Source: Actinomycetota bacterium | Lineage (GTDB): Bacteria; Actinomycetota; Acidimicrobiia; Acidimicrobiales; CAIXPF01 | DNA length: 64,000 bases | Reading direction: 5' to 3' | Assembly: GCA_016870475.1 (NCBI GenBank) | Contig: VGBO01000002.1 | Location: 17,403-81,402 of the forward strand | Shown here: positions 1 to 64,000 of the stretch, piece by piece | Position numbering within the stretch: the stretch's first letter is position 1 | Layout of the letters: the number at the start of each line of letters is the position of its first letter | Position numbers and translations under genes: made by a program | Notes under the pieces: model-generated | Databases searched by the model: none | Told to the model about the DNA's origin: nothing | Seen by the model: the letters and a program-made list of their open reading frames with translations, nothing else

Positions 1-1765
1 CGAGCACACCGGCGAGGAGCAACGCCACGAACACGACGGCGACGAGGAGCGGCGTCGCGGGCAGCAACACCGTCGCCGCGCCGACGGTGAGCCCGAGCGC
101 AGCGACCTCACCCCTGAACGGCCCACGGGCGGCCGGGGCGATCCCGCCGAGGCGGGTGAGACGGTGCAGGATCCACGGCGCGGCCGCGTAGGCGGTGAGC
201 CCGCGCCAGCTCCCCGTCGCGACGGCCGCGTAGGGCAGCGGGTTCACCGCATAGGCGACCAGCGCGGCGACCCGCCCCCGACGGTGGGTGCCGAGCGTCG
301 CGACGCGCCACACCCCCCACCAGCCGACGGGGAGGAGCCCGAGCACGGCGACGGTGCGGACGAGTCCGGTCGACCCGAACCCGACGACGGAGGAGAGGCC
401 GAACAGCAGGAACCCGATCGGCGCACCGCCGGCGAACCCGGCACCGACCTCACGCCATCCCGACCACCACGTGCGGAGCAGCTCGGTCGGGCCTGCGGGC
501 AGGGGGGCGAACTCGCCGATCACCGGGATGCTGCCGGTGATGAGGCCCCGGCTGCCGAGGAGGAACAGGACGGCGACGAGGCCGACGGCTGCGACACTCG
601 GCCAGCTGACAGTCCGCCGCACCTCCGACGCCCATTCGAGGCCGGCATCGGCGATCGAGTCGCCTTCGATGTCCGCTGCGCGGAGCTGACCGCGTAGGTA
701 GGCGGTGACCCGGGCCGACCCGCGGACCTGCAACCGCCGGACCTCGAGATCGGTGACCTTGCGCACCTTCCGGATCGTCCGTCGCTTCGCCCGGACCGAT
801 CCGAGGCGGCGGAGGTTCCAGGTCCATGCGGCGACGACGTCGCCGGCATGACGCACGCGACCGCGGCCGAGGGCCAGCACGATCTCGACGACGCTGAGGA
901 CCGCCTGCTGCAACACGATGCCGACCGTGTGGAACCAGCGGTAATCGGTGAGGATCATCCGCAGGCGGTGCCGCTGCTGCATGCGCCGACGGTCGTCCGG
1001 CCGCCGGTCCCCCATCGCCTCGACGTGGCGGGCCCGGGCCCCCGGGGCAACGACGACCCGCGCGCCGGCGAGGTGCACCCGCCAGCACAGGTCGGTGTCG
1101 CCACCGTGGAAGGTGATCGCCTCGTCGAACCCACCGAGGGCGCCGAACAGGTCCGCTCGGACGAGCATGCAGGCGTCGGGCGCGTAGAACACGTCCCGGA
1201 CGGCGTCGTGCTGTTCCTGGTCGAGTTCGCCCCGTTCGCACAGCGGGGACGGCGCGCCGAAACGGTCGGCACCCATGCCCACGGCGACGAGGAGCTCCGG
1301 CCGGTGCCAGGAGACGAGCTTCGGGGCGACGACACCGGCGTTGGATCGGAACGCCTCCTCGACGAGGACCCGCACCGCGTTCGGCGCGAGCGCCACGTCG
1401 TCGTGGCAGACGAGCAGGAACGGTGCGCCCTCGACCATCCGGGCGCCGGCGTTGGCCGCCGCGCCGAACCCGATCGGCTGCTCGAGTCGTCGCACGAACG
1501 CCCCGGGGAGCACGGCGGCGATCCGTTCGGTGGGGTCCTCCGCGCTGCCGTTGTCGATCACGAGGACGGCGAGGTTCGGGTAGTCCTGCGCGGCGAGTCC
1601 GGCGAGGACGTCCTCGAAGAACGGTCCCGGGTCGTGGGCGACGACGAGCGCGACGACCGACGGAGCCGCCTCGTCGGGCTGCTCCTCGGGGTGGGCGTCG
1701 TCGCCGACCGTCGTCTCCACGGCGGCCGTCCCGATGCCGCCGAGGTCGGGGTCGAGGGGGGTCAC
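1..1765 (-). CDS. Family-2 glycosyltransferase with C-terminal polytopic membrane domain (3' end runs off the window)
   Basis: I translated the minus frame that is missing from the ORF track. It stays open from GTG at 1765 to the window edge. Motifs: 'VVALVVAHDPGPFFEDVLAGLAAQDYPNLAVLVIDNGS', 'LLVCHDDVAL' and 'FHGGDTDLCWRVHLAG' (GT-A/GT2 hallmarks). Hydrophobic helices follow (LVAVLFLLG, FLLFGLSSVVGFG, LLPVGWWGVW). Confidence 0.8.
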   Translation of the reverse strand, partial: MTPLDPDLGGIGTAAVETTVGDDAHPEEQPDEAAPSVVALVVAHDPGPFFEDVLAGLAAQDYPNLAVLVIDNGSAEDPTERIAAVLPGAFVRRLEQPIGFGAAANAGARMVEGAPFLLVCHDDVALAPNAVRVLVEEAFRSNAGVVAPKLVSWHRPELLVAVGMGADRFGAPSPLCERGELDQEQHDAVRDVFYAPDACMLVRADLFGALGGFDEAITFHGGDTDLCWRVHLAGARVVVAPGARARHVEAMGDRRPDDRRRMQQRHRLRMILTDYRWFHTVGIVLQQAVLSVVEIVLALGRGRVRHAGDVVAAWTWNLRRLGSVRAKRRTIRKVRKVTDLEVRRLQVRGSARVTAYLRGQLRAADIEGDSIADAGLEWASEVRRTVSWPSVAAVGLVAVLFLLGSRGLITGSIPVIGEFAPLPAGPTELLRTWWSGWREVGAGFAGGAPIGFLLFGLSSVVGFGSTGLVRTVAVLGLLPVGWWGVWRVATLGTHRRGRVAALVAYAVNPLPYAAVATGSWRGLTAYAAAPWILHRLTRLGGIAPAARGPFRGEVAALGLTVGAATVLLPATPLLVAVVFVALLLAGVL

Positions 1766-1847
1766 GGCGTTGCAGAGGCTAGCGGGCCTGCGCCGAGGTC
1801 GGTCACGCGCAGGGACGGCGGTAACCTCACGGCGTGGGTGACCAGGC

Positions 1848-3163
1848 ATGTCGCGCAGCACGGACGACCCTCGGCCTCGCGGTGCTCGGGTTGCAGCAGG
1901 CGATGCTGCACCGCCGGTCCGTCGAGGCCGAACTCGAACGGTCGGGGCTCCGTCCCGCCGCAGAGGCGAGCCGACGGGTCGGCGCGCTCGTGGAACGCGG
2001 CCTGGTCCGCCTCGTCGGCGGCGGGACCCGCTGAGCCCCCTCCGCGTCGCCCTCGACGCGACCCCGCTCCTCGGCCGGCCGACGGGGATCGGCACGTTCA
2101 CCCGCCACCTCCTCGAGGCCCTCGGACAGCGCGACGACGTGCGTCCGGTCGCGTACGCCGCGTCGTGGCGCGGTCGCCACGACCTCCCCGCCCGCCTCCC
2201 GGTCGGTACCCGTGCCGTGGGCCGCCCGATGGCCGCCCGACCACTGCGCGAGCTGTGGCGACGACTCGACGCTCCTCCGGTGCAGTGCTGGACCGGCCCG
2301 GTGGAGGTGGTGCACGGGACCAACTACGTGGTGCCGCCCGCCCGACGGGCCGGGCGGGTCGTCACCGTGCACGACCTGACCCCGGTCCGCTTCCCCGAGC
2401 TCGCCACCCGCGACACCCTGCAGTACCCGGACCTCGTGCGGCGGGCGGTGGCCCGCGGTGCGCTCGTGCACACCGATTCGTCCTTCGTCGCCGAGGAGGT
2501 GCGGGACTGGCTCGGCGTCGCGGAGGACCGGGTGGTCCCGGTGCTCCTCGGGCTCGCCCCCCAGCAGGTCGGCGACCCTGCCGCCGGACGGCGACGACTC
2601 TTCGGCGAGGCCGGGTCCGACCGGCGGTACCTGCTCGCCGTCGGGACGGTCGAACCCCGCAAGGACCTGCCCGGTCTCGTCGCGGCGTTCGACGCGATCG
2701 CTTCGACGGTGGACGACCTGCACCTCGTGATCGCCGGCCCCGACGGGTGGGGGGCGGACGCGCTCGACCGGGCGATCGCCGCCTCCCCCGCCGCGGCGCG
2801 GATCCATCGGCTGGGCTGGGTCGACGACGCCGTTCGGGCCGACCTGCTCGCCGGAGCGACCGCTGTCGCGTACCCCTCCCGGTACGAGGGGTTCGGCTTC
2901 GTGCCGCTCGAGGCGATGGCGGCAGGGGTCCCCGTCGTGTGCACCGACGCCGGGTCGCTGCCGGAGGTCGTCGCCGACGCGGCGCTGACCGTGCCCGTCG
3001 GTGACGTCGGCGCCCTCGCCGACGCGATCCTCCTGCTCAGTACCGACGAGACCCGCCGGGCCGACCTGGTCGGCCGGGGCCGGCACCGCGCGGCGGGGTT
3101 CTCCTGGGACCGCTGCGCGGCGGGTCTCGTCGCCCTGTACCGGCGAGCGGCGGAGGAGACATC

Positions 3164-3179
<16 letters not shown>
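1848..3179 (+). CDS. GT4 (group 1) glycosyltransferase
   Basis: Track ORF. Motifs 'RVALDATPLLGRPTGIGTF', 'LLAVGTVEPRKD' and 'PSRYEGFGFVPLEAMAAGVPVV'. The first ~60 codons are Arg/Pro-rich, so the true start is probably near 2030, but no ATG or GTG is present there. Confidence 0.85.
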
Positions 3180-5072
<1,893 letters not shown>

Positions 5073-5076
<4 letters not shown>

Positions 5077-6023
5077 CCCTTCAGCTCGGGGAGCACCCGC
5101 TCGGCGAAGAGCCGGGCCGGGGTGATCGTCTCCCGGCCGAAGAACTCGGCGATGAACATGGTGCAGCCGAGGTCGACGTGCCGGCGGATCTGCTCGACGA
5201 CACGCTCGGGGGTGCCGGCGATCGCGAGGTCGCCACGCGGGTCGCCGAGGTGTCCGCCGAAGATCTTCTCCGCCTGCTGGATCGCCGTCTCCGCCGCCGC
5301 CTCGTCGGCAGCGATGATCACGAGGCACTGCTGGCTGATCGTCACCTCGGCGGGATCACGGCCGATGCGGTCGAGCTCGGCCCGCAGCCGGTCGACCTTG
5401 TGGGGCAGCTCGGCCTGGGTGCCGGCGAGGTTGTTCCAGATGTCCGCGACCCGGGCGGCGAGCGGGATGGTCCGCTGCTCGCCGGCGCCGCCGATGAGGA
5501 TCGGGGGCCGACGCGGCGGCTTGGGAAGGCAGACCACGTCGTCGGCGTGGACGTGGGTGCCGTGGTAGGTCGCGGCCTCCACCGCCGGATCCCACATGGC
5601 CCGGAGCAGGTCGATGGTCTCGGCGAGCTGGTCCATGCGCTGCGCAGTGGGGAGGAACGGCATTCCGAAGTCGGTGTGCTCACGCGCCATCCAACCGGCC
5701 CCGAAGCCGGGGATGATCCGCCCCCCGGCGATCGCGTCGACGGTGGCGACGACCTTGCCGAGGTGTGCGGGGTTCCGCATCCCCGTGGGGGTGACGAGGG
5801 TGCCGAGCTCGACCCGGTCGGTGACCGCGGCGAGACCGGCGAGGAGCGACCACGCCTCGAGGATCGGGATGGTGGGTGACTGCGGGCCGTAGAGGTGATC
5901 GCACACCCACAGCGAGTCGAAGCCCATCGCCTCGAACTCGGTCGCCGCGCTGCGGCTCTCCTGCCAGGACCGCTTGATCTGCGGCACGGTCACGCCGACG
6001 TGGATGTCCGCCACGGCCTGCAC
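5073..6023 (-). CDS. LLM-class (luciferase-like) F420-dependent oxidoreductase
   Basis: 'FDSLWVCDHLYGP', 'LEAWSLLAGLAAVTDRVELGTLVT' and 'GRIIPGFGAGW'. F420 biosynthesis genes are nearby. Confidence 0.85.
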
Positions 6024-6059
6024 CTCTCCCCCGGGCCGGCCGGCCCGTCGGGGCGGATC

Positions 6060-6455
6060 CTAGATGCCGGGCTTGAAGACCATGAGGGCGAGCACCACCA
6101 CCACGAGCAGGTGGCTGACCCCCATGCCCGCGGCGACTCGGGCCCGGCCCTCGGCACCCTTGCGGAGACCGGGGGCGATCACCGCAGCGGCGACGGCGAC
6201 GAGCACCACCCACAGCAGGGTCGACAGGTCGATCCAGAGCTGGCCGAAGCCCCACGCCTTGTCGGAGAGCCCCATGAGTCCCATGCCGAACACCCAGGTG
6301 AGCACGAGCGCCGGGAGGGAGACGCGCAGGTGGAACTTCGCCGCGGCGTCCGCGTCGGCGCGGTGCAGCCGCGGGAGCACGAACAGCGGCCCGAACGCGA
6401 CGACGGCCATGAGCACGTGCAGGATGAGCTGGATCTTGTAGGCGGTGCTGTCCAC
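6060..6455 (-). CDS. Small 4-TM membrane protein (DUF2269-like)
   Basis: The C-terminal part of track ORF 6060..6752 is hydrophobic and protein-like ('VDSTAYKIQLILHVLMAVVAFGPLFVL...'). An in-frame GTG at 6455 lies after the upstream gene's stop. Confidence 0.6.
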   Translation of the reverse strand: MDSTAYKIQLILHVLMAVVAFGPLFVLPRLHRADADAAAKFHLRVSLPALVLTWVFGMGLMGLSDKAWGFGQLWIDLSTLLWVVLVAVAAAVIAPGLRKGAEGRARVAAGMGVSHLLVVVVLALMVFKPGI

Positions 6456-6478
6456 GGGGCCGAACGCTACCGCCGCCG

Positions 6479-7657
6479 TCAGAGTTGGCGGACGTCCGTC
6501 GGCAGACCGAGTTGCATCCGGCCGAGCGGTTCGAGGGTGCGGGGCGCGACCATGCCGTGCTGGGTGGCGACGTGCACGTCCCGGAAGCAGCGCTGCAGCG
6601 GGCTCGATGACCAGATCGCCGACCCGCCGGCCGCCTCGTAGCAGCGGTCGACCGCCTCGGCGCTCCGCCGCATGGCGTTCGTCGCGGCGAGTCGGAGCAG
6701 GCGTCGTTGGGCGTCGGTGAAGGGATCGCCGGCGTTGGCCGCTGCCCAGCACTCACCGACCACGTCGGCGAGGAACGCCCGGGACGAGCGAATCGCGGCG
6801 TCGGCCTCGGCGGCGTCGAGCTGCACGGTCTGCCGTTCGGCGAGCACCTTGGAGGAACCGAACGGCGTCTTCGCCACGGCGACCTCGGCGAGTTCGTCGA
6901 GGGCACGGCGGGCGAGGCCGAGACCGACCGACGCCACGCCGAGGGCGAGTGCCCCGGTGAAGGAGAACCGGTAGAGCGGACCTTCCACCGCCGCCTCGGC
7001 CCGAAGGAACTCGCCCCAACGGCCCTCGGGGACGAACGCGTCGGTGACGGCGTAGTCGTTCGACCCGGTGCCCTTCATCCCCGAGACGTGCCAGGTGTCG
7101 AGGATCTCGACATCGTCACGGTCGAAGAACACGTAGGGGGTACGCAGCCCGTCGGCCCGCGGAGCCGGCGCGCCGTTCCCGTCGACGACGAGCACGCCGC
7201 CCCCGATCCAGGTGCAGTGCGAGGTCCCCGAGCCCCACGGCCAACGCCCCGTGACCCGCAGCCCACCGCCGTCCTGGGGAACGGCGGCGCCCGACGGCAT
7301 TGCGAACCCGCCGGTGACGGCCCGCGGGTCGCCGAAGATGTGCGCACCCCACCGGGGGTCGAGGAACCCCGAGACGAGACCGGAGGTCGCGCCGATCATC
7401 ACGCACCAGCCGGTCGAGCCGTCGTGGTACGCCACGGTCTCGATGGCGTCGAGCACGGCGGCGACGTCGGTCTCGATGCCCCCGTAGACCTGCGGCACCC
7501 ACATGCGGAACACGCCGGTGTCGATGAGGTCGTCCACGAGGTCGTGCGGCAACTGGCGTGCCTGCTCGATCTCGTCGCTACGCGCACCTGCCCGTCGAGC
7601 GACCGCCTCGAGGTCGGCCCGACGAAAGGTGGTGCGTTCCACGGTCGGGGTGCTCAT
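6479..7657 (-). CDS. Acyl-CoA dehydrogenase-fold flavoprotein (monooxygenase-like subgroup)
   Basis: 'VFRMWVPQVYGG', 'GSTGWCVMIG', 'RVTGRWPWGSG', 'WHVSGMKGTGSNDY' and 'RDVHVATQH'. Confidence 0.8.
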   Translation of the reverse strand: MSTPTVERTTFRRADLEAVARRAGARSDEIEQARQLPHDLVDDLIDTGVFRMWVPQVYGGIETDVAAVLDAIETVAYHDGSTGWCVMIGATSGLVSGFLDPRWGAHIFGDPRAVTGGFAMPSGAAVPQDGGGLRVTGRWPWGSGTSHCTWIGGGVLVVDGNGAPAPRADGLRTPYVFFDRDDVEILDTWHVSGMKGTGSNDYAVTDAFVPEGRWGEFLRAEAAVEGPLYRFSFTGALALGVASVGLGLARRALDELAEVAVAKTPFGSSKVLAERQTVQLDAAEADAAIRSSRAFLADVVGECWAAANAGDPFTDAQRRLLRLAATNAMRRSAEAVDRCYEAAGGSAIWSSSPLQRCFRDVHVATQHGMVAPRTLEPLGRMQLGLPTDVRQL

Positions 7658-7717
7658 ACGTGCACGCTACCCCGCACCGCTCACGAACGACGCCCCGTCC
7701 CGGGTAGCGTCGGCGCC

Positions 7718-8644
7718 GTGATCACCGTGCTCGCCGGGGGTGTCGGAGCGGCCCGGATGCTGGCCGGGCTCCGCCAGGTCGTCGACCCGTCGTCGATCAC
7801 CGCGATCGTGAACGTCGGCGACGACGTCGACCTCCACGGCCTGCACGTCAGCCCCGACCTCGACACGTGCACCTACACCCTCGCCGGGGCGATCAATCCG
7901 GAGACCGGCTGGGGTCTCGTAGGTGAGACCTGGCACGCGATGGAGGCGCTGGAGCGCTACGGCGGACTCACCTGGTTCCGGCTCGGCGACCGCGATCTCG
8001 CCACGCACCTCTACCGGACCCAGCGCCGGGCGGAGGGTGCGCCGCTGTCGACGGTGACCGCCGAGATCACCCGGGCCTGGGGGCTGTCGGAGCGGCTGCT
8101 GCCCGTCACCGACGACCGAGTGCGGACGGTGGTGACGCTCACCGACGGCACGCGCCTGCCGTTCCAGGACTACTTCGTGCGGCTCCGGCACGACGTGCCG
8201 ATCACCGGCGTCGAGGTCGAGGGCGCGGCGAGCGCCCGGCCGGCGCCGGGAGTGCTCGAGGCGCTCGCCACGGCGACGACGGTGGTCGTCGCCCCGTCGA
8301 ACCCGATCGTGTCGATCGGGCCGCTCTTCGAGGTTCCCGGGGTGCGTGACGCGCTCGTCGCCCGGCGCGACCGGACCGTCGCGGTCTCCCCGATCATCGG
8401 TGGCGCGGCGTTGAAGGGCCCGGCGGACCGGATGCTGCGGGAGCTCGGCCACGACGTCTCCGTCGTCGGGGTGGCCCGCCTGTACGCCCCGTTGGCATCC
8501 GTGCTCGTCATCGACGAGGTCGACGCCGCGCTCGCCGATGCCGTCGCCGCCGCCGGTGTCCGGCCGGTGGTGGCGCCCACGGTGATGCGCACCCCCGATG
8601 TCGCCGCGGCGCTCGGCCGCACGGTCCTGGAGGTCTGGTCGTGA
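7718..8644 (+). CDS. cofD: 2-phospho-L-lactate transferase (F420 biosynthesis)
   Basis: GTG at 7718. 'VITVLAGGVGAARMLAGL', 'IVNVGDDVDLHGLHVSPDLDT', 'APSNPIVSIGPL' and 'VSPIIGGAALKGPA'. Confidence 0.93.
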   Translation: MITVLAGGVGAARMLAGLRQVVDPSSITAIVNVGDDVDLHGLHVSPDLDTCTYTLAGAINPETGWGLVGETWHAMEALERYGGLTWFRLGDRDLATHLYRTQRRAEGAPLSTVTAEITRAWGLSERLLPVTDDRVRTVVTLTDGTRLPFQDYFVRLRHDVPITGVEVEGAASARPAPGVLEALATATTVVVAPSNPIVSIGPLFEVPGVRDALVARRDRTVAVSPIIGGAALKGPADRMLRELGHDVSVVGVARLYAPLASVLVIDEVDAALADAVAAAGVRPVVAPTVMRTPDVAAALGRTVLEVWS

Positions 8645-9375
8645 GCGATCCCGTTCCCGCTGCAGGTGAGTTGCGGGTCTTCCCCATCCGTGGGGTGCCG
8701 GAGGTGCGCCCCGGCGACGACCTCGGCGGCATGATCGCGGAGGCGGCGATCGCCGAGGGGAACCCGTTGCGCGACGGCGACGTGGTGATCGTCACCCAGA
8801 AGGTGGTCTCGAAGGCCGAGAACATGCTCGTGCCGATCGACGCCGACGACCCGCTCTCGCACAAGCCGCTCGTGGAGCGGGAATCGGTGCGGATCCTGCG
8901 GCGCCGCGGCGAGCTGATCGTCTCCGAGACCCGCCACGGGTTCGTGTGCGCGAACGCCGGCATCGACCTGTCGAACGTGGAGCGCGGGTACGCGGCGCTG
9001 CTCCCCGAGGACTCCGACCGTTCGGCACGACGGATCCGCGACGTGGTCCGCCACCGGTTCGGCGTCGAGGTCGGGGTGATCGTGTCGGACACGTTCGGTC
9101 GTCCGTGGCGACGCGGCCTCACCGACGTCGCGATCGGGGTGGCGGGCATCACCGCGATCGCCGACCTGCGGGGCACCGAGGACGCTCAGGGCCGGGTCCT
9201 GCAGGTCACCGAGGTGTGCGTCGCCGACGAGCTGGCGTGCGCCGCGGAGCTCGTCATGGGCAAGGCGTCCGGTGTCGCCGCGGCGGTCGTGCGTGGGGTC
9301 GACCCGTCGTGGCTCGGTGAGGGCTCGGTGCGCGACCAGGTGGTGCGGAACCCCGCCGAGGACCTGTTCCGCTGA
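8641..9375 (+). CDS. cofE: Coenzyme F420-0:L-glutamate ligase (stand-alone, no nitroreductase domain)
   Basis: GTGA overlap with cofD. 'VIVTQKVVSKAE', 'GFVCANAGIDLSN', 'GVIVSDTFGRPWRRG' and 'ADELACAAELVMGK'. Confidence 0.92.
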   Translation: MSDPVPAAGELRVFPIRGVPEVRPGDDLGGMIAEAAIAEGNPLRDGDVVIVTQKVVSKAENMLVPIDADDPLSHKPLVERESVRILRRRGELIVSETRHGFVCANAGIDLSNVERGYAALLPEDSDRSARRIRDVVRHRFGVEVGVIVSDTFGRPWRRGLTDVAIGVAGITAIADLRGTEDAQGRVLQVTEVCVADELACAAELVMGKASGVAAAVVRGVDPSWLGEGSVRDQVVRNPAEDLFR

Positions 9376-9387
9376 GGCGTTCCCGGC

Positions 9388-10440
9388 TCAGCCGGTGAAC
9401 CCCTCGGGGTGCGAGGACTGCCAACGCCAATGGTCGGCGCACATCGTGTCGATGTCCCGACGCGCCCGCCAGCCGAGCTCCGCCTCGGCCCTGGCCGGGT
9501 CGGCCCACACCGCGGCGGCATCGCCCGGGCGACGCCCGACGACCCGGTGCGGGATCGGGTGACCGACCGCACGTTCGGCGGCGGCGACGACCTCGAGCAC
9601 GGTCGTGCCCACCCCGGTCCCGAGGTTGAACGCCCGGCACCCGGGCCCGAGGCGATCGAGCGCGTCGAGCGCAGCGAGGTGCCCTTCGGCCAGGTCGACG
9701 ACGTGCAGGTAGTCCCGGATGCAGGTCCCGTCGCGGGTCGGGTAATCCCCGCCGTACACGGAGAGGTGCGCGAGGCGGCCCGCTGCGACCTGCATGACGT
9801 AGGGCACGAGGTTGTCGGGGATGCCGTGCGGGTCCTCGCCGATCGCTCCGGACGGATGGGCGCCGATCGGGTTGAAGTACCGCAGCAGCACGACCGACCA
9901 CCCGCCGCCGGCCGCGACGTCACCGAGGAGCCGTTCGCCGGCGAGCTTCGTCTCGCCGTAGGGGTTCACGGCCCGCAACGGCGCGTCCTCGTCGACGGGC
10001 ACGTGGTCCGGCTCGCCGTACACCGTGCACGACGAGGAGAACACCAACCGGTGGACGTCGTGGCGCTGCATGGTGTCGACCAGCGTGCGCAGACCACCGA
10101 CGTTCACGCGCTCGTAGCCGTCGGGGTCGCGCACCGACTCGGCGACGGACTTGCGCGCCGCGAAGTGCAGCACCGCGTCGACGGGACCTGCGGCGAACAC
10201 GGCGTCGAGGCGTTCCGCGTCGCAGACGTCGGCGCGCACGAACACGGGTCGTCGACCGGTGATCGACGTGATCGCGTCGACGGCCCGCTCCGAGGAGTTC
10301 GACAGGTCGTCGACGATGACGACGTCGTGACCGTCCTCGAGGAGGGCGACGACGGTGTGGCTGCCGATGTAGCCGGTCCCGCCGGTCACGAGGATCTGTC
10401 CGGCCACGGACCGAGCGTACCCGTGGCGGGTGGCGTTCAT
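9388..10440 (-). CDS. galE: UDP-glucose 4-epimerase
   Basis: The ATG at 10440 forms an ATGA overlap with the upstream gene's stop. 'ILVTGGTGYIGSH', 'NPYGETKLAGE', 'LRYFNPIGAHPSG' and 'YPTRDGTCIRDYLHVVDLA'. Confidence 0.93.
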   Translation of the reverse strand: MNATRHGYARSVAGQILVTGGTGYIGSHTVVALLEDGHDVVIVDDLSNSSERAVDAITSITGRRPVFVRADVCDAERLDAVFAAGPVDAVLHFAARKSVAESVRDPDGYERVNVGGLRTLVDTMQRHDVHRLVFSSSCTVYGEPDHVPVDEDAPLRAVNPYGETKLAGERLLGDVAAGGGWSVVLLRYFNPIGAHPSGAIGEDPHGIPDNLVPYVMQVAAGRLAHLSVYGGDYPTRDGTCIRDYLHVVDLAEGHLAALDALDRLGPGCRAFNLGTGVGTTVLEVVAAAERAVGHPIPHRVVGRRPGDAAAVWADPARAEAELGWRARRDIDTMCADHWRWQSSHPEGFTG

Positions 10441-11450
10441 TCCCCGTCGGGGAGGCGGGCGGATCGCAGTGCGGCGCCGGGGGCGAGCTCGACGGCGTCG
10501 CCGAGCACGCTGAGGCCGTGCACCGACGCACCGTCGCCCACGATCGCGGCCGGTCCGACGACGCTGCGGTGCACCGTCGACCCGGCGCCGACGCGGCTCC
10601 CCGCACCGAGTACCGATCGGACGACCGTGGCACCGTCGGCGACGACGACGCCGGCGCCGATCACCGCCCGTTCGACGTGCGCCGTCGGCGCGACCGTCGC
10701 CGTCGGGTGGATCCACGAGGCGTCGGGCCCGGTGCGTCGCTGCGCGAGGTCGAGCTGGACCCGCAGGTAGGTCTCCGGCGTGCCAGCATCGATCCAGTAG
10801 GCGTCCGACTCGAGCGCGTACAAGCCACCCTCGGCGACGACGGCGGGGAAGGTCTCCCGTTCCACCGACACCGCCCGGTCGGCGGGGATACGGGCGAGGA
10901 GTGCGGGCTCGAGGACGTAGGTGCCCGCGTTGATCCAGTGGCTCGGGGCCGTCGACGCGTCCGGCTTCTCGATGAACGCCTCGACACGGCCGTCGCGGTC
11001 GATGGGGACGACCCCGTAGCGGGACGGGTCGTCGACGGGGCTGAGCGCGATCGTGCCCTCGGCCCCCGAGCTCCGGTGGAGGTCGACGAGCTCACCGATG
11101 TCGAGGTCGGTGATCACGTCGCCGTTGACGACGAGGAACGGCTCGTCTCCCCGGTCGAGGCCGAGCTCGGCCGCTGCGAACCGGATCGCCCCGGCGGTCC
11201 CGAGGGGCTCGGGCTCGACCGCGTATCGCATGCGCACCCCGGCACAGGTCCCCTCCGGGTAGGCGTCGAGGAACGCCTCGGGCTTGTAGCCGAGCGCGAG
11301 GACGATCTCGTCGACGCCGGCGCGGCCGAGGTGCTCGGCGACCCATTCGATCATCGGTCGGTCGAGCAGCGGGAGCATCTGCTTGGGCCGGTGCTGGGTC
11401 AGCGGGCGGAGTCGTGTCCCGAATCCGCCGACGAGGACGACGGCCCGCAT
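10437..11450 (-). CDS. Mannose-1-phosphate guanylyltransferase-type NDP-sugar pyrophosphorylase with C-terminal hexapeptide beta-helix
   Basis: 'MRAVVLVGGFGTRLRPLT', 'EPEPLGTAGA', 'INAGTYVLE' and 'YWIDAGTPETY'. The repetitive (V/I)G tail resembles mycobacterial ManB (Rv3264c) as I recall it. Confidence 0.85.
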   Translation of the reverse strand: MRAVVLVGGFGTRLRPLTQHRPKQMLPLLDRPMIEWVAEHLGRAGVDEIVLALGYKPEAFLDAYPEGTCAGVRMRYAVEPEPLGTAGAIRFAAAELGLDRGDEPFLVVNGDVITDLDIGELVDLHRSSGAEGTIALSPVDDPSRYGVVPIDRDGRVEAFIEKPDASTAPSHWINAGTYVLEPALLARIPADRAVSVERETFPAVVAEGGLYALESDAYWIDAGTPETYLRVQLDLAQRRTGPDASWIHPTATVAPTAHVERAVIGAGVVVADGATVVRSVLGAGSRVGAGSTVHRSVVGPAAIVGDGASVHGLSVLGDAVELAPGAALRSARLPDGE

Positions 11451-11454
11451 GTCG

Positions 11455-12210
11455 TCACCCTGCGGTGGTCGTGGTGGCGGCGGCCGTCGTGGTCGTCGCT
11501 GCGTCCGCCGTGGTCGTCGTCGCGCCGACGGCGGTGGTCGTCGTCACCGGCGCGACGTCGGTGAGCTGGTCGAGCAGCGGGATGCTCTCGGGTGCGGGGA
11601 CGTCGGCCTCGGTGCCGGCGGGGACGAACGCGAGGGTGAACGCCATGCGGTCCCGGACGAACCGCTCATCGGCGATGTCGGTGGTCACGAGGCGGGGGCC
11701 CCCCGACGGGTCGTCGGCGCTGTCCCAGACGGCGAGGACGATGGTCCCGGTGCCGCCGCTCGCGCACTCGGTCACACCCTCTTCGAGGGTGCTGCCGTCG
11801 GGGAGGGTGATCTTCGTGTCGGTCACCTTGAGGCCGACCTCGTCGAAGAACCGGCCGATCACCGCCCGCTTGCCGCTGCCGAGGGACGACGTCGGGTGGA
11901 TGTGGATGACGTTGTCGTTGTGGGAGTGGATCCCGACCCGGTCCTCGAGGGTGTCGACGAACGGTGCGTTGAAGGTCGTGCAGTTGTAGAGACCGAACGC
12001 GGCGTGCCAGTGGTCCTTCGTCACGCGGGGTTCGGTCGACTGGGCGCTGGCCCGCTGGCCGCGGCCGTAGAACACGAGGACGAGTCCGATGAGGACGATC
12101 GCGAGCACCGACAGCGGGTAGGTGCGGTCGCTGCGCTGACGGAGCGAGGAGCCCTTCGAGCTGCGGGCGACCTTGGCGAGCTTCTTGGTGGACGACGTGG
12201 AGGGTGCCAT
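11455..12210 (-). CDS. Membrane-anchored extracytoplasmic protein with His-rich motifs and Thr/Ala-rich tail (function unknown)
   Basis: ATG at 12210 with AGGAGG upstream. It has a TM anchor ('YPLSVLAIVLIGLVLVFY'), His-rich motifs ('HWHAAFGLYNC', 'GIHSHNDNVIHIHP') and the tail 'VTTTTAVGATTTTADAATTTTAAATTTTAG'. Confidence 0.7.
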   Translation of the reverse strand: MAPSTSSTKKLAKVARSSKGSSLRQRSDRTYPLSVLAIVLIGLVLVFYGRGQRASAQSTEPRVTKDHWHAAFGLYNCTTFNAPFVDTLEDRVGIHSHNDNVIHIHPTSSLGSGKRAVIGRFFDEVGLKVTDTKITLPDGSTLEEGVTECASGGTGTIVLAVWDSADDPSGGPRLVTTDIADERFVRDRMAFTLAFVPAGTEADVPAPESIPLLDQLTDVAPVTTTTAVGATTTTADAATTTTAAATTTTAG

Positions 12211-12248
12211 GACCCCTCCTAGGCTAGCGATCGGGCCGGGGTCGACCG

Positions 12249-13340
12249 TCAGCCGAGCGCTTCCCGGTACGCGTCGAGGGTCGCCGCGGCGGTGCGTTCC
12301 CAGGTGTAGGTGCCGGCGCGGCGCGCACCGGCGACGCCGAGCGCCGCGGCGCGGACGGGGTCCTCGAGCAGCCCGGCGACGGCGTCGCGCAGGGCCTCGA
12401 CGTCGGTCGGGTCGACGAGGACGGCGTCGGGGCCGGCCACCTCGGCCATCGCCGTGCCCGCCGAGGTGACCACGGGCGTTCCCTGCGCCATCGCCTCGAG
12501 GACCGGCAGGCCGAATCCTTCGAAGGTGGAGGGGTAGCAGAACACCGCGGCGCCCGCGTAGAGCGCGTCGCGCTCGGCTGCGGGCAGGAAACCGAGCACG
12601 TGGACCCGGTCGCCGAGGCCGGCGACGAGAGCGTCGACCTCCACGCCCCAACCGGCTGGGCCGACGAGGACGAGGTCGACGTCGTCGCGTCGGAGGCGTC
12701 GGACCGCCTCGACGAGGGTGGGGAGGTTCTTGCGGGGTTCGAGCGTCCCGACGGCGAGCACGTAGGGACGGTGCAGCCCGTGACGGGCCGTGGTCGCCGC
12801 GACCGCCGACGGGTCGACGGGTGCGGCGTGCACGCCGAGGGGGACCACCCGAAGTCGAGCGGGGTCGATCCCGGCGGCGGCACAGTCCTCACGGGTCGCC
12901 GCTGAGGAGCAGAGCACGAGATCTGCGTCGCTCGCCGTCCGTTCGAGCGCCCGGGCGAAAAAGCGACGCCCGTTGCGCGTGAAGGGGGTCGGGTCCCGCA
13001 GGAAGGCGAGGTCGTGCACCGTCACCACCAACGGAGCGCTCCGTGGGGGAACGGCGACGCCGGTGGCGTGGATCACCTCGACCGGTCCCGTCGCCCGCTG
13101 CACGGCGGGTCGGCGGAGCTCGTGCCAGGCCGTGTAGAGCGCGGGTCGTGGCAACGGGAGGTGCGCCACCCCGACGGTCGGCCGCCAGGGAGCCTCCGGG
13201 GGCCGACGGTGCCGGGCCGCCACACCGAGGATCGTGACGTCGTCGATGCCGTCGAGGACGTCGGCGACCTCGAGCGCGGCGCGCGCCGTGCCGCCGGGAA
13301 CCCGGTGCCAGCACTGCTCGAGTGTGTAGGCGACGCGCAC
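12249..13340 (-). CDS. GT4 (group 1) glycosyltransferase
   Basis: 'VLAVGTLEPRKN', 'CYPSTFEGFGLPVLEAMAQGTPVV'. Confidence 0.88.
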   Translation of the reverse strand: MRVAYTLEQCWHRVPGGTARAALEVADVLDGIDDVTILGVAARHRRPPEAPWRPTVGVAHLPLPRPALYTAWHELRRPAVQRATGPVEVIHATGVAVPPRSAPLVVTVHDLAFLRDPTPFTRNGRRFFARALERTASDADLVLCSSAATREDCAAAGIDPARLRVVPLGVHAAPVDPSAVAATTARHGLHRPYVLAVGTLEPRKNLPTLVEAVRRLRRDDVDLVLVGPAGWGVEVDALVAGLGDRVHVLGFLPAAERDALYAGAAVFCYPSTFEGFGLPVLEAMAQGTPVVTSAGTAMAEVAGPDAVLVDPTDVEALRDAVAGLLEDPVRAAALGVAGARRAGTYTWERTAAATLDAYREALG

Positions 13341-13352
13341 CCTCCCAGGGTG

Positions 13353-14291
13353 TCAGAGCGTGAGGGTCGAGGCGAACCAGTCGCTCGTCCGCCGCAGCCC
13401 CTCGCGTAGCGGGGTCGCGGGCAGCGTGCCGAACAGACTCCGGGCGAGGGTCAGGTCGGGCCGCCGCCGGGCAGGGTCGTCGGGCGGGACGGGGACGTAC
13501 TGCAGGGGAGCGGTCGAACCGGTCACGTCGAGCACGAGCGCCGCCAGGTCGTCGAGTCGCACCTCCTGATCGCTGCCGAGGTTCACCAGACCGACGTGGT
13601 CGACGTCGAGGAGCGCGAGGAGCAACCGCACCTCTTCGTCGACGTAGGCGAAGCTCCGGGTCCTGCTCCCGTCACCGCAGACGGTGAGCAGCTCACCGCG
13701 TAGCGCCTGCGCGATGAGCGTCGGCACGACCCGCCCGTCGTCGGCACGCAGTCGCGGGCCGTAGGTGTTGAAGATCCGGGCGATGCGGACGTCGAGCCCA
13801 TGGCGTCGGTGGTAGGCGACGGTGAGCGCCTCGGCGAACCGTTTGGCCTCGTCGTATATGCTGCGCGGCCCGACCGGGTCGACGCTCCCCCGGTAGCTCT
13901 CCGGCTGCGGGTGCACCTCGGGGTCGCCGTAGACCTACGACGTCGAGGCGAGCAGGAACCGCGCACCGTGGCGGAGCGCGAGGTCGAGCGCCCGACGGGT
14001 GCCGACCGACCCCGCCGCGAGGGTCTCGACGGAGAGGCGGCGGTAGTGGACGGGCGACGCCGGTGACGCTAGGTGGGCGACGACGTCCACGGGGCCGTCG
14101 ACCGGAAGGGCACGAGTCACGTCCGCCCGGACGAACCGGAACCCCGGGTCGGCGGCGTGGTGCAGGAGGTTCGTGAAGCGCCCGGTCGAGAGGTCGTCGA
14201 CCGCGGTCACGCGGTCGCCCCGGGCGAGGAATGCATCGCAGAGATGGCTTCCGGGGAACCCGGCTCCGCCGGTCACGACGACATGCGCCAC
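13353..14291 (-). pseudogene. UDP-glucuronate decarboxylase (UXS-type SDR) interrupted by one in-frame TAG
   Basis: Track ORFs 13935..14291 and 13353..13916 share one frame. Read through, the sequence gives 'VVVTGGAGFPGSHL...FLLASTS[TAG]VYGDPEVHPQPESYRGSVDPVGPRSIYDEAKRFAE...'. The TAG (13935-13937) replaces the Glu of the conserved STSEVYG motif (GAG to TAG). Confidence 0.8.
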
Positions 14292-14297
14292 GGTCCG

Positions 14298-15575
14298 TCA
14301 GCTCCGGCCGATGCCGCGGTAGGTGAACCCGAGCCGCCGCAGTTCGTCACGGTCGAGCAGGTTGCGGGCATCGACGACGTTGCGGGCGGCGAGCAGCTCC
14401 GCCACCTTGCCGAGGTCGGCGTCGCGGAGCTCGTCCCACTCGGTGAGCACGACGAGGAACCGCGCCCCCTCGCACGCCGCGTACGGGTCGTCGGCGATCT
14501 CGACGTCCAAGCCTCGCGGTGGTCGCCGCACCGTCGGGTCGTAGGCGCACACGGTCGCACCGGCGTCGGCGAGTCGGCGCACGATCTCGGTGGCCGGTGA
14601 CCCGCGAAGGTCGTCGGTATCGGCCTTGAAGGTGAGCCCCCAGGCGGCGATCCGCACGCCGGCGACCGAGCCACCGGCGAGTGCGGTGACCTTGTCGACG
14701 ACCCGATCGAACTGCTCCCGGTTCGCTTCGACGGCGTGCCGCAGCAGGCGGAAGTCGAAGCCGTGGTCGGCGGCGATGGCGAGCAACGCGTCGGTCTCCT
14801 TCGGGAAGCACGACCCGCCCCACCCGGGACCCGGGCGCAGGAAGTCGTGGCCGATCCGACGGTCGTGCCCCATGCCGCAGAGCACGTCGTCGACGTCGTC
14901 GCCGACGGCCTCGCACAGCGCGGCGATGCCGTTGCAGAAGCTGAGGCGGGTGGCGAGGAACGCGTTCGACACGTACTTGGTGGTCTCGGCGGAGACCGGG
15001 TCGGTGAGGACCACGGGCACACCGTCGGGGGCGTGGAGCGCAGCGACCCGCCGGGCGGCCGAGCGGTCCGTCGACCCCACGACCACACGGTCGGGGCGCA
15101 GGAAGTCGGCGACCGCGGCACCCTCGCACAAGAACTCCGGGTTCGACACGACCGCGACGTCGGCCCGACCGAGCGCCTCGACGACCCGGTGGCTCGGGCC
15201 GACCGGAACGGTCGACTTCGTCACCACGACGGCACCCGGCTCGAGGTGCGGGCCGATCGTGCGGGCCGCCGTGGTCACCGACGACAGGTCGTCGGAACCG
15301 TCGGCGCGACGCGGGGTGGGCAGGCAGAGGTAGACGAACTCGGCGCCGTCGACGCCGGCGGCTGGATCATCGGTGAACCGGAGCCGACCGGCGGCGCAGG
15401 CCGACGCGACGATCCCGTCGAGGTCGGGTTCGTGGACCGGGAGCCCTCCACCGCGCAGTCGCGCCACCTTGTCGACGTCGACGTCGGCACAGGTGACCGA
15501 GTGGCCGAGGCGTGCGAGGCACGCCCCGGTGGTGAGTCCGACGTACCCGCTGCCGACGACCGCGATCCGAGCCAT
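14298..15575 (-). CDS. ugd: UDP-glucose 6-dehydrogenase
   Basis: ATG at 15575 with GGGAGGAGG upstream. 'MARIAVVGSGYVGLTTGACLA', 'SNPEFLCEGAAV', 'GWGGSCFPKE' and 'GLTFKADTDDLRGSP'. Confidence 0.93.
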   Translation of the reverse strand: MARIAVVGSGYVGLTTGACLARLGHSVTCADVDVDKVARLRGGGLPVHEPDLDGIVASACAAGRLRFTDDPAAGVDGAEFVYLCLPTPRRADGSDDLSSVTTAARTIGPHLEPGAVVVTKSTVPVGPSHRVVEALGRADVAVVSNPEFLCEGAAVADFLRPDRVVVGSTDRSAARRVAALHAPDGVPVVLTDPVSAETTKYVSNAFLATRLSFCNGIAALCEAVGDDVDDVLCGMGHDRRIGHDFLRPGPGWGGSCFPKETDALLAIAADHGFDFRLLRHAVEANREQFDRVVDKVTALAGGSVAGVRIAAWGLTFKADTDDLRGSPATEIVRRLADAGATVCAYDPTVRRPPRGLDVEIADDPYAACEGARFLVVLTEWDELRDADLGKVAELLAARNVVDARNLLDRDELRRLGFTYRGIGRS

Positions 15576-15661
15576 CCGATCCTCCTCCCGTCGCCCCTCC
15601 GGACGATCGGTCGGATGTCCCCCCCGAGGCGGGGCGCAACCACGCCCGCCCGACGGCGGGT

Positions 15662-16891
15662 TCAGCGGCAGATGGTCGTCGCGTCGCCGGTGGGGACGAT
15701 GCCGTAGCGCGGTGCCGTGGTCGACGGCGACGACCCGGCCCCGGGGGCGGTCGTCACGACCGGCGCCGTGGTCGTGGTCGGACCGGTCGAGACGGGGGCG
15801 GGCACGTCCTCGGGACGTCCGACCCCCCGGAACAGGTCGAGGATCGGTTCGGCGTCCCGGGTGACGAGCCGCACGATCGATGCCCCCGCCGCGGACGTGT
15901 CGAAGGTGACGGGGAGGGAGTAGGTCTGCAACTGCGCGGGCTCGAAGGAGCGGTACGCGGTCACGAGGTCGAGGATGCGGCCGGCGTCGAGGCCGTCGTC
16001 GACGACGATGCCGTCGAGGCCGGTGTCCACGAGCCGCTTCGCCGTGACGGGGTTGCGCAGGCCCCGGTCGACGGCACGTTCGAGGGCGCGTCGCACGAAG
16101 TCCTGCTGTCGGCTGATCCGCCCGAGGTCGGACGTCGGGTCGGCGACCCACCGTCCGGTCCGCGCGTCGAGGTACTCGAGGTGCCGGCTGCGGACGTAGG
16201 CGAGCGACCGCGCACCGTCGAAGGTGACACAACCCGGCTCCTCGACGAGCAGCCCCGTGTACCCGTCACGCACGCCGGAGACGAGCGGGACGCGCACGCC
16301 GCCCACGACGTCGACGAGGCGTTCGAACTGGGCGAAGTCCACCTGCACGTAGTGGTCGATGGGAATGTCGAAGTTCTCGCTGATCGTCTCGATCAGCAGC
16401 TCCGGACCGCCGGTCGGCAGCGCGGCGTTGATCTTCTCGAACCAGCCGCGGTCACCCATCTCGACCCAGAGGTCGCGGGGGAACGACAGCAGCCAGGCGG
16501 ACGTCGTCGCCGGTTCGATCCGCAGCACCATGATCGTGTCCGACCGCAGCGACCCGCTCAGGCCCGCCGCGTCACGCTGGGCCCGCACGTCGTCGCCCGC
16601 GGCGAACCCGTCGGCGCTGTCGACGCCCACGATCAGCACGTTGCGCGGCGACCCGGGCTCCACCGCTGCGGCCCCGGTACCGCCGAGCGCGCGGCTCAGA
16701 TCGACCGTGCGCAGGCGACCGGCGGTCCCCTCGGCGGCGACCACGACCCCGGCCATGGCGACGCAGCTCAGCGTGAGCAGCACGCCGACGGCGATCAGTA
16801 CCTGCTGGCTCGTCGTGCGCCGGAGCGGGACGTCGGCTGCGGCGGGGTCGGGCACGTTCCGCGATGCTAGCGACGGGTCTCGGGCGTCCAC
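15662..16891 (-). CDS. LCP (LytR-CpsA-Psr) family cell-wall glycopolymer ligase
   Basis: N-terminal TM helix, 'NVLIVGVDS', 'RSDTIMVLRI', 'LSFPRDLWV' and 'HYVQVDFAQFERLVDVVGGV', with a Thr-rich C-terminus. Confidence 0.88.
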   Translation of the reverse strand: MDARDPSLASRNVPDPAAADVPLRRTTSQQVLIAVGVLLTLSCVAMAGVVVAAEGTAGRLRTVDLSRALGGTGAAAVEPGSPRNVLIVGVDSADGFAAGDDVRAQRDAAGLSGSLRSDTIMVLRIEPATTSAWLLSFPRDLWVEMGDRGWFEKINAALPTGGPELLIETISENFDIPIDHYVQVDFAQFERLVDVVGGVRVPLVSGVRDGYTGLLVEEPGCVTFDGARSLAYVRSRHLEYLDARTGRWVADPTSDLGRISRQQDFVRRALERAVDRGLRNPVTAKRLVDTGLDGIVVDDGLDAGRILDLVTAYRSFEPAQLQTYSLPVTFDTSAAGASIVRLVTRDAEPILDLFRGVGRPEDVPAPVSTGPTTTTAPVVTTAPGAGSSPSTTAPRYGIVPTGDATTICR

Positions 16892-17749
16892 TCAGCCGGT
16901 CGCGCGCAGGTGCGAGACGTCCGCCGAGCTGAATGTCCGGACCTCCCCGTCGAGGTCCACCATCAGGTGCCCCTCGGCGGTCACGTCGACGGCCCGTCCC
17001 TCGAGCGGCGCCCCACCACCGGGCAGCTCGAGCCGCACCCGTCGGCCGATCGTGCAGGACGCTGCCCGGTAGGCGTCGAGCAGCACCGTGCCGTCGTTGT
17101 CCTCGTCGGAGGCGAGCTCGTCGAGGCGGACGGCGAAGCGTCGGAGCAGCACCGCGAGCAGTTCGCCGCGGTCGAGGGGGCGACCGGCGAGACGGTCGAG
17201 GGAGACGGCGCGCTCACCGAGGTCGGTCGGCACCTCGGCCGGCCAGTTGACGTTCATGCCCATGCCGACGACGACGGCGTCGACCCGGGCCCCCTCGAGG
17301 CGGGATTCGGCGAGGATCCCGGCGAGCTTCCGCTCGACCGGTCCGTCGATCCCGTCGACGGTGGCGAACACGTCGTTCGGCCACTTGAGACCGACGGTGC
17401 GGCCGGTCAGCGCGTGCACCGCATCGACCGCGGCGAGACCGAACGCCATCGTGATGCGATGGACCCGGTCGACCGCCAGCCGGGGGCGCACGAGGACCGA
17501 CGCGAGCAGCGAGCCGCCGGGTGGATCGAACCAGGTCCGTCCCTTCGTCCCGCGTCCGGCGGTCTGGTGGTCGGCGGCGAGCACGGTGCCATCGGGGGCG
17601 CCTCGGGTAGCGGCGTCGAGGAGCAGCGTGTTCGTCGAACCCGCCTCGACGACCCAGTCGAGCCGGGCGAACCGGGTGCCGGCCAGCGCGGCGCGCGTGG
17701 GCTCCTCGAGCTCGGATCTCGCACCGAGGGGCTCGGATCGGCTAGTCAT
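16892..17749 (-). CDS. birA: Biotin-[acetyl-CoA-carboxylase] ligase (class I, no DNA-binding domain)
   Basis: 'EAGSTNTLL', 'ADHQTAGRGTKGRTW', 'LKWPNDV' and 'KLAGILAE'. Confidence 0.9.
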   Translation of the reverse strand: MTSRSEPLGARSELEEPTRAALAGTRFARLDWVVEAGSTNTLLLDAATRGAPDGTVLAADHQTAGRGTKGRTWFDPPGGSLLASVLVRPRLAVDRVHRITMAFGLAAVDAVHALTGRTVGLKWPNDVFATVDGIDGPVERKLAGILAESRLEGARVDAVVVGMGMNVNWPAEVPTDLGERAVSLDRLAGRPLDRGELLAVLLRRFAVRLDELASDEDNDGTVLLDAYRAASCTIGRRVRLELPGGGAPLEGRAVDVTAEGHLMVDLDGEVRTFSSADVSHLRATG

Positions 17750-17754
17750 TACGC

Positions 17755-19533
17755 GTGTTTTCCAAGGTGCTCATCGCCAACCGCGGGGAAATCGCCGTCC
17801 GGATCATCCGGGCCTGTCGTGAACTCGGGATCCCGACCGTAGCGGTCTACTCCGAGCTCGACCGCGACGCCCTGCACGTCCGACTCGCCGACGAGGCGTT
17901 CGCTCTGGGCGGCAGGACCGCCGCCGAGAGCTACCTGAACACCGAGGCGATCCTCGACGCGATCGCCCGGTCGGGTGCCGACGCCGTCCACCCGGGGTAC
18001 GGGTTCTTCTCCGAAAACGCCGACTTCGCCCGGGCGATCACCGAACGCGGGGTGACCTTCATCGGTCCGCCGCCGGAGGCGATCGAGGTCATGGGCGACA
18101 AGATCTCGGCCCGTCTCGCCGCCGCCCGTGGTGGCGTGTCCGGTGTGCCCGGCACGACGGAGTTCATCACCGACGCGTCGCAGGTCGTCGCGTTCGGCAA
18201 GGAGTTCGGCTACCCGATCGCCATCAAGGCGGCGTACGGCGGCGGCGGCCGCGGGATGAAGGTCGTGCCCGACGAGGCGTCGATCCCGTCCGCGATCGAG
18301 TCCGCCCAGCGGGAGTCGAAGGCCTATTTCGGTCGCGACGAGATCTACATGGAGCGGTACCTCGAGAAGCCGCGCCACATCGAGATCCAGGTCTTCGGCG
18401 ACAAGCACGGCAACTACGTGTACCTCGCCGAGCGCGACTGCTCGGCGCAGCGTCGCCACCAGAAGCTCATCGAGGAGGCACCGGCGCCGGGTCTGCCCGA
18501 CGCGGTCCGCGCGGCGATGGGCGAGGCGGCGGTCGCGGTCGCCCGGGCGTGCGGCTACACGAACGCCGGCACCTGCGAGTTCCTCTTCCAGGACGGCGAG
18601 TTCTTCTTCCTCGAGATGAACACGCGCCTCCAGGTCGAGCATCCGGCCACGGAGCTCGTCACCGGGCTCGACCTCGTCGAATGGCAGCTCTGCGTCGCGG
18701 CGGGCGAGAAGCTCCCGCTCAGCCAGGAGCAGGTCACCGTGACCGGCCATGCAATCGAGGTGCGCATCAACGCCGAGGATCCGGCGGGCGGACGGTTCAT
18801 GCCGTCGCCGGGCCCGATCACGAAGCTCCGGGTGCCCTCCGGCTACGGCGTCCGCTGGGACGGCGGGTACGAGGCCGGCGACGAGATCAGCCAGTACTAC
18901 GACAACCTCGTCGGCAAGCTCATCTGCTGGGGTCGTAACCGTGACGTGGCGATCGCCCGCACGATCCGCGCGCTGCGCGAGTTCGGGATCGCCGGTGTGG
19001 CGACCACGATCCCCGCCGACATCGCGATCCTCGAGCACCCCGACTTCTCGGCGATCGAGCACTCCACGAAGTGGGTCGAGACCACGCTCGACCTGTCCGG
19101 GATCGCCTCCGACAAGGGCGAGCCCGCCGCACCCGCCACCGAGGACGGCGAGGCGCCCCGCGTGCGGCGCACCGTCGACGTCGAGGTCGACGGCAAGCGG
19201 TTCAGCGTCGCCATGTGGGTGCCCGAGTCGGCGCCGGTGGTCGCAGTCGCGGGCGGCGGCGGTGCCGCAGCCCGTGCGCCCCGGCCGCGCCGCAGCGGCT
19301 CCGGCGGTTCGGGCGGCGGTTCCGGAAACGTCGCCGTGCCGATGCAGGGGACGATCGTCAAGGTCCTCGTCGCCGAGGGCGACGTGGTCGAGGCCGGTCA
19401 GACGGTGTGCGTGCTCGAGGCGATGAAGATGGAGAACAACATCGCCGCAGAGAAGGCCGGCACCGTGAAGGCCGTCAAGGTCTCCCCCGGCGACACCGTC
19501 GGTTCGGGCGACATCGTCGTCGTCATCGAGTGA
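17755..19533 (+). CDS. Acyl-CoA carboxylase alpha subunit (biotin carboxylase + BCCP)
   Basis: 'KVLIANRGEIAVRIIRA', 'HPGYGFFSEN', 'KAAYGGGGRGMKVV', 'EMNTRLQVEHPATE' and the biotinylation motif 'LEAMKMEN'. Confidence 0.95.
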   Translation: MFSKVLIANRGEIAVRIIRACRELGIPTVAVYSELDRDALHVRLADEAFALGGRTAAESYLNTEAILDAIARSGADAVHPGYGFFSENADFARAITERGVTFIGPPPEAIEVMGDKISARLAAARGGVSGVPGTTEFITDASQVVAFGKEFGYPIAIKAAYGGGGRGMKVVPDEASIPSAIESAQRESKAYFGRDEIYMERYLEKPRHIEIQVFGDKHGNYVYLAERDCSAQRRHQKLIEEAPAPGLPDAVRAAMGEAAVAVARACGYTNAGTCEFLFQDGEFFFLEMNTRLQVEHPATELVTGLDLVEWQLCVAAGEKLPLSQEQVTVTGHAIEVRINAEDPAGGRFMPSPGPITKLRVPSGYGVRWDGGYEAGDEISQYYDNLVGKLICWGRNRDVAIARTIRALREFGIAGVATTIPADIAILEHPDFSAIEHSTKWVETTLDLSGIASDKGEPAAPATEDGEAPRVRRTVDVEVDGKRFSVAMWVPESAPVVAVAGGGGAAARAPRPRRSGSGGSGGGSGNVAVPMQGTIVKVLVAEGDVVEAGQTVCVLEAMKMENNIAAEKAGTVKAVKVSPGDTVGSGDIVVVIE

Positions 19534-19551
19534 GTCCTGCCGCCGGTGCCG

Positions 19552-20928
19552 TCACTCGGCGGCATCGGCGAGCAGCTCCGACAGCGAGGGGTGCACGAGC
19601 AGCGAGTCGAGGATGTCCCCGACCCGCAGGCGGTTCGTGACCGCCACCGCGATGACCGAGATCAGTTCGGCGGCGTTGCGGCCGACGATCGACCCGCCGA
19701 GGATCACCCCGGTGACCGGGTCGGACAGGATCTTCACGAACCCGCGCGTGTCGTTGTCGATCAACGCCTTCGGTGAGGAGGCGTAGGGCACCTTCGTGAC
19801 CCGTATCTTCCGCCCGGTCGCGAACGCCTCCGCCTCGGGGAGGCCGACATCGGCGATCTCCGGTTCGGTGAAGATCGCCGAGGCGGCCATGTCGTAGTCG
19901 AGGTGGCGGTGTTCGAGCGCATGGAGTCCCATCACGTGCTCGGCGATCTTGCGTCCCTGCATCGACGCCACCGACGACAACGGCAGCTTCCCGGACACGT
20001 CGCCGGCCACGTAGACGTGGGAGACGTTGGTCTGGAGGTGGTGTCCGACGGTGATGGGGAACCCCCGCTCGTCGAGCTGCACGCCCGCCGCGTCGAGACC
20101 GATCCCGTCGACGTTGGGCACCGAGCCGATCGCGAGCAGCACGTGGCTTCCGGTGACGACCCGTCCGTCGCCGCAGAGGATGCGGAGGGCGTCGGCGCCG
20201 TCGGATCCGGTGCGTTCGATCCCGGTGGCCTTCGCCCCCTTGAGCAGGGCGACGCCTCGTGCGAGGAAGTTCTCCTCGAGCGCGGCGGCGACCTCGGCGT
20301 CCTTGGCGGGCAGCACCTGCTGGCGGGACACGATGAGCGTCACCTTGGAGCCGAGCGAGGCGAACATGTGCACGAACTCCACGCCGGTCACACCGGAGCC
20401 GATGACGACGAGGTGCTCGGGGAGGGTCCGAGGCGGATACGCGTCGCGGGTGGTGAGGATCCGGTCGCCGTCGGGTTCGGCCCAGTCGGGGATGCGCGGC
20501 CGGCTGCCGGTTGCGACGAGGACGGCGTCGGCGTCGAGGGTGACGGGCCCCTCTGCGGTGTCGACCGTCACCTGGTTCGGCCCCACGAACCGACCGGTCC
20601 CCCGGTTCAGGGTGACGCCCTGGCTGCGCAGCAGGTCGCTCGTGGCACCCTCGAGCCGGTCGACGATGCCCCCGATCCGTCTCCGGAGCGCGTCGAGGTC
20701 GACCGTTCCCTCCCCCGCGACGAGACCGAACCCCCCGGACCGGCGCAGGAACGCCATCGCCCCGCCGGTGGCGATCATCGCCTTGGAGGGGATGCAGTCC
20801 CACAGGTGGGCGGCACCCCCGACGACGTCACGTTCGACGACGGTGACGTCGGCACCGAGCCGCGCCGCATACGTTGCCGCCTGGTGTCCGGCGGGACCCC
20901 CGCCGAGGATCACGAACCGCAGGGCCAT
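19552..20928 (-). CDS. LpdA-type flavoprotein disulfide-reductase homologue lacking one redox Cys (NAD(P)H-quinone reductase-like)
   Basis: 'FVILGGGPAGHQAA'. The 'VGGAAHLWDCIPSK' motif has only one Cys of the usual CxxxxC pair. 'VVIGSGVTGVEF' is also present. Confidence 0.8.
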   Translation of the reverse strand: MALRFVILGGGPAGHQAATYAARLGADVTVVERDVVGGAAHLWDCIPSKAMIATGGAMAFLRRSGGFGLVAGEGTVDLDALRRRIGGIVDRLEGATSDLLRSQGVTLNRGTGRFVGPNQVTVDTAEGPVTLDADAVLVATGSRPRIPDWAEPDGDRILTTRDAYPPRTLPEHLVVIGSGVTGVEFVHMFASLGSKVTLIVSRQQVLPAKDAEVAAALEENFLARGVALLKGAKATGIERTGSDGADALRILCGDGRVVTGSHVLLAIGSVPNVDGIGLDAAGVQLDERGFPITVGHHLQTNVSHVYVAGDVSGKLPLSSVASMQGRKIAEHVMGLHALEHRHLDYDMAASAIFTEPEIADVGLPEAEAFATGRKIRVTKVPYASSPKALIDNDTRGFVKILSDPVTGVILGGSIVGRNAAELISVIAVAVTNRLRVGDILDSLLVHPSLSELLADAAE

Positions 20929-20962
20929 GGCCGCAGGCTATCGGCGGCCCGCCGCGACGCTC

Positions 20963-22090
20963 TCACCCGAAGCGGGGCATCACCTTCGTCGCATACAGCT
21001 CGAGCGAGGTCAGGATCTTGTCACGATCGTGGATCCCCTGCGGGATGAGGAGGAACAGGTCCTCCGCCGCGAACTCCGCCCGAGCCGCTTCGATCGTGCG
21101 GCTGATCGTGTCGGGGCTACCGACGAGGAGCTGCGGGACACCCTGCCCGAACGGCTTCGCCCAGCGGTCCCAGAACCACAGCATGTCCTCGGCCCACGCG
21201 TTCGCCTGCTCGTCGGTCGGCGCGCAGATCATGAGCCCGCCCCATGCGGCCTGGGTGCCCTCGGCGACGTCGTGCCCGTGGCGTGCCGCCTCCTCCTTGT
21301 ACTTCGCCCAGAGCAACTTGCAGAACGCGAAGTCGTCGGCCAACACGATCGGCCGACCCCGGTGCTTCGCCCAGAACAGCGCGGTGCGCATCGACGCGGA
21401 GAACCCGCCGTACAGCCGCGGGTAGGGGTCGCTGTAGGGGCGGGGGGCGATCCCGATCTCGTCGACGGTCATGTCCTCGCGCACCCCCTGACCGAACTCG
21501 GTGTACACCCCGTGCGGGTGCGGGTTCACGAGCCCTTCGGCGGGGAACTGCCAGAACTTGCCCGAGTGCGAGAAGGTCTCGCTGCGCAGCGCCTTGAGCA
21601 CGACCTCGACGAACTCGGCGAAGTACTCGCGGTTGTACTCGTCGGCCTCGGAGTCCTTGTTCCAAGGGCCGACGGCGGTGAGGTCGGGGCGGATCTTGAA
21701 GTTCTCGACCCAGCGAGACTGGTAGCCGCGCACCATCCCGAACGCGAAGCGACCCTTGAGCATGTTGTCGAGGGTGGAGATGTACTCGGCCGACCGCAAC
21801 GGGTTGTGGGCCGTGGACACCCAGCCGCACGACACGACCCGCATGCGCTTCGTGTGCATGCCGAGCCACATGGCCATCGGGCCGAGCTCGTTGGAGACCT
21901 CGAAGCCCTCGATCTGCAGGTGGTGTTCGGGGTGGCCGAACCCGGCGTACCCGGCCTCATCCGCGAACGTCGCGTATTCGGCGATCTCACCGAGCATCCG
22001 CTGGTAGAGGTCGGTGCGTCGCCCGGCCATGCCCTGGCGCAGCTCGTCCGGCCGACCGACCGTGCAGTACATGAACAGGTTCGAGTCCAC
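20963..22090 (-). CDS. LLM-class flavin-dependent oxidoreductase
   Basis: 'GFGHPEHHLQIEGFEVSN', 'RFAFGMVRGYQSRW'. The start is GTG at 22090 (GGGGGA upstream) or ATG at 22072. Confidence 0.75.
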   Translation of the reverse strand: MDSNLFMYCTVGRPDELRQGMAGRRTDLYQRMLGEIAEYATFADEAGYAGFGHPEHHLQIEGFEVSNELGPMAMWLGMHTKRMRVVSCGWVSTAHNPLRSAEYISTLDNMLKGRFAFGMVRGYQSRWVENFKIRPDLTAVGPWNKDSEADEYNREYFAEFVEVVLKALRSETFSHSGKFWQFPAEGLVNPHPHGVYTEFGQGVREDMTVDEIGIAPRPYSDPYPRLYGGFSASMRTALFWAKHRGRPIVLADDFAFCKLLWAKYKEEAARHGHDVAEGTQAAWGGLMICAPTDEQANAWAEDMLWFWDRWAKPFGQGVPQLLVGSPDTISRTIEAARAEFAAEDLFLLIPQGIHDRDKILTSLELYATKVMPRFG

Positions 22091-22212
22091 GTCGTTCCCC
22101 CGTTGTCGGCGCCTACCGCCCCTCGGCCGCAACTGCATTCTGGCGCATGCGGGCGGTCCGACGACCACCCGACGGGGGCGTCGCTCGGCCGGGTCGCGTC
22201 ACTCTGCCCGAC

Positions 22213-22518
22213 ATGACCTCCTCCAATTGCCGCCGGTCGACGGCGCTCGCGCTCGCCTGCGTATTCGCGGCTACGGCTTCGTTCGTGACGGTCCAGTGGT
22301 CACCGACCGTCGCCGAGGCATCGAGCCCCACGTTCACCAACCGGACCGCCGCCAACAGCGAACTCGGTAGCGACACCGTGCGCGGGGTGTTCGTGTCGGG
22401 CTCCACCGTGTACGCCGCAACCAACGGCGGCGGGTTGAGCATCTCGACCCCGTCGACTCCGACGCCCACGACGCCGGTCCCGCCCGTTGCGCCGGTCGCG
22501 CCTGCGTACACCGGCTGA
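22213..22518 (+). CDS. Small secreted protein (signal peptide, Pro/Thr tail)
   Basis: ATG at 22213. 'MTSSNCRRSTALALACVFAATASFV' looks like a signal peptide. 'VFVSGSTVYAATNGGGLSIS' follows, then 'TPSTPTPTTPVPPVAPVAP'. Confidence 0.5.
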   Translation: MTSSNCRRSTALALACVFAATASFVTVQWSPTVAEASSPTFTNRTAANSELGSDTVRGVFVSGSTVYAATNGGGLSISTPSTPTPTTPVPPVAPVAPAYTG

Positions 22519-22574
22519 CCCGCTCCGAGACGACCAGCCGGTCCGAGGCGCTCGTTCCCGGGCGCGACCTGGCG

Positions 22575-23435
22575 TCAGCGCAGACGGGCGACGAGGCGCT
22601 CGAGGGCGACCCGGTGGTCGTCGAGCAGCGGGAGCCCCGACAGCCGCAACGCGGCGTTGTCGAGCACCGAGTTCGCCGGCCGGGGTGCCGGGCGCGGTGG
22701 GTCGAGGTCGGCGGTGCGGATCGGTTCGACGCGTCCCGGGTCGTGCCCGGCGGCGGTGAGGATCTCACGGACGAACCCGTACCAGCTCGTCGCACCCTGG
22801 TTCGTGACGTGGAACAGGCCGGGACGTCGATCGGTGCCGAGCCGGACGAGCATCGAGGCGAGGTCGTCGGCGAAGGTCGGGTGGCCGACCTGGTCGTCGA
22901 CGAACCGGAGCGGACCGTCGGTCGTCGCGGCGAGCCGGAGCACCGTCTTCACCACGTTCGCCCCGTGTTCGCCGCACACCCACGACGTGCGCACGACCGT
23001 GGCGCCGATCCCCGCGTCGAACGCCTCACGCTCGCCGCCGAGCTTCGAACGCCCGTAGGCCGACGCCGGTGCGGGCGTGTCCCACTCGGTGTACGGGGTC
23101 GCCTTCGTGCCGTCGAAGACGTAGTCGGTCGAGACGGTCACGAGGTGGGCGCCGACTGAACGGCAGCCGTCCGCGACGTGGCGGACCGCGAGAGCGTTGT
23201 CCCGGAAGGCCCGGTCGGGGTCGGACTCGCATGCGTCGACCGCGGTCCACGCGGCGGTGTGCAGAACGAGATGAGGGCGCAGCGTGGTGATCGCGCCGAG
23301 GACGGCGTCGTGGTCGCCGACGTCGAGATCGGCGCGGGTGGCGGCGACGACGTCGTGGCCACCGTGCGCCTCGAGACGGGCGACGACCTCACGGCCGACC
23401 TGCCCGCCTGCCCCGGTGACGAGGACCCGGCTCAT
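22575..23435 (-). CDS. rmlD: dTDP-4-dehydrorhamnose reductase
   Basis: ATGA overlap with the rmlB stop. 'VLVTGAGGQVG', 'STDYVFDG' and 'YGRSKLGGE'. Confidence 0.92.
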   Translation of the reverse strand: MSRVLVTGAGGQVGREVVARLEAHGGHDVVAATRADLDVGDHDAVLGAITTLRPHLVLHTAAWTAVDACESDPDRAFRDNALAVRHVADGCRSVGAHLVTVSTDYVFDGTKATPYTEWDTPAPASAYGRSKLGGEREAFDAGIGATVVRTSWVCGEHGANVVKTVLRLAATTDGPLRFVDDQVGHPTFADDLASMLVRLGTDRRPGLFHVTNQGATSWYGFVREILTAAGHDPGRVEPIRTADLDPPRPAPRPANSVLDNAALRLSGLPLLDDHRVALERLVARLR

Positions 23436-24400
23436 GCGGTGCGGGCCTTCAGCGGCTCCCACCACCAGCGGTTGTCCCGGTACCACGCAACGGTCGCCGC
23501 GAGGCCATCGGCGAAGTCGTGCCGTGGCGCCCACCCGAGCGAGCGCAACGCCGTGCAGTCGACGGAGTAGCGACGGTCGTGCCCGAGCCGGTCCTCGACG
23601 TAGGTGACCGCGGACTCGTCACGGCCGCACAGGGCGAGCAGCCGGTCGGTGAGCTCGCGGTTGGTGATCTCGTTGCCGCCGCCGATGTTGTACACGTGGC
23701 CCGACTCGCCCCGTCGCAGCGCCACGTCGATCCCGTCGCAGTGGTCCTGCACGTGCAACCAGTCGCGAACGTTCAGCCCGTCGCCGTAGAGAGGCACCGT
23801 CCCGCCGTCGAGCAGGTTCGTCACGAACAGCGGGATGACCTTCTCGGGGTACTGGTAGGGCCCGTAGTTGTTCGACGCACGCGTGGCGACCACGTCGAGG
23901 CCGTAGGTGGTCGCATAGCTGAGCGCGATCAGGTCGGAACCGGCCTTCGACGCCGAGTACGGCGAACGCGGCAACAGCAGGTCGGTCTCGAGCGACGACG
24001 GCGAGCCGGGGCCGAGCGACCCGTACACCTCGTCGGTGGAGACGTGCAGCACCCGCTCGACGCCGACCTTGCGAGCGGTGTCGCACACGACGTTGGTCCC
24101 CTGGCAGTTCGTGAGCACGAACGCGTCCGGGTCGACGATGGAGCGGTCGACGTGACTCTCCGCGGCGAAGTGCACGACCATGTCGCAGCCCGCCATCGCC
24201 GCAGCGACGGCGTCGCGGTCCCGGATGTCGCCGCGCACGAACCGGAACCGCGTGTCGCCGTGCACGTCACGCAGGTTCTCGAGGTTGCCCGCATAGGTGA
24301 GTGCGTCGAAGCACACGACCTCGTCGTCGGTGGACCGGAGCGTCCGGTGCACGAAGTTGGAGCCGATGAACCCGGCACCGCCGGTCACGAACAGTTTCAC
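23432..24400 (-). CDS. rmlB: dTDP-glucose 4,6-dehydratase
   Basis: 'MKLFVTGGAGFIGSNF', 'HFAAESHVDRS', 'STDEVYG', 'SPYSASKAGSD', 'NNYGPYQYPEKVIP' and 'RDWLHVQDH'. Confidence 0.96.
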   Translation of the reverse strand: MKLFVTGGAGFIGSNFVHRTLRSTDDEVVCFDALTYAGNLENLRDVHGDTRFRFVRGDIRDRDAVAAAMAGCDMVVHFAAESHVDRSIVDPDAFVLTNCQGTNVVCDTARKVGVERVLHVSTDEVYGSLGPGSPSSLETDLLLPRSPYSASKAGSDLIALSYATTYGLDVVATRASNNYGPYQYPEKVIPLFVTNLLDGGTVPLYGDGLNVRDWLHVQDHCDGIDVALRRGESGHVYNIGGGNEITNRELTDRLLALCGRDESAVTYVEDRLGHDRRYSVDCTALRSLGWAPRHDFADGLAATVAWYRDNRWWWEPLKARTA

Positions 24401-24415
24401 GGTGTCGCCTGTCGA

Positions 24416-24982
24416 TCAGGTCCGCATCGGCCAGCGCGGCACCTGGTGCGGTGCGATGGCCGATCGACGGGGGTTTGCGGAATCACGGGCCGAGAGCACG
24501 GGGGCGGCGATCCCCCAGTCTGCGCCGATCTCGGGGTCGTCCCAGGCGACGCCGAGCTCGTCGGCGGGGTTGTAGTGGCCGTCGACGAGGTAGGTGATCG
24601 TCATGTCGGTGAGCGACGCGAAACCGTGCGCGACACCCGGCGGGATGTGCACGCCCCGGTGCACGGTCGTGCCGTCGGGGCCCTCGCCGAGGTCGAAGCA
24701 CTCCGTCGCCCCGTCCGTCGGCGACGCGACTCGCAGGTCGTGCAGCACGACCCGGGCCCGACCGTAGGGCACGTACCAGTAGTCGGCCTGGTGCAGGTGG
24801 TAGTGGAGTCCGACGATGCACCCGGCGATCCGGTCGCCACGGTTCTGCTGCAGCATCTCCCGGGCGCCGGGGATCCACTCCCGCCGGTAGGTCTCGGTGA
24901 AGGACCCGCGGTCGTCGCCGAAGGTCTGCAGTTCGACGTGGTACACGCCCGCGATGCGGCTCGATTCGGTGACGACGGCCAT
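24416..24982 (-). CDS. rmlC: dTDP-4-dehydrorhamnose 3,5-epimerase
   Basis: ATG at 24982. 'FGDDRGSFTETY', 'GLHYHLHQADYWYV' and 'IPPGVAHGF'. Confidence 0.9.
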   Translation of the reverse strand: MAVVTESSRIAGVYHVELQTFGDDRGSFTETYRREWIPGAREMLQQNRGDRIAGCIVGLHYHLHQADYWYVPYGRARVVLHDLRVASPTDGATECFDLGEGPDGTTVHRGVHIPPGVAHGFASLTDMTITYLVDGHYNPADELGVAWDDPEIGADWGIAAPVLSARDSANPRRSAIAPHQVPRWPMRT

Positions 24983-24993
24983 GGTGGCTCCGA

Positions 24994-26073
24994 TCAGGCG
25001 AGGTCGACGACCGAGTGGTCGCCGAGCAGGAGGCGGGTGGCCGTCGGACGTTGTCCGGAACGGTGCACCTCGGTGTCGCGACCGATGAGGCTGTCGGCGA
25101 GGCGGTGCACGCCGGTGATCCGGCAGTTCTGCAGCAGCACCGAGTTCTCGATCTCGGTGTCGGTGAGTTCGCACCCCTCCGCGACGGAGGAGTAGGGGCC
25201 GACGTAGCTGTCCCGCAGCACGGTGCCGGCGCCGATCACGGCCGGGCCGCGCACGCGGCTGCGTTCGAGCCGAGCACCCGCCTCGACGACCACTCGACCC
25301 TCCACGACCGACGCCTCGTCGACGTCCCCGTCGATGCGGGTCTCGACGGTGTCGAGGACGAGCCGGTTGCACTCAAGCAGCGGGTCCTTCTTGCCGGTGT
25401 CGATCCACCAGCCCTCGAGGACCTCGTGGCGGACCCGGTGGCCGTTGCTGAGCAGCCACTGGATCGCATCGGTGATCTCGAGCTCGCCACGGGGCGACGG
25501 CGCGATCGACCGCACGGCGGTGTGCACGGTGGTGTCGAAGAGGTACACGCCGACGAGCGCGAGGTTCGACGGCGGGTCCTTCGGCTTCTCGACGAGGCGC
25601 ACGACCTCACCGGCCGCGTCGACCTCGGCGACCCCGAACGACGACGGGTTGTCGACCGGCTTGAGGAGGATCTGCGCCGCGGCGCCGCCGCCGTTCGCCC
25701 GGCTGGCCTCGAAGTTCGCCACGAACTCGGTGAGACCCTGCTCCAGCATGTTGTCGCCGAGGTACATCACGAAGTCGTCGTCTCCGAGGAAGTCCCGGGC
25801 GATGAGCACGCAGTGGGCGAGCCCCCGGGGGGCGTCCTGGGGCAGGTAGGTGACCCGGACCCCGAAGCGGGAGCCGTCGCCGACCGCAGCGCGGATCTCC
25901 TCACCGGTGTCGCCGACGATGATCCCGATGTCGGTGATCCCCGCCTCGGCCATGTCTTCGATGCCGTAGAACAGGATCGGCTTGTTCGCAATCGGCACGA
26001 GCTGCTTGGCGCTCGTGTGGGTGATCGGCCGGAGCCGGGTACCCGCACCGCCGCTGAGGATCAGGCCCTTCAT
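24994..26073 (-). CDS. rmlA: Glucose-1-phosphate thymidylyltransferase (long form)
   Basis: 'MKGLILSGGAGTRLRPITHTSAKQLVP', 'GDNMLEQG', 'EKPKDPPSNLALVGVY' and 'WIDTGKKDPLLE'. Confidence 0.93.
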   Translation of the reverse strand: MKGLILSGGAGTRLRPITHTSAKQLVPIANKPILFYGIEDMAEAGITDIGIIVGDTGEEIRAAVGDGSRFGVRVTYLPQDAPRGLAHCVLIARDFLGDDDFVMYLGDNMLEQGLTEFVANFEASRANGGGAAAQILLKPVDNPSSFGVAEVDAAGEVVRLVEKPKDPPSNLALVGVYLFDTTVHTAVRSIAPSPRGELEITDAIQWLLSNGHRVRHEVLEGWWIDTGKKDPLLECNRLVLDTVETRIDGDVDEASVVEGRVVVEAGARLERSRVRGPAVIGAGTVLRDSYVGPYSSVAEGCELTDTEIENSVLLQNCRITGVHRLADSLIGRDTEVHRSGQRPTATRLLLGDHSVVDLA

Positions 26074-26107
26074 ACGGGCCGGAGCCTACCCCGACGACCC
26101 CGCCGCC

Positions 26108-27277
<1,170 letters not shown>

Positions 27278-27376
27278 GTGGCGCTCCTCGGCCGTGGGCG
27301 GTTCGGTCGGCCCGAAAACCCTAGCGGGTCGGTCAACAATCGGACCAGCGACGCGATTCCCGCCGGCGGCGCGATC

Positions 27377-28156
27377 TCAGCGCAGGTCGACCTCGCCGAC
27401 GATGCTGGGCAGCACGTCGGAGATCCCGGCCCGAACCACCACGTCGGCGAGCGCATCCATCTCGGTCGGCTCACCGTTGACGATCACGATGCGCGCCCCC
27501 GACCGTTTCGCGATCGGCACCACGTTGGCGATCGGGTACACGCCGAGGGTGCTCCCCACCGCCAGCAGCAGGTCGCAGGACCGTGCCGCCTCGTCGGAAC
27601 GGATGAGATCGGCCTCGACGAGGGATTGCCCGAAGGAGATCGTCGCCGACTTGAGGATGCCGCCGCAGGAGCGGCACGGCGGATCGGCCTCGCCCGCGCG
27701 CACCCGGTCGAGCGCCCGTTCCATCGGCGCCCGCTCACCGCACTCGAGACAGCACACCTCGGCGACGGTTCCGTGGATCTCGACCACGAGCGACGGGTCG
27801 GACCCGGCTGCGACGTGCAACCCGTCGACGTTCTGGGTGATGAGGGTGTGCAGCTTCGCCCGGCGTTCGAGGTGGACGATCGCCCGGTGCCCGGCGTTCG
27901 GCGTGCGGTTGCGCAACGGCGAGTCGAGCAGCGCCTGCCACCGCTCGGCGCGCACCTCCGACGACGCCAGGTAGTTCTGGATCGTCGCGGACTTCTCGGC
28001 GCCGGGGTTCTTCGTCCACACGCCGTTCGGGCCCCGGAAGTCGGGGATCCCGCTGTCGGTGGAGATCCCCGCCCCGGTCAGCACGACGACACGCCGAGCG
28101 TCCTCGAGCAGGGCCCGTGCCCGCAGCACGGCGTCGTGCAACCCGTCCCCGGTCAT
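27377..28156 (-). CDS. cobB: Sir2-family NAD-dependent protein deacylase
   Basis: ATG at 28156. 'VLTGAGISTDSGIPDFRG', 'ITQNVDGLH', 'EIHG' and the Zn ribbon 'CLECGE...CRSCGG'. Confidence 0.92.
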   Translation of the reverse strand: MTGDGLHDAVLRARALLEDARRVVVLTGAGISTDSGIPDFRGPNGVWTKNPGAEKSATIQNYLASSEVRAERWQALLDSPLRNRTPNAGHRAIVHLERRAKLHTLITQNVDGLHVAAGSDPSLVVEIHGTVAEVCCLECGERAPMERALDRVRAGEADPPCRSCGGILKSATISFGQSLVEADLIRSDEAARSCDLLLAVGSTLGVYPIANVVPIAKRSGARIVIVNGEPTEMDALADVVVRAGISDVLPSIVGEVDLR

Positions 28157-28194
28157 GGCCGCACGGTAGCGGGGCACCGTCGCACCCGTCCCCC

Positions 28195-28223
28195 TTGCAG
28201 ATCGAAAACAACTGAAATATATT
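28195..28223 (+). promoter_or_regulatory. Near-consensus sigma-70/SigA-type promoter: TTGCAG-17 nt-TATATT
   Basis: Read directly in the only markedly AT-rich stretch of the 28157-28280 intergenic region. It lies ~55 nt upstream of GTG 28281, which has a GGAGG RBS. Confidence 0.55.
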
Positions 28224-28280
28224 GAGACGTCTTCCCCGCTGGTTCCCGTCAGGCCGTCCGGCCGACCGTGGAGGTCCACC

Positions 28281-28793
28281 GTGTCCACGACCGTCACCAT
28301 CCCTGCGAACGACGACGACGACGCCCCCGGGCGCGACGACGGCGTCGCCGAGCTCCGCATCCACCCCTGGGCCGACCCCCTCGTCGACCGGCTCGGCCAC
28401 GACCCGCGCGACGCCTACGTCGAGACGTTCTGGCTCGGGATCCTCGGCCCTGCGTCGATCGTGCTCCTCCGGCACCTCGCCACCCGCTTCGACCTCGAGC
28501 CCGACGGCTTCACCCTCGACCTCGAGTCGACCGCCCGGGCGCTCGGCCTCGGGACCGGGCTCGGGAAGTGGGGGCCGATGCAGCGCACGCTCTCCCGCTG
28601 CACGACCTTCGGCATGGCCCGGCGGTGGGGGCGCGACGGGTTCGTCGTGCGCCGCAGGATGCCCCCGCTCGCCCGCCACCAGGTCGCCCGTCTCCCCGAC
28701 CACCTGCAGGCGTACCACGCCGAGTGGATCACCTGGCTCGACGCGCAGCGCCGGGCCGAGGTGCCCGACGAGGGAACCCCCGACGCCGCCTGA
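28281..28793 (+). CDS. Hypothetical protein (acidic N-terminus; possible winged-helix core), function unknown
   Basis: Track ORF with protein-like composition ('YVETFWLGILGPASIVLLRHLATRF', 'WGPMQRTLSRCTTFGMARRWG'). An RBS and promoter lie upstream. I do not recognise the family. Confidence 0.6.
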   Translation: MSTTVTIPANDDDDAPGRDDGVAELRIHPWADPLVDRLGHDPRDAYVETFWLGILGPASIVLLRHLATRFDLEPDGFTLDLESTARALGLGTGLGKWGPMQRTLSRCTTFGMARRWGRDGFVVRRRMPPLARHQVARLPDHLQAYHAEWITWLDAQRRAEVPDEGTPDAA

Positions 28794-28796
28794 ACC

Positions 28797-30248
28797 TCAG
28801 CGGGCGGCGAGCCGTTCGGCGAGGTCGACGAGCAGGCGGACGCCGAACCCCGTGCCCCCACGGGTGACGTCCGCGTCGTCGGCCTCGACGAACGCCGGGC
28901 CGGCGATGTCGAGGTGCGCCCAGGGGATGCCGGGGGCGACGAACTCCTCGAGGATCAACCCGGCGACGAGCGCGCCGGCGTTCCCGTTCCCGATGTTCTT
29001 CATGTCCGCGACCGGCGACTCGTACTGCTTGCGGTACTCCGGCGGCAGCGGGAGGCGCCACACCTGCTCGCCCGTCGTCGCGGACGACGCCTCGATCGCC
29101 CCGAGGAGCGCGTCGTCGTTGCCCATCAGCCCGGCGATCTTGTTGCCGAGCGCCATCACACACGCACCGGTGAGCGTCGCGAGGTCGACGATCGCGTCGG
29201 GGCGATCCTCGCTCGCGAGGCACAGCGCGTCGGCGAGGATGAGACGCCCCTCGGCATCGGTGTTGAGGACCTCGATCGTCTTGCCGTTCCGGATCCGCAG
29301 CACGTCACCGGGCCGGGTGGCGTCGCCGCCGGTCATGTTGTCCGTCGCCGGCACGTAGCCGCGCACCTCGATCGGCAGGCCGAGCTCGGCGATCGCCGCG
29401 GTCGCACCGAACACGGCGGCCGCCCCCGCCATGTCGCACTTCATCGTCATCATCCCGGTGGCCGTCTTGAGCGACATGCCACCGGTGTCGAACGTGATGC
29501 CCTTGCCGACGAGTGCGAGCTTCGCCTTCGGACGCACGCCACGGGGAACCCAGCGGGTGCGCACGAACCTCGGCGGGTGGGTGGACCCACGGTTCACCCC
29601 GAGCACCCCACCGAGACGGAGGCGGCGGATCTGCTCGAGCCCGAGGGCCTCGACCCCGAAGCCGGAGGTCTTCCCCCACGCGGTAGCCGCCCGCGCGAGC
29701 CGGTCCGGGGTCAGCGACCCACCGGGTTCGTTCACGAGGTCGCGTGCCCGGGCCGTGGCCGTGGCCACGATCCGCCCCCGCTCCGCTCCTCGACGGGCCG
29801 CGGCGGTCGGCGCGACCAGGTCGACTGCGGCGACGGAGCGTCCCGCGGGCTTCGACCGCAGTGCGTCGTAGCGGTACGACGCGCCGAGCAGGCCCTCGAC
29901 CACGGCCGCGGCGGCGGCCTCCGGGGCGACCGGTGCGTCGGCCTCGAGCAGCGCGACCACGAGCCGGTCCTCACGCGACGCCGACCGGGCGACCGCGGCG
30001 GCGGCACGGCGCAGCACGGTGGTGGTGAGCGCGTCCCGGCGACCGAGGCCGACCGCGTACACGACCCGATCGGCGCCCGGCAGCACGGCGACCGACTCCG
30101 CCTTCCCCTCGAACCCGAGGCGACCGAGCAGCGCCGGGTCGAGCCCGCTCGCCGCCACCTCACCCTCGTGGACCGGGAGCGCGACGGCGGCGCCTCGGGC
30201 GGGAACGGATCGGATGAGCCGCAGGGCGGCGAGCTGGGTCGTCGTCAC
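28797..30248 (-). CDS. pepA: Leucyl aminopeptidase (M17)
   Basis: 'VGKGITFDTGG', 'MKCDMAGAA' and 'NTDAEGRLILADAL'. Confidence 0.94.
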   Translation of the reverse strand: MTTTQLAALRLIRSVPARGAAVALPVHEGEVAASGLDPALLGRLGFEGKAESVAVLPGADRVVYAVGLGRRDALTTTVLRRAAAAVARSASREDRLVVALLEADAPVAPEAAAAAVVEGLLGASYRYDALRSKPAGRSVAAVDLVAPTAAARRGAERGRIVATATARARDLVNEPGGSLTPDRLARAATAWGKTSGFGVEALGLEQIRRLRLGGVLGVNRGSTHPPRFVRTRWVPRGVRPKAKLALVGKGITFDTGGMSLKTATGMMTMKCDMAGAAAVFGATAAIAELGLPIEVRGYVPATDNMTGGDATRPGDVLRIRNGKTIEVLNTDAEGRLILADALCLASEDRPDAIVDLATLTGACVMALGNKIAGLMGNDDALLGAIEASSATTGEQVWRLPLPPEYRKQYESPVADMKNIGNGNAGALVAGLILEEFVAPGIPWAHLDIAGPAFVEADDADVTRGGTGFGVRLLVDLAERLAAR

Positions 30249-30257
30249 ACCCGGAGA

Positions 30258-30809
30258 CTATCGAGCGGTCCCTTCCACCGTCCGACTGGGCAGCGACCCG
30301 CCCTCCGCCCACCGGGCGATCGCCCACAGCAGGTCCGAGAGGCGGTTGAGGTAGGGCACGACGTGGGACTCTGCGGTGGCGGCGCGCAACGCGAGCCGCT
30401 CCGCCCGACGCACGACGGTGCGCGCCACGTCGAGGTGCGCCGCCGCCGGCGTACCCCCGGGGATCACGAACTCGGTCGGCATCGCGAAACGGGCGGCGTA
30501 GTCGTCGATCAGGGTCTCGAGCGCCGAGACCATCTCGGCGCTGACGGCGGTCGAGCCCACGGTGAGCTTGCCGTGGTTCTCCGGCAACGTCGCGAGCTCC
30601 GCCATCGCCACGTAGAGGTCGTGGCAGAGCCGGACCAGCAGACGGTCGAGCTCGCCGTCGCGTTCGGTGTGCACCCGCACGACCCCGAGGGCCGCCTGGG
30701 CCTCGTCGACCGTGCCGTACGCCCACGGGAGGTCGGAGTCCTTCGAGACCCGGCCGCCGTAGAAGAGCCCGGTGGTGCCGTCGTCGCCCGCCCGCGTGTA
30801 GATCTGCAC
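30258..30809 (-). CDS. PduO-type ATP:cob(I)alamin adenosyltransferase
   Basis: GTG at 30809. 'VQIYTRAGDDGTTGL', 'FVIPGG' and 'LNRLSDLLW'. Confidence 0.88.
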   Translation of the reverse strand: MQIYTRAGDDGTTGLFYGGRVSKDSDLPWAYGTVDEAQAALGVVRVHTERDGELDRLLVRLCHDLYVAMAELATLPENHGKLTVGSTAVSAEMVSALETLIDDYAARFAMPTEFVIPGGTPAAAHLDVARTVVRRAERLALRAATAESHVVPYLNRLSDLLWAIARWAEGGSLPSRTVEGTAR

Positions 30810-30865
30810 GGCGAGCACGGTACCGCCGTTCCGGCGTCTGACCGGATGCGGACCGGTCGCGTAGG

Positions 30866-31816
30866 GTGCCCGCCATGACCACCGAGGACGGGAACCGGAC
30901 CGGGAACGACGACCACGGCCGGCAACGCCTGCCCGGCACACCCGATCCGATGCTGCGCCTGCAGGCATCCGGTGCGGGCATGACCCTCGCCGCCGACCGC
31001 TGGGGGCCGGTGGGCGCGACCCCGGTGCTGCTCCTCCACGGCGGCGGGCAGACCCGGCACGCGTGGCGTGGCGCGGGTGAGACGCTCGGTGACGCCGGGT
31101 ACGACGCGTACTGCATGGATCTGCGCGGCCACGGCGACTCGGACTGGTCGCCCGATGGCGTGTACCACTACACGTCCTTCGTCGACGACATTGTCGGCGT
31201 CGCCGGCCAGCTCGGGCGCACCCCGGTGCTCGTCGGCGCCTCCCTCGGCGGGATCTGCTCGCTGCTCGCCACCGGCGAGGACCGCCGGTTGCGTCCGGCC
31301 GCGCTCGTCATGGTCGACATCGGCCCCTACGTCGAACGTGAGGGGGTGCAACGCATCCGTGGGTTCATGCAGGCGAACCCCGACGGGTTCGCCTCGCTCG
31401 AGGAGGTGGCCGACGCGATCGCCGCCTACCAGCCCCACCGCCCCCGACCCGACTCCCTCGAAGGACTCGGCAAGAACGTGCGGTTCGACACCCGCACCGG
31501 TCGCTACCACTGGCACTGGGACCCGGCGTACTTCGCGTCCCGACGCGACATGAGCGTCGACGAACGGGAACGCCGTCTCGTGGAGGCGGCCCGGGGAGTT
31601 GGGGCGAGCGGGATCCCGATGCTGCTCGTCCGTGGGGGCCTGTCCGACGTGCTGTCCCTCGAAGGCGCCGAGCGCTTCCTCGAGCTCGTCCCCCATGCCG
31701 AGTTCGTCAACGTCACCGACGCGGCCCACATGGTCGCGGGTGACCGCAACGACATCTTCGCCGGTGCCGTCATCGAGTTCCTGCAGCGGGTCGCCCCGCC
31801 CGGGTCCGACAGTTGA
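30866..31816 (+). CDS. Alpha/beta hydrolase (intact GASLGG nucleophile elbow)
   Basis: 'VLLLHGGGQTRHAW', 'DLRGHGDSD', 'LVGASLGG' and 'AAHMVAGD'. The start is 30866 or ATG 30875. Confidence 0.8.
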   Translation: MPAMTTEDGNRTGNDDHGRQRLPGTPDPMLRLQASGAGMTLAADRWGPVGATPVLLLHGGGQTRHAWRGAGETLGDAGYDAYCMDLRGHGDSDWSPDGVYHYTSFVDDIVGVAGQLGRTPVLVGASLGGICSLLATGEDRRLRPAALVMVDIGPYVEREGVQRIRGFMQANPDGFASLEEVADAIAAYQPHRPRPDSLEGLGKNVRFDTRTGRYHWHWDPAYFASRRDMSVDERERRLVEAARGVGASGIPMLLVRGGLSDVLSLEGAERFLELVPHAEFVNVTDAAHMVAGDRNDIFAGAVIEFLQRVAPPGSDS

Positions 31817-31848
31817 TCCCCGTGTCAACTCCTCGGTAGCGTCCCGCC

Positions 31849-32661
31849 GTGCCCGCCAAGTACCTCACGGTCGAGGGGATCGCCACGTTCCTCCACCACC
31901 GCGGCCCGACCACCCTGCCCGGAACCCCGCCGGATCTCGGCGCCGGCAGGACCGTGGTGTGCCTCCACGACGCCGGGGCGACCGGGAACTCCTTCGCCGG
32001 GGTGCTCGACGCCCTCGCCGTCGCCCACAGCCCGATCGCGTTCGACCTCCCCGGTCACGGCCGGTCCGGCGAGCTCGACAGCCTCGCCGACATCGGCCGC
32101 ATGGCCGGCCACACCCGGGCGGTGTTCGATGCGCTCGGGGTGACGCGCCCGGTCGTCCTCGGTGACGGCATGGGGGTCGCCGTCGCCGTCGAGCTCGGCG
32201 CCGGTGACGCACCGCCGGTGGCCGCCGTGGTGGTCTGCGGCGGGGCCGCCACCACCTTCCCCGCCGCCGCGGCCCAGGCCGCCGAGTTGCGCCTCGTGAC
32301 CGCCGGACGTGCCCGTCGGGAGTTCGACCGCTCGGGGTACGCGCCGGACACCCCGCGTGAGGTATTCGAGCGGGCATTCGCCGACTGGGTCCGCACCGAC
32401 CCGCGGGCGACGGTCGGTGACCGCGACGCGCAGGCCGCATGGGACGCGACCGGCCGTCTCGCCGGGGTGGGCGTGCCCGTCCTCGTCCTCGTCGGCGAGC
32501 ACGAGGAGCCCGCCTCGGTCGACGCCGCCCGGGCGCTCGCCGACGGCGTGCCCGCCGGCCGCCTCGTCACGATCCCCGGCGCCGGGCGCCGGGTGGTGCT
32601 CGAGCAGCCCGCCACCGTCGCCACCGAGATCGACCGCTTCCTGGGGGAGGTCCTTCGATGA
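31849..32661 (+). CDS. Alpha/beta-fold protein with degenerate catalytic triad (probable pseudo-hydrolase)
   Basis: 'VVCLHDAGATGNSF' and 'DLPGHGRSG' support the fold. The elbow reads 'VVLGDGMGVAV' (Gly at the Ser position), and the His site reads 'IPGAGRRVVLEQP' (Arg in place of His). Confidence 0.7.
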   Translation: MPAKYLTVEGIATFLHHRGPTTLPGTPPDLGAGRTVVCLHDAGATGNSFAGVLDALAVAHSPIAFDLPGHGRSGELDSLADIGRMAGHTRAVFDALGVTRPVVLGDGMGVAVAVELGAGDAPPVAAVVVCGGAATTFPAAAAQAAELRLVTAGRARREFDRSGYAPDTPREVFERAFADWVRTDPRATVGDRDAQAAWDATGRLAGVGVPVLVLVGEHEEPASVDAARALADGVPAGRLVTIPGAGRRVVLEQPATVATEIDRFLGEVLR

Positions 32662-33818
32662 GCATCTCCGGCAAGGCGGCGATCGTCGGCGTCTACGAGC
32701 ACCCCACACGCTGGGCGCCCGACGCGACGGAGTTCCAGATCATGGCCGAGTCGGCCCGCGGTGCCCTCGCGGACGCCGGCCTGACCCTCGCCGACGTCGA
32801 CGGCCTGTTCGCCGCGTCGATGACCATGGGCGCGATGGGCACCATCGAGCTCGCCGAGTACCTGAACCTCAAGCCCGACTACATCGACGGCACGAACGTC
32901 GGCGGGTCGAGCTTCGTCGCGCACGTCACGCACGCCGCAGCGGCGATCAACGCCGGGCTCTGCGAGGTCGCCCTCATTCTCTACGGGTCGACGGCGGCGT
33001 CGAGCTCGGTGGCGATCGGCACGGGGATGTCGCACGGCAACCGTGGCGCACACGAGTCCTTCACCTCGCCGTACGGGCTCACCACAGTCGGCAGCTACGC
33101 GCTCGTCGCCCGACTCCACATGGAGCGCTACGGCACCACGCCCGAACAGCTCGCCGAGATCGCGGTCACGATGCGGCGTCACGCCGGACTGAACCCCGCC
33201 GCGAAGATGCGGGCGCCGATCACCGTCGACGACGTGCTGTCGAGCCGCATGATCTCCGACCCGCTGCACCTGCTCGACTGCTGCATCATCAGTGACGGCG
33301 GCGGCGCGGTCGTGGTCACCTCCACCGAGCGGGCCCGCGACCTGCGGAAGCAGCCGGTGCTCGTGCTCGGGTGCGGCGAGGCCGTCGCGCACCCCGAGAT
33401 CGGTTCCCCCGACCTGCTCACCGTCGCCGGTGCGCAGTGCGGCGCACGGGCCTTCGCCATGGCGGGCGTCCGGCCGACGGACATCGACCTCGCGATGGTC
33501 TACGACAGCTTCACGATCACCGTGCTCGCCACGCTCGAGAACCTCGGGTTCTGCGGACGGGGCGAGGGTGGGGAGTTCGTGTCCGGCGGGCGCATCGGCC
33601 TCGGCGGCGAGCTCCCCGTCAACCCCGACGGCGGTGGCCTGTCGAACAACCACCCGGGGATGCGGGGGATCTTCCTCGTGATCGAGGCGGCCAAGCAGCT
33701 CCGCGGCGAGTGCGGCGACCGTCAGGTCGCCGGCGCGAAGCTCGCGGTCGCGCACGGTACCGGCGGAACGCTCGGCGTCTCCCACAGCGGTGCGACGCTC
33801 GTCCTGGGGGTGGAGTGA
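32658..33818 (+). CDS. SCP2/Ltp-type thiolase-fold protein lacking the nucleophilic Cys
   Basis: ATGA overlap with the upstream gene. 'GTNVGGSSFVAHV' sits where thiolases have C-A-(S/T)-G. 'VYDSF' sits where SCP2-thiolases have HDCF. 'NPDGGGLSNNHPGMRG' is present. Confidence 0.8.
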   Translation: MSISGKAAIVGVYEHPTRWAPDATEFQIMAESARGALADAGLTLADVDGLFAASMTMGAMGTIELAEYLNLKPDYIDGTNVGGSSFVAHVTHAAAAINAGLCEVALILYGSTAASSSVAIGTGMSHGNRGAHESFTSPYGLTTVGSYALVARLHMERYGTTPEQLAEIAVTMRRHAGLNPAAKMRAPITVDDVLSSRMISDPLHLLDCCIISDGGGAVVVTSTERARDLRKQPVLVLGCGEAVAHPEIGSPDLLTVAGAQCGARAFAMAGVRPTDIDLAMVYDSFTITVLATLENLGFCGRGEGGEFVSGGRIGLGGELPVNPDGGGLSNNHPGMRGIFLVIEAAKQLRGECGDRQVAGAKLAVAHGTGGTLGVSHSGATLVLGVE

Positions 33819-34237
33819 TGGCCGATCTGCAGCATCCGCTCGTGTACGCCTCGTGGGAGACCCGTGGCTACTGGGAGGGCGCCGGACGCGGCGAGCTCGT
33901 GCTCCAGCGTTGCGAAGCCTGCGGCACCGTGCAGCACAAGCCGCGGGCGATCTGCGCGACCTGCTTCGCGGACGCACCCCGGTCCTTCGTGGCGTCGGGC
34001 CGTGGCACCGTGCACACCTACACGGTCACCCACCAGAACCAGCTCCCGCCGTTCGCCGCCGCATGCCCCTACGTGATGGCCTACGTCGAGCTCGAGGAAG
34101 GCCCGCGCCTGCTCACCCACGTCGTGGGCTGCGACCCGACCGAGGTCCGCGTCGGCATGCCCGTCGTGGTGGACTTCCAGCCGCAGGAGCGCACCGACGG
34201 CGAGGTCTTCGGTGTGCCGAGGTTCCGCCCCGCATGA
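33818..34237 (+). CDS. DUF35 OB-fold/zinc-ribbon protein (thiolase partner)
   Basis: TGATG junction with the upstream gene. Zn ribbon 'CEACGTVQHKPRAICATC' and OB region 'VMAYVELEEGPRLLTHV'. Confidence 0.85.
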   Translation: MADLQHPLVYASWETRGYWEGAGRGELVLQRCEACGTVQHKPRAICATCFADAPRSFVASGRGTVHTYTVTHQNQLPPFAAACPYVMAYVELEEGPRLLTHVVGCDPTEVRVGMPVVVDFQPQERTDGEVFGVPRFRPA

Positions 34238-34860
34238 TCCTCGACCTGCACACGCACTCCATCCGCTCCGACGACGGTCGGGCGAAGGTGGAGAACTACT
34301 GCCAGTGGATCCGCAAGAAGGAGATCCCCCTCGACGGGTTCGTGCTCACCGAGCACCGCCAGTTCGACGACGACTCCGACTACCGGGGGCTCGAGGACCG
34401 CTACCAGCTCCTCATCCTCAAGGCGTCGGAGGTCGAGACCGACTACGGGCACGTGCTCGTGTTCGGGGTGAACGACGACCTCCGCCAGGAGTTCGACTTC
34501 GCCCGCATCGACAACCCGATCGGGGAGGTCCTCGAGGCGGCGAAGCGGTGCGGTGCGGTCGCCGCGCCGTGCCATCCGGGCCGCCCGAACGTGGGGCTGT
34601 TCGCCCACTACGAACGCAAGCCCGAGGTCGAGGGCATCGAGCTGATCGAGGTGTTCAACGGCGGCAGCCGACCCGGCGAGGACGACTGGTCCGTGCGCGA
34701 GGCGGACGCCCGTGGTTGGGCGGGGTTCGGGGGAAGCGACTCCCACATCGTGAGCCGCATCGGCTTCTGCGCGACCGAGTTCGACGACGACATCCGAGAC
34801 ATGGACGGTCTGCTGACCGCCCTGCGATCCAAGCGGTTCGTGCCCCGCACGTTCCGCTGA
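34234..34860 (+). CDS. PHP-domain metal-dependent phosphoesterase
   Basis: ATGA overlap with the upstream gene. 'MILDLHTHSIRSDDG', 'VLTEH', 'PCHPG' and 'GGSDSH'. Confidence 0.8.
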   Translation: MILDLHTHSIRSDDGRAKVENYCQWIRKKEIPLDGFVLTEHRQFDDDSDYRGLEDRYQLLILKASEVETDYGHVLVFGVNDDLRQEFDFARIDNPIGEVLEAAKRCGAVAAPCHPGRPNVGLFAHYERKPEVEGIELIEVFNGGSRPGEDDWSVREADARGWAGFGGSDSHIVSRIGFCATEFDDDIRDMDGLLTALRSKRFVPRTFR

Positions 34861-34879
34861 GAAGGAGCGAGGTTCCGCC

Positions 34880-35320
34880 ATGGGCGTGACCATCGAAGAA
34901 GCCCGCGCCGACTGGGTCGGCGTGGAGTTCGAGACGGCGCAGTACACGATCGAAGAGGCCGACCTGCTCGACTGGGCGACCTCGGTCGAGGAGGCCGACC
35001 CGCGCTTCGTCGACCCGACCCGGGACGACTTCCAGGCGCACCCGACCTACACGGCGAGCCTGACGAGCTTCCGCATGCTCCCCGACGGCTTCCCCGAACT
35101 CGGCAACGGGCGCGGGATCGACGGGGGCAAGGCGGTCACGAGCCTCGCACCGGTCCGCCCGGGCGACGTGCTCACCGGCCACAGCCTGATCGCCGACATC
35201 TACGCCAAGACCGGACGGTCGGGCACGATGATCTTCATCGTGCACCGGGTGAACTTCGAGAACCAGCGCGGCGAGCAGGTGTCGACCGTCGACTCGCGCA
35301 TCATCCGCAACTCGGACTGA
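34880..35320 (+). CDS. MaoC-N/FAS1-like hot-dog dehydratase subunit
   Basis: Track ORF with the typical 'PTYTASL...' and 'GTMIFIVHRVNFENQRGEQVSTVDSRII' hot-dog sheet. It is paired with the next gene. Confidence 0.75.
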   Translation: MGVTIEEARADWVGVEFETAQYTIEEADLLDWATSVEEADPRFVDPTRDDFQAHPTYTASLTSFRMLPDGFPELGNGRGIDGGKAVTSLAPVRPGDVLTGHSLIADIYAKTGRSGTMIFIVHRVNFENQRGEQVSTVDSRIIRNSD

Positions 35321-35332
35321 GAGGACGCTGCG

Positions 35333-35734
35333 ATGCGATTCGAGGACGTCGAACTCGGCGACGAACTGCCCGAGCGCCACCCGGATGTCTCCCTCGAGCG
35401 GGTGCGCACGTTCGTGCGCGCCGGCCACCACGACTTCCCGCGCTTCACCGACCACGAGGTCGCGAAGCGCGAGGGCCTGCCCGGCGCCGTCGTGCCCGGC
35501 ATCATGAGCCAGGCCCTCCTCTCCGCGATGATCCACGACTGGGCGCCCGGGTCGAGGATCCGCTCCCTCGACACCGTGTTCCGCACACCGATGATCGTGG
35601 GCACCAAGCCGACGTGCCGTGCCGCGGTGACCGACGTCGACGACGACGCCCGGACCGTCGAGCTCGACATCACGATGACCACCGAGGACGGCGTCACCTC
35701 CGTGCTCGGCACGGCCGTCGTCGAGCTCGACTGA
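35333..35734 (+). CDS. MaoC-like hot-dog (R)-hydratase subunit
   Basis: 'FVRAGHHDFPRFTDHEVAKREGLPGAVVPGIM' followed by a C-terminal hot-dog sheet. Confidence 0.75.
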   Translation: MRFEDVELGDELPERHPDVSLERVRTFVRAGHHDFPRFTDHEVAKREGLPGAVVPGIMSQALLSAMIHDWAPGSRIRSLDTVFRTPMIVGTKPTCRAAVTDVDDDARTVELDITMTTEDGVTSVLGTAVVELD

Positions 35735-35750
35735 CCGTCACCACGGCGGC

Positions 35751-37058
35751 TCAGAGGGCGGCAGCGGTCGCCCGTCGCTGGCTGAGCGCGAAGCTCATCG
35801 CCCCCGCACCCACGGCGAGCAAGCCGCCGAGGTAGAACGCCGGCGCGTACTGCTCGGAGACGTCGTGGATCCACCCGGCGAGCTGCGCGGCGACCGCGGC
35901 ACCGATCATGTGCAGGAAGATCACGAACCCGTACAGCGTGGGCACCGACCGGGGCCCGTAGCGCTGGGTGATCACCGCGATCGTCGCCGGGACGGTGGCG
36001 ATGTAGTCGAGTCCGAACACGATCGCGAAGCCCGACAGGAACGGTGCGGTCGACAGGAACGGCAGCAGCAACAGCGACATGCCCCGCGCCGCGTAATAGC
36101 CCGCGAGGAGCAGGCGCGGCGGGTAGCGGTCGCACAGCCACCCCGACGCCACGGTGCCGACGACGTTCATCGCCCCGATGAGGGACAGCAGGTTCGCCGC
36201 CTCGCCGGTGCTGTAACCGTGTGCCTCCGTGGCGTGGGGGATGAAGTGGTAGCCGATGAGCCCGATCGTCGTGAACCCGCACACGAAGAAGCTCGCGGAG
36301 AGCAGCCACAGATCGCCGGTGCGCATGGCGGTGCGCAACGGGACCGGGGGGATCTCCGAACCGGCCGGTGCCGCACCCGCTCCCCCGCCGAACGGCGTGA
36401 CCCCGGCCTCGCCCGGGCGGGAACGCAGGAGCAGCCAGGCGAGCGGGACGACCGCACCGAGCAGCAGCACGACTCCCCACAGGGCGACGCGCCAGCCGGA
36501 CGTGTCGGTCACCCAGGCGGCCGCCTTGATGAGCAGGAGCTGACCGGCGGACGCCGCACCGCCGAGGATCCCCGCCACGAGGCCGCGGTGCGACGAGAAC
36601 CAGGTCGTGGCGACCACCCCGCCGATCACGAGCGCCACCCCGCCCGTGCCGAGCCCGACGAGCACCCCCCAGGCGAGGTGGAACTGCCACAGCGACGTCA
36701 TCGTCGCGGTGGCCGCCGCCCCGGCCGCGCCGATGAGGAGGAACCCGACGACGGAGCGCCGCAACCCGAACCGGGTGAACGCCCAGCCCGACAGCGGACC
36801 GGACGCCGCCATGACGAGGAGGGACACGGCGAGCGGGGCGGAGACCGCCGAGCGGGACCAGCCGAACTCGTCCTCGAGCGGCCGGATGAACACCCCCGCC
36901 GCCGACCGGGCGCCCGAGGCGATGAGCACGACGAGGAAGACGACACCGACGACGACCCACGCGTAGTGGACACCGAACCGTTCGGCGAGGCGGGCCACGG
37001 TCGGCCGTGGCGTGTCGCCGGTCGGAGCGGACGACGGGAGGGGTTCGGCGCGGGGCAC
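35751..37058 (-). CDS. MFS transporter
   Basis: Only the 3' ~435 codons of the 1609-aa track ORF are protein-like, with 12 hydrophobic segments ('WVVVGVVFLVVLIASG', 'LLSASFFVCGFTTIGLIGYH', 'GFVIFLHMIGAAVAAQLAG'). The start is GTG 37058 or GTG 36998. Confidence 0.8.
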   Translation of the reverse strand: MPRAEPLPSSAPTGDTPRPTVARLAERFGVHYAWVVVGVVFLVVLIASGARSAAGVFIRPLEDEFGWSRSAVSAPLAVSLLVMAASGPLSGWAFTRFGLRRSVVGFLLIGAAGAAATATMTSLWQFHLAWGVLVGLGTGGVALVIGGVVATTWFSSHRGLVAGILGGAASAGQLLLIKAAAWVTDTSGWRVALWGVVLLLGAVVPLAWLLLRSRPGEAGVTPFGGGAGAAPAGSEIPPVPLRTAMRTGDLWLLSASFFVCGFTTIGLIGYHFIPHATEAHGYSTGEAANLLSLIGAMNVVGTVASGWLCDRYPPRLLLAGYYAARGMSLLLLPFLSTAPFLSGFAIVFGLDYIATVPATIAVITQRYGPRSVPTLYGFVIFLHMIGAAVAAQLAGWIHDVSEQYAPAFYLGGLLAVGAGAMSFALSQRRATAAAL

Positions 37059-37115
37059 GACGGGAGGGTACCGGGGTGCCACCGAAGGGCGCACACGCCG
37101 GTAGCCTCGACGCCC

Positions 37116-40100
37116 GTGACCGACTTCTGTGACCGCATCGCCCGAGGGGTCGTCGTCTACGACGGTGCCACCGGTACCTACCTGCAGGGCGTCGGCCTCA
37201 CCGCGGACGACTTCGGCGGCCCCGCCTTCGAGGGATGCAACGAGATCCTCGTAGAGCGGCGACCCGACGTGATCCTGCAGATGCACCGCGACTACTTCGA
37301 CGCCGGCTGCGACGTCACCGAGACGGACAGCTTCGGTTCCTTCGCCGTGCCGCTCGGCGAGTACGGCATCGCGGACCGCGCCTACGAGCTGAACGCCCGG
37401 GCCGCCGAGCTCGCCCGTCGGGCTGCGGACGAGGCGATGGCCGCCGACCCGTCGCGGCCCCGCTTCGTCGCCGGGTCGATCGGGCCGGGCACGAAGTTCG
37501 CCTCCCTCGGCCAGATCACCTATGCGGATCTGCGCGACGCGTACGAGATCCAGAGCCGCGGCCTGCTCGACGGCGGATCGGACCTGCTGATCATCGAGAC
37601 CCAGTTCGACCTCCTCGGCATCAAGGCGGCGATGGCGGGGGCGCGCGTGGCCATGGCGGCGGTCGGCCGCGAGGTGCCGATCCAGTGCCAGATCACGATC
37701 GAGACGACCGGCCGGATGCTGCCGGGCACCGAGATCGGCGCGGCGCTCGCGGCGATCGACCCGTTGCGGCCCGATGTGTTCGGCATCAACTGCGCGACCG
37801 GTCCCGCCGAGATGGGCGAGCACCTCCGCTACCTGTCCCAGCACGCCCGCATGCCGATCTCCTGCCTGCCCAACGCCGGGTTCCCCTCCGTCGTCGACGG
37901 CCGCATGCACTACGACCTCGGCGACGACGAGCTCGCCGCCCACCTCGCCCGCTTCGTCGACGAGCTCGGCGTGCGGGTGATCGGCGGCTGCTGCGGGACG
38001 ACACCGGCGAGCATCCGCCGCATCGTCGAGGTGTGTCGCGACCGCACCCCGGCCGAACGGCACCCCGCGCACGAGGCCGGCGCGGCGTCGATCTACAGCT
38101 TCGTGCCGTTCGAGCAGGACAACTCCTTCCTCATCATCGGTGAGCGCACGAACGCGAACGGCTCGAAGAAGTTCCGGGACGCCATGCTCGAGGCCGACTG
38201 GGAGACCTGCACCCAGATGGCCCGTGACCAGGTGCGCGAGGGCGCCCACGTGCTCGACGTGTGCGTCGACTACGTGGGCCGCGACGGCACCGCCGACATG
38301 GACGAGATCGCCCGCCGGTTCTGCACGCAGTCCGCCGTGCCGATCGTGTTGGACTCCACCGAACCCGAGGTGATGGAGGCCGGCCTGCGTTGGATCGGTG
38401 GGCGGGCCATCCTCAACTCGGCGAACCTCGAGGACGGCGAGGGGCCGGGCTCGCGGCTCGACCGGGTGTTCAGCCTCGCCAAGACCTACGGCGCGGCGGT
38501 GATCTGCCTGCTCATCGACGAGGAGGGCCAGGCGCGCGACGTCGAGTGGAAGCTGCGGGTCGCCCATCGCCTCCACGACATCGCCACCGGGCAGTACGGC
38601 CTCGAAGCGTCCGACCTGATCTTCGACGCGTTGACGTTCCCGCTCTCCACCGGTGACGACGACCTGCGGGGCGACGCGCTGGCGACGATCGAGGCGATCC
38701 GACGCATCAAGGCGGAACTGCCCGGGGTCGCCACGACGCTCGGCGTGTCCAACGTCAGCTTCGGCCTGTCGCCTGCGGCCCGCCACGTCCTCAACAGCGT
38801 GTTCCTCGACGCGTGCGTCCGCGCCGGACTCGATTCGGCCATCGTGCACGCCGGCAAGATCGTCCCGCTCAGCCGCATCCCCGAGGAGCAGCGCCGGGTC
38901 TGCGACGACCTCGTGCACGACCGGCGCGACCCCGCCGCGGGGTACGACCCGCTGCAGCGGCTGCTCGAGGTGTTCGCCGGCGTCACCGTGCAGCGCGGTC
39001 CGACCGAGGACCGTTCTGGCTGGCCGGTCGATCGCCGGCTCACGCAGCGGATCATCGACGGCGACCGCGACGGTCTCGACACCGATCTCGACGAGGCGCT
39101 CGGCGCGGGCACCGACCCGCTCGACCTCGTGAACGGGCCGCTGCTCGGCGGCATGAAGGTCGTCGGCGACCTCTTCGCCACCGGTGAGATGCAGCTCCCC
39201 TTCGTGCTCCAGTCCGCCGAGACGATGAAGACGGCCGTCGCCCACCTCGAACCGCACATGGAACGGGTCGAGGGCGAGTCCACCGCGAAGGGCCGCATCG
39301 TGCTCGCCACGGTGAAGGGCGACGTGCACGACATCGGCAAGAACCTCGTCGACATCATCCTCACGAACAACGGCTACGAGGTGCACAACCTCGGGATCAA
39401 GGTCGGCATCGCCGAGATGGCGGACCGGGCGGTGGAGGTCGACGCGGACGCCATCGGCATGTCCGGTCTGCTCGTGAAGTCGACGCTGATCATGCGCGAC
39501 AACCTCGAGGAGTTGAACGCCCGGGGCCTCGCCCACATCCCGGTGCTGCTCGGCGGCGCGGCGCTCACCCGCAGCTACGTCGAACGGGACCTGCGCGAGG
39601 TCTACGACGGCCGCCTGTTCTACGGGAAGGACGCGTTCGAGGGTCTCCGGGTGATGGACCGGCTCGGCGAGATCGCCCGCACCGGCGTGGACGACCCCGA
39701 CTTCGGTCGCGTGCCCACCGGCCGTGCGCTGCCCGAGCGCTCCCGGCTCCGGGACCGCAGCGGCGACGCCCCGCCCACCGTGCGGCGCTCCCCCGCCGTC
39801 GTCGACCTCGAGGAGATCCCGCGTCCGCCGTTCCTCGGGAGCGCGGTCGTCAAGGGGATCCCGATCGACGACATCGCCGCCTACCTGAACGAGACGGCGC
39901 TGTTCCGCAACCAGTGGCAGTTCCGGCCCGAGGACGGCGAGGACGACGAGGCGTTCAAGGCGCGCGTCCGCCCGACCCTGCGCGACCAGCTCGCCACCTG
40001 CAAGGCCGAGGACCTCCTCGTCCCCCAGGTCGTCTACGGGTACTTCCCCGTGAACGCCGACGGCGAAGACCTCATCGTGTGGACCGACGAGACCCGCACC

Positions 40101-40610
40101 GCCGAACGCACCCGGTTCCGGTTCCCCCGCCAGGCCGAGGACCCCTTCCTGTGCATCTCGGACTTCCACCTCCCGGCGGACGGTGACCGGGTCGACTACG
40201 CGGCGTTCCACGTCGTGACCATGGGTGAGCGGATCTCGACCTCGTGTGCGGAGCTGTTCGCTGCGAACCGCTACCAGGAGTACCTGCTCCGCCACGGCAT
40301 CGGCGTGGAGATGGCCGAGGCGCTCGCCGAGTACTGGCACACGCGCATCCGCGCCGAATGGGGCATCGGCGACGAGGACGCGCCGAACCTCGCCGGGCTG
40401 TTCCGCCAGCAGTTCCGCGGCGGTCGCTACTCGTGGGGCTACCCGGCGTGCCCGGACCTCGAGGACAACGCCCGGGTGGCCGAACTGCTCGGGGCGGACC
40501 GCCTCGGCATCGTCGTCTCGGAGGAGACCGGTTGGCAGTACCAGCCGGAACAGACCACGAGCGCGATCCTCTGCCACCACCCCCGGGCCAAGTACTTCGT
40601 CGCCCGCTGA
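37116..40610 (+). CDS. metH: Cobalamin-dependent methionine synthase
   Basis: GTG at 37116. It has an Hcy-binding domain ('VVYDGATGTYL', 'IGGCCGTTP'), a pterin-binding domain ('IIGERTNANGSKKF'), the B12 motif 'GDVHDIGKN' and an AdoMet activation domain ('YSWGYPACPDLED'). Confidence 0.96.
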   Translation: MTDFCDRIARGVVVYDGATGTYLQGVGLTADDFGGPAFEGCNEILVERRPDVILQMHRDYFDAGCDVTETDSFGSFAVPLGEYGIADRAYELNARAAELARRAADEAMAADPSRPRFVAGSIGPGTKFASLGQITYADLRDAYEIQSRGLLDGGSDLLIIETQFDLLGIKAAMAGARVAMAAVGREVPIQCQITIETTGRMLPGTEIGAALAAIDPLRPDVFGINCATGPAEMGEHLRYLSQHARMPISCLPNAGFPSVVDGRMHYDLGDDELAAHLARFVDELGVRVIGGCCGTTPASIRRIVEVCRDRTPAERHPAHEAGAASIYSFVPFEQDNSFLIIGERTNANGSKKFRDAMLEADWETCTQMARDQVREGAHVLDVCVDYVGRDGTADMDEIARRFCTQSAVPIVLDSTEPEVMEAGLRWIGGRAILNSANLEDGEGPGSRLDRVFSLAKTYGAAVICLLIDEEGQARDVEWKLRVAHRLHDIATGQYGLEASDLIFDALTFPLSTGDDDLRGDALATIEAIRRIKAELPGVATTLGVSNVSFGLSPAARHVLNSVFLDACVRAGLDSAIVHAGKIVPLSRIPEEQRRVCDDLVHDRRDPAAGYDPLQRLLEVFAGVTVQRGPTEDRSGWPVDRRLTQRIIDGDRDGLDTDLDEALGAGTDPLDLVNGPLLGGMKVVGDLFATGEMQLPFVLQSAETMKTAVAHLEPHMERVEGESTAKGRIVLATVKGDVHDIGKNLVDIILTNNGYEVHNLGIKVGIAEMADRAVEVDADAIGMSGLLVKSTLIMRDNLEELNARGLAHIPVLLGGAALTRSYVERDLREVYDGRLFYGKDAFEGLRVMDRLGEIARTGVDDPDFGRVPTGRALPERSRLRDRSGDAPPTVRRSPAVVDLEEIPRPPFLGSAVVKGIPIDDIAAYLNETALFRNQWQFRPEDGEDDEAFKARVRPTLRDQLATCKAEDLLVPQVVYGYFPVNADGEDLIVWTDETRTAERTRFRFPRQAEDPFLCISDFHLPADGDRVDYAAFHVVTMGERISTSCAELFAANRYQEYLLRHGIGVEMAEALAEYWHTRIRAEWGIGDEDAPNLAGLFRQQFRGGRYSWGYPACPDLEDNARVAELLGADRLGIVVSEETGWQYQPEQTTSAILCHHPRAKYFVAR

Positions 40611-40645
40611 GCGGTATGCTCGGGTCGGCGAACAGGGGGTCCACC

Positions 40646-41260
40646 GTGGCGAACGATCGTGGCCTGCTGCCCAAGGCGCAGCGGGAGGAACTGAGCGAGG
40701 CGCTGCAGCGCAAACTCGAACGGTGGTACGGCAACGCCTACACCGACGACAACCTGTTCCTCACGATGGCGCGCCGGCCGGGGCTGCTCGACGCCACGTG
40801 GGGCTTCATCAAGTACATCTACGGCGGCGGGGCATCGGTCGAGGCGGAGCTGTTCGAGCTCATCCGCGTGAAGATGGCGTACAACAACCAGTGCGTACAT
40901 TGAAGCATGGCCCGTTCGAGCTCGGCCGTGAGCCGGGTCGCCGCCGACGACACCACCGACGCCGCCACCGTCTTCGAGGGTGACGTCGAGAAACTCCGGA
41001 ACTACGAGTCCTCCGATCTGCCGGACCGCACCAAGGTCGCGCTGCGGCTCGCCGACGCGCTGTCGATGGCGCCGCAGATGGTCGACGAGCACTTCTACGC
41101 GCAGCTCCGTGAGCACTTCGACGACGACCAGATCCTCGACCTCGGCATGTGCATGGCGTTCTTCACCGGCTGGCAGCGCTTCATCGAGGCGTTCGGGATC
41201 GTGCCCGACCGCTGGGAGGACGACGCGACGAAGCCGTGGGAGCCGGGCGGCGCCCGCTGA
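40646..41260 (+). CDS. Carboxymuconolactone decarboxylase/AhpD-like protein with in-frame TGA at 40901-40903 (candidate Sec; otherwise a nonsense pseudogene)
   Basis: Track ORFs 40244..40903 and 40907..41260 share one frame. The read-through product 'ELFELIRVKMAYNNQCVH[TGA]SMARSS...DLPDRTKVALRLADALS...ILDLGMCMAFFTGWQRF' is one CMD domain with E-x11-C-x-x-[TGA]. The start is GTG 40646 (AGGGGG upstream) or ATG 40616. Confidence 0.6.
40909..40939 (+). promoter_or_regulatory. Candidate bacterial SECIS-like hairpin downstream of the in-frame TGA
   Basis: Folded by hand. The lower stem is GGCCCG/CGGGUC (6 bp, one G-U) with a 5-nt 5' bulge UUCGA. The upper stem is GCUC/GAGC. The apical loop GGCCGU starts 21 nt after the UGA. 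Confidence 0.4.
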
Positions 41261-41269
41261 GCCCTGCCG

Positions 41270-42121
41270 TCAGGCGAGGGTCGCCCTGGCGACGAGGTCC
41301 ATCCCGAACGCGGTGAGGATCGCCAGGTACAACAGGCCGGTCGCGGCCATCACCGCGCTGTACTGCCGTTCCCGCAGCGCCGCCCAGGTGACGCCCAACA
41401 GGCCGATCGTCGTGACGACGCTCGTCGCCCAGAACCACCCGAGCAACCCGCCGTACCCGTCGTCGATCGCCCCAGAGAGCACGGCGAGCATGCCGGTCGG
41501 CAGCAGGAACACGACCAGTTCGGCCGGCCAGAGGGCCGCGGTCGCCACGACGAGCTGACGGAGCGGCCCGCGGTCGAGGCCGGGCTGCACCAGGTACCAA
41601 TGTCCGAGCAGCATCGCGTCGCTCACCGCGCCGAGGAACGCGGCACCGACGAGCATCCGGGCGAGCGAGACGGCCGGGTTCCCGCCAGCGTCGAGCGCCG
41701 CGGCGACGAGGCCCACCGTGCCGAGCACCGGGGCGACGAGGTCGAGCGCGGGCGGGAACTCCGAGACCGTTCGATCGAAGCGCTGCTCCGCACGATCGAT
41801 GCCCGTCATCGCCGCCACGCGCGCCGAACGGCGCTCGACCCGGTCCCGCTGGCCGGCGACACCGGCGCGGCGGCGCAGCACCGACACGGCGAGTGCGCCA
41901 GCGGTCGCCATCGCCACCGCCACCGCCGCGGCGTCGCGCACCGGCACGGTCCGGCCGGCGAAGCCGATCCACGCCGCACCGGCGGCCAGCAGGCCGAAGG
42001 TGACGCGCATCGTCCAGCCGTAGCCGAGACCGACCTCCCGGCGCCGGGTCGTCACCCACAGGAACAGCAGCCCACCGGTCGCCCATTGCAGCAGGACGGC
42101 CGCCGCGTCGAGGCGGATCAT
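41270..42121 (-). CDS. Polytopic membrane protein, function unknown
   Basis: The ATG at 42121 forms an ATGA overlap with the upstream peptidase stop. It has multiple hydrophobic helices ('LLQWATGGLLFLWV', 'LLGWFWATSVVTTIGLLGV'). Confidence 0.7.
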   Translation of the reverse strand: MIRLDAAAVLLQWATGGLLFLWVTTRRREVGLGYGWTMRVTFGLLAAGAAWIGFAGRTVPVRDAAAVAVAMATAGALAVSVLRRRAGVAGQRDRVERRSARVAAMTGIDRAEQRFDRTVSEFPPALDLVAPVLGTVGLVAAALDAGGNPAVSLARMLVGAAFLGAVSDAMLLGHWYLVQPGLDRGPLRQLVVATAALWPAELVVFLLPTGMLAVLSGAIDDGYGGLLGWFWATSVVTTIGLLGVTWAALRERQYSAVMAATGLLYLAILTAFGMDLVARATLA

Positions 42122-43230
42122 GCGTCGAGCACGGTGAGGCGGTGATCGGCCCGGTTCATCGGCTCGGGCCCCTGCGGTGTCGCCACGACGATGTCCTCGA
42201 GGCGGGCACCCCACCGCCCTTCGAGGTAGATGCCCGGTTCGATCGAGAACGCGTTCCCTGCGACGAGCGGCGCGTCGTTGCCCGCCACGATGTAGGGGTC
42301 CTCGTGCTCGAACAGCCCGATGCCGTGGCCGGTCCGGTGGATGAACGCCGCGCCGAACCCGGCGGCGTCGATGATCGAACGGGCCGCACGGTCGACGTCC
42401 TGGCAGGGCGTGCCGACCACCGCCGCGGCGACCGCCGCCGACTGCGCCCGGTGCAGCACGTCGTACAACTCGACGAACTCGGTGGGCGGCTCGCCGCCCA
42501 CCCAGAACATCCGGGTCATGTCCGAGCAGTAGCCGGGGGTGCCGTCGGGTGTGGCGAACACCCCACCGAAGTCGCAGAGCACGACCTCGCCCGCAGCGAT
42601 GACCCGGTCGGACGCGTGGTGGTGCGGGCTCGCCGCGTTCGCCCCTGCGGCGACGATCGAGAAGTTCACGTGGGCGTGGCCCTCGGCGAGGAGCCGCCGT
42701 GCGATCTCCTCGGAGACCTCGGCCTCGGTCCGGCCGACGAAGCGCACCTCTCCCGCCTGCAGCTGGGCGGCCACCCGGTCGGCGGCGGCGCCCGCGGCGC
42801 GGAGCTGATCGATCTCGAACGCGTCCTTGCGGGCGCGCAACGGCCCGGTGATCCCGTCGGCCCGACGCCACCGGGTCGCCGGCATGCGGTCGAGGAGGTC
42901 GACGACGTGACGGGCCCACGTCTGGTCGCCGACGGCGACGGTGCCCGGTCGCCCGCACAGGTCTGCGACCAGGCCGATCGGGTCGTCGGTCTCGTCCCAC
43001 CCGTGGATGGCGAAGAGGTCGTCGCGTTCGACGACGCGGGCGACCTCGAGGCGCGGGATCACGAGGGTGGCCGGCCCGTCCCGGTGCAGGACGAGCATCG
43101 TGAGACGGGGCAGGGGCATCGCCTCGTACCCGATCAGGTACGGCAGGTCCGGGCCGACGGAGGCGAGGAGCACGTCGACACCGGCGTCGGCCATGGCGGC
43201 GCGGGTGCGGGCGAGACGCTCGGCGTACAT
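42118..43230 (-). CDS. M24-family Xaa-Pro aminopeptidase
   Basis: ATG at 43230. Metal ligands in 'LCDFGG', 'YCSDMTR', 'HRTGHGIG', 'FSIEPGIY' and 'RLEDIVV'. Confidence 0.88.
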   Translation of the reverse strand: MYAERLARTRAAMADAGVDVLLASVGPDLPYLIGYEAMPLPRLTMLVLHRDGPATLVIPRLEVARVVERDDLFAIHGWDETDDPIGLVADLCGRPGTVAVGDQTWARHVVDLLDRMPATRWRRADGITGPLRARKDAFEIDQLRAAGAAADRVAAQLQAGEVRFVGRTEAEVSEEIARRLLAEGHAHVNFSIVAAGANAASPHHHASDRVIAAGEVVLCDFGGVFATPDGTPGYCSDMTRMFWVGGEPPTEFVELYDVLHRAQSAAVAAAVVGTPCQDVDRAARSIIDAAGFGAAFIHRTGHGIGLFEHEDPYIVAGNDAPLVAGNAFSIEPGIYLEGRWGARLEDIVVATPQGPEPMNRADHRLTVLDA

Positions 43231-43281
43231 GGCCCCCGACCCTACCGGGACCTCCCGGGGACGTGCGGTAGCGTCCCCGTC

Positions 43282-43989
43282 GTGCAGGACTGGCAGCGCC
43301 GTTTCGTCGACTTCCTCGTGGCCACCGGGGCGTTCCGGCTCGGATCGTTCACCCTCAAGAGCGGGCGCCAGTCGCCCACGTTCGTGAACACCGGACTGGT
43401 CGACGACGGTCCGGGGCTCGTGGAGCTCGGCGACGCCTACGCAGCGCGGATCCTCGACACACTCGGCGCCGACGGGTTCGACGCCGTCTTCGGTCCCGCG
43501 TACAAGGGGATCCCGCTCGCCGTCGCCACGGTGACCGGACTCGCCCGCTCCGGCGTGCGGGCGCCGTACCTGTTCGACCGCAAGGAACGGAAGGACCACG
43601 GCGAGGAGGCGTCGGGCAACGACGCCGCCGCGCTCCTCGTCGGGCACCGGCCCGCACCGGGGGCACGCCTCGTGCTCGTCGACGACGTGCTCACCACCGG
43701 GGCCACCAAGTACGAGGCGGTCGAACTCCTCCGCTCGCTCGTCCCCGACGTCCGGTTCCCGCTGCTCGTGATCGCCGTCGACCGGGAAGAGGTCGGCGAC
43801 GACGGGCTCGACGCCGCCACCCGCTTCACCACCGCGACCGGGGTCCCCGTCGTCGCGGCGGTCCGGATGAGCGAGGCGCTCGGTCACCTCGACGACCGCG
43901 GGTTGCTCGACGGCCCGACGCGGGACGCCTGCCGCGCCTACCTGGCGCGCTACGGGACCGCCGCCGCGCAGGCCTGGGCCGCCTCCTGA
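43282..43989 (+). CDS. pyrE: Orotate phosphoribosyltransferase
   Basis: GTG at 43282. 'GAFRLGSFTLKSGRQSPTFVN', 'GPAYKGIPLA' and the PRPP loop 'LVLVDDVLTTGATK'. Confidence 0.85.
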   Translation: MQDWQRRFVDFLVATGAFRLGSFTLKSGRQSPTFVNTGLVDDGPGLVELGDAYAARILDTLGADGFDAVFGPAYKGIPLAVATVTGLARSGVRAPYLFDRKERKDHGEEASGNDAAALLVGHRPAPGARLVLVDDVLTTGATKYEAVELLRSLVPDVRFPLLVIAVDREEVGDDGLDAATRFTTATGVPVVAAVRMSEALGHLDDRGLLDGPTRDACRAYLARYGTAAAQAWAAS

Positions 43990-43992
43990 ACC

Positions 43993-45642
43993 TCAGCCCG
44001 AGGCGCTCCCGGCGGCGGCGTCGGCGGCGCTGCGGGCGTGGTAGCTCGAGCGCACGAGCGGCCCGGACTCGACGTGCGCGATCCCGAGGGCCCGCCCGAC
44101 CTCCCGGTAGTGGTCGAACCGGTCGGGGGTCACCCAGCGCGCCACCGGCAGGTGGTGCGTCGTCGGGCGCAGGTACTGCCCGAGCGTGACGATGTCGACC
44201 CCGATCGCTGCGAGATCGGTGAGGGTGGCGACCACCTCGTCGTCGGTCTCCCCCATGCCGACGATGATCGAGGTCTTCGTGCGGAGCCCTGCTCTGCGGG
44301 CCCGGGCGAGCACGGCGAGGGACCGGGCGTAGGACGCGGACGGTCGCACGGCGCGTTGCAGCCGGGGCACGGTCTCCACGTTGTGGTTCGCCACGTCGGG
44401 ACGAGCGTCGAAGATCGTCGCGAGCGCCTCGGGGTCGCCCTTGCAGTCGGGCACGAGCACCTCGACCCCGCACCCGGGGACCTTCGCCCGGATCGCTGCG
44501 ATCGTGGCCGCGAACGCCCCTGCGCCACCGTCGGGGAGGTCGTCGCGGGCGACGGCGGTGACGACGGCGAACCGCAGACCCAACCGTGCGACGGCGTCGG
44601 CCACCCGGGCGGGTTCGTCCGGATCGAGCGGGAGCGGGTGCGACGTGTCCACGAGGCAGAACCCGCACGCCCGGGTGCAACGCTCCCCGTTGATCATGAA
44701 CGTCGCCGTGCCCTCGGCCCAGCATTCCGACAGGTTCGGGCAGCCGGCCTCCTCGCACACGGTGACGAGGTCGAGGTCCCGCAACGTGCGGCGCAGCGCG
44801 AGCACCTCCGGCCCGTGCGACACGCGGGGGCGCAACCAGTCGGGTTTGCGGGCGGAGATCGTGAGCCCGTCGGTGACGCCGGCCTCGGCGAGCCGCCCGA
44901 CGAGACGCACCGGGGCCCCTGCCCCCGCCCCCCGGCTGAACGGTGCGAGGTCGTCCGGACGCTGCCGCCACGCGACATCGGCCCGGTCGACCGAGGAGGC
45001 ACCCCACCGTTGCGCCGCGAGGCGGGTCACGACGTCGACGACCTCGCGCATCGACACGTCGACGCCTTCGCGCTGCAGTGACGTGACGCCCCGGTCGGCG
45101 ATGCCGCAGGGCACGATGTGACGGAACCCCTCGAGCGCCTCGTCGGTGACGTTGAGCCCGAACCCGTGCATCGACCGACCCCGGCCGAGGCGCACACCGA
45201 CCGCGGCGATCTTGCGGGGCGCGGGATCACCCGGCACCCACACGCCGGGGAAGACCGAGGAGCACTCGCAGCCCGGCAGGCCGAGCTCGGCGAGCACGTC
45301 GACGAGCAGCCGGGTCAGGTCGGTCACGTAGGCGACCGTGTCGACCATCCCGCCGCCGCGCTTCCCGGCGACGTGACGGATCGGGTACCCGGTGAGCTGG
45401 CCGGGACCGTGGTAGGTCACGTCGCCACCCCGGTCGGCCCGCACCCGGTCGATGCCGAGCGCCTCGAGGTCGCCGAGCACGTTGCGTTCGTCCGCGCGCG
45501 CCCCGAGCGTGACGACCGGGTCGTGCTCGCAGAGCAGCAGGTGGTCGTCGGCCGCGTCGCGGAACAGGCCGTGCTGGAGCGCGAGCCCGTCCCGGTACCG
45601 GACGCGCCCCAACCAGCGCACGTGCAACGGACGGCCGGTCAC
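43993..45642 (-). CDS. lipB-lipA: In-frame fusion of octanoyltransferase LipB and lipoyl synthase LipA
   Basis: A single open frame carries both halves. LipB: 'RGGDVTYHGPGQLTGYP', 'KIAAVGVRL', 'HGFGLNV' and 'VPCG'. The linker is '...DVAWRQRPDDLAPFSRGAGAGAPVRLVG...'. LipA: 'KPDWLR', 'CEEAGCPNLSEC', 'CTRACGFC' and 'VRSSY'. GTG 45642 lies 4 nt after the E2 stop. Confidence 0.85.
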   Translation of the reverse strand: MTGRPLHVRWLGRVRYRDGLALQHGLFRDAADDHLLLCEHDPVVTLGARADERNVLGDLEALGIDRVRADRGGDVTYHGPGQLTGYPIRHVAGKRGGGMVDTVAYVTDLTRLLVDVLAELGLPGCECSSVFPGVWVPGDPAPRKIAAVGVRLGRGRSMHGFGLNVTDEALEGFRHIVPCGIADRGVTSLQREGVDVSMREVVDVVTRLAAQRWGASSVDRADVAWRQRPDDLAPFSRGAGAGAPVRLVGRLAEAGVTDGLTISARKPDWLRPRVSHGPEVLALRRTLRDLDLVTVCEEAGCPNLSECWAEGTATFMINGERCTRACGFCLVDTSHPLPLDPDEPARVADAVARLGLRFAVVTAVARDDLPDGGAGAFAATIAAIRAKVPGCGVEVLVPDCKGDPEALATIFDARPDVANHNVETVPRLQRAVRPSASYARSLAVLARARRAGLRTKTSIIVGMGETDDEVVATLTDLAAIGVDIVTLGQYLRPTTHHLPVARWVTPDRFDHYREVGRALGIAHVESGPLVRSSYHARSAADAAAGSASG

Positions 45643-45646
45643 GACG

Positions 45647-46987
45647 TCACGCGACCTCGGACGACCAGTCCCGTTCCTCGACGATGCGCCGCACCCGGTC
45701 GAGGAACGCCGCCGCGTAGGCACCGTCGAACGCCCGGTGGTCCCAGGCGAGGGCCAGCACGCCGATCGGCCGGATGGCGATCGCCTCAGCGCCATCGGCG
45801 TCGGTGATCACCCACGGCTTCCGGCGTACACCGTCGGTGGAGAGGATCGCGACCTGCGGCTGGCTGATCACCGGGAACTGCAGGAGGGTCCCGTACTGAC
45901 CGGGGTTGGTGATCGTGAACGTGCCGGCACCGAGGTCGTCGGGTCGGAGCTGACGGGCGCGGGCCCGACGGGCGAGGTCGCTGATCTCGCGGGCGATCAG
46001 CCGCAGACGCTTGCCCTCCACGTTGCGAACCACCGGGGCGACGAGCCCCTCGAAGCCGAGGTCGACGGCGATGGCGAGGTTCACGTCACGGTGCAGCACC
46101 AGGTCGTCGCCGTCGACCGACGCGTTGAGGGCAGGGAACTCGGCGATCGCGTCGGACACCGCCCGGCACAGGAACGGGAGGTAGGTGAGCCCGAAGCCCT
46201 CCTCGGCACGGAAACGGTCGCGGTGCGCCGACCGCACCCGGTCGACGGCGGAGAAGTCGACCTCCATCGCGGTGAGCACGTGCGGGGAGGTCGCCTTCGA
46301 CCGAACCATGTGGTCGCCGGTGAGCTTGCGGATCCGGTTGAACGGTTCCCGACGCGAGCCCGCCGGGACGGTGACCGCCTCCCCGGCAGCGGCCGGCGGG
46401 GCCAGGGCGGCCGACGGCGCCGGTGGTGGCACAGGCGCCGCGGGAGCGGTCGGGATCGGGGTGCCGCTCGCCTGCTGCCGCCGGTCGATGGCCCGCTGCA
46501 CGTCGTCGCGGGTGACCCGCCCTCCCGGGCCGGTGCCGACGACGGTCGCGAGGTCGATGCCGTGGTCCGCAACGAGGCGGCGCACGATCGGCGACAGCAG
46601 CCGCGCCTCCGGCGGGGCAGCCGCTGCGGGCACGGCATCGGCTGCCACCGGCGGCGGCAGGGCGGCGGCGGCGGGCGACGGCGCAGCCGCGGGCGGCGGG
46701 GCGATCGGCGCCGGCGACGCCACCGTGGCCGCCGGGACGACCACGTCGCCCGCCGGCGAAGAGATCACAGCGAGCACCGTGCCGACCCCGACGGTGGTGC
46801 CCTCCACCACACGGATCTCGGCGAGGACCCCGTCCACGACGGAGGGGACCTCCGAGTCGACCTTCTCGGTGGAGACCTCGAAGAGGATCTCGTCCCGTGC
46901 GACGGGGTCACCGACGCGCTTGAACCACTTGGTGATCGTCCCCTCGGTGACGGTCTCCCCGAGCTGCGGCATCACGATCTCGGCCAT
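45647..46987 (-). CDS. Dihydrolipoamide acyltransferase (E2) of a 2-oxoacid dehydrogenase complex
   Basis: Lipoyl domain 'EVSTEKVDSEVPS', Ala/Pro linkers, PSBD 'SPIVRRLVADHGIDL' and catalytic 'LALAWDHRAFDGA'. Confidence 0.93.
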   Translation of the reverse strand: MAEIVMPQLGETVTEGTITKWFKRVGDPVARDEILFEVSTEKVDSEVPSVVDGVLAEIRVVEGTTVGVGTVLAVISSPAGDVVVPAATVASPAPIAPPPAAAPSPAAAALPPPVAADAVPAAAAPPEARLLSPIVRRLVADHGIDLATVVGTGPGGRVTRDDVQRAIDRRQQASGTPIPTAPAAPVPPPAPSAALAPPAAAGEAVTVPAGSRREPFNRIRKLTGDHMVRSKATSPHVLTAMEVDFSAVDRVRSAHRDRFRAEEGFGLTYLPFLCRAVSDAIAEFPALNASVDGDDLVLHRDVNLAIAVDLGFEGLVAPVVRNVEGKRLRLIAREISDLARRARARQLRPDDLGAGTFTITNPGQYGTLLQFPVISQPQVAILSTDGVRRKPWVITDADGAEAIAIRPIGVLALAWDHRAFDGAYAAAFLDRVRRIVEERDWSSEVA

Positions 46988-47011
46988 GGCGGCTCCTCCG
47001 ACGGGGTGGGG

Positions 47012-48415
47012 TCAGTGCAGTGCCCGTCCGGTGAGCGAGAGCACGGTCTCCCCGAACAGCTCGCTCATCGTCGGGTGGGGCTGCAGGAAGTGGGCGACGT
47101 CGTCGACGGTCGCCTCCCAGTTCACGGCCAGGTAGCCGGCACCGAGCTGCTCGGTGACCCAGGGGCCGGCGAGGTGCACACCGAGGATGCGGCCGGCGCG
47201 ACCGTCGGGCCGCCGTTCGGCGACGACCTTCACGATGCCCTCGGTGTCGCCCACGATCTTCGCCCGGCCGTTCGCGAGGAAGCGGTGCTTCGCCGTGACC
47301 ACGTCGATGCCCCTCTCGACCGCCTGCGCCTCCGTGAGCCCGGCGAAGGCCACCTCGGGATGGCAGTAGATCGCCCACGGGACCCGTTCGTGGTCGAGCG
47401 GGATCGGCGACTCGCCGCAGATGTCCTTCACGACGGTGATCGCCTCGGCGAACGCGACATGGGCGAGCGCGGGCGAGGCGACCGCGTCGCCGACCGCGTG
47501 CACCCCCGGGACGGCCGTCCGACCGTACGCGTCGACGTCGATGTGGCCGCGCGCCCCGACCGTCACGCCCGTCCCCTCGAGACCGAGATGGTCGAGGAAC
47601 GGCCGCCGACCGACCGAGACGACGACGATCTCCGCCACGGCGGTCGCCCCGTCACCGAACCGCACGGTCGTTGTGCCGGCGGCCGGGTCGGGGTCGTGGC
47701 CGTGCACGGCGACGCCGGTGTGGATCGTGATCCCACGCTTGCGGAACGCCCGGGTCACCACGCCGGCGACGTCGGCGTCGCAGCCGGGCAGCAGCTTGTC
47801 CGACACCTCGAGCAGGGTGACGTCGACCCCGAGGTCGTCGAGCATCGACGCGAACTCGCACCCGATCGCCCCGCCTCCGACCACGACCGCGGAGGCAGGC
47901 AGGCGGTCGAGGGAGAGCACCTCGTCGGAGGTGAGCACGAACCGGCCGTCGACGTCGAAGCCGGGAAGCGTGCGCGGCACCGATCCGGGGGCGAGGACGA
48001 CGTGGTCGCCGGTGAGGGTCGAGGTGGTTCCGTCCGCTGCGGTGACCGTGACGGTCCGGTCCGGCCCGAGCCGTCCGACGCCGTCGACGACGGTCACCTT
48101 GCGTCCCTTCAGCAGGGCGCCGAGTCCGGCGGTGAGCTCGTCGACGATGCGCTGCTTGCGCTGCATCGTGACCGCCCAGTCGAGCTCCGGTGCACCGACG
48201 CGGACACCGAACTCGGCGGCGCGGCGCACCGTCCGGTGCACGCTCGCGGTCTCGAGGAGCTCCTTCGCGGGGATGCAGCCCACGTGCAGGCACGTCCCCC
48301 CGACGCGGGATCGTTCGACGAGCACCACGTCGAGACCGGCGGACGCCCCGTACAGGGCGGTGGCGTACCCGCCCGGACCGCCGCCGACGACGACCACCCG
48401 CTGTCGATCGACCAT
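47012..48415 (-). CDS. lpd: Dihydrolipoyl dehydrogenase (E3)
   Basis: 'VVVGGGPGGY', the redox disulfide 'GGTCLHVGCIPAK' and 'AVVVGGGAIGCEFA'. The start is ATG 48415 or GTG 48424. Confidence 0.94.
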   Translation of the reverse strand: MVDRQRVVVVGGGPGGYATALYGASAGLDVVLVERSRVGGTCLHVGCIPAKELLETASVHRTVRRAAEFGVRVGAPELDWAVTMQRKQRIVDELTAGLGALLKGRKVTVVDGVGRLGPDRTVTVTAADGTTSTLTGDHVVLAPGSVPRTLPGFDVDGRFVLTSDEVLSLDRLPASAVVVGGGAIGCEFASMLDDLGVDVTLLEVSDKLLPGCDADVAGVVTRAFRKRGITIHTGVAVHGHDPDPAAGTTTVRFGDGATAVAEIVVVSVGRRPFLDHLGLEGTGVTVGARGHIDVDAYGRTAVPGVHAVGDAVASPALAHVAFAEAITVVKDICGESPIPLDHERVPWAIYCHPEVAFAGLTEAQAVERGIDVVTAKHRFLANGRAKIVGDTEGIVKVVAERRPDGRAGRILGVHLAGPWVTEQLGAGYLAVNWEATVDDVAHFLQPHPTMSELFGETVLSLTGRALH

Positions 48416-48511
48416 CGTTCGCACCCATCCTGCGGCGTCCCATGGACCGGGCCGGTACGTCCACCGCGTCGGACCCGCATGCTAGGCGGCGGCGGGTCGC
48501 TCTGACCCCGG

Positions 48512-48601
48512 CTAGCGGGCGATCACGACCTGGAGCGCGAACGCGACGAGGATCACGAGGCCGAGGCCGAGCGAGAGCAGCAGCAACATCCGGGTGCTCA
48601 T
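48512..48601 (-). CDS. Possible 29-aa single-TM micro-protein upstream of the lpd operon
   Basis: I translated this myself; it is below the track's size cut-off. The sequence is MSTRMLLLLSLGLGLVILVAFALQVVIAR. Third codon positions are GC-rich, consistent with coding, but there is no clear RBS. Confidence 0.3.
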   Translation of the reverse strand: MSTRMLLLLSLGLGLVILVAFALQVVIAR

Positions 48602-48724
48602 GGCGGGCATCGTGGTCGCGGCGGCGGCGGGCGGTCCAACCGGACCGCACCCGGTAGGGGCCCCGACACCGGTAGACCGTTGTCCCACGCGGCGTCGGCG
48701 ACGCCGTCGAGGAGGAGTCGGACC

Positions 48725-49639
48725 ATGGACATCGCGATCACCGGGGCGAGCGGCCTCATCGGCACCGCCCTCACCAGCGAGCTACAGACCGCGGGCCACC
48801 GGGTGGTGCGCGTGGTGCGGGGTCGGCACCCGGGTGCGGACGAGATCGGCTGGGATCCGCATCGGGGGACCATCGACGCCGCCGGGTTCGAAGGGCTCGA
48901 CGCGGTCGTCCACCTCGCCGGCGAGGGCATCGCCACCCGCCGCTGGAACGACGAGCACAAGCGCTCGATCCGGGAGAGCCGCACCTCGGGCACGTCACTC
49001 ATCGCCCGCACCCTCGCCGAGGCGACCAACGGTCCGAAGCGGTTCCTGTCCGGTTCGGCGATCGGGATCTACGGCGACCGGGGCGACCAGGTGCTCACCG
49101 AGGTGTCGGAGGCCTCCGACCGGTTCCTCGCCCGTGTCGTGGTCGACTGGGAGGCGGCGGCGGGCGCGGCGGTCGAGGCGGGGATCTCCACGGCGTTCCT
49201 GCGCACCGGCATCGTGCTCGACCCCGGTGGTGGTGCGCTCGGGAAGATGCTCCCGCTGTTCCGGTTCGGTCTCGGCGGCCGTCTCGGTTCGGGGCGGCAG
49301 TACTGGAGCTGGATCTCCATGGCCGACGAGGTCGGGGCGATCCGCTTCCTCCTCGAGCGGGCCGACGTGACCGGACCGGTGAACCTGACCGCGCCCACAC
49401 CCGTGACGAACGCAGCGTTCACCCGGACGCTGTCGTCGGTGCTGCGGCGCCCGGCCGTCTTCCCCGTCCCGGCGTTCGGCCCGAAGCTGCTGCTCGGCGC
49501 CGAGCTCGCCGAGGAGCTGCTGTTCTGTTCGGCCCGGGTGGATCCGGCCGTGCTCGGCGCAGCCGGGTACATCTTCGAGGACCCCACGCTCGAGGGTGCG
49601 CTGCGTCGCCTCCTCGGCGGCGCCTCCGCCACCCGGTAG
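48725..49639 (+). CDS. TIGR01777/YfcH-type epimerase-family protein (SDR + DUF1731)
   Basis: ATG at 48725 with GGAGGAG upstream. 'MDIAITGASGLIGTAL', 'GRQYWSWISMADEV' and 'GPVNLTAPTPVTNAAF'. Confidence 0.85.
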   Translation: MDIAITGASGLIGTALTSELQTAGHRVVRVVRGRHPGADEIGWDPHRGTIDAAGFEGLDAVVHLAGEGIATRRWNDEHKRSIRESRTSGTSLIARTLAEATNGPKRFLSGSAIGIYGDRGDQVLTEVSEASDRFLARVVVDWEAAAGAAVEAGISTAFLRTGIVLDPGGGALGKMLPLFRFGLGGRLGSGRQYWSWISMADEVGAIRFLLERADVTGPVNLTAPTPVTNAAFTRTLSSVLRRPAVFPVPAFGPKLLLGAELAEELLFCSARVDPAVLGAAGYIFEDPTLEGALRRLLGGASATR

Positions 49640-49667
49640 CGGCGGCGCCCTCGGTACCGTCATCGAC

Positions 49668-50123
49668 GTGACCTCCACCGCGCCGTCCCACCGCGTCGTC
49701 TCCGTCAGCCGGACGATCGCCGCCGACCCGTCGACGATCTTCGAGCTCCTCGACGACCCGGCCCGGCACCCCGACTTCGACGGGTCGGGCACGGTGCTGT
49801 CGTCTCGTGCCGGAAGCCGTCACCTGCAACTCGGTGACCGCTTCGGCATGGACATGCGCATGGGCGTGCCCTACCGCATGACGAACACGGTTGTGGAGTA
49901 CGAGCGTGACCGGCTGATCGCCTGGGCGCACCAGGGCGGGCACCGGTGGCGCTACGAGCTCACCCCGGTCGACGGAGGGACCGAGGTGACGGAGTCCTTC
50001 GACTGGTCGACCGCGAAGATCCCGCCGTTCATCGAGCTGATCGGCGCGCCGAAGCGCAACGCCGAGGCGATGCGCCGCTCCCTCGAACGGCTCGCCGCGC
50101 TCCTCGAGCAGCCGGGCGCCTGA
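49668..50123 (+). CDS. SRPBCC (START/polyketide-cyclase-like) family protein
   Basis: 'VSRTIAADPSTIFELLDDPARHPDFDGS', 'YRMTNTVVEYERDRLIAW' and 'RWRYELTPVDGGTEVTESFDW'. Confidence 0.75.
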   Translation: MTSTAPSHRVVSVSRTIAADPSTIFELLDDPARHPDFDGSGTVLSSRAGSRHLQLGDRFGMDMRMGVPYRMTNTVVEYERDRLIAWAHQGGHRWRYELTPVDGGTEVTESFDWSTAKIPPFIELIGAPKRNAEAMRRSLERLAALLEQPGA

Positions 50124-50135
50124 GCGCCGTCCTGC

Positions 50136-51386
50136 TCACCCTTCGGCGAGCAGGTCCACGAACCGTGCGGCGGTGTCGATCACCGTTGCGTCGTCGGGCC
50201 CTTCGATCTGGAGCCCGACGGGGGGCGGGGTGCCCGGGACGGGCACGGAGACCGCCGGGAGTCCGGTGCGGTTCGCGAGCCTCGTGTTCGCGACGAGCCG
50301 TGCGGCGAGTGCGGGGTCGGCGGCCTCGGCGATGGTCGGCGGCACGATCGGCATGGTCGTGCCGATGACGACGTCGACGATGGTGAGCACGCCACGGCAG
50401 CGGTGGGTGAGCCGTTCGAGCTCCTCCCGGCCGCGCAAATAGGTGGGAAGGTCGATCTGCGTCCCGTGCTCGAGTCGGGTCCGGACGTCGGCGCCGTAGA
50501 GGTCCGGGCGTTCCGAGAGCATCCGCCGGTGCACGTGGGCGGCCTCGGCGAACATGACCGCCGTCGACGCGGCGAAGGACTCCGCCGCCGTCGGCCAGTC
50601 GACGTCGACCACCTCGAGGCCGGCGCGACGCAACCGGTCGACGACCCGGTCGAGCGCACCCACGACGACGGGGTCGGCGAGATCCGCGCTGCCCTGGTGC
50701 ACCCCGATCCGACGCACCGCCGGCGACGGCGGCGGGCCGACGATCCGCAGCACCTCGGCGAGAGGGCGCAGCAACCGGACGTCCCGGACGAGCCACCCGA
50801 CGTGGTCGAGGGAGGGAGCGAGCGCCAGCACCCCCTCGGTGGTGACGGCGCCACGGGTCGGCTTGTAGCCGACGACCCCGCAGCAGGCGGCGGGGATGCG
50901 GCACGACCCGCCGGTGTCGGTGCCGATGGCGACGTCCGCCTCACCGCCGCCGACGGCGACGGCGCTCCCCGACGACGACCCACCCGGTACCCGACCGGGT
51001 GCGGCCGGGTTCGTCGGGGTGCCGTCGACCGCGTTGATCCCCGTGACGCCGAACGCGAACTCGTGCAGCTTCGCGGAGCCGACGACGAGCGCGCCTGCGG
51101 CCCGCAACGCCGCGACGACCGGGGCGTCCGCGGTCTCCGAGGGCGCACCGGACCGCACCGCCGAACCGGCACGGCGCGGGTGGCCGGCGACGGCGACGAT
51201 GTCCTTCACGCCGAGCCGGACCCCTCGCAGGGGCCCGTCACCGGTCGGGGGCAGCGGCGGGTCGGCGCGCCACACCCACGCGCCGTCGTCGCCGGTCGGT
51301 GGTGGACCGGGCAGTGCCGGGGCCGGGTCGCCGGCGCCGAGGGCGGCGACGACGAGGTCGACGAGCGCGGCGGCGGGTTCGGTCAC
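50136..51386 (-). CDS. Amidase-signature (AS) family amidase
   Basis: GTGA overlap with the upstream gene. 'GVKDIVAVAG', 'GGSSSGSAVAVGGG' and 'GTDTGGSCRIPAACCGVVGYKPT'. Confidence 0.88.
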   Translation of the reverse strand: MTEPAAALVDLVVAALGAGDPAPALPGPPPTGDDGAWVWRADPPLPPTGDGPLRGVRLGVKDIVAVAGHPRRAGSAVRSGAPSETADAPVVAALRAAGALVVGSAKLHEFAFGVTGINAVDGTPTNPAAPGRVPGGSSSGSAVAVGGGEADVAIGTDTGGSCRIPAACCGVVGYKPTRGAVTTEGVLALAPSLDHVGWLVRDVRLLRPLAEVLRIVGPPPSPAVRRIGVHQGSADLADPVVVGALDRVVDRLRRAGLEVVDVDWPTAAESFAASTAVMFAEAAHVHRRMLSERPDLYGADVRTRLEHGTQIDLPTYLRGREELERLTHRCRGVLTIVDVVIGTTMPIVPPTIAEAADPALAARLVANTRLANRTGLPAVSVPVPGTPPPVGLQIEGPDDATVIDTAARFVDLLAEG

Positions 51387-52423
51387 GGCTTCGCTCCACA
51401 GTCGGCGGGATCGACGAGCCACACGTCGTCCCCGAGGTGGTCGGTGAGGGTGCGGTGAAGGCGGGCCAGGCGGTCGTCGCGCCCGTCCCAGACGAGGATC
51501 GCCTCGGCGGCGTGGCGGGCGATCCAGGTGTCCCGCCGCCCGAGCGAGGCGGCTGCGGCGGCGGTGCCGACGGGGGCGACCCGTTCGAGCACGTCGACCC
51601 GTCGCGCCGCGGCGAGCAGTTCGGCGAACCGAGCCCGGCGCGCCGCCGGCCAGCGGGCATCGGGGTCGGGGTAGGGCAGGACCACGTCGAAGGGCACGCC
51701 GACCCGGTGGGCGGCTTCGGCACCGAGGGTCTCCGCGCCGAGCCGCAGCCCGGTGAGCACGACGAGGTCGTCGTGCATGGTGGCCTTGGCGGTGAGCACG
51801 GCGACGAGTCGGTCGACGACGGCGTCGGCGAGCGGGTTCGGGTTGTAGCCGCCGAGCTCGGGCGGCTGGTGGCCGAGCACCGCGACGACGTGGCCGCTCG
51901 CCTCGGTGACGGTCGGCGCGCCTGCGCTCGCCGTGGCGGCACTCGACGTGGCGACCTTGCCTGCCGCCGCCGTGGCCGCCTCGACGGCGAGCTGGTCGGC
52001 GAGGTCGTTCCACCGGTCGCCGGCGTGCCCCTTCACCCAGACGAACTGCACGTCACCGCGGCTTCGGACGAGGTCGACGAAGGGCTCCCACAGGTCGCGG
52101 TTGGCGACCGGTTGGCGTTGGCTGTTCCGCCAGCCCCGGGCGATCCACCCGGACCACCAGCGGTCGGTGAAGCACTTCACGACGTAGGTCGAGTCGCTGC
52201 GCACCTCGAGCGGCCCGTCGAGGGTGCGCACGGCCTCGAACGCCGCGCGGATCTCCATCCGCTGGTTCGTCGTGGGTGACTCGGCGCCGGCGTCGGAGGG
52301 CCCGTCGGGAACGACCCATGCCCATCCTCCGGGGCCGGGGTTCCCCTTGCAGGCCCCGTCCGTGTACACCACCGTCGACGTCACGACGGCGCAGTCTTCC
52401 AGATCGGCCTGCCCCGACGGCAC
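51383..52423 (-). CDS. RNase HI fused to a YpsA/DUF1273-like SLOG domain
   Basis: N-terminal RNase H: 'VYTDGACKGNPGPGGWAW', 'TNQRMEIRAA', 'RSDSTYVV' and 'VKGHAGDRWNDLADQLA'. C-terminal domain: 'VAVLGHQPPELGGYNPNP', 'VLTGLRLGAETLGAEAA', 'VVLPYPDPDARWP' and 'ILVWDGRDD', which align with Bacillus YpsA as I recall it. The start is 52423 or GTG 52384. Confidence 0.8.
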   Translation of the reverse strand: MPSGQADLEDCAVVTSTVVYTDGACKGNPGPGGWAWVVPDGPSDAGAESPTTNQRMEIRAAFEAVRTLDGPLEVRSDSTYVVKCFTDRWWSGWIARGWRNSQRQPVANRDLWEPFVDLVRSRGDVQFVWVKGHAGDRWNDLADQLAVEAATAAAGKVATSSAATASAGAPTVTEASGHVVAVLGHQPPELGGYNPNPLADAVVDRLVAVLTAKATMHDDLVVLTGLRLGAETLGAEAAHRVGVPFDVVLPYPDPDARWPAARRARFAELLAAARRVDVLERVAPVGTAAAAASLGRRDTWIARHAAEAILVWDGRDDRLARLHRTLTDHLGDDVWLVDPADCGAKP

Positions 52424-52446
52424 GTAGTGGCTAGCGTTCCCCGGCG

Positions 52447-53100
52447 ATGACCGACGTGAACGTCGAGCAGCCCGGGGGGTCGGGGAGTCATCGGGCGGCG
52501 ACGATGCCCGTGACCGAGCGCGGCCGTCGCACTCGCGCCCAGCTCGTCGACGCGGCCCGGGTCGTCTTCGAGGAGCGCGGCTACCTCGACGCCCGCATCG
52601 GCGACATCACCGCCCGTGCCGACGTGGCGCACGGCACCTTCTACACCTACTTCGACTCCAAGCAGGAGCTGTTCCGCGAGGTGATGTCGGCGCTGGTGGT
52701 CGACTTCCGGCGGATCGCGGCGGAGGTCCCGATCCGAGGCGATCGGCCCATCGACCGGATCGAGCGTGCGAACCGCGGGTACCTGCGGGCCTACGGTGCC
52801 CACGCCCGCATGATGGGCATGCTCGAGAACGCTGCCCTCCTCGACGACGAGGTGCGGGAGGTGCGGCTCGAGGCGCGGCGTCACTGGGTGGGCCGGGCCG
52901 AGTACACGTTCCGACGGTGGCAGGACGACGGCGTGATCGCCCGCGACATCGACGTCCACTACGCCGCGAACCTCCTCGGTTCGATGGTCGACCGGTTCGC
53001 GTTCGTGTGGCTCGTCCTCGGTGAGCCGTTCGACGAGGAGGAGTCGGTGCGCTCGATGACCCGGCTCTACGGTCGGGCGCTCGGCATCGACGGGGCCTGA
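52447..53100 (+). CDS. TetR-family transcriptional regulator
   Basis: HTH region 'RAQLVDAARVVFEERGYLDARIGDITARADVAHGTFYTYFDSKQELF'. Confidence 0.9.
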   Translation: MTDVNVEQPGGSGSHRAATMPVTERGRRTRAQLVDAARVVFEERGYLDARIGDITARADVAHGTFYTYFDSKQELFREVMSALVVDFRRIAAEVPIRGDRPIDRIERANRGYLRAYGAHARMMGMLENAALLDDEVREVRLEARRHWVGRAEYTFRRWQDDGVIARDIDVHYAANLLGSMVDRFAFVWLVLGEPFDEEESVRSMTRLYGRALGIDGA

Positions 53101-53109
53101 GCCGGCACG

Positions 53110-53763
53110 GTGGCCGCACCGTCGTTCTTCGTCACCGGGGACGCCGACGCCGACGCGTTCCTCGCCACCGACCCGCTCGCGCTCGTGGTCGGCATGCTGC
53201 TCGATCAGCAGATCCCCATCGAGTCGGCGTTCGCGGCACCCCGTCGGCTCGCGGACCGGCTCGCGGCGCTCGACGTCGCGTGGGAGGCGGGGGCGATCGC
53301 CGCGGTCGACGCGTCGGTGTTCCTCGACGTGTTCGGTCGCCGGCCGGCGCTGCACCGCTTCCCGCGTGCCATGGCGACGCGCGTGCAGGCGATGTGCGCT
53401 GCGGTCGCCGAGGACCTCGACGGTGACGTGGCGCGCCTGTGGCGTACGGCGTCCGACGGCGCAACGTTGCACGCGGCGTTGTGTGCCCTGCCCGGGTTCG
53501 GCGACGAGAAGGCTCGCATCCTGCTCGCCGTGCTCGCTAAGCGGTTCGGGGTGCGCCCGTCCGGGTGGCAGGACGCGTGCGCGCCGTTCGGGGACGACCA
53601 GCCGCGGACCGTCGCCGACATCTGCGACCCGACGTCGTTGCAGGCGGTGCGGGCCTGGAAGAAGGCGCAACGCGCCGCCGGCCGCACGAAGGCCGACCCC
53701 ACCGCGGCGGTCAGTACGGGAGCGCCTGGGACCGGTTCCACTCCCGGTCGAGCCATCCCATGA
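53110..53763 (+). CDS. HhH-GPD-type base-excision-repair family protein (uncharacterised subgroup)
   Basis: 'LVVGMLLDQQIPIESAF', 'ALCALPGFGDEKARILLAVL'. Confidence 0.7.
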   Translation: MAAPSFFVTGDADADAFLATDPLALVVGMLLDQQIPIESAFAAPRRLADRLAALDVAWEAGAIAAVDASVFLDVFGRRPALHRFPRAMATRVQAMCAAVAEDLDGDVARLWRTASDGATLHAALCALPGFGDEKARILLAVLAKRFGVRPSGWQDACAPFGDDQPRTVADICDPTSLQAVRAWKKAQRAAGRTKADPTAAVSTGAPGTGSTPGRAIP

Positions 53764-54493
53764 GCAGGGCGACGGCGCGTGGATCGACCGCGAGGTCGTG
53801 CGTGGCGCCGGGGATCAGGCGGAGGTCCGCGGCGCCGTGCCGTGCGGCGAGCGCTCGGGCATCCGCTGCGGGCACGACGTCGTCACCGGTGCCGTGCACG
53901 ACCATGACGGGTCGCGGTGCGAGCGCGGCGGCCGCATCGCCCGGTCGGACGGCACGCAGTTCCTCGGTCCATGCAGCGAAGTCGCGCGGGTGGCCCGGGT
54001 CGGTGACGAGCCCGGCGCGCCGGGAGAACTCGAGCAGACGTCGGGGTTGACGGGCCCAGTCGTCGAAGTCGGCGGCGGCACCGAAGGTGATCACCCCGCC
54101 GACCTCACCGTCGGTCGCCGCGGCGCACAGGGCGAGGGACCCGCCGTGGCCGAACCCTGCGAACCACACCGCGGCCACGTCGTCCTCGGCGCGGAGCCGA
54201 TCCGCCGCCGTCTCGAGGTCGTCGAGCCACCCGCCGAGGGAGAAGTCCCCCTCCGACGGTGCGCACCCCCGGCACAGGACGACGAGCACGACCCAACCGA
54301 GCGTCGACGCGATGCGCTCGGCGAGGTCGTCGAGCCCGGCGACGACGTGATCCCCAGCGGCGGCGTGACGAGGGAAGTCGTGGCACACCAGGAGGCCGGG
54401 CCGTGGCTGCCGGGCACCGTCCGGGCGGGCGACGATCCCGTGGAGCGTCGGCCCGGTCGGTGACCGGAGCTCGATGGGTCGGGGGGTGCTCAC
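53711..54493 (-). CDS. Alpha/beta-fold (dienelactone-hydrolase-like) protein with Gly at the nucleophile position
   Basis: 'GLLVCHDFP'. The elbow reads 'FAGFGHGGSLAL' where GxSxGG is expected. 'VVHGTGDDVVP' and 'PGATHDL' are retained. Confidence 0.7.
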   Translation of the reverse strand: MSTPRPIELRSPTGPTLHGIVARPDGARQPRPGLLVCHDFPRHAAAGDHVVAGLDDLAERIASTLGWVVLVVLCRGCAPSEGDFSLGGWLDDLETAADRLRAEDDVAAVWFAGFGHGGSLALCAAATDGEVGGVITFGAAADFDDWARQPRRLLEFSRRAGLVTDPGHPRDFAAWTEELRAVRPGDAAAALAPRPVMVVHGTGDDVVPAADARALAARHGAADLRLIPGATHDLAVDPRAVALLMGWLDREWNRSQALPY

Positions 54494-54702
54494 GCGGAGA
54501 CGCGCTGTCCCTTCCAGAGCCGGTAGCCGCGGTTGCGGGCCTCGGCGAGCGTGTCGGGACCGAAGCAGAGGAAGGTCTCGGCCTCGAGGAGCTCCTCGAT
54601 GCGGTGGGCCTCCGATTCGGGCAGTTCGTCCACGTCGTAGACGACCTGGGTCCGCTTGTCGCCGAGATAGCGGTTGTGCTCGAAGCGTGTCGGTCGTTCC
54701 AT
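54490..54702 (-). CDS. 70-aa hypothetical protein
   Basis: ATG at 54702, with a GTGA overlap onto the downstream gene. Composition is non-repetitive ('MERPTRFEHNRYLGDKRTQVVYDVDELPESEAHRIEELL...'). Confidence 0.55.
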   Translation of the reverse strand: MERPTRFEHNRYLGDKRTQVVYDVDELPESEAHRIEELLEAETFLCFGPDTLAEARNRGYRLWKGQRVSA

Positions 54703-54755
54703 CGGTCTCTTCCCTAGCAGGTGCGGGGCGGTGTGGCCGGGCTCATCGGCCGGGC

Positions 54756-55253
54756 TCATCGGCCGGGGTCGTCGCCGTCGGCGGGGCGGTCGAGCTCGGC
54801 GAGTTCGGCGAGCGCCGGTTCGAGGACCGGGTCGACGACGCCGATCGCCTCGAAGTACGCGAGCTGGGCGGCGACGATGTCCGCGACGTGGGTGGGGTCG
54901 GGGAAGAAGGCCACCCGGCCGGCCCGCTCGACGATCTCGGCGACGACGGTGTCGGGATCGAGAACGACGGGGCCGCCCTCGAGGTCGAGGTCGCCGCCGG
55001 ATCGGGCGACCCCGCGGGCGTGGAGCACGTCGAGGTGGAGTCGCATGGTCCGCGCGACCTCGTCGTAGCTGAGCTCGGCGGTGTCCCACCGGGGCAGCGC
55101 CTCAGCGACGAACGCGAGCGCTTCGTCACCCTCGAACACGCTGCGTCCGGGTTCGGCGGCGAGGCGTCGGGTGACGGCGCCGAGCGCGACGAGGCCGATG
55201 ACGGCGACGAGGACGACCCCGATCACGGCGAAGACGACGAGCACGCCACCCAC
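54756..55253 (-). CDS. Hypothetical N-terminally anchored membrane protein
   Basis: GTG at 55253. TM helix 'VLVVFAVIGVVLVAVIGLVALGAV' followed by an acidic soluble domain. Confidence 0.55.
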   Translation of the reverse strand: MGGVLVVFAVIGVVLVAVIGLVALGAVTRRLAAEPGRSVFEGDEALAFVAEALPRWDTAELSYDEVARTMRLHLDVLHARGVARSGGDLDLEGGPVVLDPDTVVAEIVERAGRVAFFPDPTHVADIVAAQLAYFEAIGVVDPVLEPALAELAELDRPADGDDPGR

Positions 55254-55348
55254 GGTACGCGCCCGACCGCTGCCGGGCCGACCCGACCGGGGACGCGCCA
55301 CGGGCCGGCCCGAGGGCCGGCCCGTGCAGGATGCCGTGCGGCGTCGAC

Positions 55349-56455
55349 TCAGAGGCCGATGCGCTGCGCGAGGAGCTCCCGGTGGTACGTCGGGTCGCCG
55401 AAGAGCAGCTCGGAGCTCTTGGCACGCTTGAAGTACAGGTGCGCCGGGTGCTCCCAGGTGAAGCCGATGCCGCCGTGGATCTGGATGTTCTCGGCGGAGG
55501 CGTGGAAGTACGCCTCGGAGCAGTAGGCCTTCGACAGCGAGGCGACCGACGGCAGTTCGTCGTTCACCTCGGCCGCGCACCACAGGGCGTAGTAGGCGGC
55601 CGACTTCGCCGACTCGACCTCGAGCAGCATGTCGGCGCACTTGTGCTTGATCGCCTGGAACGAGCCGATCGGACGGCCGAACTGGACGCGCACCTTGGCG
55701 TACTCGACGGCCATGTCGAGGCAGCGCTGGGCGCCGCCCACCTGCTCGGCGGCGAGGGCGACGACGGCGAGGTCGAGCACGGTCGACCAGTCGGCCCAGG
55801 AGAACCCGGCCTTGGCGATCGGGGTGGCCTCGACGCCGTTGAACTCGAGCTTCGCCTGCTTGCGGGTCTGGTCCATGGTGGACAGCGCCGTGCGGGTGAG
55901 CCCTGCGGCCTTGCCGTCGACGGCGTAGAGGCCGAGGCCGCCGCCGGAGGACTTGGCGAGCACGATCACCAGGTCGGCGATGTGCCCGTCGATGACGAAG
56001 GACTTCGTGCCGGTGAGCTTGCCGCCCGACTCGGTCATGGTGACGCCGGCCTCGTCCCAGCGGCCGTTCTCCTCGGTGAAGGCGACCGTGGCGATCGTCT
56101 CACCGGCGGCGATGCCGGGGAGGTAGGTCTTCTTGGCGTCCTCGCTGCCGGCGTGCAGCAGCGTGTTCGCGGCGAGGGCGACGGTGGAGAAGAACGGGGC
56201 GCACAGCAGCGCCTTGCCCATCTCCTCGAGGACGACGCCGAGCTCCACGTAGCCGTAGCCGGAGCCGCCGTAGTTCTCGGGGATGATGAGGCCCTGCAGG
56301 CCCATCTCGGCGCCCATCTGCTGCCAGACGGCGGTGTCGTAGCCCTCGGTGGTGTCCATCAGGCGACGGACCTCGGTCTCGGGCGACTTGGCGTCGAGGA
56401 ACTGCCGCACGACCTTGCGGAGTTCCTCCTGTTCCTCGGAGAAGGCGAAGTTCAT
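55349..56455 (-). CDS. Acyl-CoA dehydrogenase
   Basis: ATG at 56455. 'MNFAFSEEQEELRKVVRQFL', 'GLIIPENYGGSG', 'QFGRPIGSFQAIKHKCADM' and 'QIHGGIGFTWEH'. Confidence 0.92.
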   Translation of the reverse strand: MNFAFSEEQEELRKVVRQFLDAKSPETEVRRLMDTTEGYDTAVWQQMGAEMGLQGLIIPENYGGSGYGYVELGVVLEEMGKALLCAPFFSTVALAANTLLHAGSEDAKKTYLPGIAAGETIATVAFTEENGRWDEAGVTMTESGGKLTGTKSFVIDGHIADLVIVLAKSSGGGLGLYAVDGKAAGLTRTALSTMDQTRKQAKLEFNGVEATPIAKAGFSWADWSTVLDLAVVALAAEQVGGAQRCLDMAVEYAKVRVQFGRPIGSFQAIKHKCADMLLEVESAKSAAYYALWCAAEVNDELPSVASLSKAYCSEAYFHASAENIQIHGGIGFTWEHPAHLYFKRAKSSELLFGDPTYHRELLAQRIGL

Positions 56456-56500
56456 GCGGGCGACCCTAGCGGTGGTGGGTCTCGCCGTCGACACGAGATG

Positions 56501-56517
56501 TGTACACGCGTGCTACA
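56501..56517. promoter_or_regulatory. Imperfect palindrome TGTACACGCGTGCTACA immediately upstream of the antitoxin start (candidate TA operator)
   Basis: Read directly. The structure is TGTA-c-ACGCGT-gc-TACA, ending 2 nt before ATG 56520. Confidence 0.4.
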
Positions 56518-56519
56518 CC

Positions 56520-56831
56520 ATGGGGGTGGACTTGGACGACGACCCCGGACGCGCCCGACTCGGGGTCCGCGACCTCCGCAACCACGTCGCGGCGGCGCTG
56601 CGACGTGCCGAGTCGGGCGAACGGATCGTGATCACCGTCGACGGACGCCCCGTCGCCCAGCTCGGTCCGTTGCGTCCCGACCGCGGTGCCCCCACGCTCG
56701 CCGATCTCGCGGCGACGGGGTTGCTCGAACCACCACGGGTCGATCGCGCCGCCGTGGTCGACGCCGACCTCGTCGATCCACCCGTCGACGTGCGGGTCGA
56801 CCGCATCCTCGACGAGCTGCGGGGCCGCTGA
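56520..56831 (+). CDS. Phd/YefM-family antitoxin
   Basis: 'LGVRDLRNHVAAALRRAESGERIVITVDGRPVAQLGPL'. Confidence 0.85.
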   Translation: MGVDLDDDPGRARLGVRDLRNHVAAALRRAESGERIVITVDGRPVAQLGPLRPDRGAPTLADLAATGLLEPPRVDRAAVVDADLVDPPVDVRVDRILDELRGR

Positions 56832-56832
56832 C

Positions 56833-57273
56833 GTGGCGTCCGCACCGACCGCCGTGGGCAGCCCGCTCTACGTCGACTCCTCCGCGCTGCTTCGTCGGTA
56901 CGTCCGCGCGCCGGGCAGCGCCCTCGTCCTCGACACCATGCGCCGACACCCGGACTGGTGCGCCTCGACCCTGTGCCGGACCGAGACCCAGCTCGCGCTG
57001 CGCCGAGCGTCGGCCTACGCCGAGCAGCAGCAGCGCCTCTGGTCGGCGCTGCAGGCCGACTGGGACGCGTTCTGGGTGGTCCCCCTCGACGGGCGGGCCC
57101 TCGCTCGGGCGACCGAGCTCGGTGCGGCGTTCGGGCTCCGCACGATCGACGCGCTGCACCTCGCGTCGGCCGATCGCCTGCCACGTCCGGCCGCCTACCT
57201 GACCTTCGACCGTCGCCAGATCCCCGCCGCGGCGGCCCTCGGCCTCGAGGTCGTCTCCCCCGTCGAGGACTGA
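56833..57273 (+). CDS. vapC: PIN-domain toxin (VapC-like)
   Basis: GTG lies 1 nt after the antitoxin stop. PIN acidic residues are in 'LYVDSSALL', 'CRTETQLAL', 'LRTIDALHLASA' and 'LTFDRRQ'. Confidence 0.85.
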   Translation: MASAPTAVGSPLYVDSSALLRRYVRAPGSALVLDTMRRHPDWCASTLCRTETQLALRRASAYAEQQQRLWSALQADWDAFWVVPLDGRALARATELGAAFGLRTIDALHLASADRLPRPAAYLTFDRRQIPAAAALGLEVVSPVED

Positions 57274-57295
57274 CGGTCGGGGCTATCGTGCCGAC

Positions 57296-57919
57296 ATGGC
57301 GCTGCCCCGCACCCTGCACTACGAGGACGCCCGCTGCGAGATCCACCGCACCGTGGTCGGCCCCTATGCGAACAACGTGTTCGTGCTCCGCTGCAAGCGC
57401 ACCGGTGATGCGGTGCTCATCGACGCCGCGAACGAGCACGATCAACTCCTCGAGCTCTGTCGCGGGCTGAACGTGCGGAAGGTGCTCGAGACGCACGGCC
57501 ACTTCGACCACATCCAGGCGGTGCCGGCGGTGCGCGAGGCGGGCATCGACGTCGGCATCGCGACGGGCGACCACTTCCTCATCGAAGGCACCTACGACTT
57601 CGTGATCGCCGACGACGACGTCTTCGAGGTGGGCGACCTGCGGTTGCACACGATCGCCACCCCCGGCCACACCCCGGGCTCGATGTGCTTCGCGCTCGAC
57701 GGGGCGCCGGTGCTCTTCAGCGGGGACACGCTGTTCCCGGGCGGGCCGGGCAACACGAGCTGGGAGTACTGCAGCTTCGAACAGATCATCCGGTCGATCG
57801 AGGACCGCCTCTTCCGGACCCTCGACCCCCGCACGATCGTGATGCCCGGGCACGGGGTCGACACGACCATCGGGCGGGAGATGCCGAGCCTCGACGCCTG
57901 GGTCGCGCGGGGCTGGTGA
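57296..57919 (+). CDS. MBL-fold metallo-hydrolase (glyoxalase II-like)
   Basis: 'LETHGHFDHI', 'TPGHTPGS', 'FSGDTLFPGG' and 'PGHG'. Confidence 0.88.
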   Translation: MALPRTLHYEDARCEIHRTVVGPYANNVFVLRCKRTGDAVLIDAANEHDQLLELCRGLNVRKVLETHGHFDHIQAVPAVREAGIDVGIATGDHFLIEGTYDFVIADDDVFEVGDLRLHTIATPGHTPGSMCFALDGAPVLFSGDTLFPGGPGNTSWEYCSFEQIIRSIEDRLFRTLDPRTIVMPGHGVDTTIGREMPSLDAWVARGW

Positions 57920-57949
57920 AGGGCGCCGAGACCCGCCATGGACTATTTC

Positions 57950-57965
57950 CACTACGCGCGTAGTG
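57950..57965. promoter_or_regulatory. Perfect 16-bp palindrome CACTACGCGCGTAGTG upstream of sufC-sufS-sufU (candidate operator)
   Basis: Read directly in an AT-enriched intergenic patch. A -10-like TAGCAT follows at 57971-57976, 7 nt before ATG 57984. Confidence 0.45.
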
Positions 57966-57983
57966 CGAATTAGCATCGATGGC

Positions 57984-58745
57984 ATGTCCGGCGCACCGCT
58001 GTTCGAGATCCGCAACCTCCACGCGTGCACCGCCGAGGGTGGTGCCCCCATCCTCTGCGGGGTCGACCTCGTCATCGGCGAGGGCGAGGTCCACGCCCTG
58101 ATGGGCCCGAACGGGTCGGGGAAGTCGACCCTGTCGAAGGTGCTGCTCGGTAGCTCCGAGTACGAGATCACCGACGGCACGATCCTGCTGCGCGGCGACG
58201 ACGTGACCGACTGGGACACCGAGGTCCGCGCCAAGGCGGGCATGTTCCTCGCCTTCCAGTACCCCCAGGAGCTGCCGGGGGTGTCGGTGACGAACTTCCT
58301 CCGCCAGGCCATGTCGGCCCGCAAGGGACTCGACCTGTCGGCCCTCGAGGTCCGGCTCGCCCTCATGGAGTGGATGCAGCGCCTCGAGATGGACCCGACG
58401 TTCGCCGAGCGTTACGTGAACGAGGGGTTCTCCGGCGGCGAGAAGAAGCGCAACGAGGTGCTGCAGATGGCGCTCCTCGAGCCCGAGTTTGCGATCCTCG
58501 ACGAGACCGACTCCGGGCTCGACGTCGACGCGCTCAAGGTCGTCGCCCGCGGCGTGCGCGAGGTGCGGGCCGACCGGCCGACGCTCGGCGCCCTCGTGAT
58601 CACCCACTACCAGCGGCTCCTCACCGAGCTGCGACCGGACCACGTGCACATCCTCGTCGACGGCCGGATCGTCACCTCCGGCGGTCCCGAGCTCGCCGAA
58701 CAGCTCGAGGCGGAAGGCTACGAGCGGTTCCGGGTGCCGTCGTGA
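57984..58745 (+). CDS. sufC: Fe-S cluster assembly ATPase SufC (paralogue 1)
   Basis: 'GPNGSGKSTLSKVL', 'FLAFQYPQELPGV', 'NEGFSGGEKKRNEVLQ', 'AILDETDSGLD' and 'ITHY'. The alternative start is GTG 57963. Confidence 0.93.
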   Translation: MSGAPLFEIRNLHACTAEGGAPILCGVDLVIGEGEVHALMGPNGSGKSTLSKVLLGSSEYEITDGTILLRGDDVTDWDTEVRAKAGMFLAFQYPQELPGVSVTNFLRQAMSARKGLDLSALEVRLALMEWMQRLEMDPTFAERYVNEGFSGGEKKRNEVLQMALLEPEFAILDETDSGLDVDALKVVARGVREVRADRPTLGALVITHYQRLLTELRPDHVHILVDGRIVTSGGPELAEQLEAEGYERFRVPS

Positions 58746-59995
58746 GCGACACCGCCGCCGCACCGCTCGACGTCGCCCGGATCAAGGCGGACTTCCCGCT
58801 CCTCGGGAGCCGGCTCGAACGTGGCCACCCGATCGTGTACCTCGACACGGCTGCGTCGTCGCAGAAGCCCCGGTCGGTGCTCGACGCGATGCTCGGCTAC
58901 TACGAGCACCACCATGCGAACGTGCACCGCGGCGCGTACCAGCTCGCCGAGGAGGCGACCGACGCGCTCGAGCAGGCCCGACGCAAGGTCGCCCGGTTCG
59001 TCGGTGCCGCCTCCCCCGTCGAGATCGTCTTCACCCGCAACGCCACCGAGGCCGTCAACCTCGTTGCACACAGCTGGGGGCGGGCGAACCTGGCGGCCGG
59101 TGACGTGGTCGTGCTCAGCCTGCTCGAGCACCACGCCAACATCGTCCCGTGGCACCAGCTCGCCGCCGAACGCGGCATCGAGCTCCGGTGGATCCCGCTC
59201 ACGAACGACGGCGAGCTCGACCTCACCGATCTCGACCGGCTGGTCGACGGCGCCCGGCTCGTGTCGGTGACCGCCGCCTCCAACGTGCTCGGCACGCTGC
59301 CGCCGGTGCGGTCCATCGCGGACGCCGCCCACGCCGCCGGGGCGAAGGTGCTCGTCGACGCGTGCCAGTACGTGCCGCACACCGCGTGCGACGTCACCGA
59401 GCTCGGTGCCGACTGGATCGCGTTCTCCGCCCACAAGATGTGCGGACCGACCGGGGTCGGGGCGCTGTGGGGTCGCGAGGAGATCCTCGACGCAATGCCG
59501 CCGTTCCTCGGCGGCGGGTCGATGATCGTGAACGTGACGACGGAGGGCTTCACCCCTGCGGCGCTGCCCGCCAAGTTCGAGGCGGGCACGCCGGCGATCG
59601 CCGAGGCGGTCGGGTTCGGCGCGGCGATCGACTACCTCGAGGCGATCGGCATGGACCGGGTGACGGCCCACGAGCGGCGGCTGACCACCTATGCGCTCGA
59701 CCGGTTCGCCGACCGGTTCGGTGACGATCTCGTCGTGCACGGACCGAAAGACCCGACGCGCCGTTGCGGGATCGCGTCGGTGGTCTACAAGCAGGTGCAC
59801 GCGCACGACCTGTCCCAGGTGCTCGACGAGCGTGGCGTGTGCGTGCGGGCCGGGCACCACTGCGCCAAGCCGCTCATGCGGCACCTCGGCGTGCCCGCCA
59901 CCGCCCGGGCGAGCTGGTACGTGTACAACGACGAGTCCGACATCGATGCGATGATCGAGGCGGTCGGTGCCGCCGACGGACTTTTCGACTGGTGA
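58742..59995 (+). CDS. sufS: Cysteine desulfurase SufS
   Basis: GTGA overlap with sufC. 'YLDTAASSQKP', 'ANVHRG', 'FSAHKMCGPTGVG' and 'RAGHHCAKPL'. Confidence 0.95.
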   Translation: MSDTAAAPLDVARIKADFPLLGSRLERGHPIVYLDTAASSQKPRSVLDAMLGYYEHHHANVHRGAYQLAEEATDALEQARRKVARFVGAASPVEIVFTRNATEAVNLVAHSWGRANLAAGDVVVLSLLEHHANIVPWHQLAAERGIELRWIPLTNDGELDLTDLDRLVDGARLVSVTAASNVLGTLPPVRSIADAAHAAGAKVLVDACQYVPHTACDVTELGADWIAFSAHKMCGPTGVGALWGREEILDAMPPFLGGGSMIVNVTTEGFTPAALPAKFEAGTPAIAEAVGFGAAIDYLEAIGMDRVTAHERRLTTYALDRFADRFGDDLVVHGPKDPTRRCGIASVVYKQVHAHDLSQVLDERGVCVRAGHHCAKPLMRHLGVPATARASWYVYNDESDIDAMIEAVGAADGLFDW

Positions 59996-60002
59996 GGATC
60001 TG

Positions 60003-60455
60003 ATGTCCGGACTCGAAGACCTGTACCGAGAGATCGTTCTCGACCACTACAAGAGCCCACGGAACCGTGGCGAGCTCGAGAGCCCGCCGGCGACCCGGGT
60101 CGAGGGTCTCAACCCGCTGTGCGGCGACGAGATCGTGATCTACCTCGACCTCGACGGCGACACCGTGCGCGACATCCGGATCGGCGGACAGGGCTGTTCG
60201 ATCAGCCAGTCGTCCGCGTCGATGATGAGCGCGGCGGTCAAGGGCCGCTCGCTCGCCGAGGTCGACGACCTGCTGCGGGCGTTCAAGGCGATGCTCAACG
60301 TCGGCGACGAGTCCCCCGACGAGATTCCGGCGGTGAAGCTCGGCGAGCTCGAGGCGCTCCGTGGTGTGATGAAGTTCCCGTCGCGGATCAAGTGCGCGAC
60401 CCTGTCGTGGAACACGCTCGACCAGGCGATCACCGAGGCGACCGCAGCCCGCTGA
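60003..60455 (+). CDS. sufU: SufU/IscU-type sulfur acceptor/scaffold
   Basis: 'YREIVLDHYKSPRNRG', 'NPLCGDEI', 'GQGCSISQSSASMM' and 'PSRIKCATLSW'. Confidence 0.93.
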   Translation: MSGLEDLYREIVLDHYKSPRNRGELESPPATRVEGLNPLCGDEIVIYLDLDGDTVRDIRIGGQGCSISQSSASMMSAAVKGRSLAEVDDLLRAFKAMLNVGDESPDEIPAVKLGELEALRGVMKFPSRIKCATLSWNTLDQAITEATAAR

Positions 60456-60462
60456 GCGGAGC

Positions 60463-62742
60463 TCAGCCGAACAGGCCGTCGGCCATGGCGGTGGCGATCC
60501 GGTCGGCGTCCCAGCCGAGCAGGTCCTCGTACACCTCGAAGTTGTGCTCACCGAGCGCCGGGGACCCGACGTAGGGCCGTTCGATCGGCCCGTCCGCGTC
60601 GGTGAGGCGGGCGGGGAAGCGTTCGGTCCGTTGCGTACCGTCGAACATCGACGACGCCACGGTGAGGAACACGTCGCGGTGCGCGACCTGCGGGTCGGCC
60701 CCCTCGAGTTCCGCCGCACCCTGGATCGGCGCGGCGGCGACCCCCGCAGCCTGCAACGCCTCCGCAGCGGACGCGGCCGTGTCCGCTCCCCCGACGATCG
60801 CCGTGGCGCTGGCCACCTCGTCGTCGGAACGGGCCGTCCACGCCACCCACGTCCCGTCCGTGAAACGGTGCACACCGTTGCGCACCGTGGGGTCGAACGA
60901 GTCGGCGATCCCCGCGGCGGTCGGTTCGTCCCCGGTGGCGAGGAACTGCAGCAGCGCGGGGCCGACGAGGTGCGAGGCGACCTCGAGCTGGCTCATGTCG
61001 AGGTGCTGACCGGAACCGGTGCGGTCCCGGGCCTCGAGCGCGGCGAGGAGCACGACCGCACCGGCGATGCCGGACATGTGGTCGTTGAGCGCCACACCTG
61101 CGCCCACGTCGAGACGACCCGGTGGACCGGTGAGCGCCGTCAGGCCACACAGCGCGTGCACGGTCGGGGCGAAGGTCACGTAGTCCTTCCACGGACCGTC
61201 CTCACCGCAACCGGTCATCGAGATCGAGATGATGCGCGGGTTCCACGCCTCGAGGTCGGCCGGTCCCGCCCCCCACTCGGCGAGCACCCCGGCGGAGAAG
61301 TTGTCGATGACGACGTCGGCCTGCTCGACGAGGCGGCGCAACGTCGACACCGCGTCGGCGTGCCGCATGTCGAGGGTCACGGCCCGCTTGTTGCGGTTCC
61401 ACATCGCCGGATACGGGTAGTCGGGCGCGTACGCGCCCTGGCAGCGGTCCTCGGTCTGCAGCTTGATCACGTCGGCGCCGAGGTCGGCGAGGATCCGGGT
61501 GGCGAACGGTCCGGCGAGCACGTGGGTGAAGTCGAGCACCCGCAGACCCTCGAGCGGCAGACGGGGTGCACCGTCGACCCGTCCGGCGCCGGGCACACCG
61601 ACACGGGCCGGGCGGGGCTGCGCCCACGACGCGAGCACCTCGGCGACGGTCACGTCCGCCGGCGCCACCGGGTCGGGCACCGGTGTCGCCGAGAACCGCG
61701 ACAGCCCCCCGGGGAGCCGCACCCGGTCCGGCGCACCGGTGACCGGACGGAAGAACCCACGGGCGACGAGCTGGGGGGACTCCGTCGCCTGGGCGATCGT
61801 GCGGGCCTCACCGAAGGGGACGTGCAGTGCCTGCCCGCGCTCGTAGAGCTCCGTCGCGTCCTTGGTGAGCGCGAACGCCCGGATCTCCGCCATCACCGCA
61901 GGGATGAGCGTGAGCCACTCCGCCGCGGTCGCCTCCGCCGGGATGTCGGCGGCGAAGCCTTCCGACTTCATCCACCGCAACAGGTCGGGAACCCCGCCGG
62001 CCGACGGCGACACCATGCACGCACCCCGCGCGCAGGGCACGACCTCGTAGGCGCGGATCCAGTGCACCGACGCCTGCCGCACCGCCGACGGCGCGCCGAT
62101 GTGGCCGAACCAGTCCCGATACCACCAGAACATCAACACGTGCTCGGTGCAGGACAGCACGGCGTGCTGCTGGGACAGGTCGGCGTAGCACCCGGTGCCA
62201 CCGGCGCGGACCCGAGCCAGGCCGGCCAACGCCACAGCGGCGGCGTAGAACCCGGTCAGATTGTCCATCTGCCGGCCCCAGATGGTGACCGGCTCGTCGG
62301 GCAGGCCCGTCACCGACAGGATCCCGCCCGCCGCGGCAGCGACGAAGTCCGAACCGCGCCAGCCCGCACGCGGCCCGTCGTCCCCCCACGGGGTCGCCCG
62401 CACGTGCACGAGCGACGGGTTCAGCGCACGGAGCTCGACGGGGTCCGCGCCGCCGGGCGAACCGCTGTCGAGGAACACGTCGGCGTCACGCAGCAGCTCG
62501 TCGAGCGCGGCACGACCCCCGGGCGTCCCGAGATCGAGCGGCACCCGCCGGCAGTTCGCGTCGAACCACCAGTCTGCGAGCCCGCCGACGGTGTCGGTGT
62601 CGGGACCGAGCGATCGACCGGGAACACCACGGCGGACCCGCACGACATCCGCACCGAGCTCGGCGAGCAGCTTCCCGGCGCTGCGGCCGATCTCCGCGCA
62701 GGCGTCGACGACCCGCACCCCGCTCAGCGGTCCTGTCCCCAC
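60463..62742 (-). CDS. Tandem (two-module) family III CoA-transferase (CaiB/BaiF type)
   Basis: GTG at 62742 with GGAGG upstream. Module 1: 'GVRVVDACAEIGRSAGKLLAELGADVVRV' ... 'QMDNLTG'. Module 2 starts at ~residue 400: 'GLRVLDFTHVLAGPFATRILADLGADVIKL' ... 'LNDHMSG'. Confidence 0.85.
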   Translation of the reverse strand: MGTGPLSGVRVVDACAEIGRSAGKLLAELGADVVRVRRGVPGRSLGPDTDTVGGLADWWFDANCRRVPLDLGTPGGRAALDELLRDADVFLDSGSPGGADPVELRALNPSLVHVRATPWGDDGPRAGWRGSDFVAAAAGGILSVTGLPDEPVTIWGRQMDNLTGFYAAAVALAGLARVRAGGTGCYADLSQQHAVLSCTEHVLMFWWYRDWFGHIGAPSAVRQASVHWIRAYEVVPCARGACMVSPSAGGVPDLLRWMKSEGFAADIPAEATAAEWLTLIPAVMAEIRAFALTKDATELYERGQALHVPFGEARTIAQATESPQLVARGFFRPVTGAPDRVRLPGGLSRFSATPVPDPVAPADVTVAEVLASWAQPRPARVGVPGAGRVDGAPRLPLEGLRVLDFTHVLAGPFATRILADLGADVIKLQTEDRCQGAYAPDYPYPAMWNRNKRAVTLDMRHADAVSTLRRLVEQADVVIDNFSAGVLAEWGAGPADLEAWNPRIISISMTGCGEDGPWKDYVTFAPTVHALCGLTALTGPPGRLDVGAGVALNDHMSGIAGAVVLLAALEARDRTGSGQHLDMSQLEVASHLVGPALLQFLATGDEPTAAGIADSFDPTVRNGVHRFTDGTWVAWTARSDDEVASATAIVGGADTAASAAEALQAAGVAAAPIQGAAELEGADPQVAHRDVFLTVASSMFDGTQRTERFPARLTDADGPIERPYVGSPALGEHNFEVYEDLLGWDADRIATAMADGLFG

Positions 62743-62808
62743 GGCGCACCTCCGACCACGGACCGGTCCGAGCGGACCGCGCTGCGGCAGTCTCGCGCCG
62801 TAGACGGC

Positions 62809-63099
62809 TCAGCGCAGGGCGTCGACCCGTCGGGCGAACTCGACGTCGAGCGTCGTGATGCCACCCCGGTCGTGGGTCACGAGGTCGATCCGGACCGTCG
62901 ACCAGACGTTCGACCAGTCGGGATGGTGGCCGAGCTGCTCGGCGACGAGCGCCACCCTGCTCATGAACCCCCACGCCGCGGAGAAGTCCGCGAACCGGAA
63001 CGTGCGGCCGAGGCGGCCGTCGGCCACCTCCCAGCCGTCGAGATCGGCAACGGCCGCCGTGAGCGCCGCTGCGTCGAGGAGGTCGGGTCGGCTGCCCAT
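62809..63099 (-). CDS. Pterin-4-alpha-carbinolamine dehydratase
   Basis: ATG at 63099. 'GWEVADGRLGRTFRFADF', 'VAEQLGHHPDWSNVWSTVRIDLVTH'. Confidence 0.85.
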   Translation of the reverse strand: MGSRPDLLDAAALTAAVADLDGWEVADGRLGRTFRFADFSAAWGFMSRVALVAEQLGHHPDWSNVWSTVRIDLVTHDRGGITTLDVEFARRVDALR

Positions 63100-63106
63100 C
63101 GACGGA

Positions 63107-63847
63107 TCAGGCCGCCTCGGCGGGAAGGAACGCGGCGTACCCCTCGGCCTCGACCTGGTCCGCGAGCTCGGGACCCCCGGAGGCAACGATGAGCCCCTTG
63201 GCGAGGATGTGGGTGTGGTCGGGCCGCAACTCCTCGAGGAGCCGGTTGTAGTGGGTGATCGCCAAAACACCGAGGGACGACTCCACCGTCGCCTCCTGCA
63301 CCCGGCGCGCCACGGCACGCAGCGCATCGATGTCGAGGCCGGAGTCGATCTCGTCGAGGATCGCGATCTTCGGGGCGAGCACCGCAAGCTGCAGCATCTC
63401 GTTCCGCTTCTTCTCGCCACCGGACAGGTCGACGTTCAACGAACGTTCGAGCAACACCGGGTCGAGACCGATGCGCGCGGCCTCGGCCACGACCGCCGCG
63501 GCGACCCCCTCGACGTCGCCGCCGGCCGCACGCCGGGCCTCGACGAGGAGCGACTCGACGCTCACGCCGGGCACCTCGATGGGGTACTGCATGGCGAGGA
63601 ACAGGCCCGCCTGCGCCCGCTTCCACGCCGGGAGGGCGAACACGTCGACACCGTCGAGCGTGACGGTGCCGCCGAGCACCGTGTAGCCGGGCTTCCCGGC
63701 GAGCACGTGCGACAGCGTCGACTTGCCGGAACCGTTCGGTCCCATCACGGCGTGCACCTCACCGCTCGCGATGGTGAGGTCGACACCACGCAGGATCTCG
63801 ACGCCGGCAGCGGCGGCGCGCAGGCCGCGGATCTCGAGCACGCTCAT
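63107..63847 (-). CDS. sufC: Fe-S cluster assembly ATPase SufC (paralogue 2, in the sufBD-Rieske-type operon)
   Basis: 'GPNGSGKSTLSHVL', 'FLAMQYPIEVPGV', 'LSGGEKKRNEMLQ', 'AILDEIDSGLD' and 'ITHY'. ATGA overlap with the upstream Rieske gene. Confidence 0.93.
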   Translation of the reverse strand: MSVLEIRGLRAAAAGVEILRGVDLTIASGEVHAVMGPNGSGKSTLSHVLAGKPGYTVLGGTVTLDGVDVFALPAWKRAQAGLFLAMQYPIEVPGVSVESLLVEARRAAGGDVEGVAAAVVAEAARIGLDPVLLERSLNVDLSGGEKKRNEMLQLAVLAPKIAILDEIDSGLDIDALRAVARRVQEATVESSLGVLAITHYNRLLEELRPDHTHILAKGLIVASGGPELADQVEAEGYAAFLPAEAA

Positions 63848-64000
63848 CGGGGCAACTCCTCGGGGTCGAGGTGGACGTCACCGTCGACGACGGTGACGCG
63901 GTAGACGGGGACGGGCCTGGTCGCAGGGAGCCCGGACGGCTCACCGGTGCGCAGCGAGAACGCCGCACCGTGCTTCCAGCATTCGAGCTCGCAGCTGTCG
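63844..64000 (-). CDS. Rieske [2Fe-2S] ferredoxin-like protein, C-terminal part (5' end outside window)
   Basis: My translation of the frame missing from the track gives '...CELECWKHGAAFSLRTGEPSGLPATRPVPVYRVTVVDGDVHLDPEELPR*'. This type of protein typically sits between sufD and sufC in actinobacteria. Confidence 0.7.
   Translation of the reverse strand, partial: DSCELECWKHGAAFSLRTGEPSGLPATRPVPVYRVTVVDGDVHLDPEELPR

Follow-up and report, generated by a model that had tools for sequence, protein, structure and literature searches.

AhpD-like proteins carrying a CxxU motif (COG2128, later TIGR01926) were introduced as a new selenoprotein family from Sargasso Sea data by Zhang, Fomenko and Gladyshev in 2005 (PMC1088965), came fourth by abundance among the selenoprotein families of the GOS ocean metagenomes (PMC2398784) and are covered again in a 2026 review (PMC13188914), in accordance with the first-pass annotation of the DNA studied here, which had treated them as an established family. 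The gene described below, from a 64-kb stretch of Acidimicrobiia DNA (hereafter the window, meaning the whole stretch analysed), shares with these proteins the superfamily, the length, a putative Sec at the second position of the CxxC motif, widespread Cys homologues and a directly downstream SECIS-type hairpin with a G in its small apical loop. It differs in its motif, which is C-x-H-U, and in the Arg found in place of the His four residues past the second Cys, whilst the hosts of C-x-H-U genes belong mostly to soil and groundwater phyla, as opposed to the marine plankton of the described family. Judged by comparative sequence analysis, the in-frame TGA at 40901-40903 is very probably the selenocysteine codon of an AhpD-like redox protein, and the gene would add to a selenoprotein family known since 2005, within a divergent C-x-H-U subfamily.

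Translation of positions 40646-41260 of the forward strand gave a single frame of 204 codons plus stop (TGA 41258-41260), the sole interruption being the TGA at 40901-40903, directly 3' of ...AYNNQ-C83-V84-H85. Together with the alignment of homologues, this bore out the initial description of one frame broken only by an in-frame TGA at the second Cys of CxxC, and the E-x11-C spacing noted at the same time was also correct, with Glu71 lying 12 residues before Cys83 and invariant in the family. The upstream ORF had been given as 40244..40903, most of which proved to be a spurious stretch running into the 3' end of the preceding metH gene, which stops at 40610. We place the true start at GTG 40646 because the encoded N-terminus (VANDRGLLPK) matches that of homologues (MANDRGLLPK) and an AGGGGG lies upstream (Table 1). 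In three assemblies, gene callers report two products, of 85 aa and 117 aa, and the GC3 of the downstream ORF is 0.96 in a window of 72% GC. Of the window's 44 high-GC3 ORFs, 39 end in TGA, which excludes a reassigned genetic code, and the earlier remark that TGA serves as a normal stop here holds. A scan for TGA codons with coding-like GC3 on both sides returned six cases in the window, only that at 40901 lying within a domain. The other five same-frame TGA junctions were considered as further selenoprotein genes and rejected, as they separate ordinary adjacent genes.

Table 1. Features of the AhpD-like gene and its putative recoding element, in window coordinates.
Feature	Position	Strand	Basis
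Complete putative selenoprotein gene (AhpD-like, COG2128/TIGR01926-related oxidoreductase); GTG start, Sec = codon 86	40646..41260	+	Translation; colinear over full length with 20 Cys homologues
Shine-Dalgarno-like AGGGGG, 6 nt before GTG	40634..40639	+	Read off the sequence; function inferred
Glu71 codon, invariant acidic residue, E-x11-C spacing	40856..40858	+	No variation at this column (alignments A1, A5)
Redox motif Cys83-Val84-His85-Sec86 (TGC GTA CAT TGA), Sec predicted	40892..40903	+	C83 and C86 invariant among Cys homologues
UGA read as selenocysteine (inferred)	40901..40903	+	TGA conservation, purifying selection
C-terminal two-thirds of the protein, called as a separate 117-aa ORF from ATG 40907	40904..41257	+	Gene calls in three assemblies
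SECIS-like hairpin within the coding sequence	40917..40940	+	RNAalifold consensus, pair counts, minimum-energy fold

On contigs 99% identical to the window, metH, encoding a cobalamin-dependent methionine synthase of 1164 aa, was called at 37116-40610 (+), leaving a gap of 35 nt before the putative selenoprotein gene, and the two may be co-transcribed. This adjacency was confined to close relatives, namely the closest genome (L001) and 99%-identical strains. ORFs of 1581 and 1609 residues listed on both strands over metH are high-GC artefacts. Further upstream (33170-36700), gene calls on a 99%-identical contig (L083) comprise a thiolase C-terminal domain, ChsH2-like zinc-finger/OB proteins, two MaoC/hot-dog dehydratases and an MFS transporter, a gene content reminiscent of a cluster that degrades lipids or steroid side chains. 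On the other side, a convergent gene of 283 residues (41270-42121, minus strand) ends 10 nt past the stop of the AhpD-like gene; its product is hydrophobic, is conserved in L001 and had no Pfam match at E<=1e-5.

For protein profile searches the TGA column was filled with Cys. The window protein matched TIGR01926 ('peroxidase-related enzyme') over residues 8-187 of 204 (E = 7e-15), scoring 55.2 bits against a cut-off of 81.8, as well as NF053654 ('YciW-related (seleno)protein'; E = 1.6e-12, below the curated cut-off) and, weakly, the Pfam CMD family (PF02627; 18.3 bits against a cut-off of 23). NCBIfam cut-offs were reached by neither the window protein nor any of 20 family members. The NF053654 model (GroundWater_YciW) describes a related AhpD/YciW-type (seleno)protein and matches 19 of the 20 family members with E-values down to 1e-14, but the scores of approximately 45-48 bits fall far short of the 310-bit cut-off, and the two are therefore not the same equivalog. 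By these comparisons, the C-x-H-U proteins are homologous to the AhpD/CMD superfamily but constitute a separate, divergent subfamily without an NCBIfam model.

When the window protein and 20 full-length homologues were combined into a profile, this matched PDB entries over nearly its whole length, led by 2prr (3.6e-16) and followed by PA0269, 3c1l, 6k40 and Bmp8, and the CxxC motifs coincided in the displayed alignments with 2prr and 2ijc/PA0269. For P0002, a Cys homologue with 69% identity to the window protein, AlphaFold2 gave an all-alpha model (pLDDT 84.7), whose top Foldseek matches were 6k40, 2prr and 3c1l at target-normalised TM-scores of 0.73-0.79. By the profile matches and this homologue model, the window protein has an AhpD fold. 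The all-alpha AhpD fold is thus shared with 2prr (Ralstonia, 'AhpD core, peroxidase-related'), 6k40 (D. radiodurans AhpD) and 3c1l (Mesorhizobium mlr4105), whereas sequence identity to these proteins is only about 21% and they use Cys instead of Sec. The His of the CxxCxxxH signature is absent, the window protein reading C-V-H-U-S-M-A-R and the family having Arg, Thr or Gln at this position. Whilst 2prr (CLYCVVAH) and 2ijc/PA0269 (CAYCVNMH) carry this His, the C-x-H-U family instead has a nearly invariant His inside the motif. The tetrabromopyrrole debrominase Bmp8 (6ohi, 6ohj) also has an AhpD-like fold (profile E = 1.7e-9, Foldseek E = 1e-4) but is distant and Cys-using; it illustrates that such a fold can host chemistry beyond peroxide reduction.

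To place the TGA in a broader context, one genome per GTDB species was scanned, yielding 190 relatives, and the TGA column was read in the best 80 of these. TGA occupied the column in 74 of the 80 species genomes and TGC in the remaining 6, whilst Cys was present in 20/20 full-length protein homologues; the comparison of homologues at this column that the first-pass annotation had proposed therefore came out in favour of its reading. In the family alignment, E71, C83 and C86 (the TGA column) were invariant and H85 nearly so. Hosts of the TGA form were widely distributed, spanning Methylomirabilota/Rokubacteria, Acidimicrobiia, Chloroflexota, Entotheonella, a Desulfobacteraceae MAG, Binatia, Dormibacterota, Dehalococcoidia and others, and those of the TGC form were five Pseudonocardia and one Acidimicrobiales genome. 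One TGA-form locus (L055, DATIWG010000088) is attributed to an archaeal 'Nitrosotalea sp.' MAG; the contig has 70% GC with a bacterial TGA-form gene and was probably mis-binned.

The same TGA was recovered from three independent metagenome assemblies (JGI 3300017788, ENA ERZ27247375 and Logan SRR6481370), all of which contain the exact 117-residue downstream ORF on DNA 99% identical to the window and differ from it within the gene by one synonymous base. Taken with the 74 genomes, these assemblies indicate that the TGA is neither a chance occurrence nor an assembly error, and its presence in 74/80 species from several phyla implies that it is ancestral, not recent. In comparison with the orthologue in L001, an uncultured Acidimicrobiaceae MAG and the closest genome (protein 95% identical), dN/dS was 0.016 for the segment 5' of the TGA and 0.15 for the segment 3' of it, at a dS of 0.25-0.33. 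The low downstream ratio implies that this part of the gene has been translated in frame throughout the divergence of these lineages.

Shortly after the TGA, the coding sequence contains a SECIS-like hairpin, which is also the minimum-energy fold of 40915-40942. Its core comprises 7 bp (40920-40926/40932-40938), to which the fold of the window alone adds two more pairs (40917-40918/40939-40940) beyond a one-base bulge, and the apical loop C-G-U-G-A at 40927-40931 places G28 U29 (counting the U of UGA as 1) at 40928-40929. The 60 nt from the UGA onward aligned without gaps in all 75 TGA forms and separated into two groups. As the two clades place the hairpin approximately 4 nt apart, groups A and B were analysed separately rather than as one 75-sequence structural alignment. 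For group A (the window and 38 others), RNAalifold returned a 7-bp stem at columns 20-26/32-38 with the loop C-G-U-G-A, all 7 pairs being kept in 39/39 sequences. For group B (34 sequences), the stem occupied columns 17-23/27-33 with a G-U-U loop (G24 U25), and all cells were paired. The hairpin was accordingly intact (7/7 pairs) in all 73 TGA forms aligned across groups A and B.

Compensatory changes were detected at 4 of the 7 pairs in group B and at 2-3 pairs in group A. In one example, three group B sequences replace A21-U29 with G-C, through a synonymous third-position change combined with an amino-acid-changing second-position change. Neither the covariation score nor the fraction of paired cells was equalled in any of 500 shuffles in either group, and sliding the 3' partners by 1-3 columns as a control lowered pairing to 13-59%. 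When only codons for the consensus amino acid were counted, third-position entropy was 0.20-0.23 bits within the hairpin compared to 0.74-0.86 in the flanks (50 upstream codons and the codons past the hairpin) and approximately 1.0 in the spacer. The hairpin codons are thereby subject to a local RNA-level constraint added to that on the protein. Folding energy after the UGA was no better than that of dinucleotide shuffles (z = +1.55, -0.13 and -1.08); thermodynamics is uninformative at 72% GC, and support for the structure is therefore comparative only.

In the two closest Cys forms the hairpin has decayed to 5/7 and 4/7 pairs, one of them without the loop GU, as would be expected of an element that has ceased to be needed. 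The two closest full-length Cys forms (L087 and L088, from JGI 3300012469, at 66-69% identity) combine a retained SLARS peptide with a partly decayed hairpin, which suggests that they are recent Sec-to-Cys conversions inside the Sec clade. Across the loci L001-L080 (alignments A3 and A4), the two hairpin registers were each associated with a peptide of their own, G28 U29 with SSSAVSRG and G24 U25 with SASLVRKG, and the hairpin has shifted between the clades along with its encoded peptide. Like the E. coli fdhF SECIS, these elements are coding-sequence stem-loops that start 11-16 nt past the UGA and form a hairpin of 17-24 nt. The fdhF hairpin, as read from the gene, spans 17 nt (nt 15-31, loop G23 U24), and that of group B likewise spans 17 nt (nt 17-33). 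A small apical loop with GU is present in both systems and the window's version has a one-base bulge, whereas there is no sequence similarity between them and the window loop has 5 nt (CGUGA) as opposed to the GGUC of fdhF.

Several features of the locus would be compatible with a recently inactivated pseudogene (TGC/TGT to TGA), or with a gene stranded after loss of the Sec machinery, in which translation ends after His85: the TGA is one base away from TGC/TGT, it is the usual stop in the window and Sec machinery was not found in the window. We regard this explanation as very unlikely, given that the TGA is the same in 74 of the best 80 of 190 species, from several phyla, that the part of the gene downstream of it is under purifying selection (dN/dS 0.15 at a dS of 0.25) and that the hairpin is fully intact, whereas it has decayed in the Cys forms. 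Its recurrence across phyla and the downstream selection effectively exclude the nonsense mutation that the first-pass annotation had kept as its alternative. Still less probable is a read-through of the UGA independent of Sec, whether by near-cognate insertion of Trp or Cys or through a locally reassigned code. Four database translations (P0019, P0020, P0023 and P0054) do have Gly at the TGA column (CVH-G-S), probably a database artefact of a TGA=Gly table applied by the source. Against such decoding, TGA terminates 39/44 ORFs of the window, the TGA column pairs specifically with Cys and a conserved SECIS-type hairpin, with GU in its loop, follows at the proper distance.

The chance that the locus is a split gene, in which translation terminates and restarts at ATG 40907 to yield polypeptides of 85 aa and 117 aa that assemble non-covalently, we consider the slightest of the three. 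It would account for the ATG two codons past the TGA in the window and for the two ORFs reported by gene callers, but most TGA-form homologues have CTC or CTG (Leu) at the position of this ATG and their next start is a GTG in the hairpin loop. The restart would have to proceed without a Shine-Dalgarno sequence, and splitting would eliminate the second redox residue, an invariant position among the uninterrupted Cys homologues. The interpretation as a C-V-H-U selenoprotein of the AhpD/CMD type, put forward in the first-pass annotation, is in turn strongly supported by the pairing of Sec with Cys, the SECIS-like hairpin, the purifying selection downstream and the AhpD fold.

Under this selenoprotein interpretation, 40646-41260 would encode an AhpD-like thiol/selenol oxidoreductase of approximately 204 residues with the motif C83-V-H-U86. 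The hairpin at 40917-40940, starting 13-16 nt past the UGA and with GU in its apical loop, would act as a bacterial SECIS and may recruit SelB-GTP-Sec-tRNA(Sec) to the ribosome, such that UGA 40901 would be decoded as Sec without termination. The product would then be expected to cycle between a selenol/thiol and a selenenylsulfide (Cys83/Sec86), as does the CxxC of AhpD-type proteins, with Glu71 and the in-motif His85 as likely proton-relay residues. In M. tuberculosis AhpD, the second Cys of CxxC is the attacking nucleophile, which fits a Sec at residue 86. Either a peroxiredoxin-type partner or a hydroperoxide is the probable substrate.

Searches with the E. coli K-12 proteins (tblastn) gave no match to selA, selB or selD within the 64-kb window or the regions flanking 80 homologous loci. 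Over the same scope, ARAGORN predicted no tRNA-Sec, with no tRNA gene at all in the window, and no Rfam family exceeded its threshold in the window or the locus flanks. Across the window and the flanks of the 80 loci, the Sec machinery is therefore not linked to the AhpD-like gene. Two publications lend indirect support to Sec machinery in this genome: selA, selB, selC and selD are reported to be universal in Actinomarina, another Acidimicrobiia lineage (bioRxiv 10.64898/2026.04.03.716425), and a Methylomirabilota MAG with 63 selenoprotein genes has been reported (PMC13188914). No conserved neighbour was common to the 80 loci, at which MBL-fold hydrolase, CoA-transferase, DUF2254 and transporter genes vary. 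Linkage to ahpC or a peroxiredoxin gene, by which an AhpD of the M. tuberculosis type might be recognised, was likewise not found across the 80 loci, and the window family differs in this respect from that AhpD, an AhpC reductase.

A more far-reaching view, which we hold only tentatively and consider rather unlikely, is that the C-x-H-U proteins form a distinct, overwhelmingly Sec-containing AhpD-like clade of soil and groundwater phyla, in which the catalytic His has moved into the motif and the substrate or chemistry is possibly not that of AhpD. Were the clade distinct in this way, a reductive reaction like that of Bmp8 would be possible, or, in this lineage, a function connected with the neighbouring methionine synthase gene.

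Recognition of the selenoprotein would add one to a high-GC Acidimicrobiia genome and would imply selenium use by the organism. The locus also offers a clean example of a coding-region SECIS, combining covariation, synonymous constraint, two registers and decay after Sec-to-Cys conversion, and could be useful for training selenoprotein predictors. Knowledge of Sec biology is otherwise unchanged, and the main value lies in annotation. In the protein database, we found 20 full-length C-x-H-C homologues, together with 17 fragments that end exactly at C-V-H and approximately 60 that begin just downstream, such that about 77 of 109 database matches were fragments. One cluster of C-terminal fragments alone contains 102 member sequences from NCBI and ENA. 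The C-x-H-U family is thus systematically mis-annotated as fragments, which NCBI and other pipelines produce because no NCBIfam cut-off is reached. In P0057, P0049, P0061 and approximately 50 other proteins, the C-terminal fragment was called from a GTG in the SECIS loop (VSRGATED...; columns 28-30 in L003-L028), and the cluster of 102 sequences is of this kind. In two further entries, the N-terminal fragment of the family is fused to an unrelated N-terminus (PF02119 in P0055, PF19291 in P0070), and these are likely chimeric contigs or mis-called starts.
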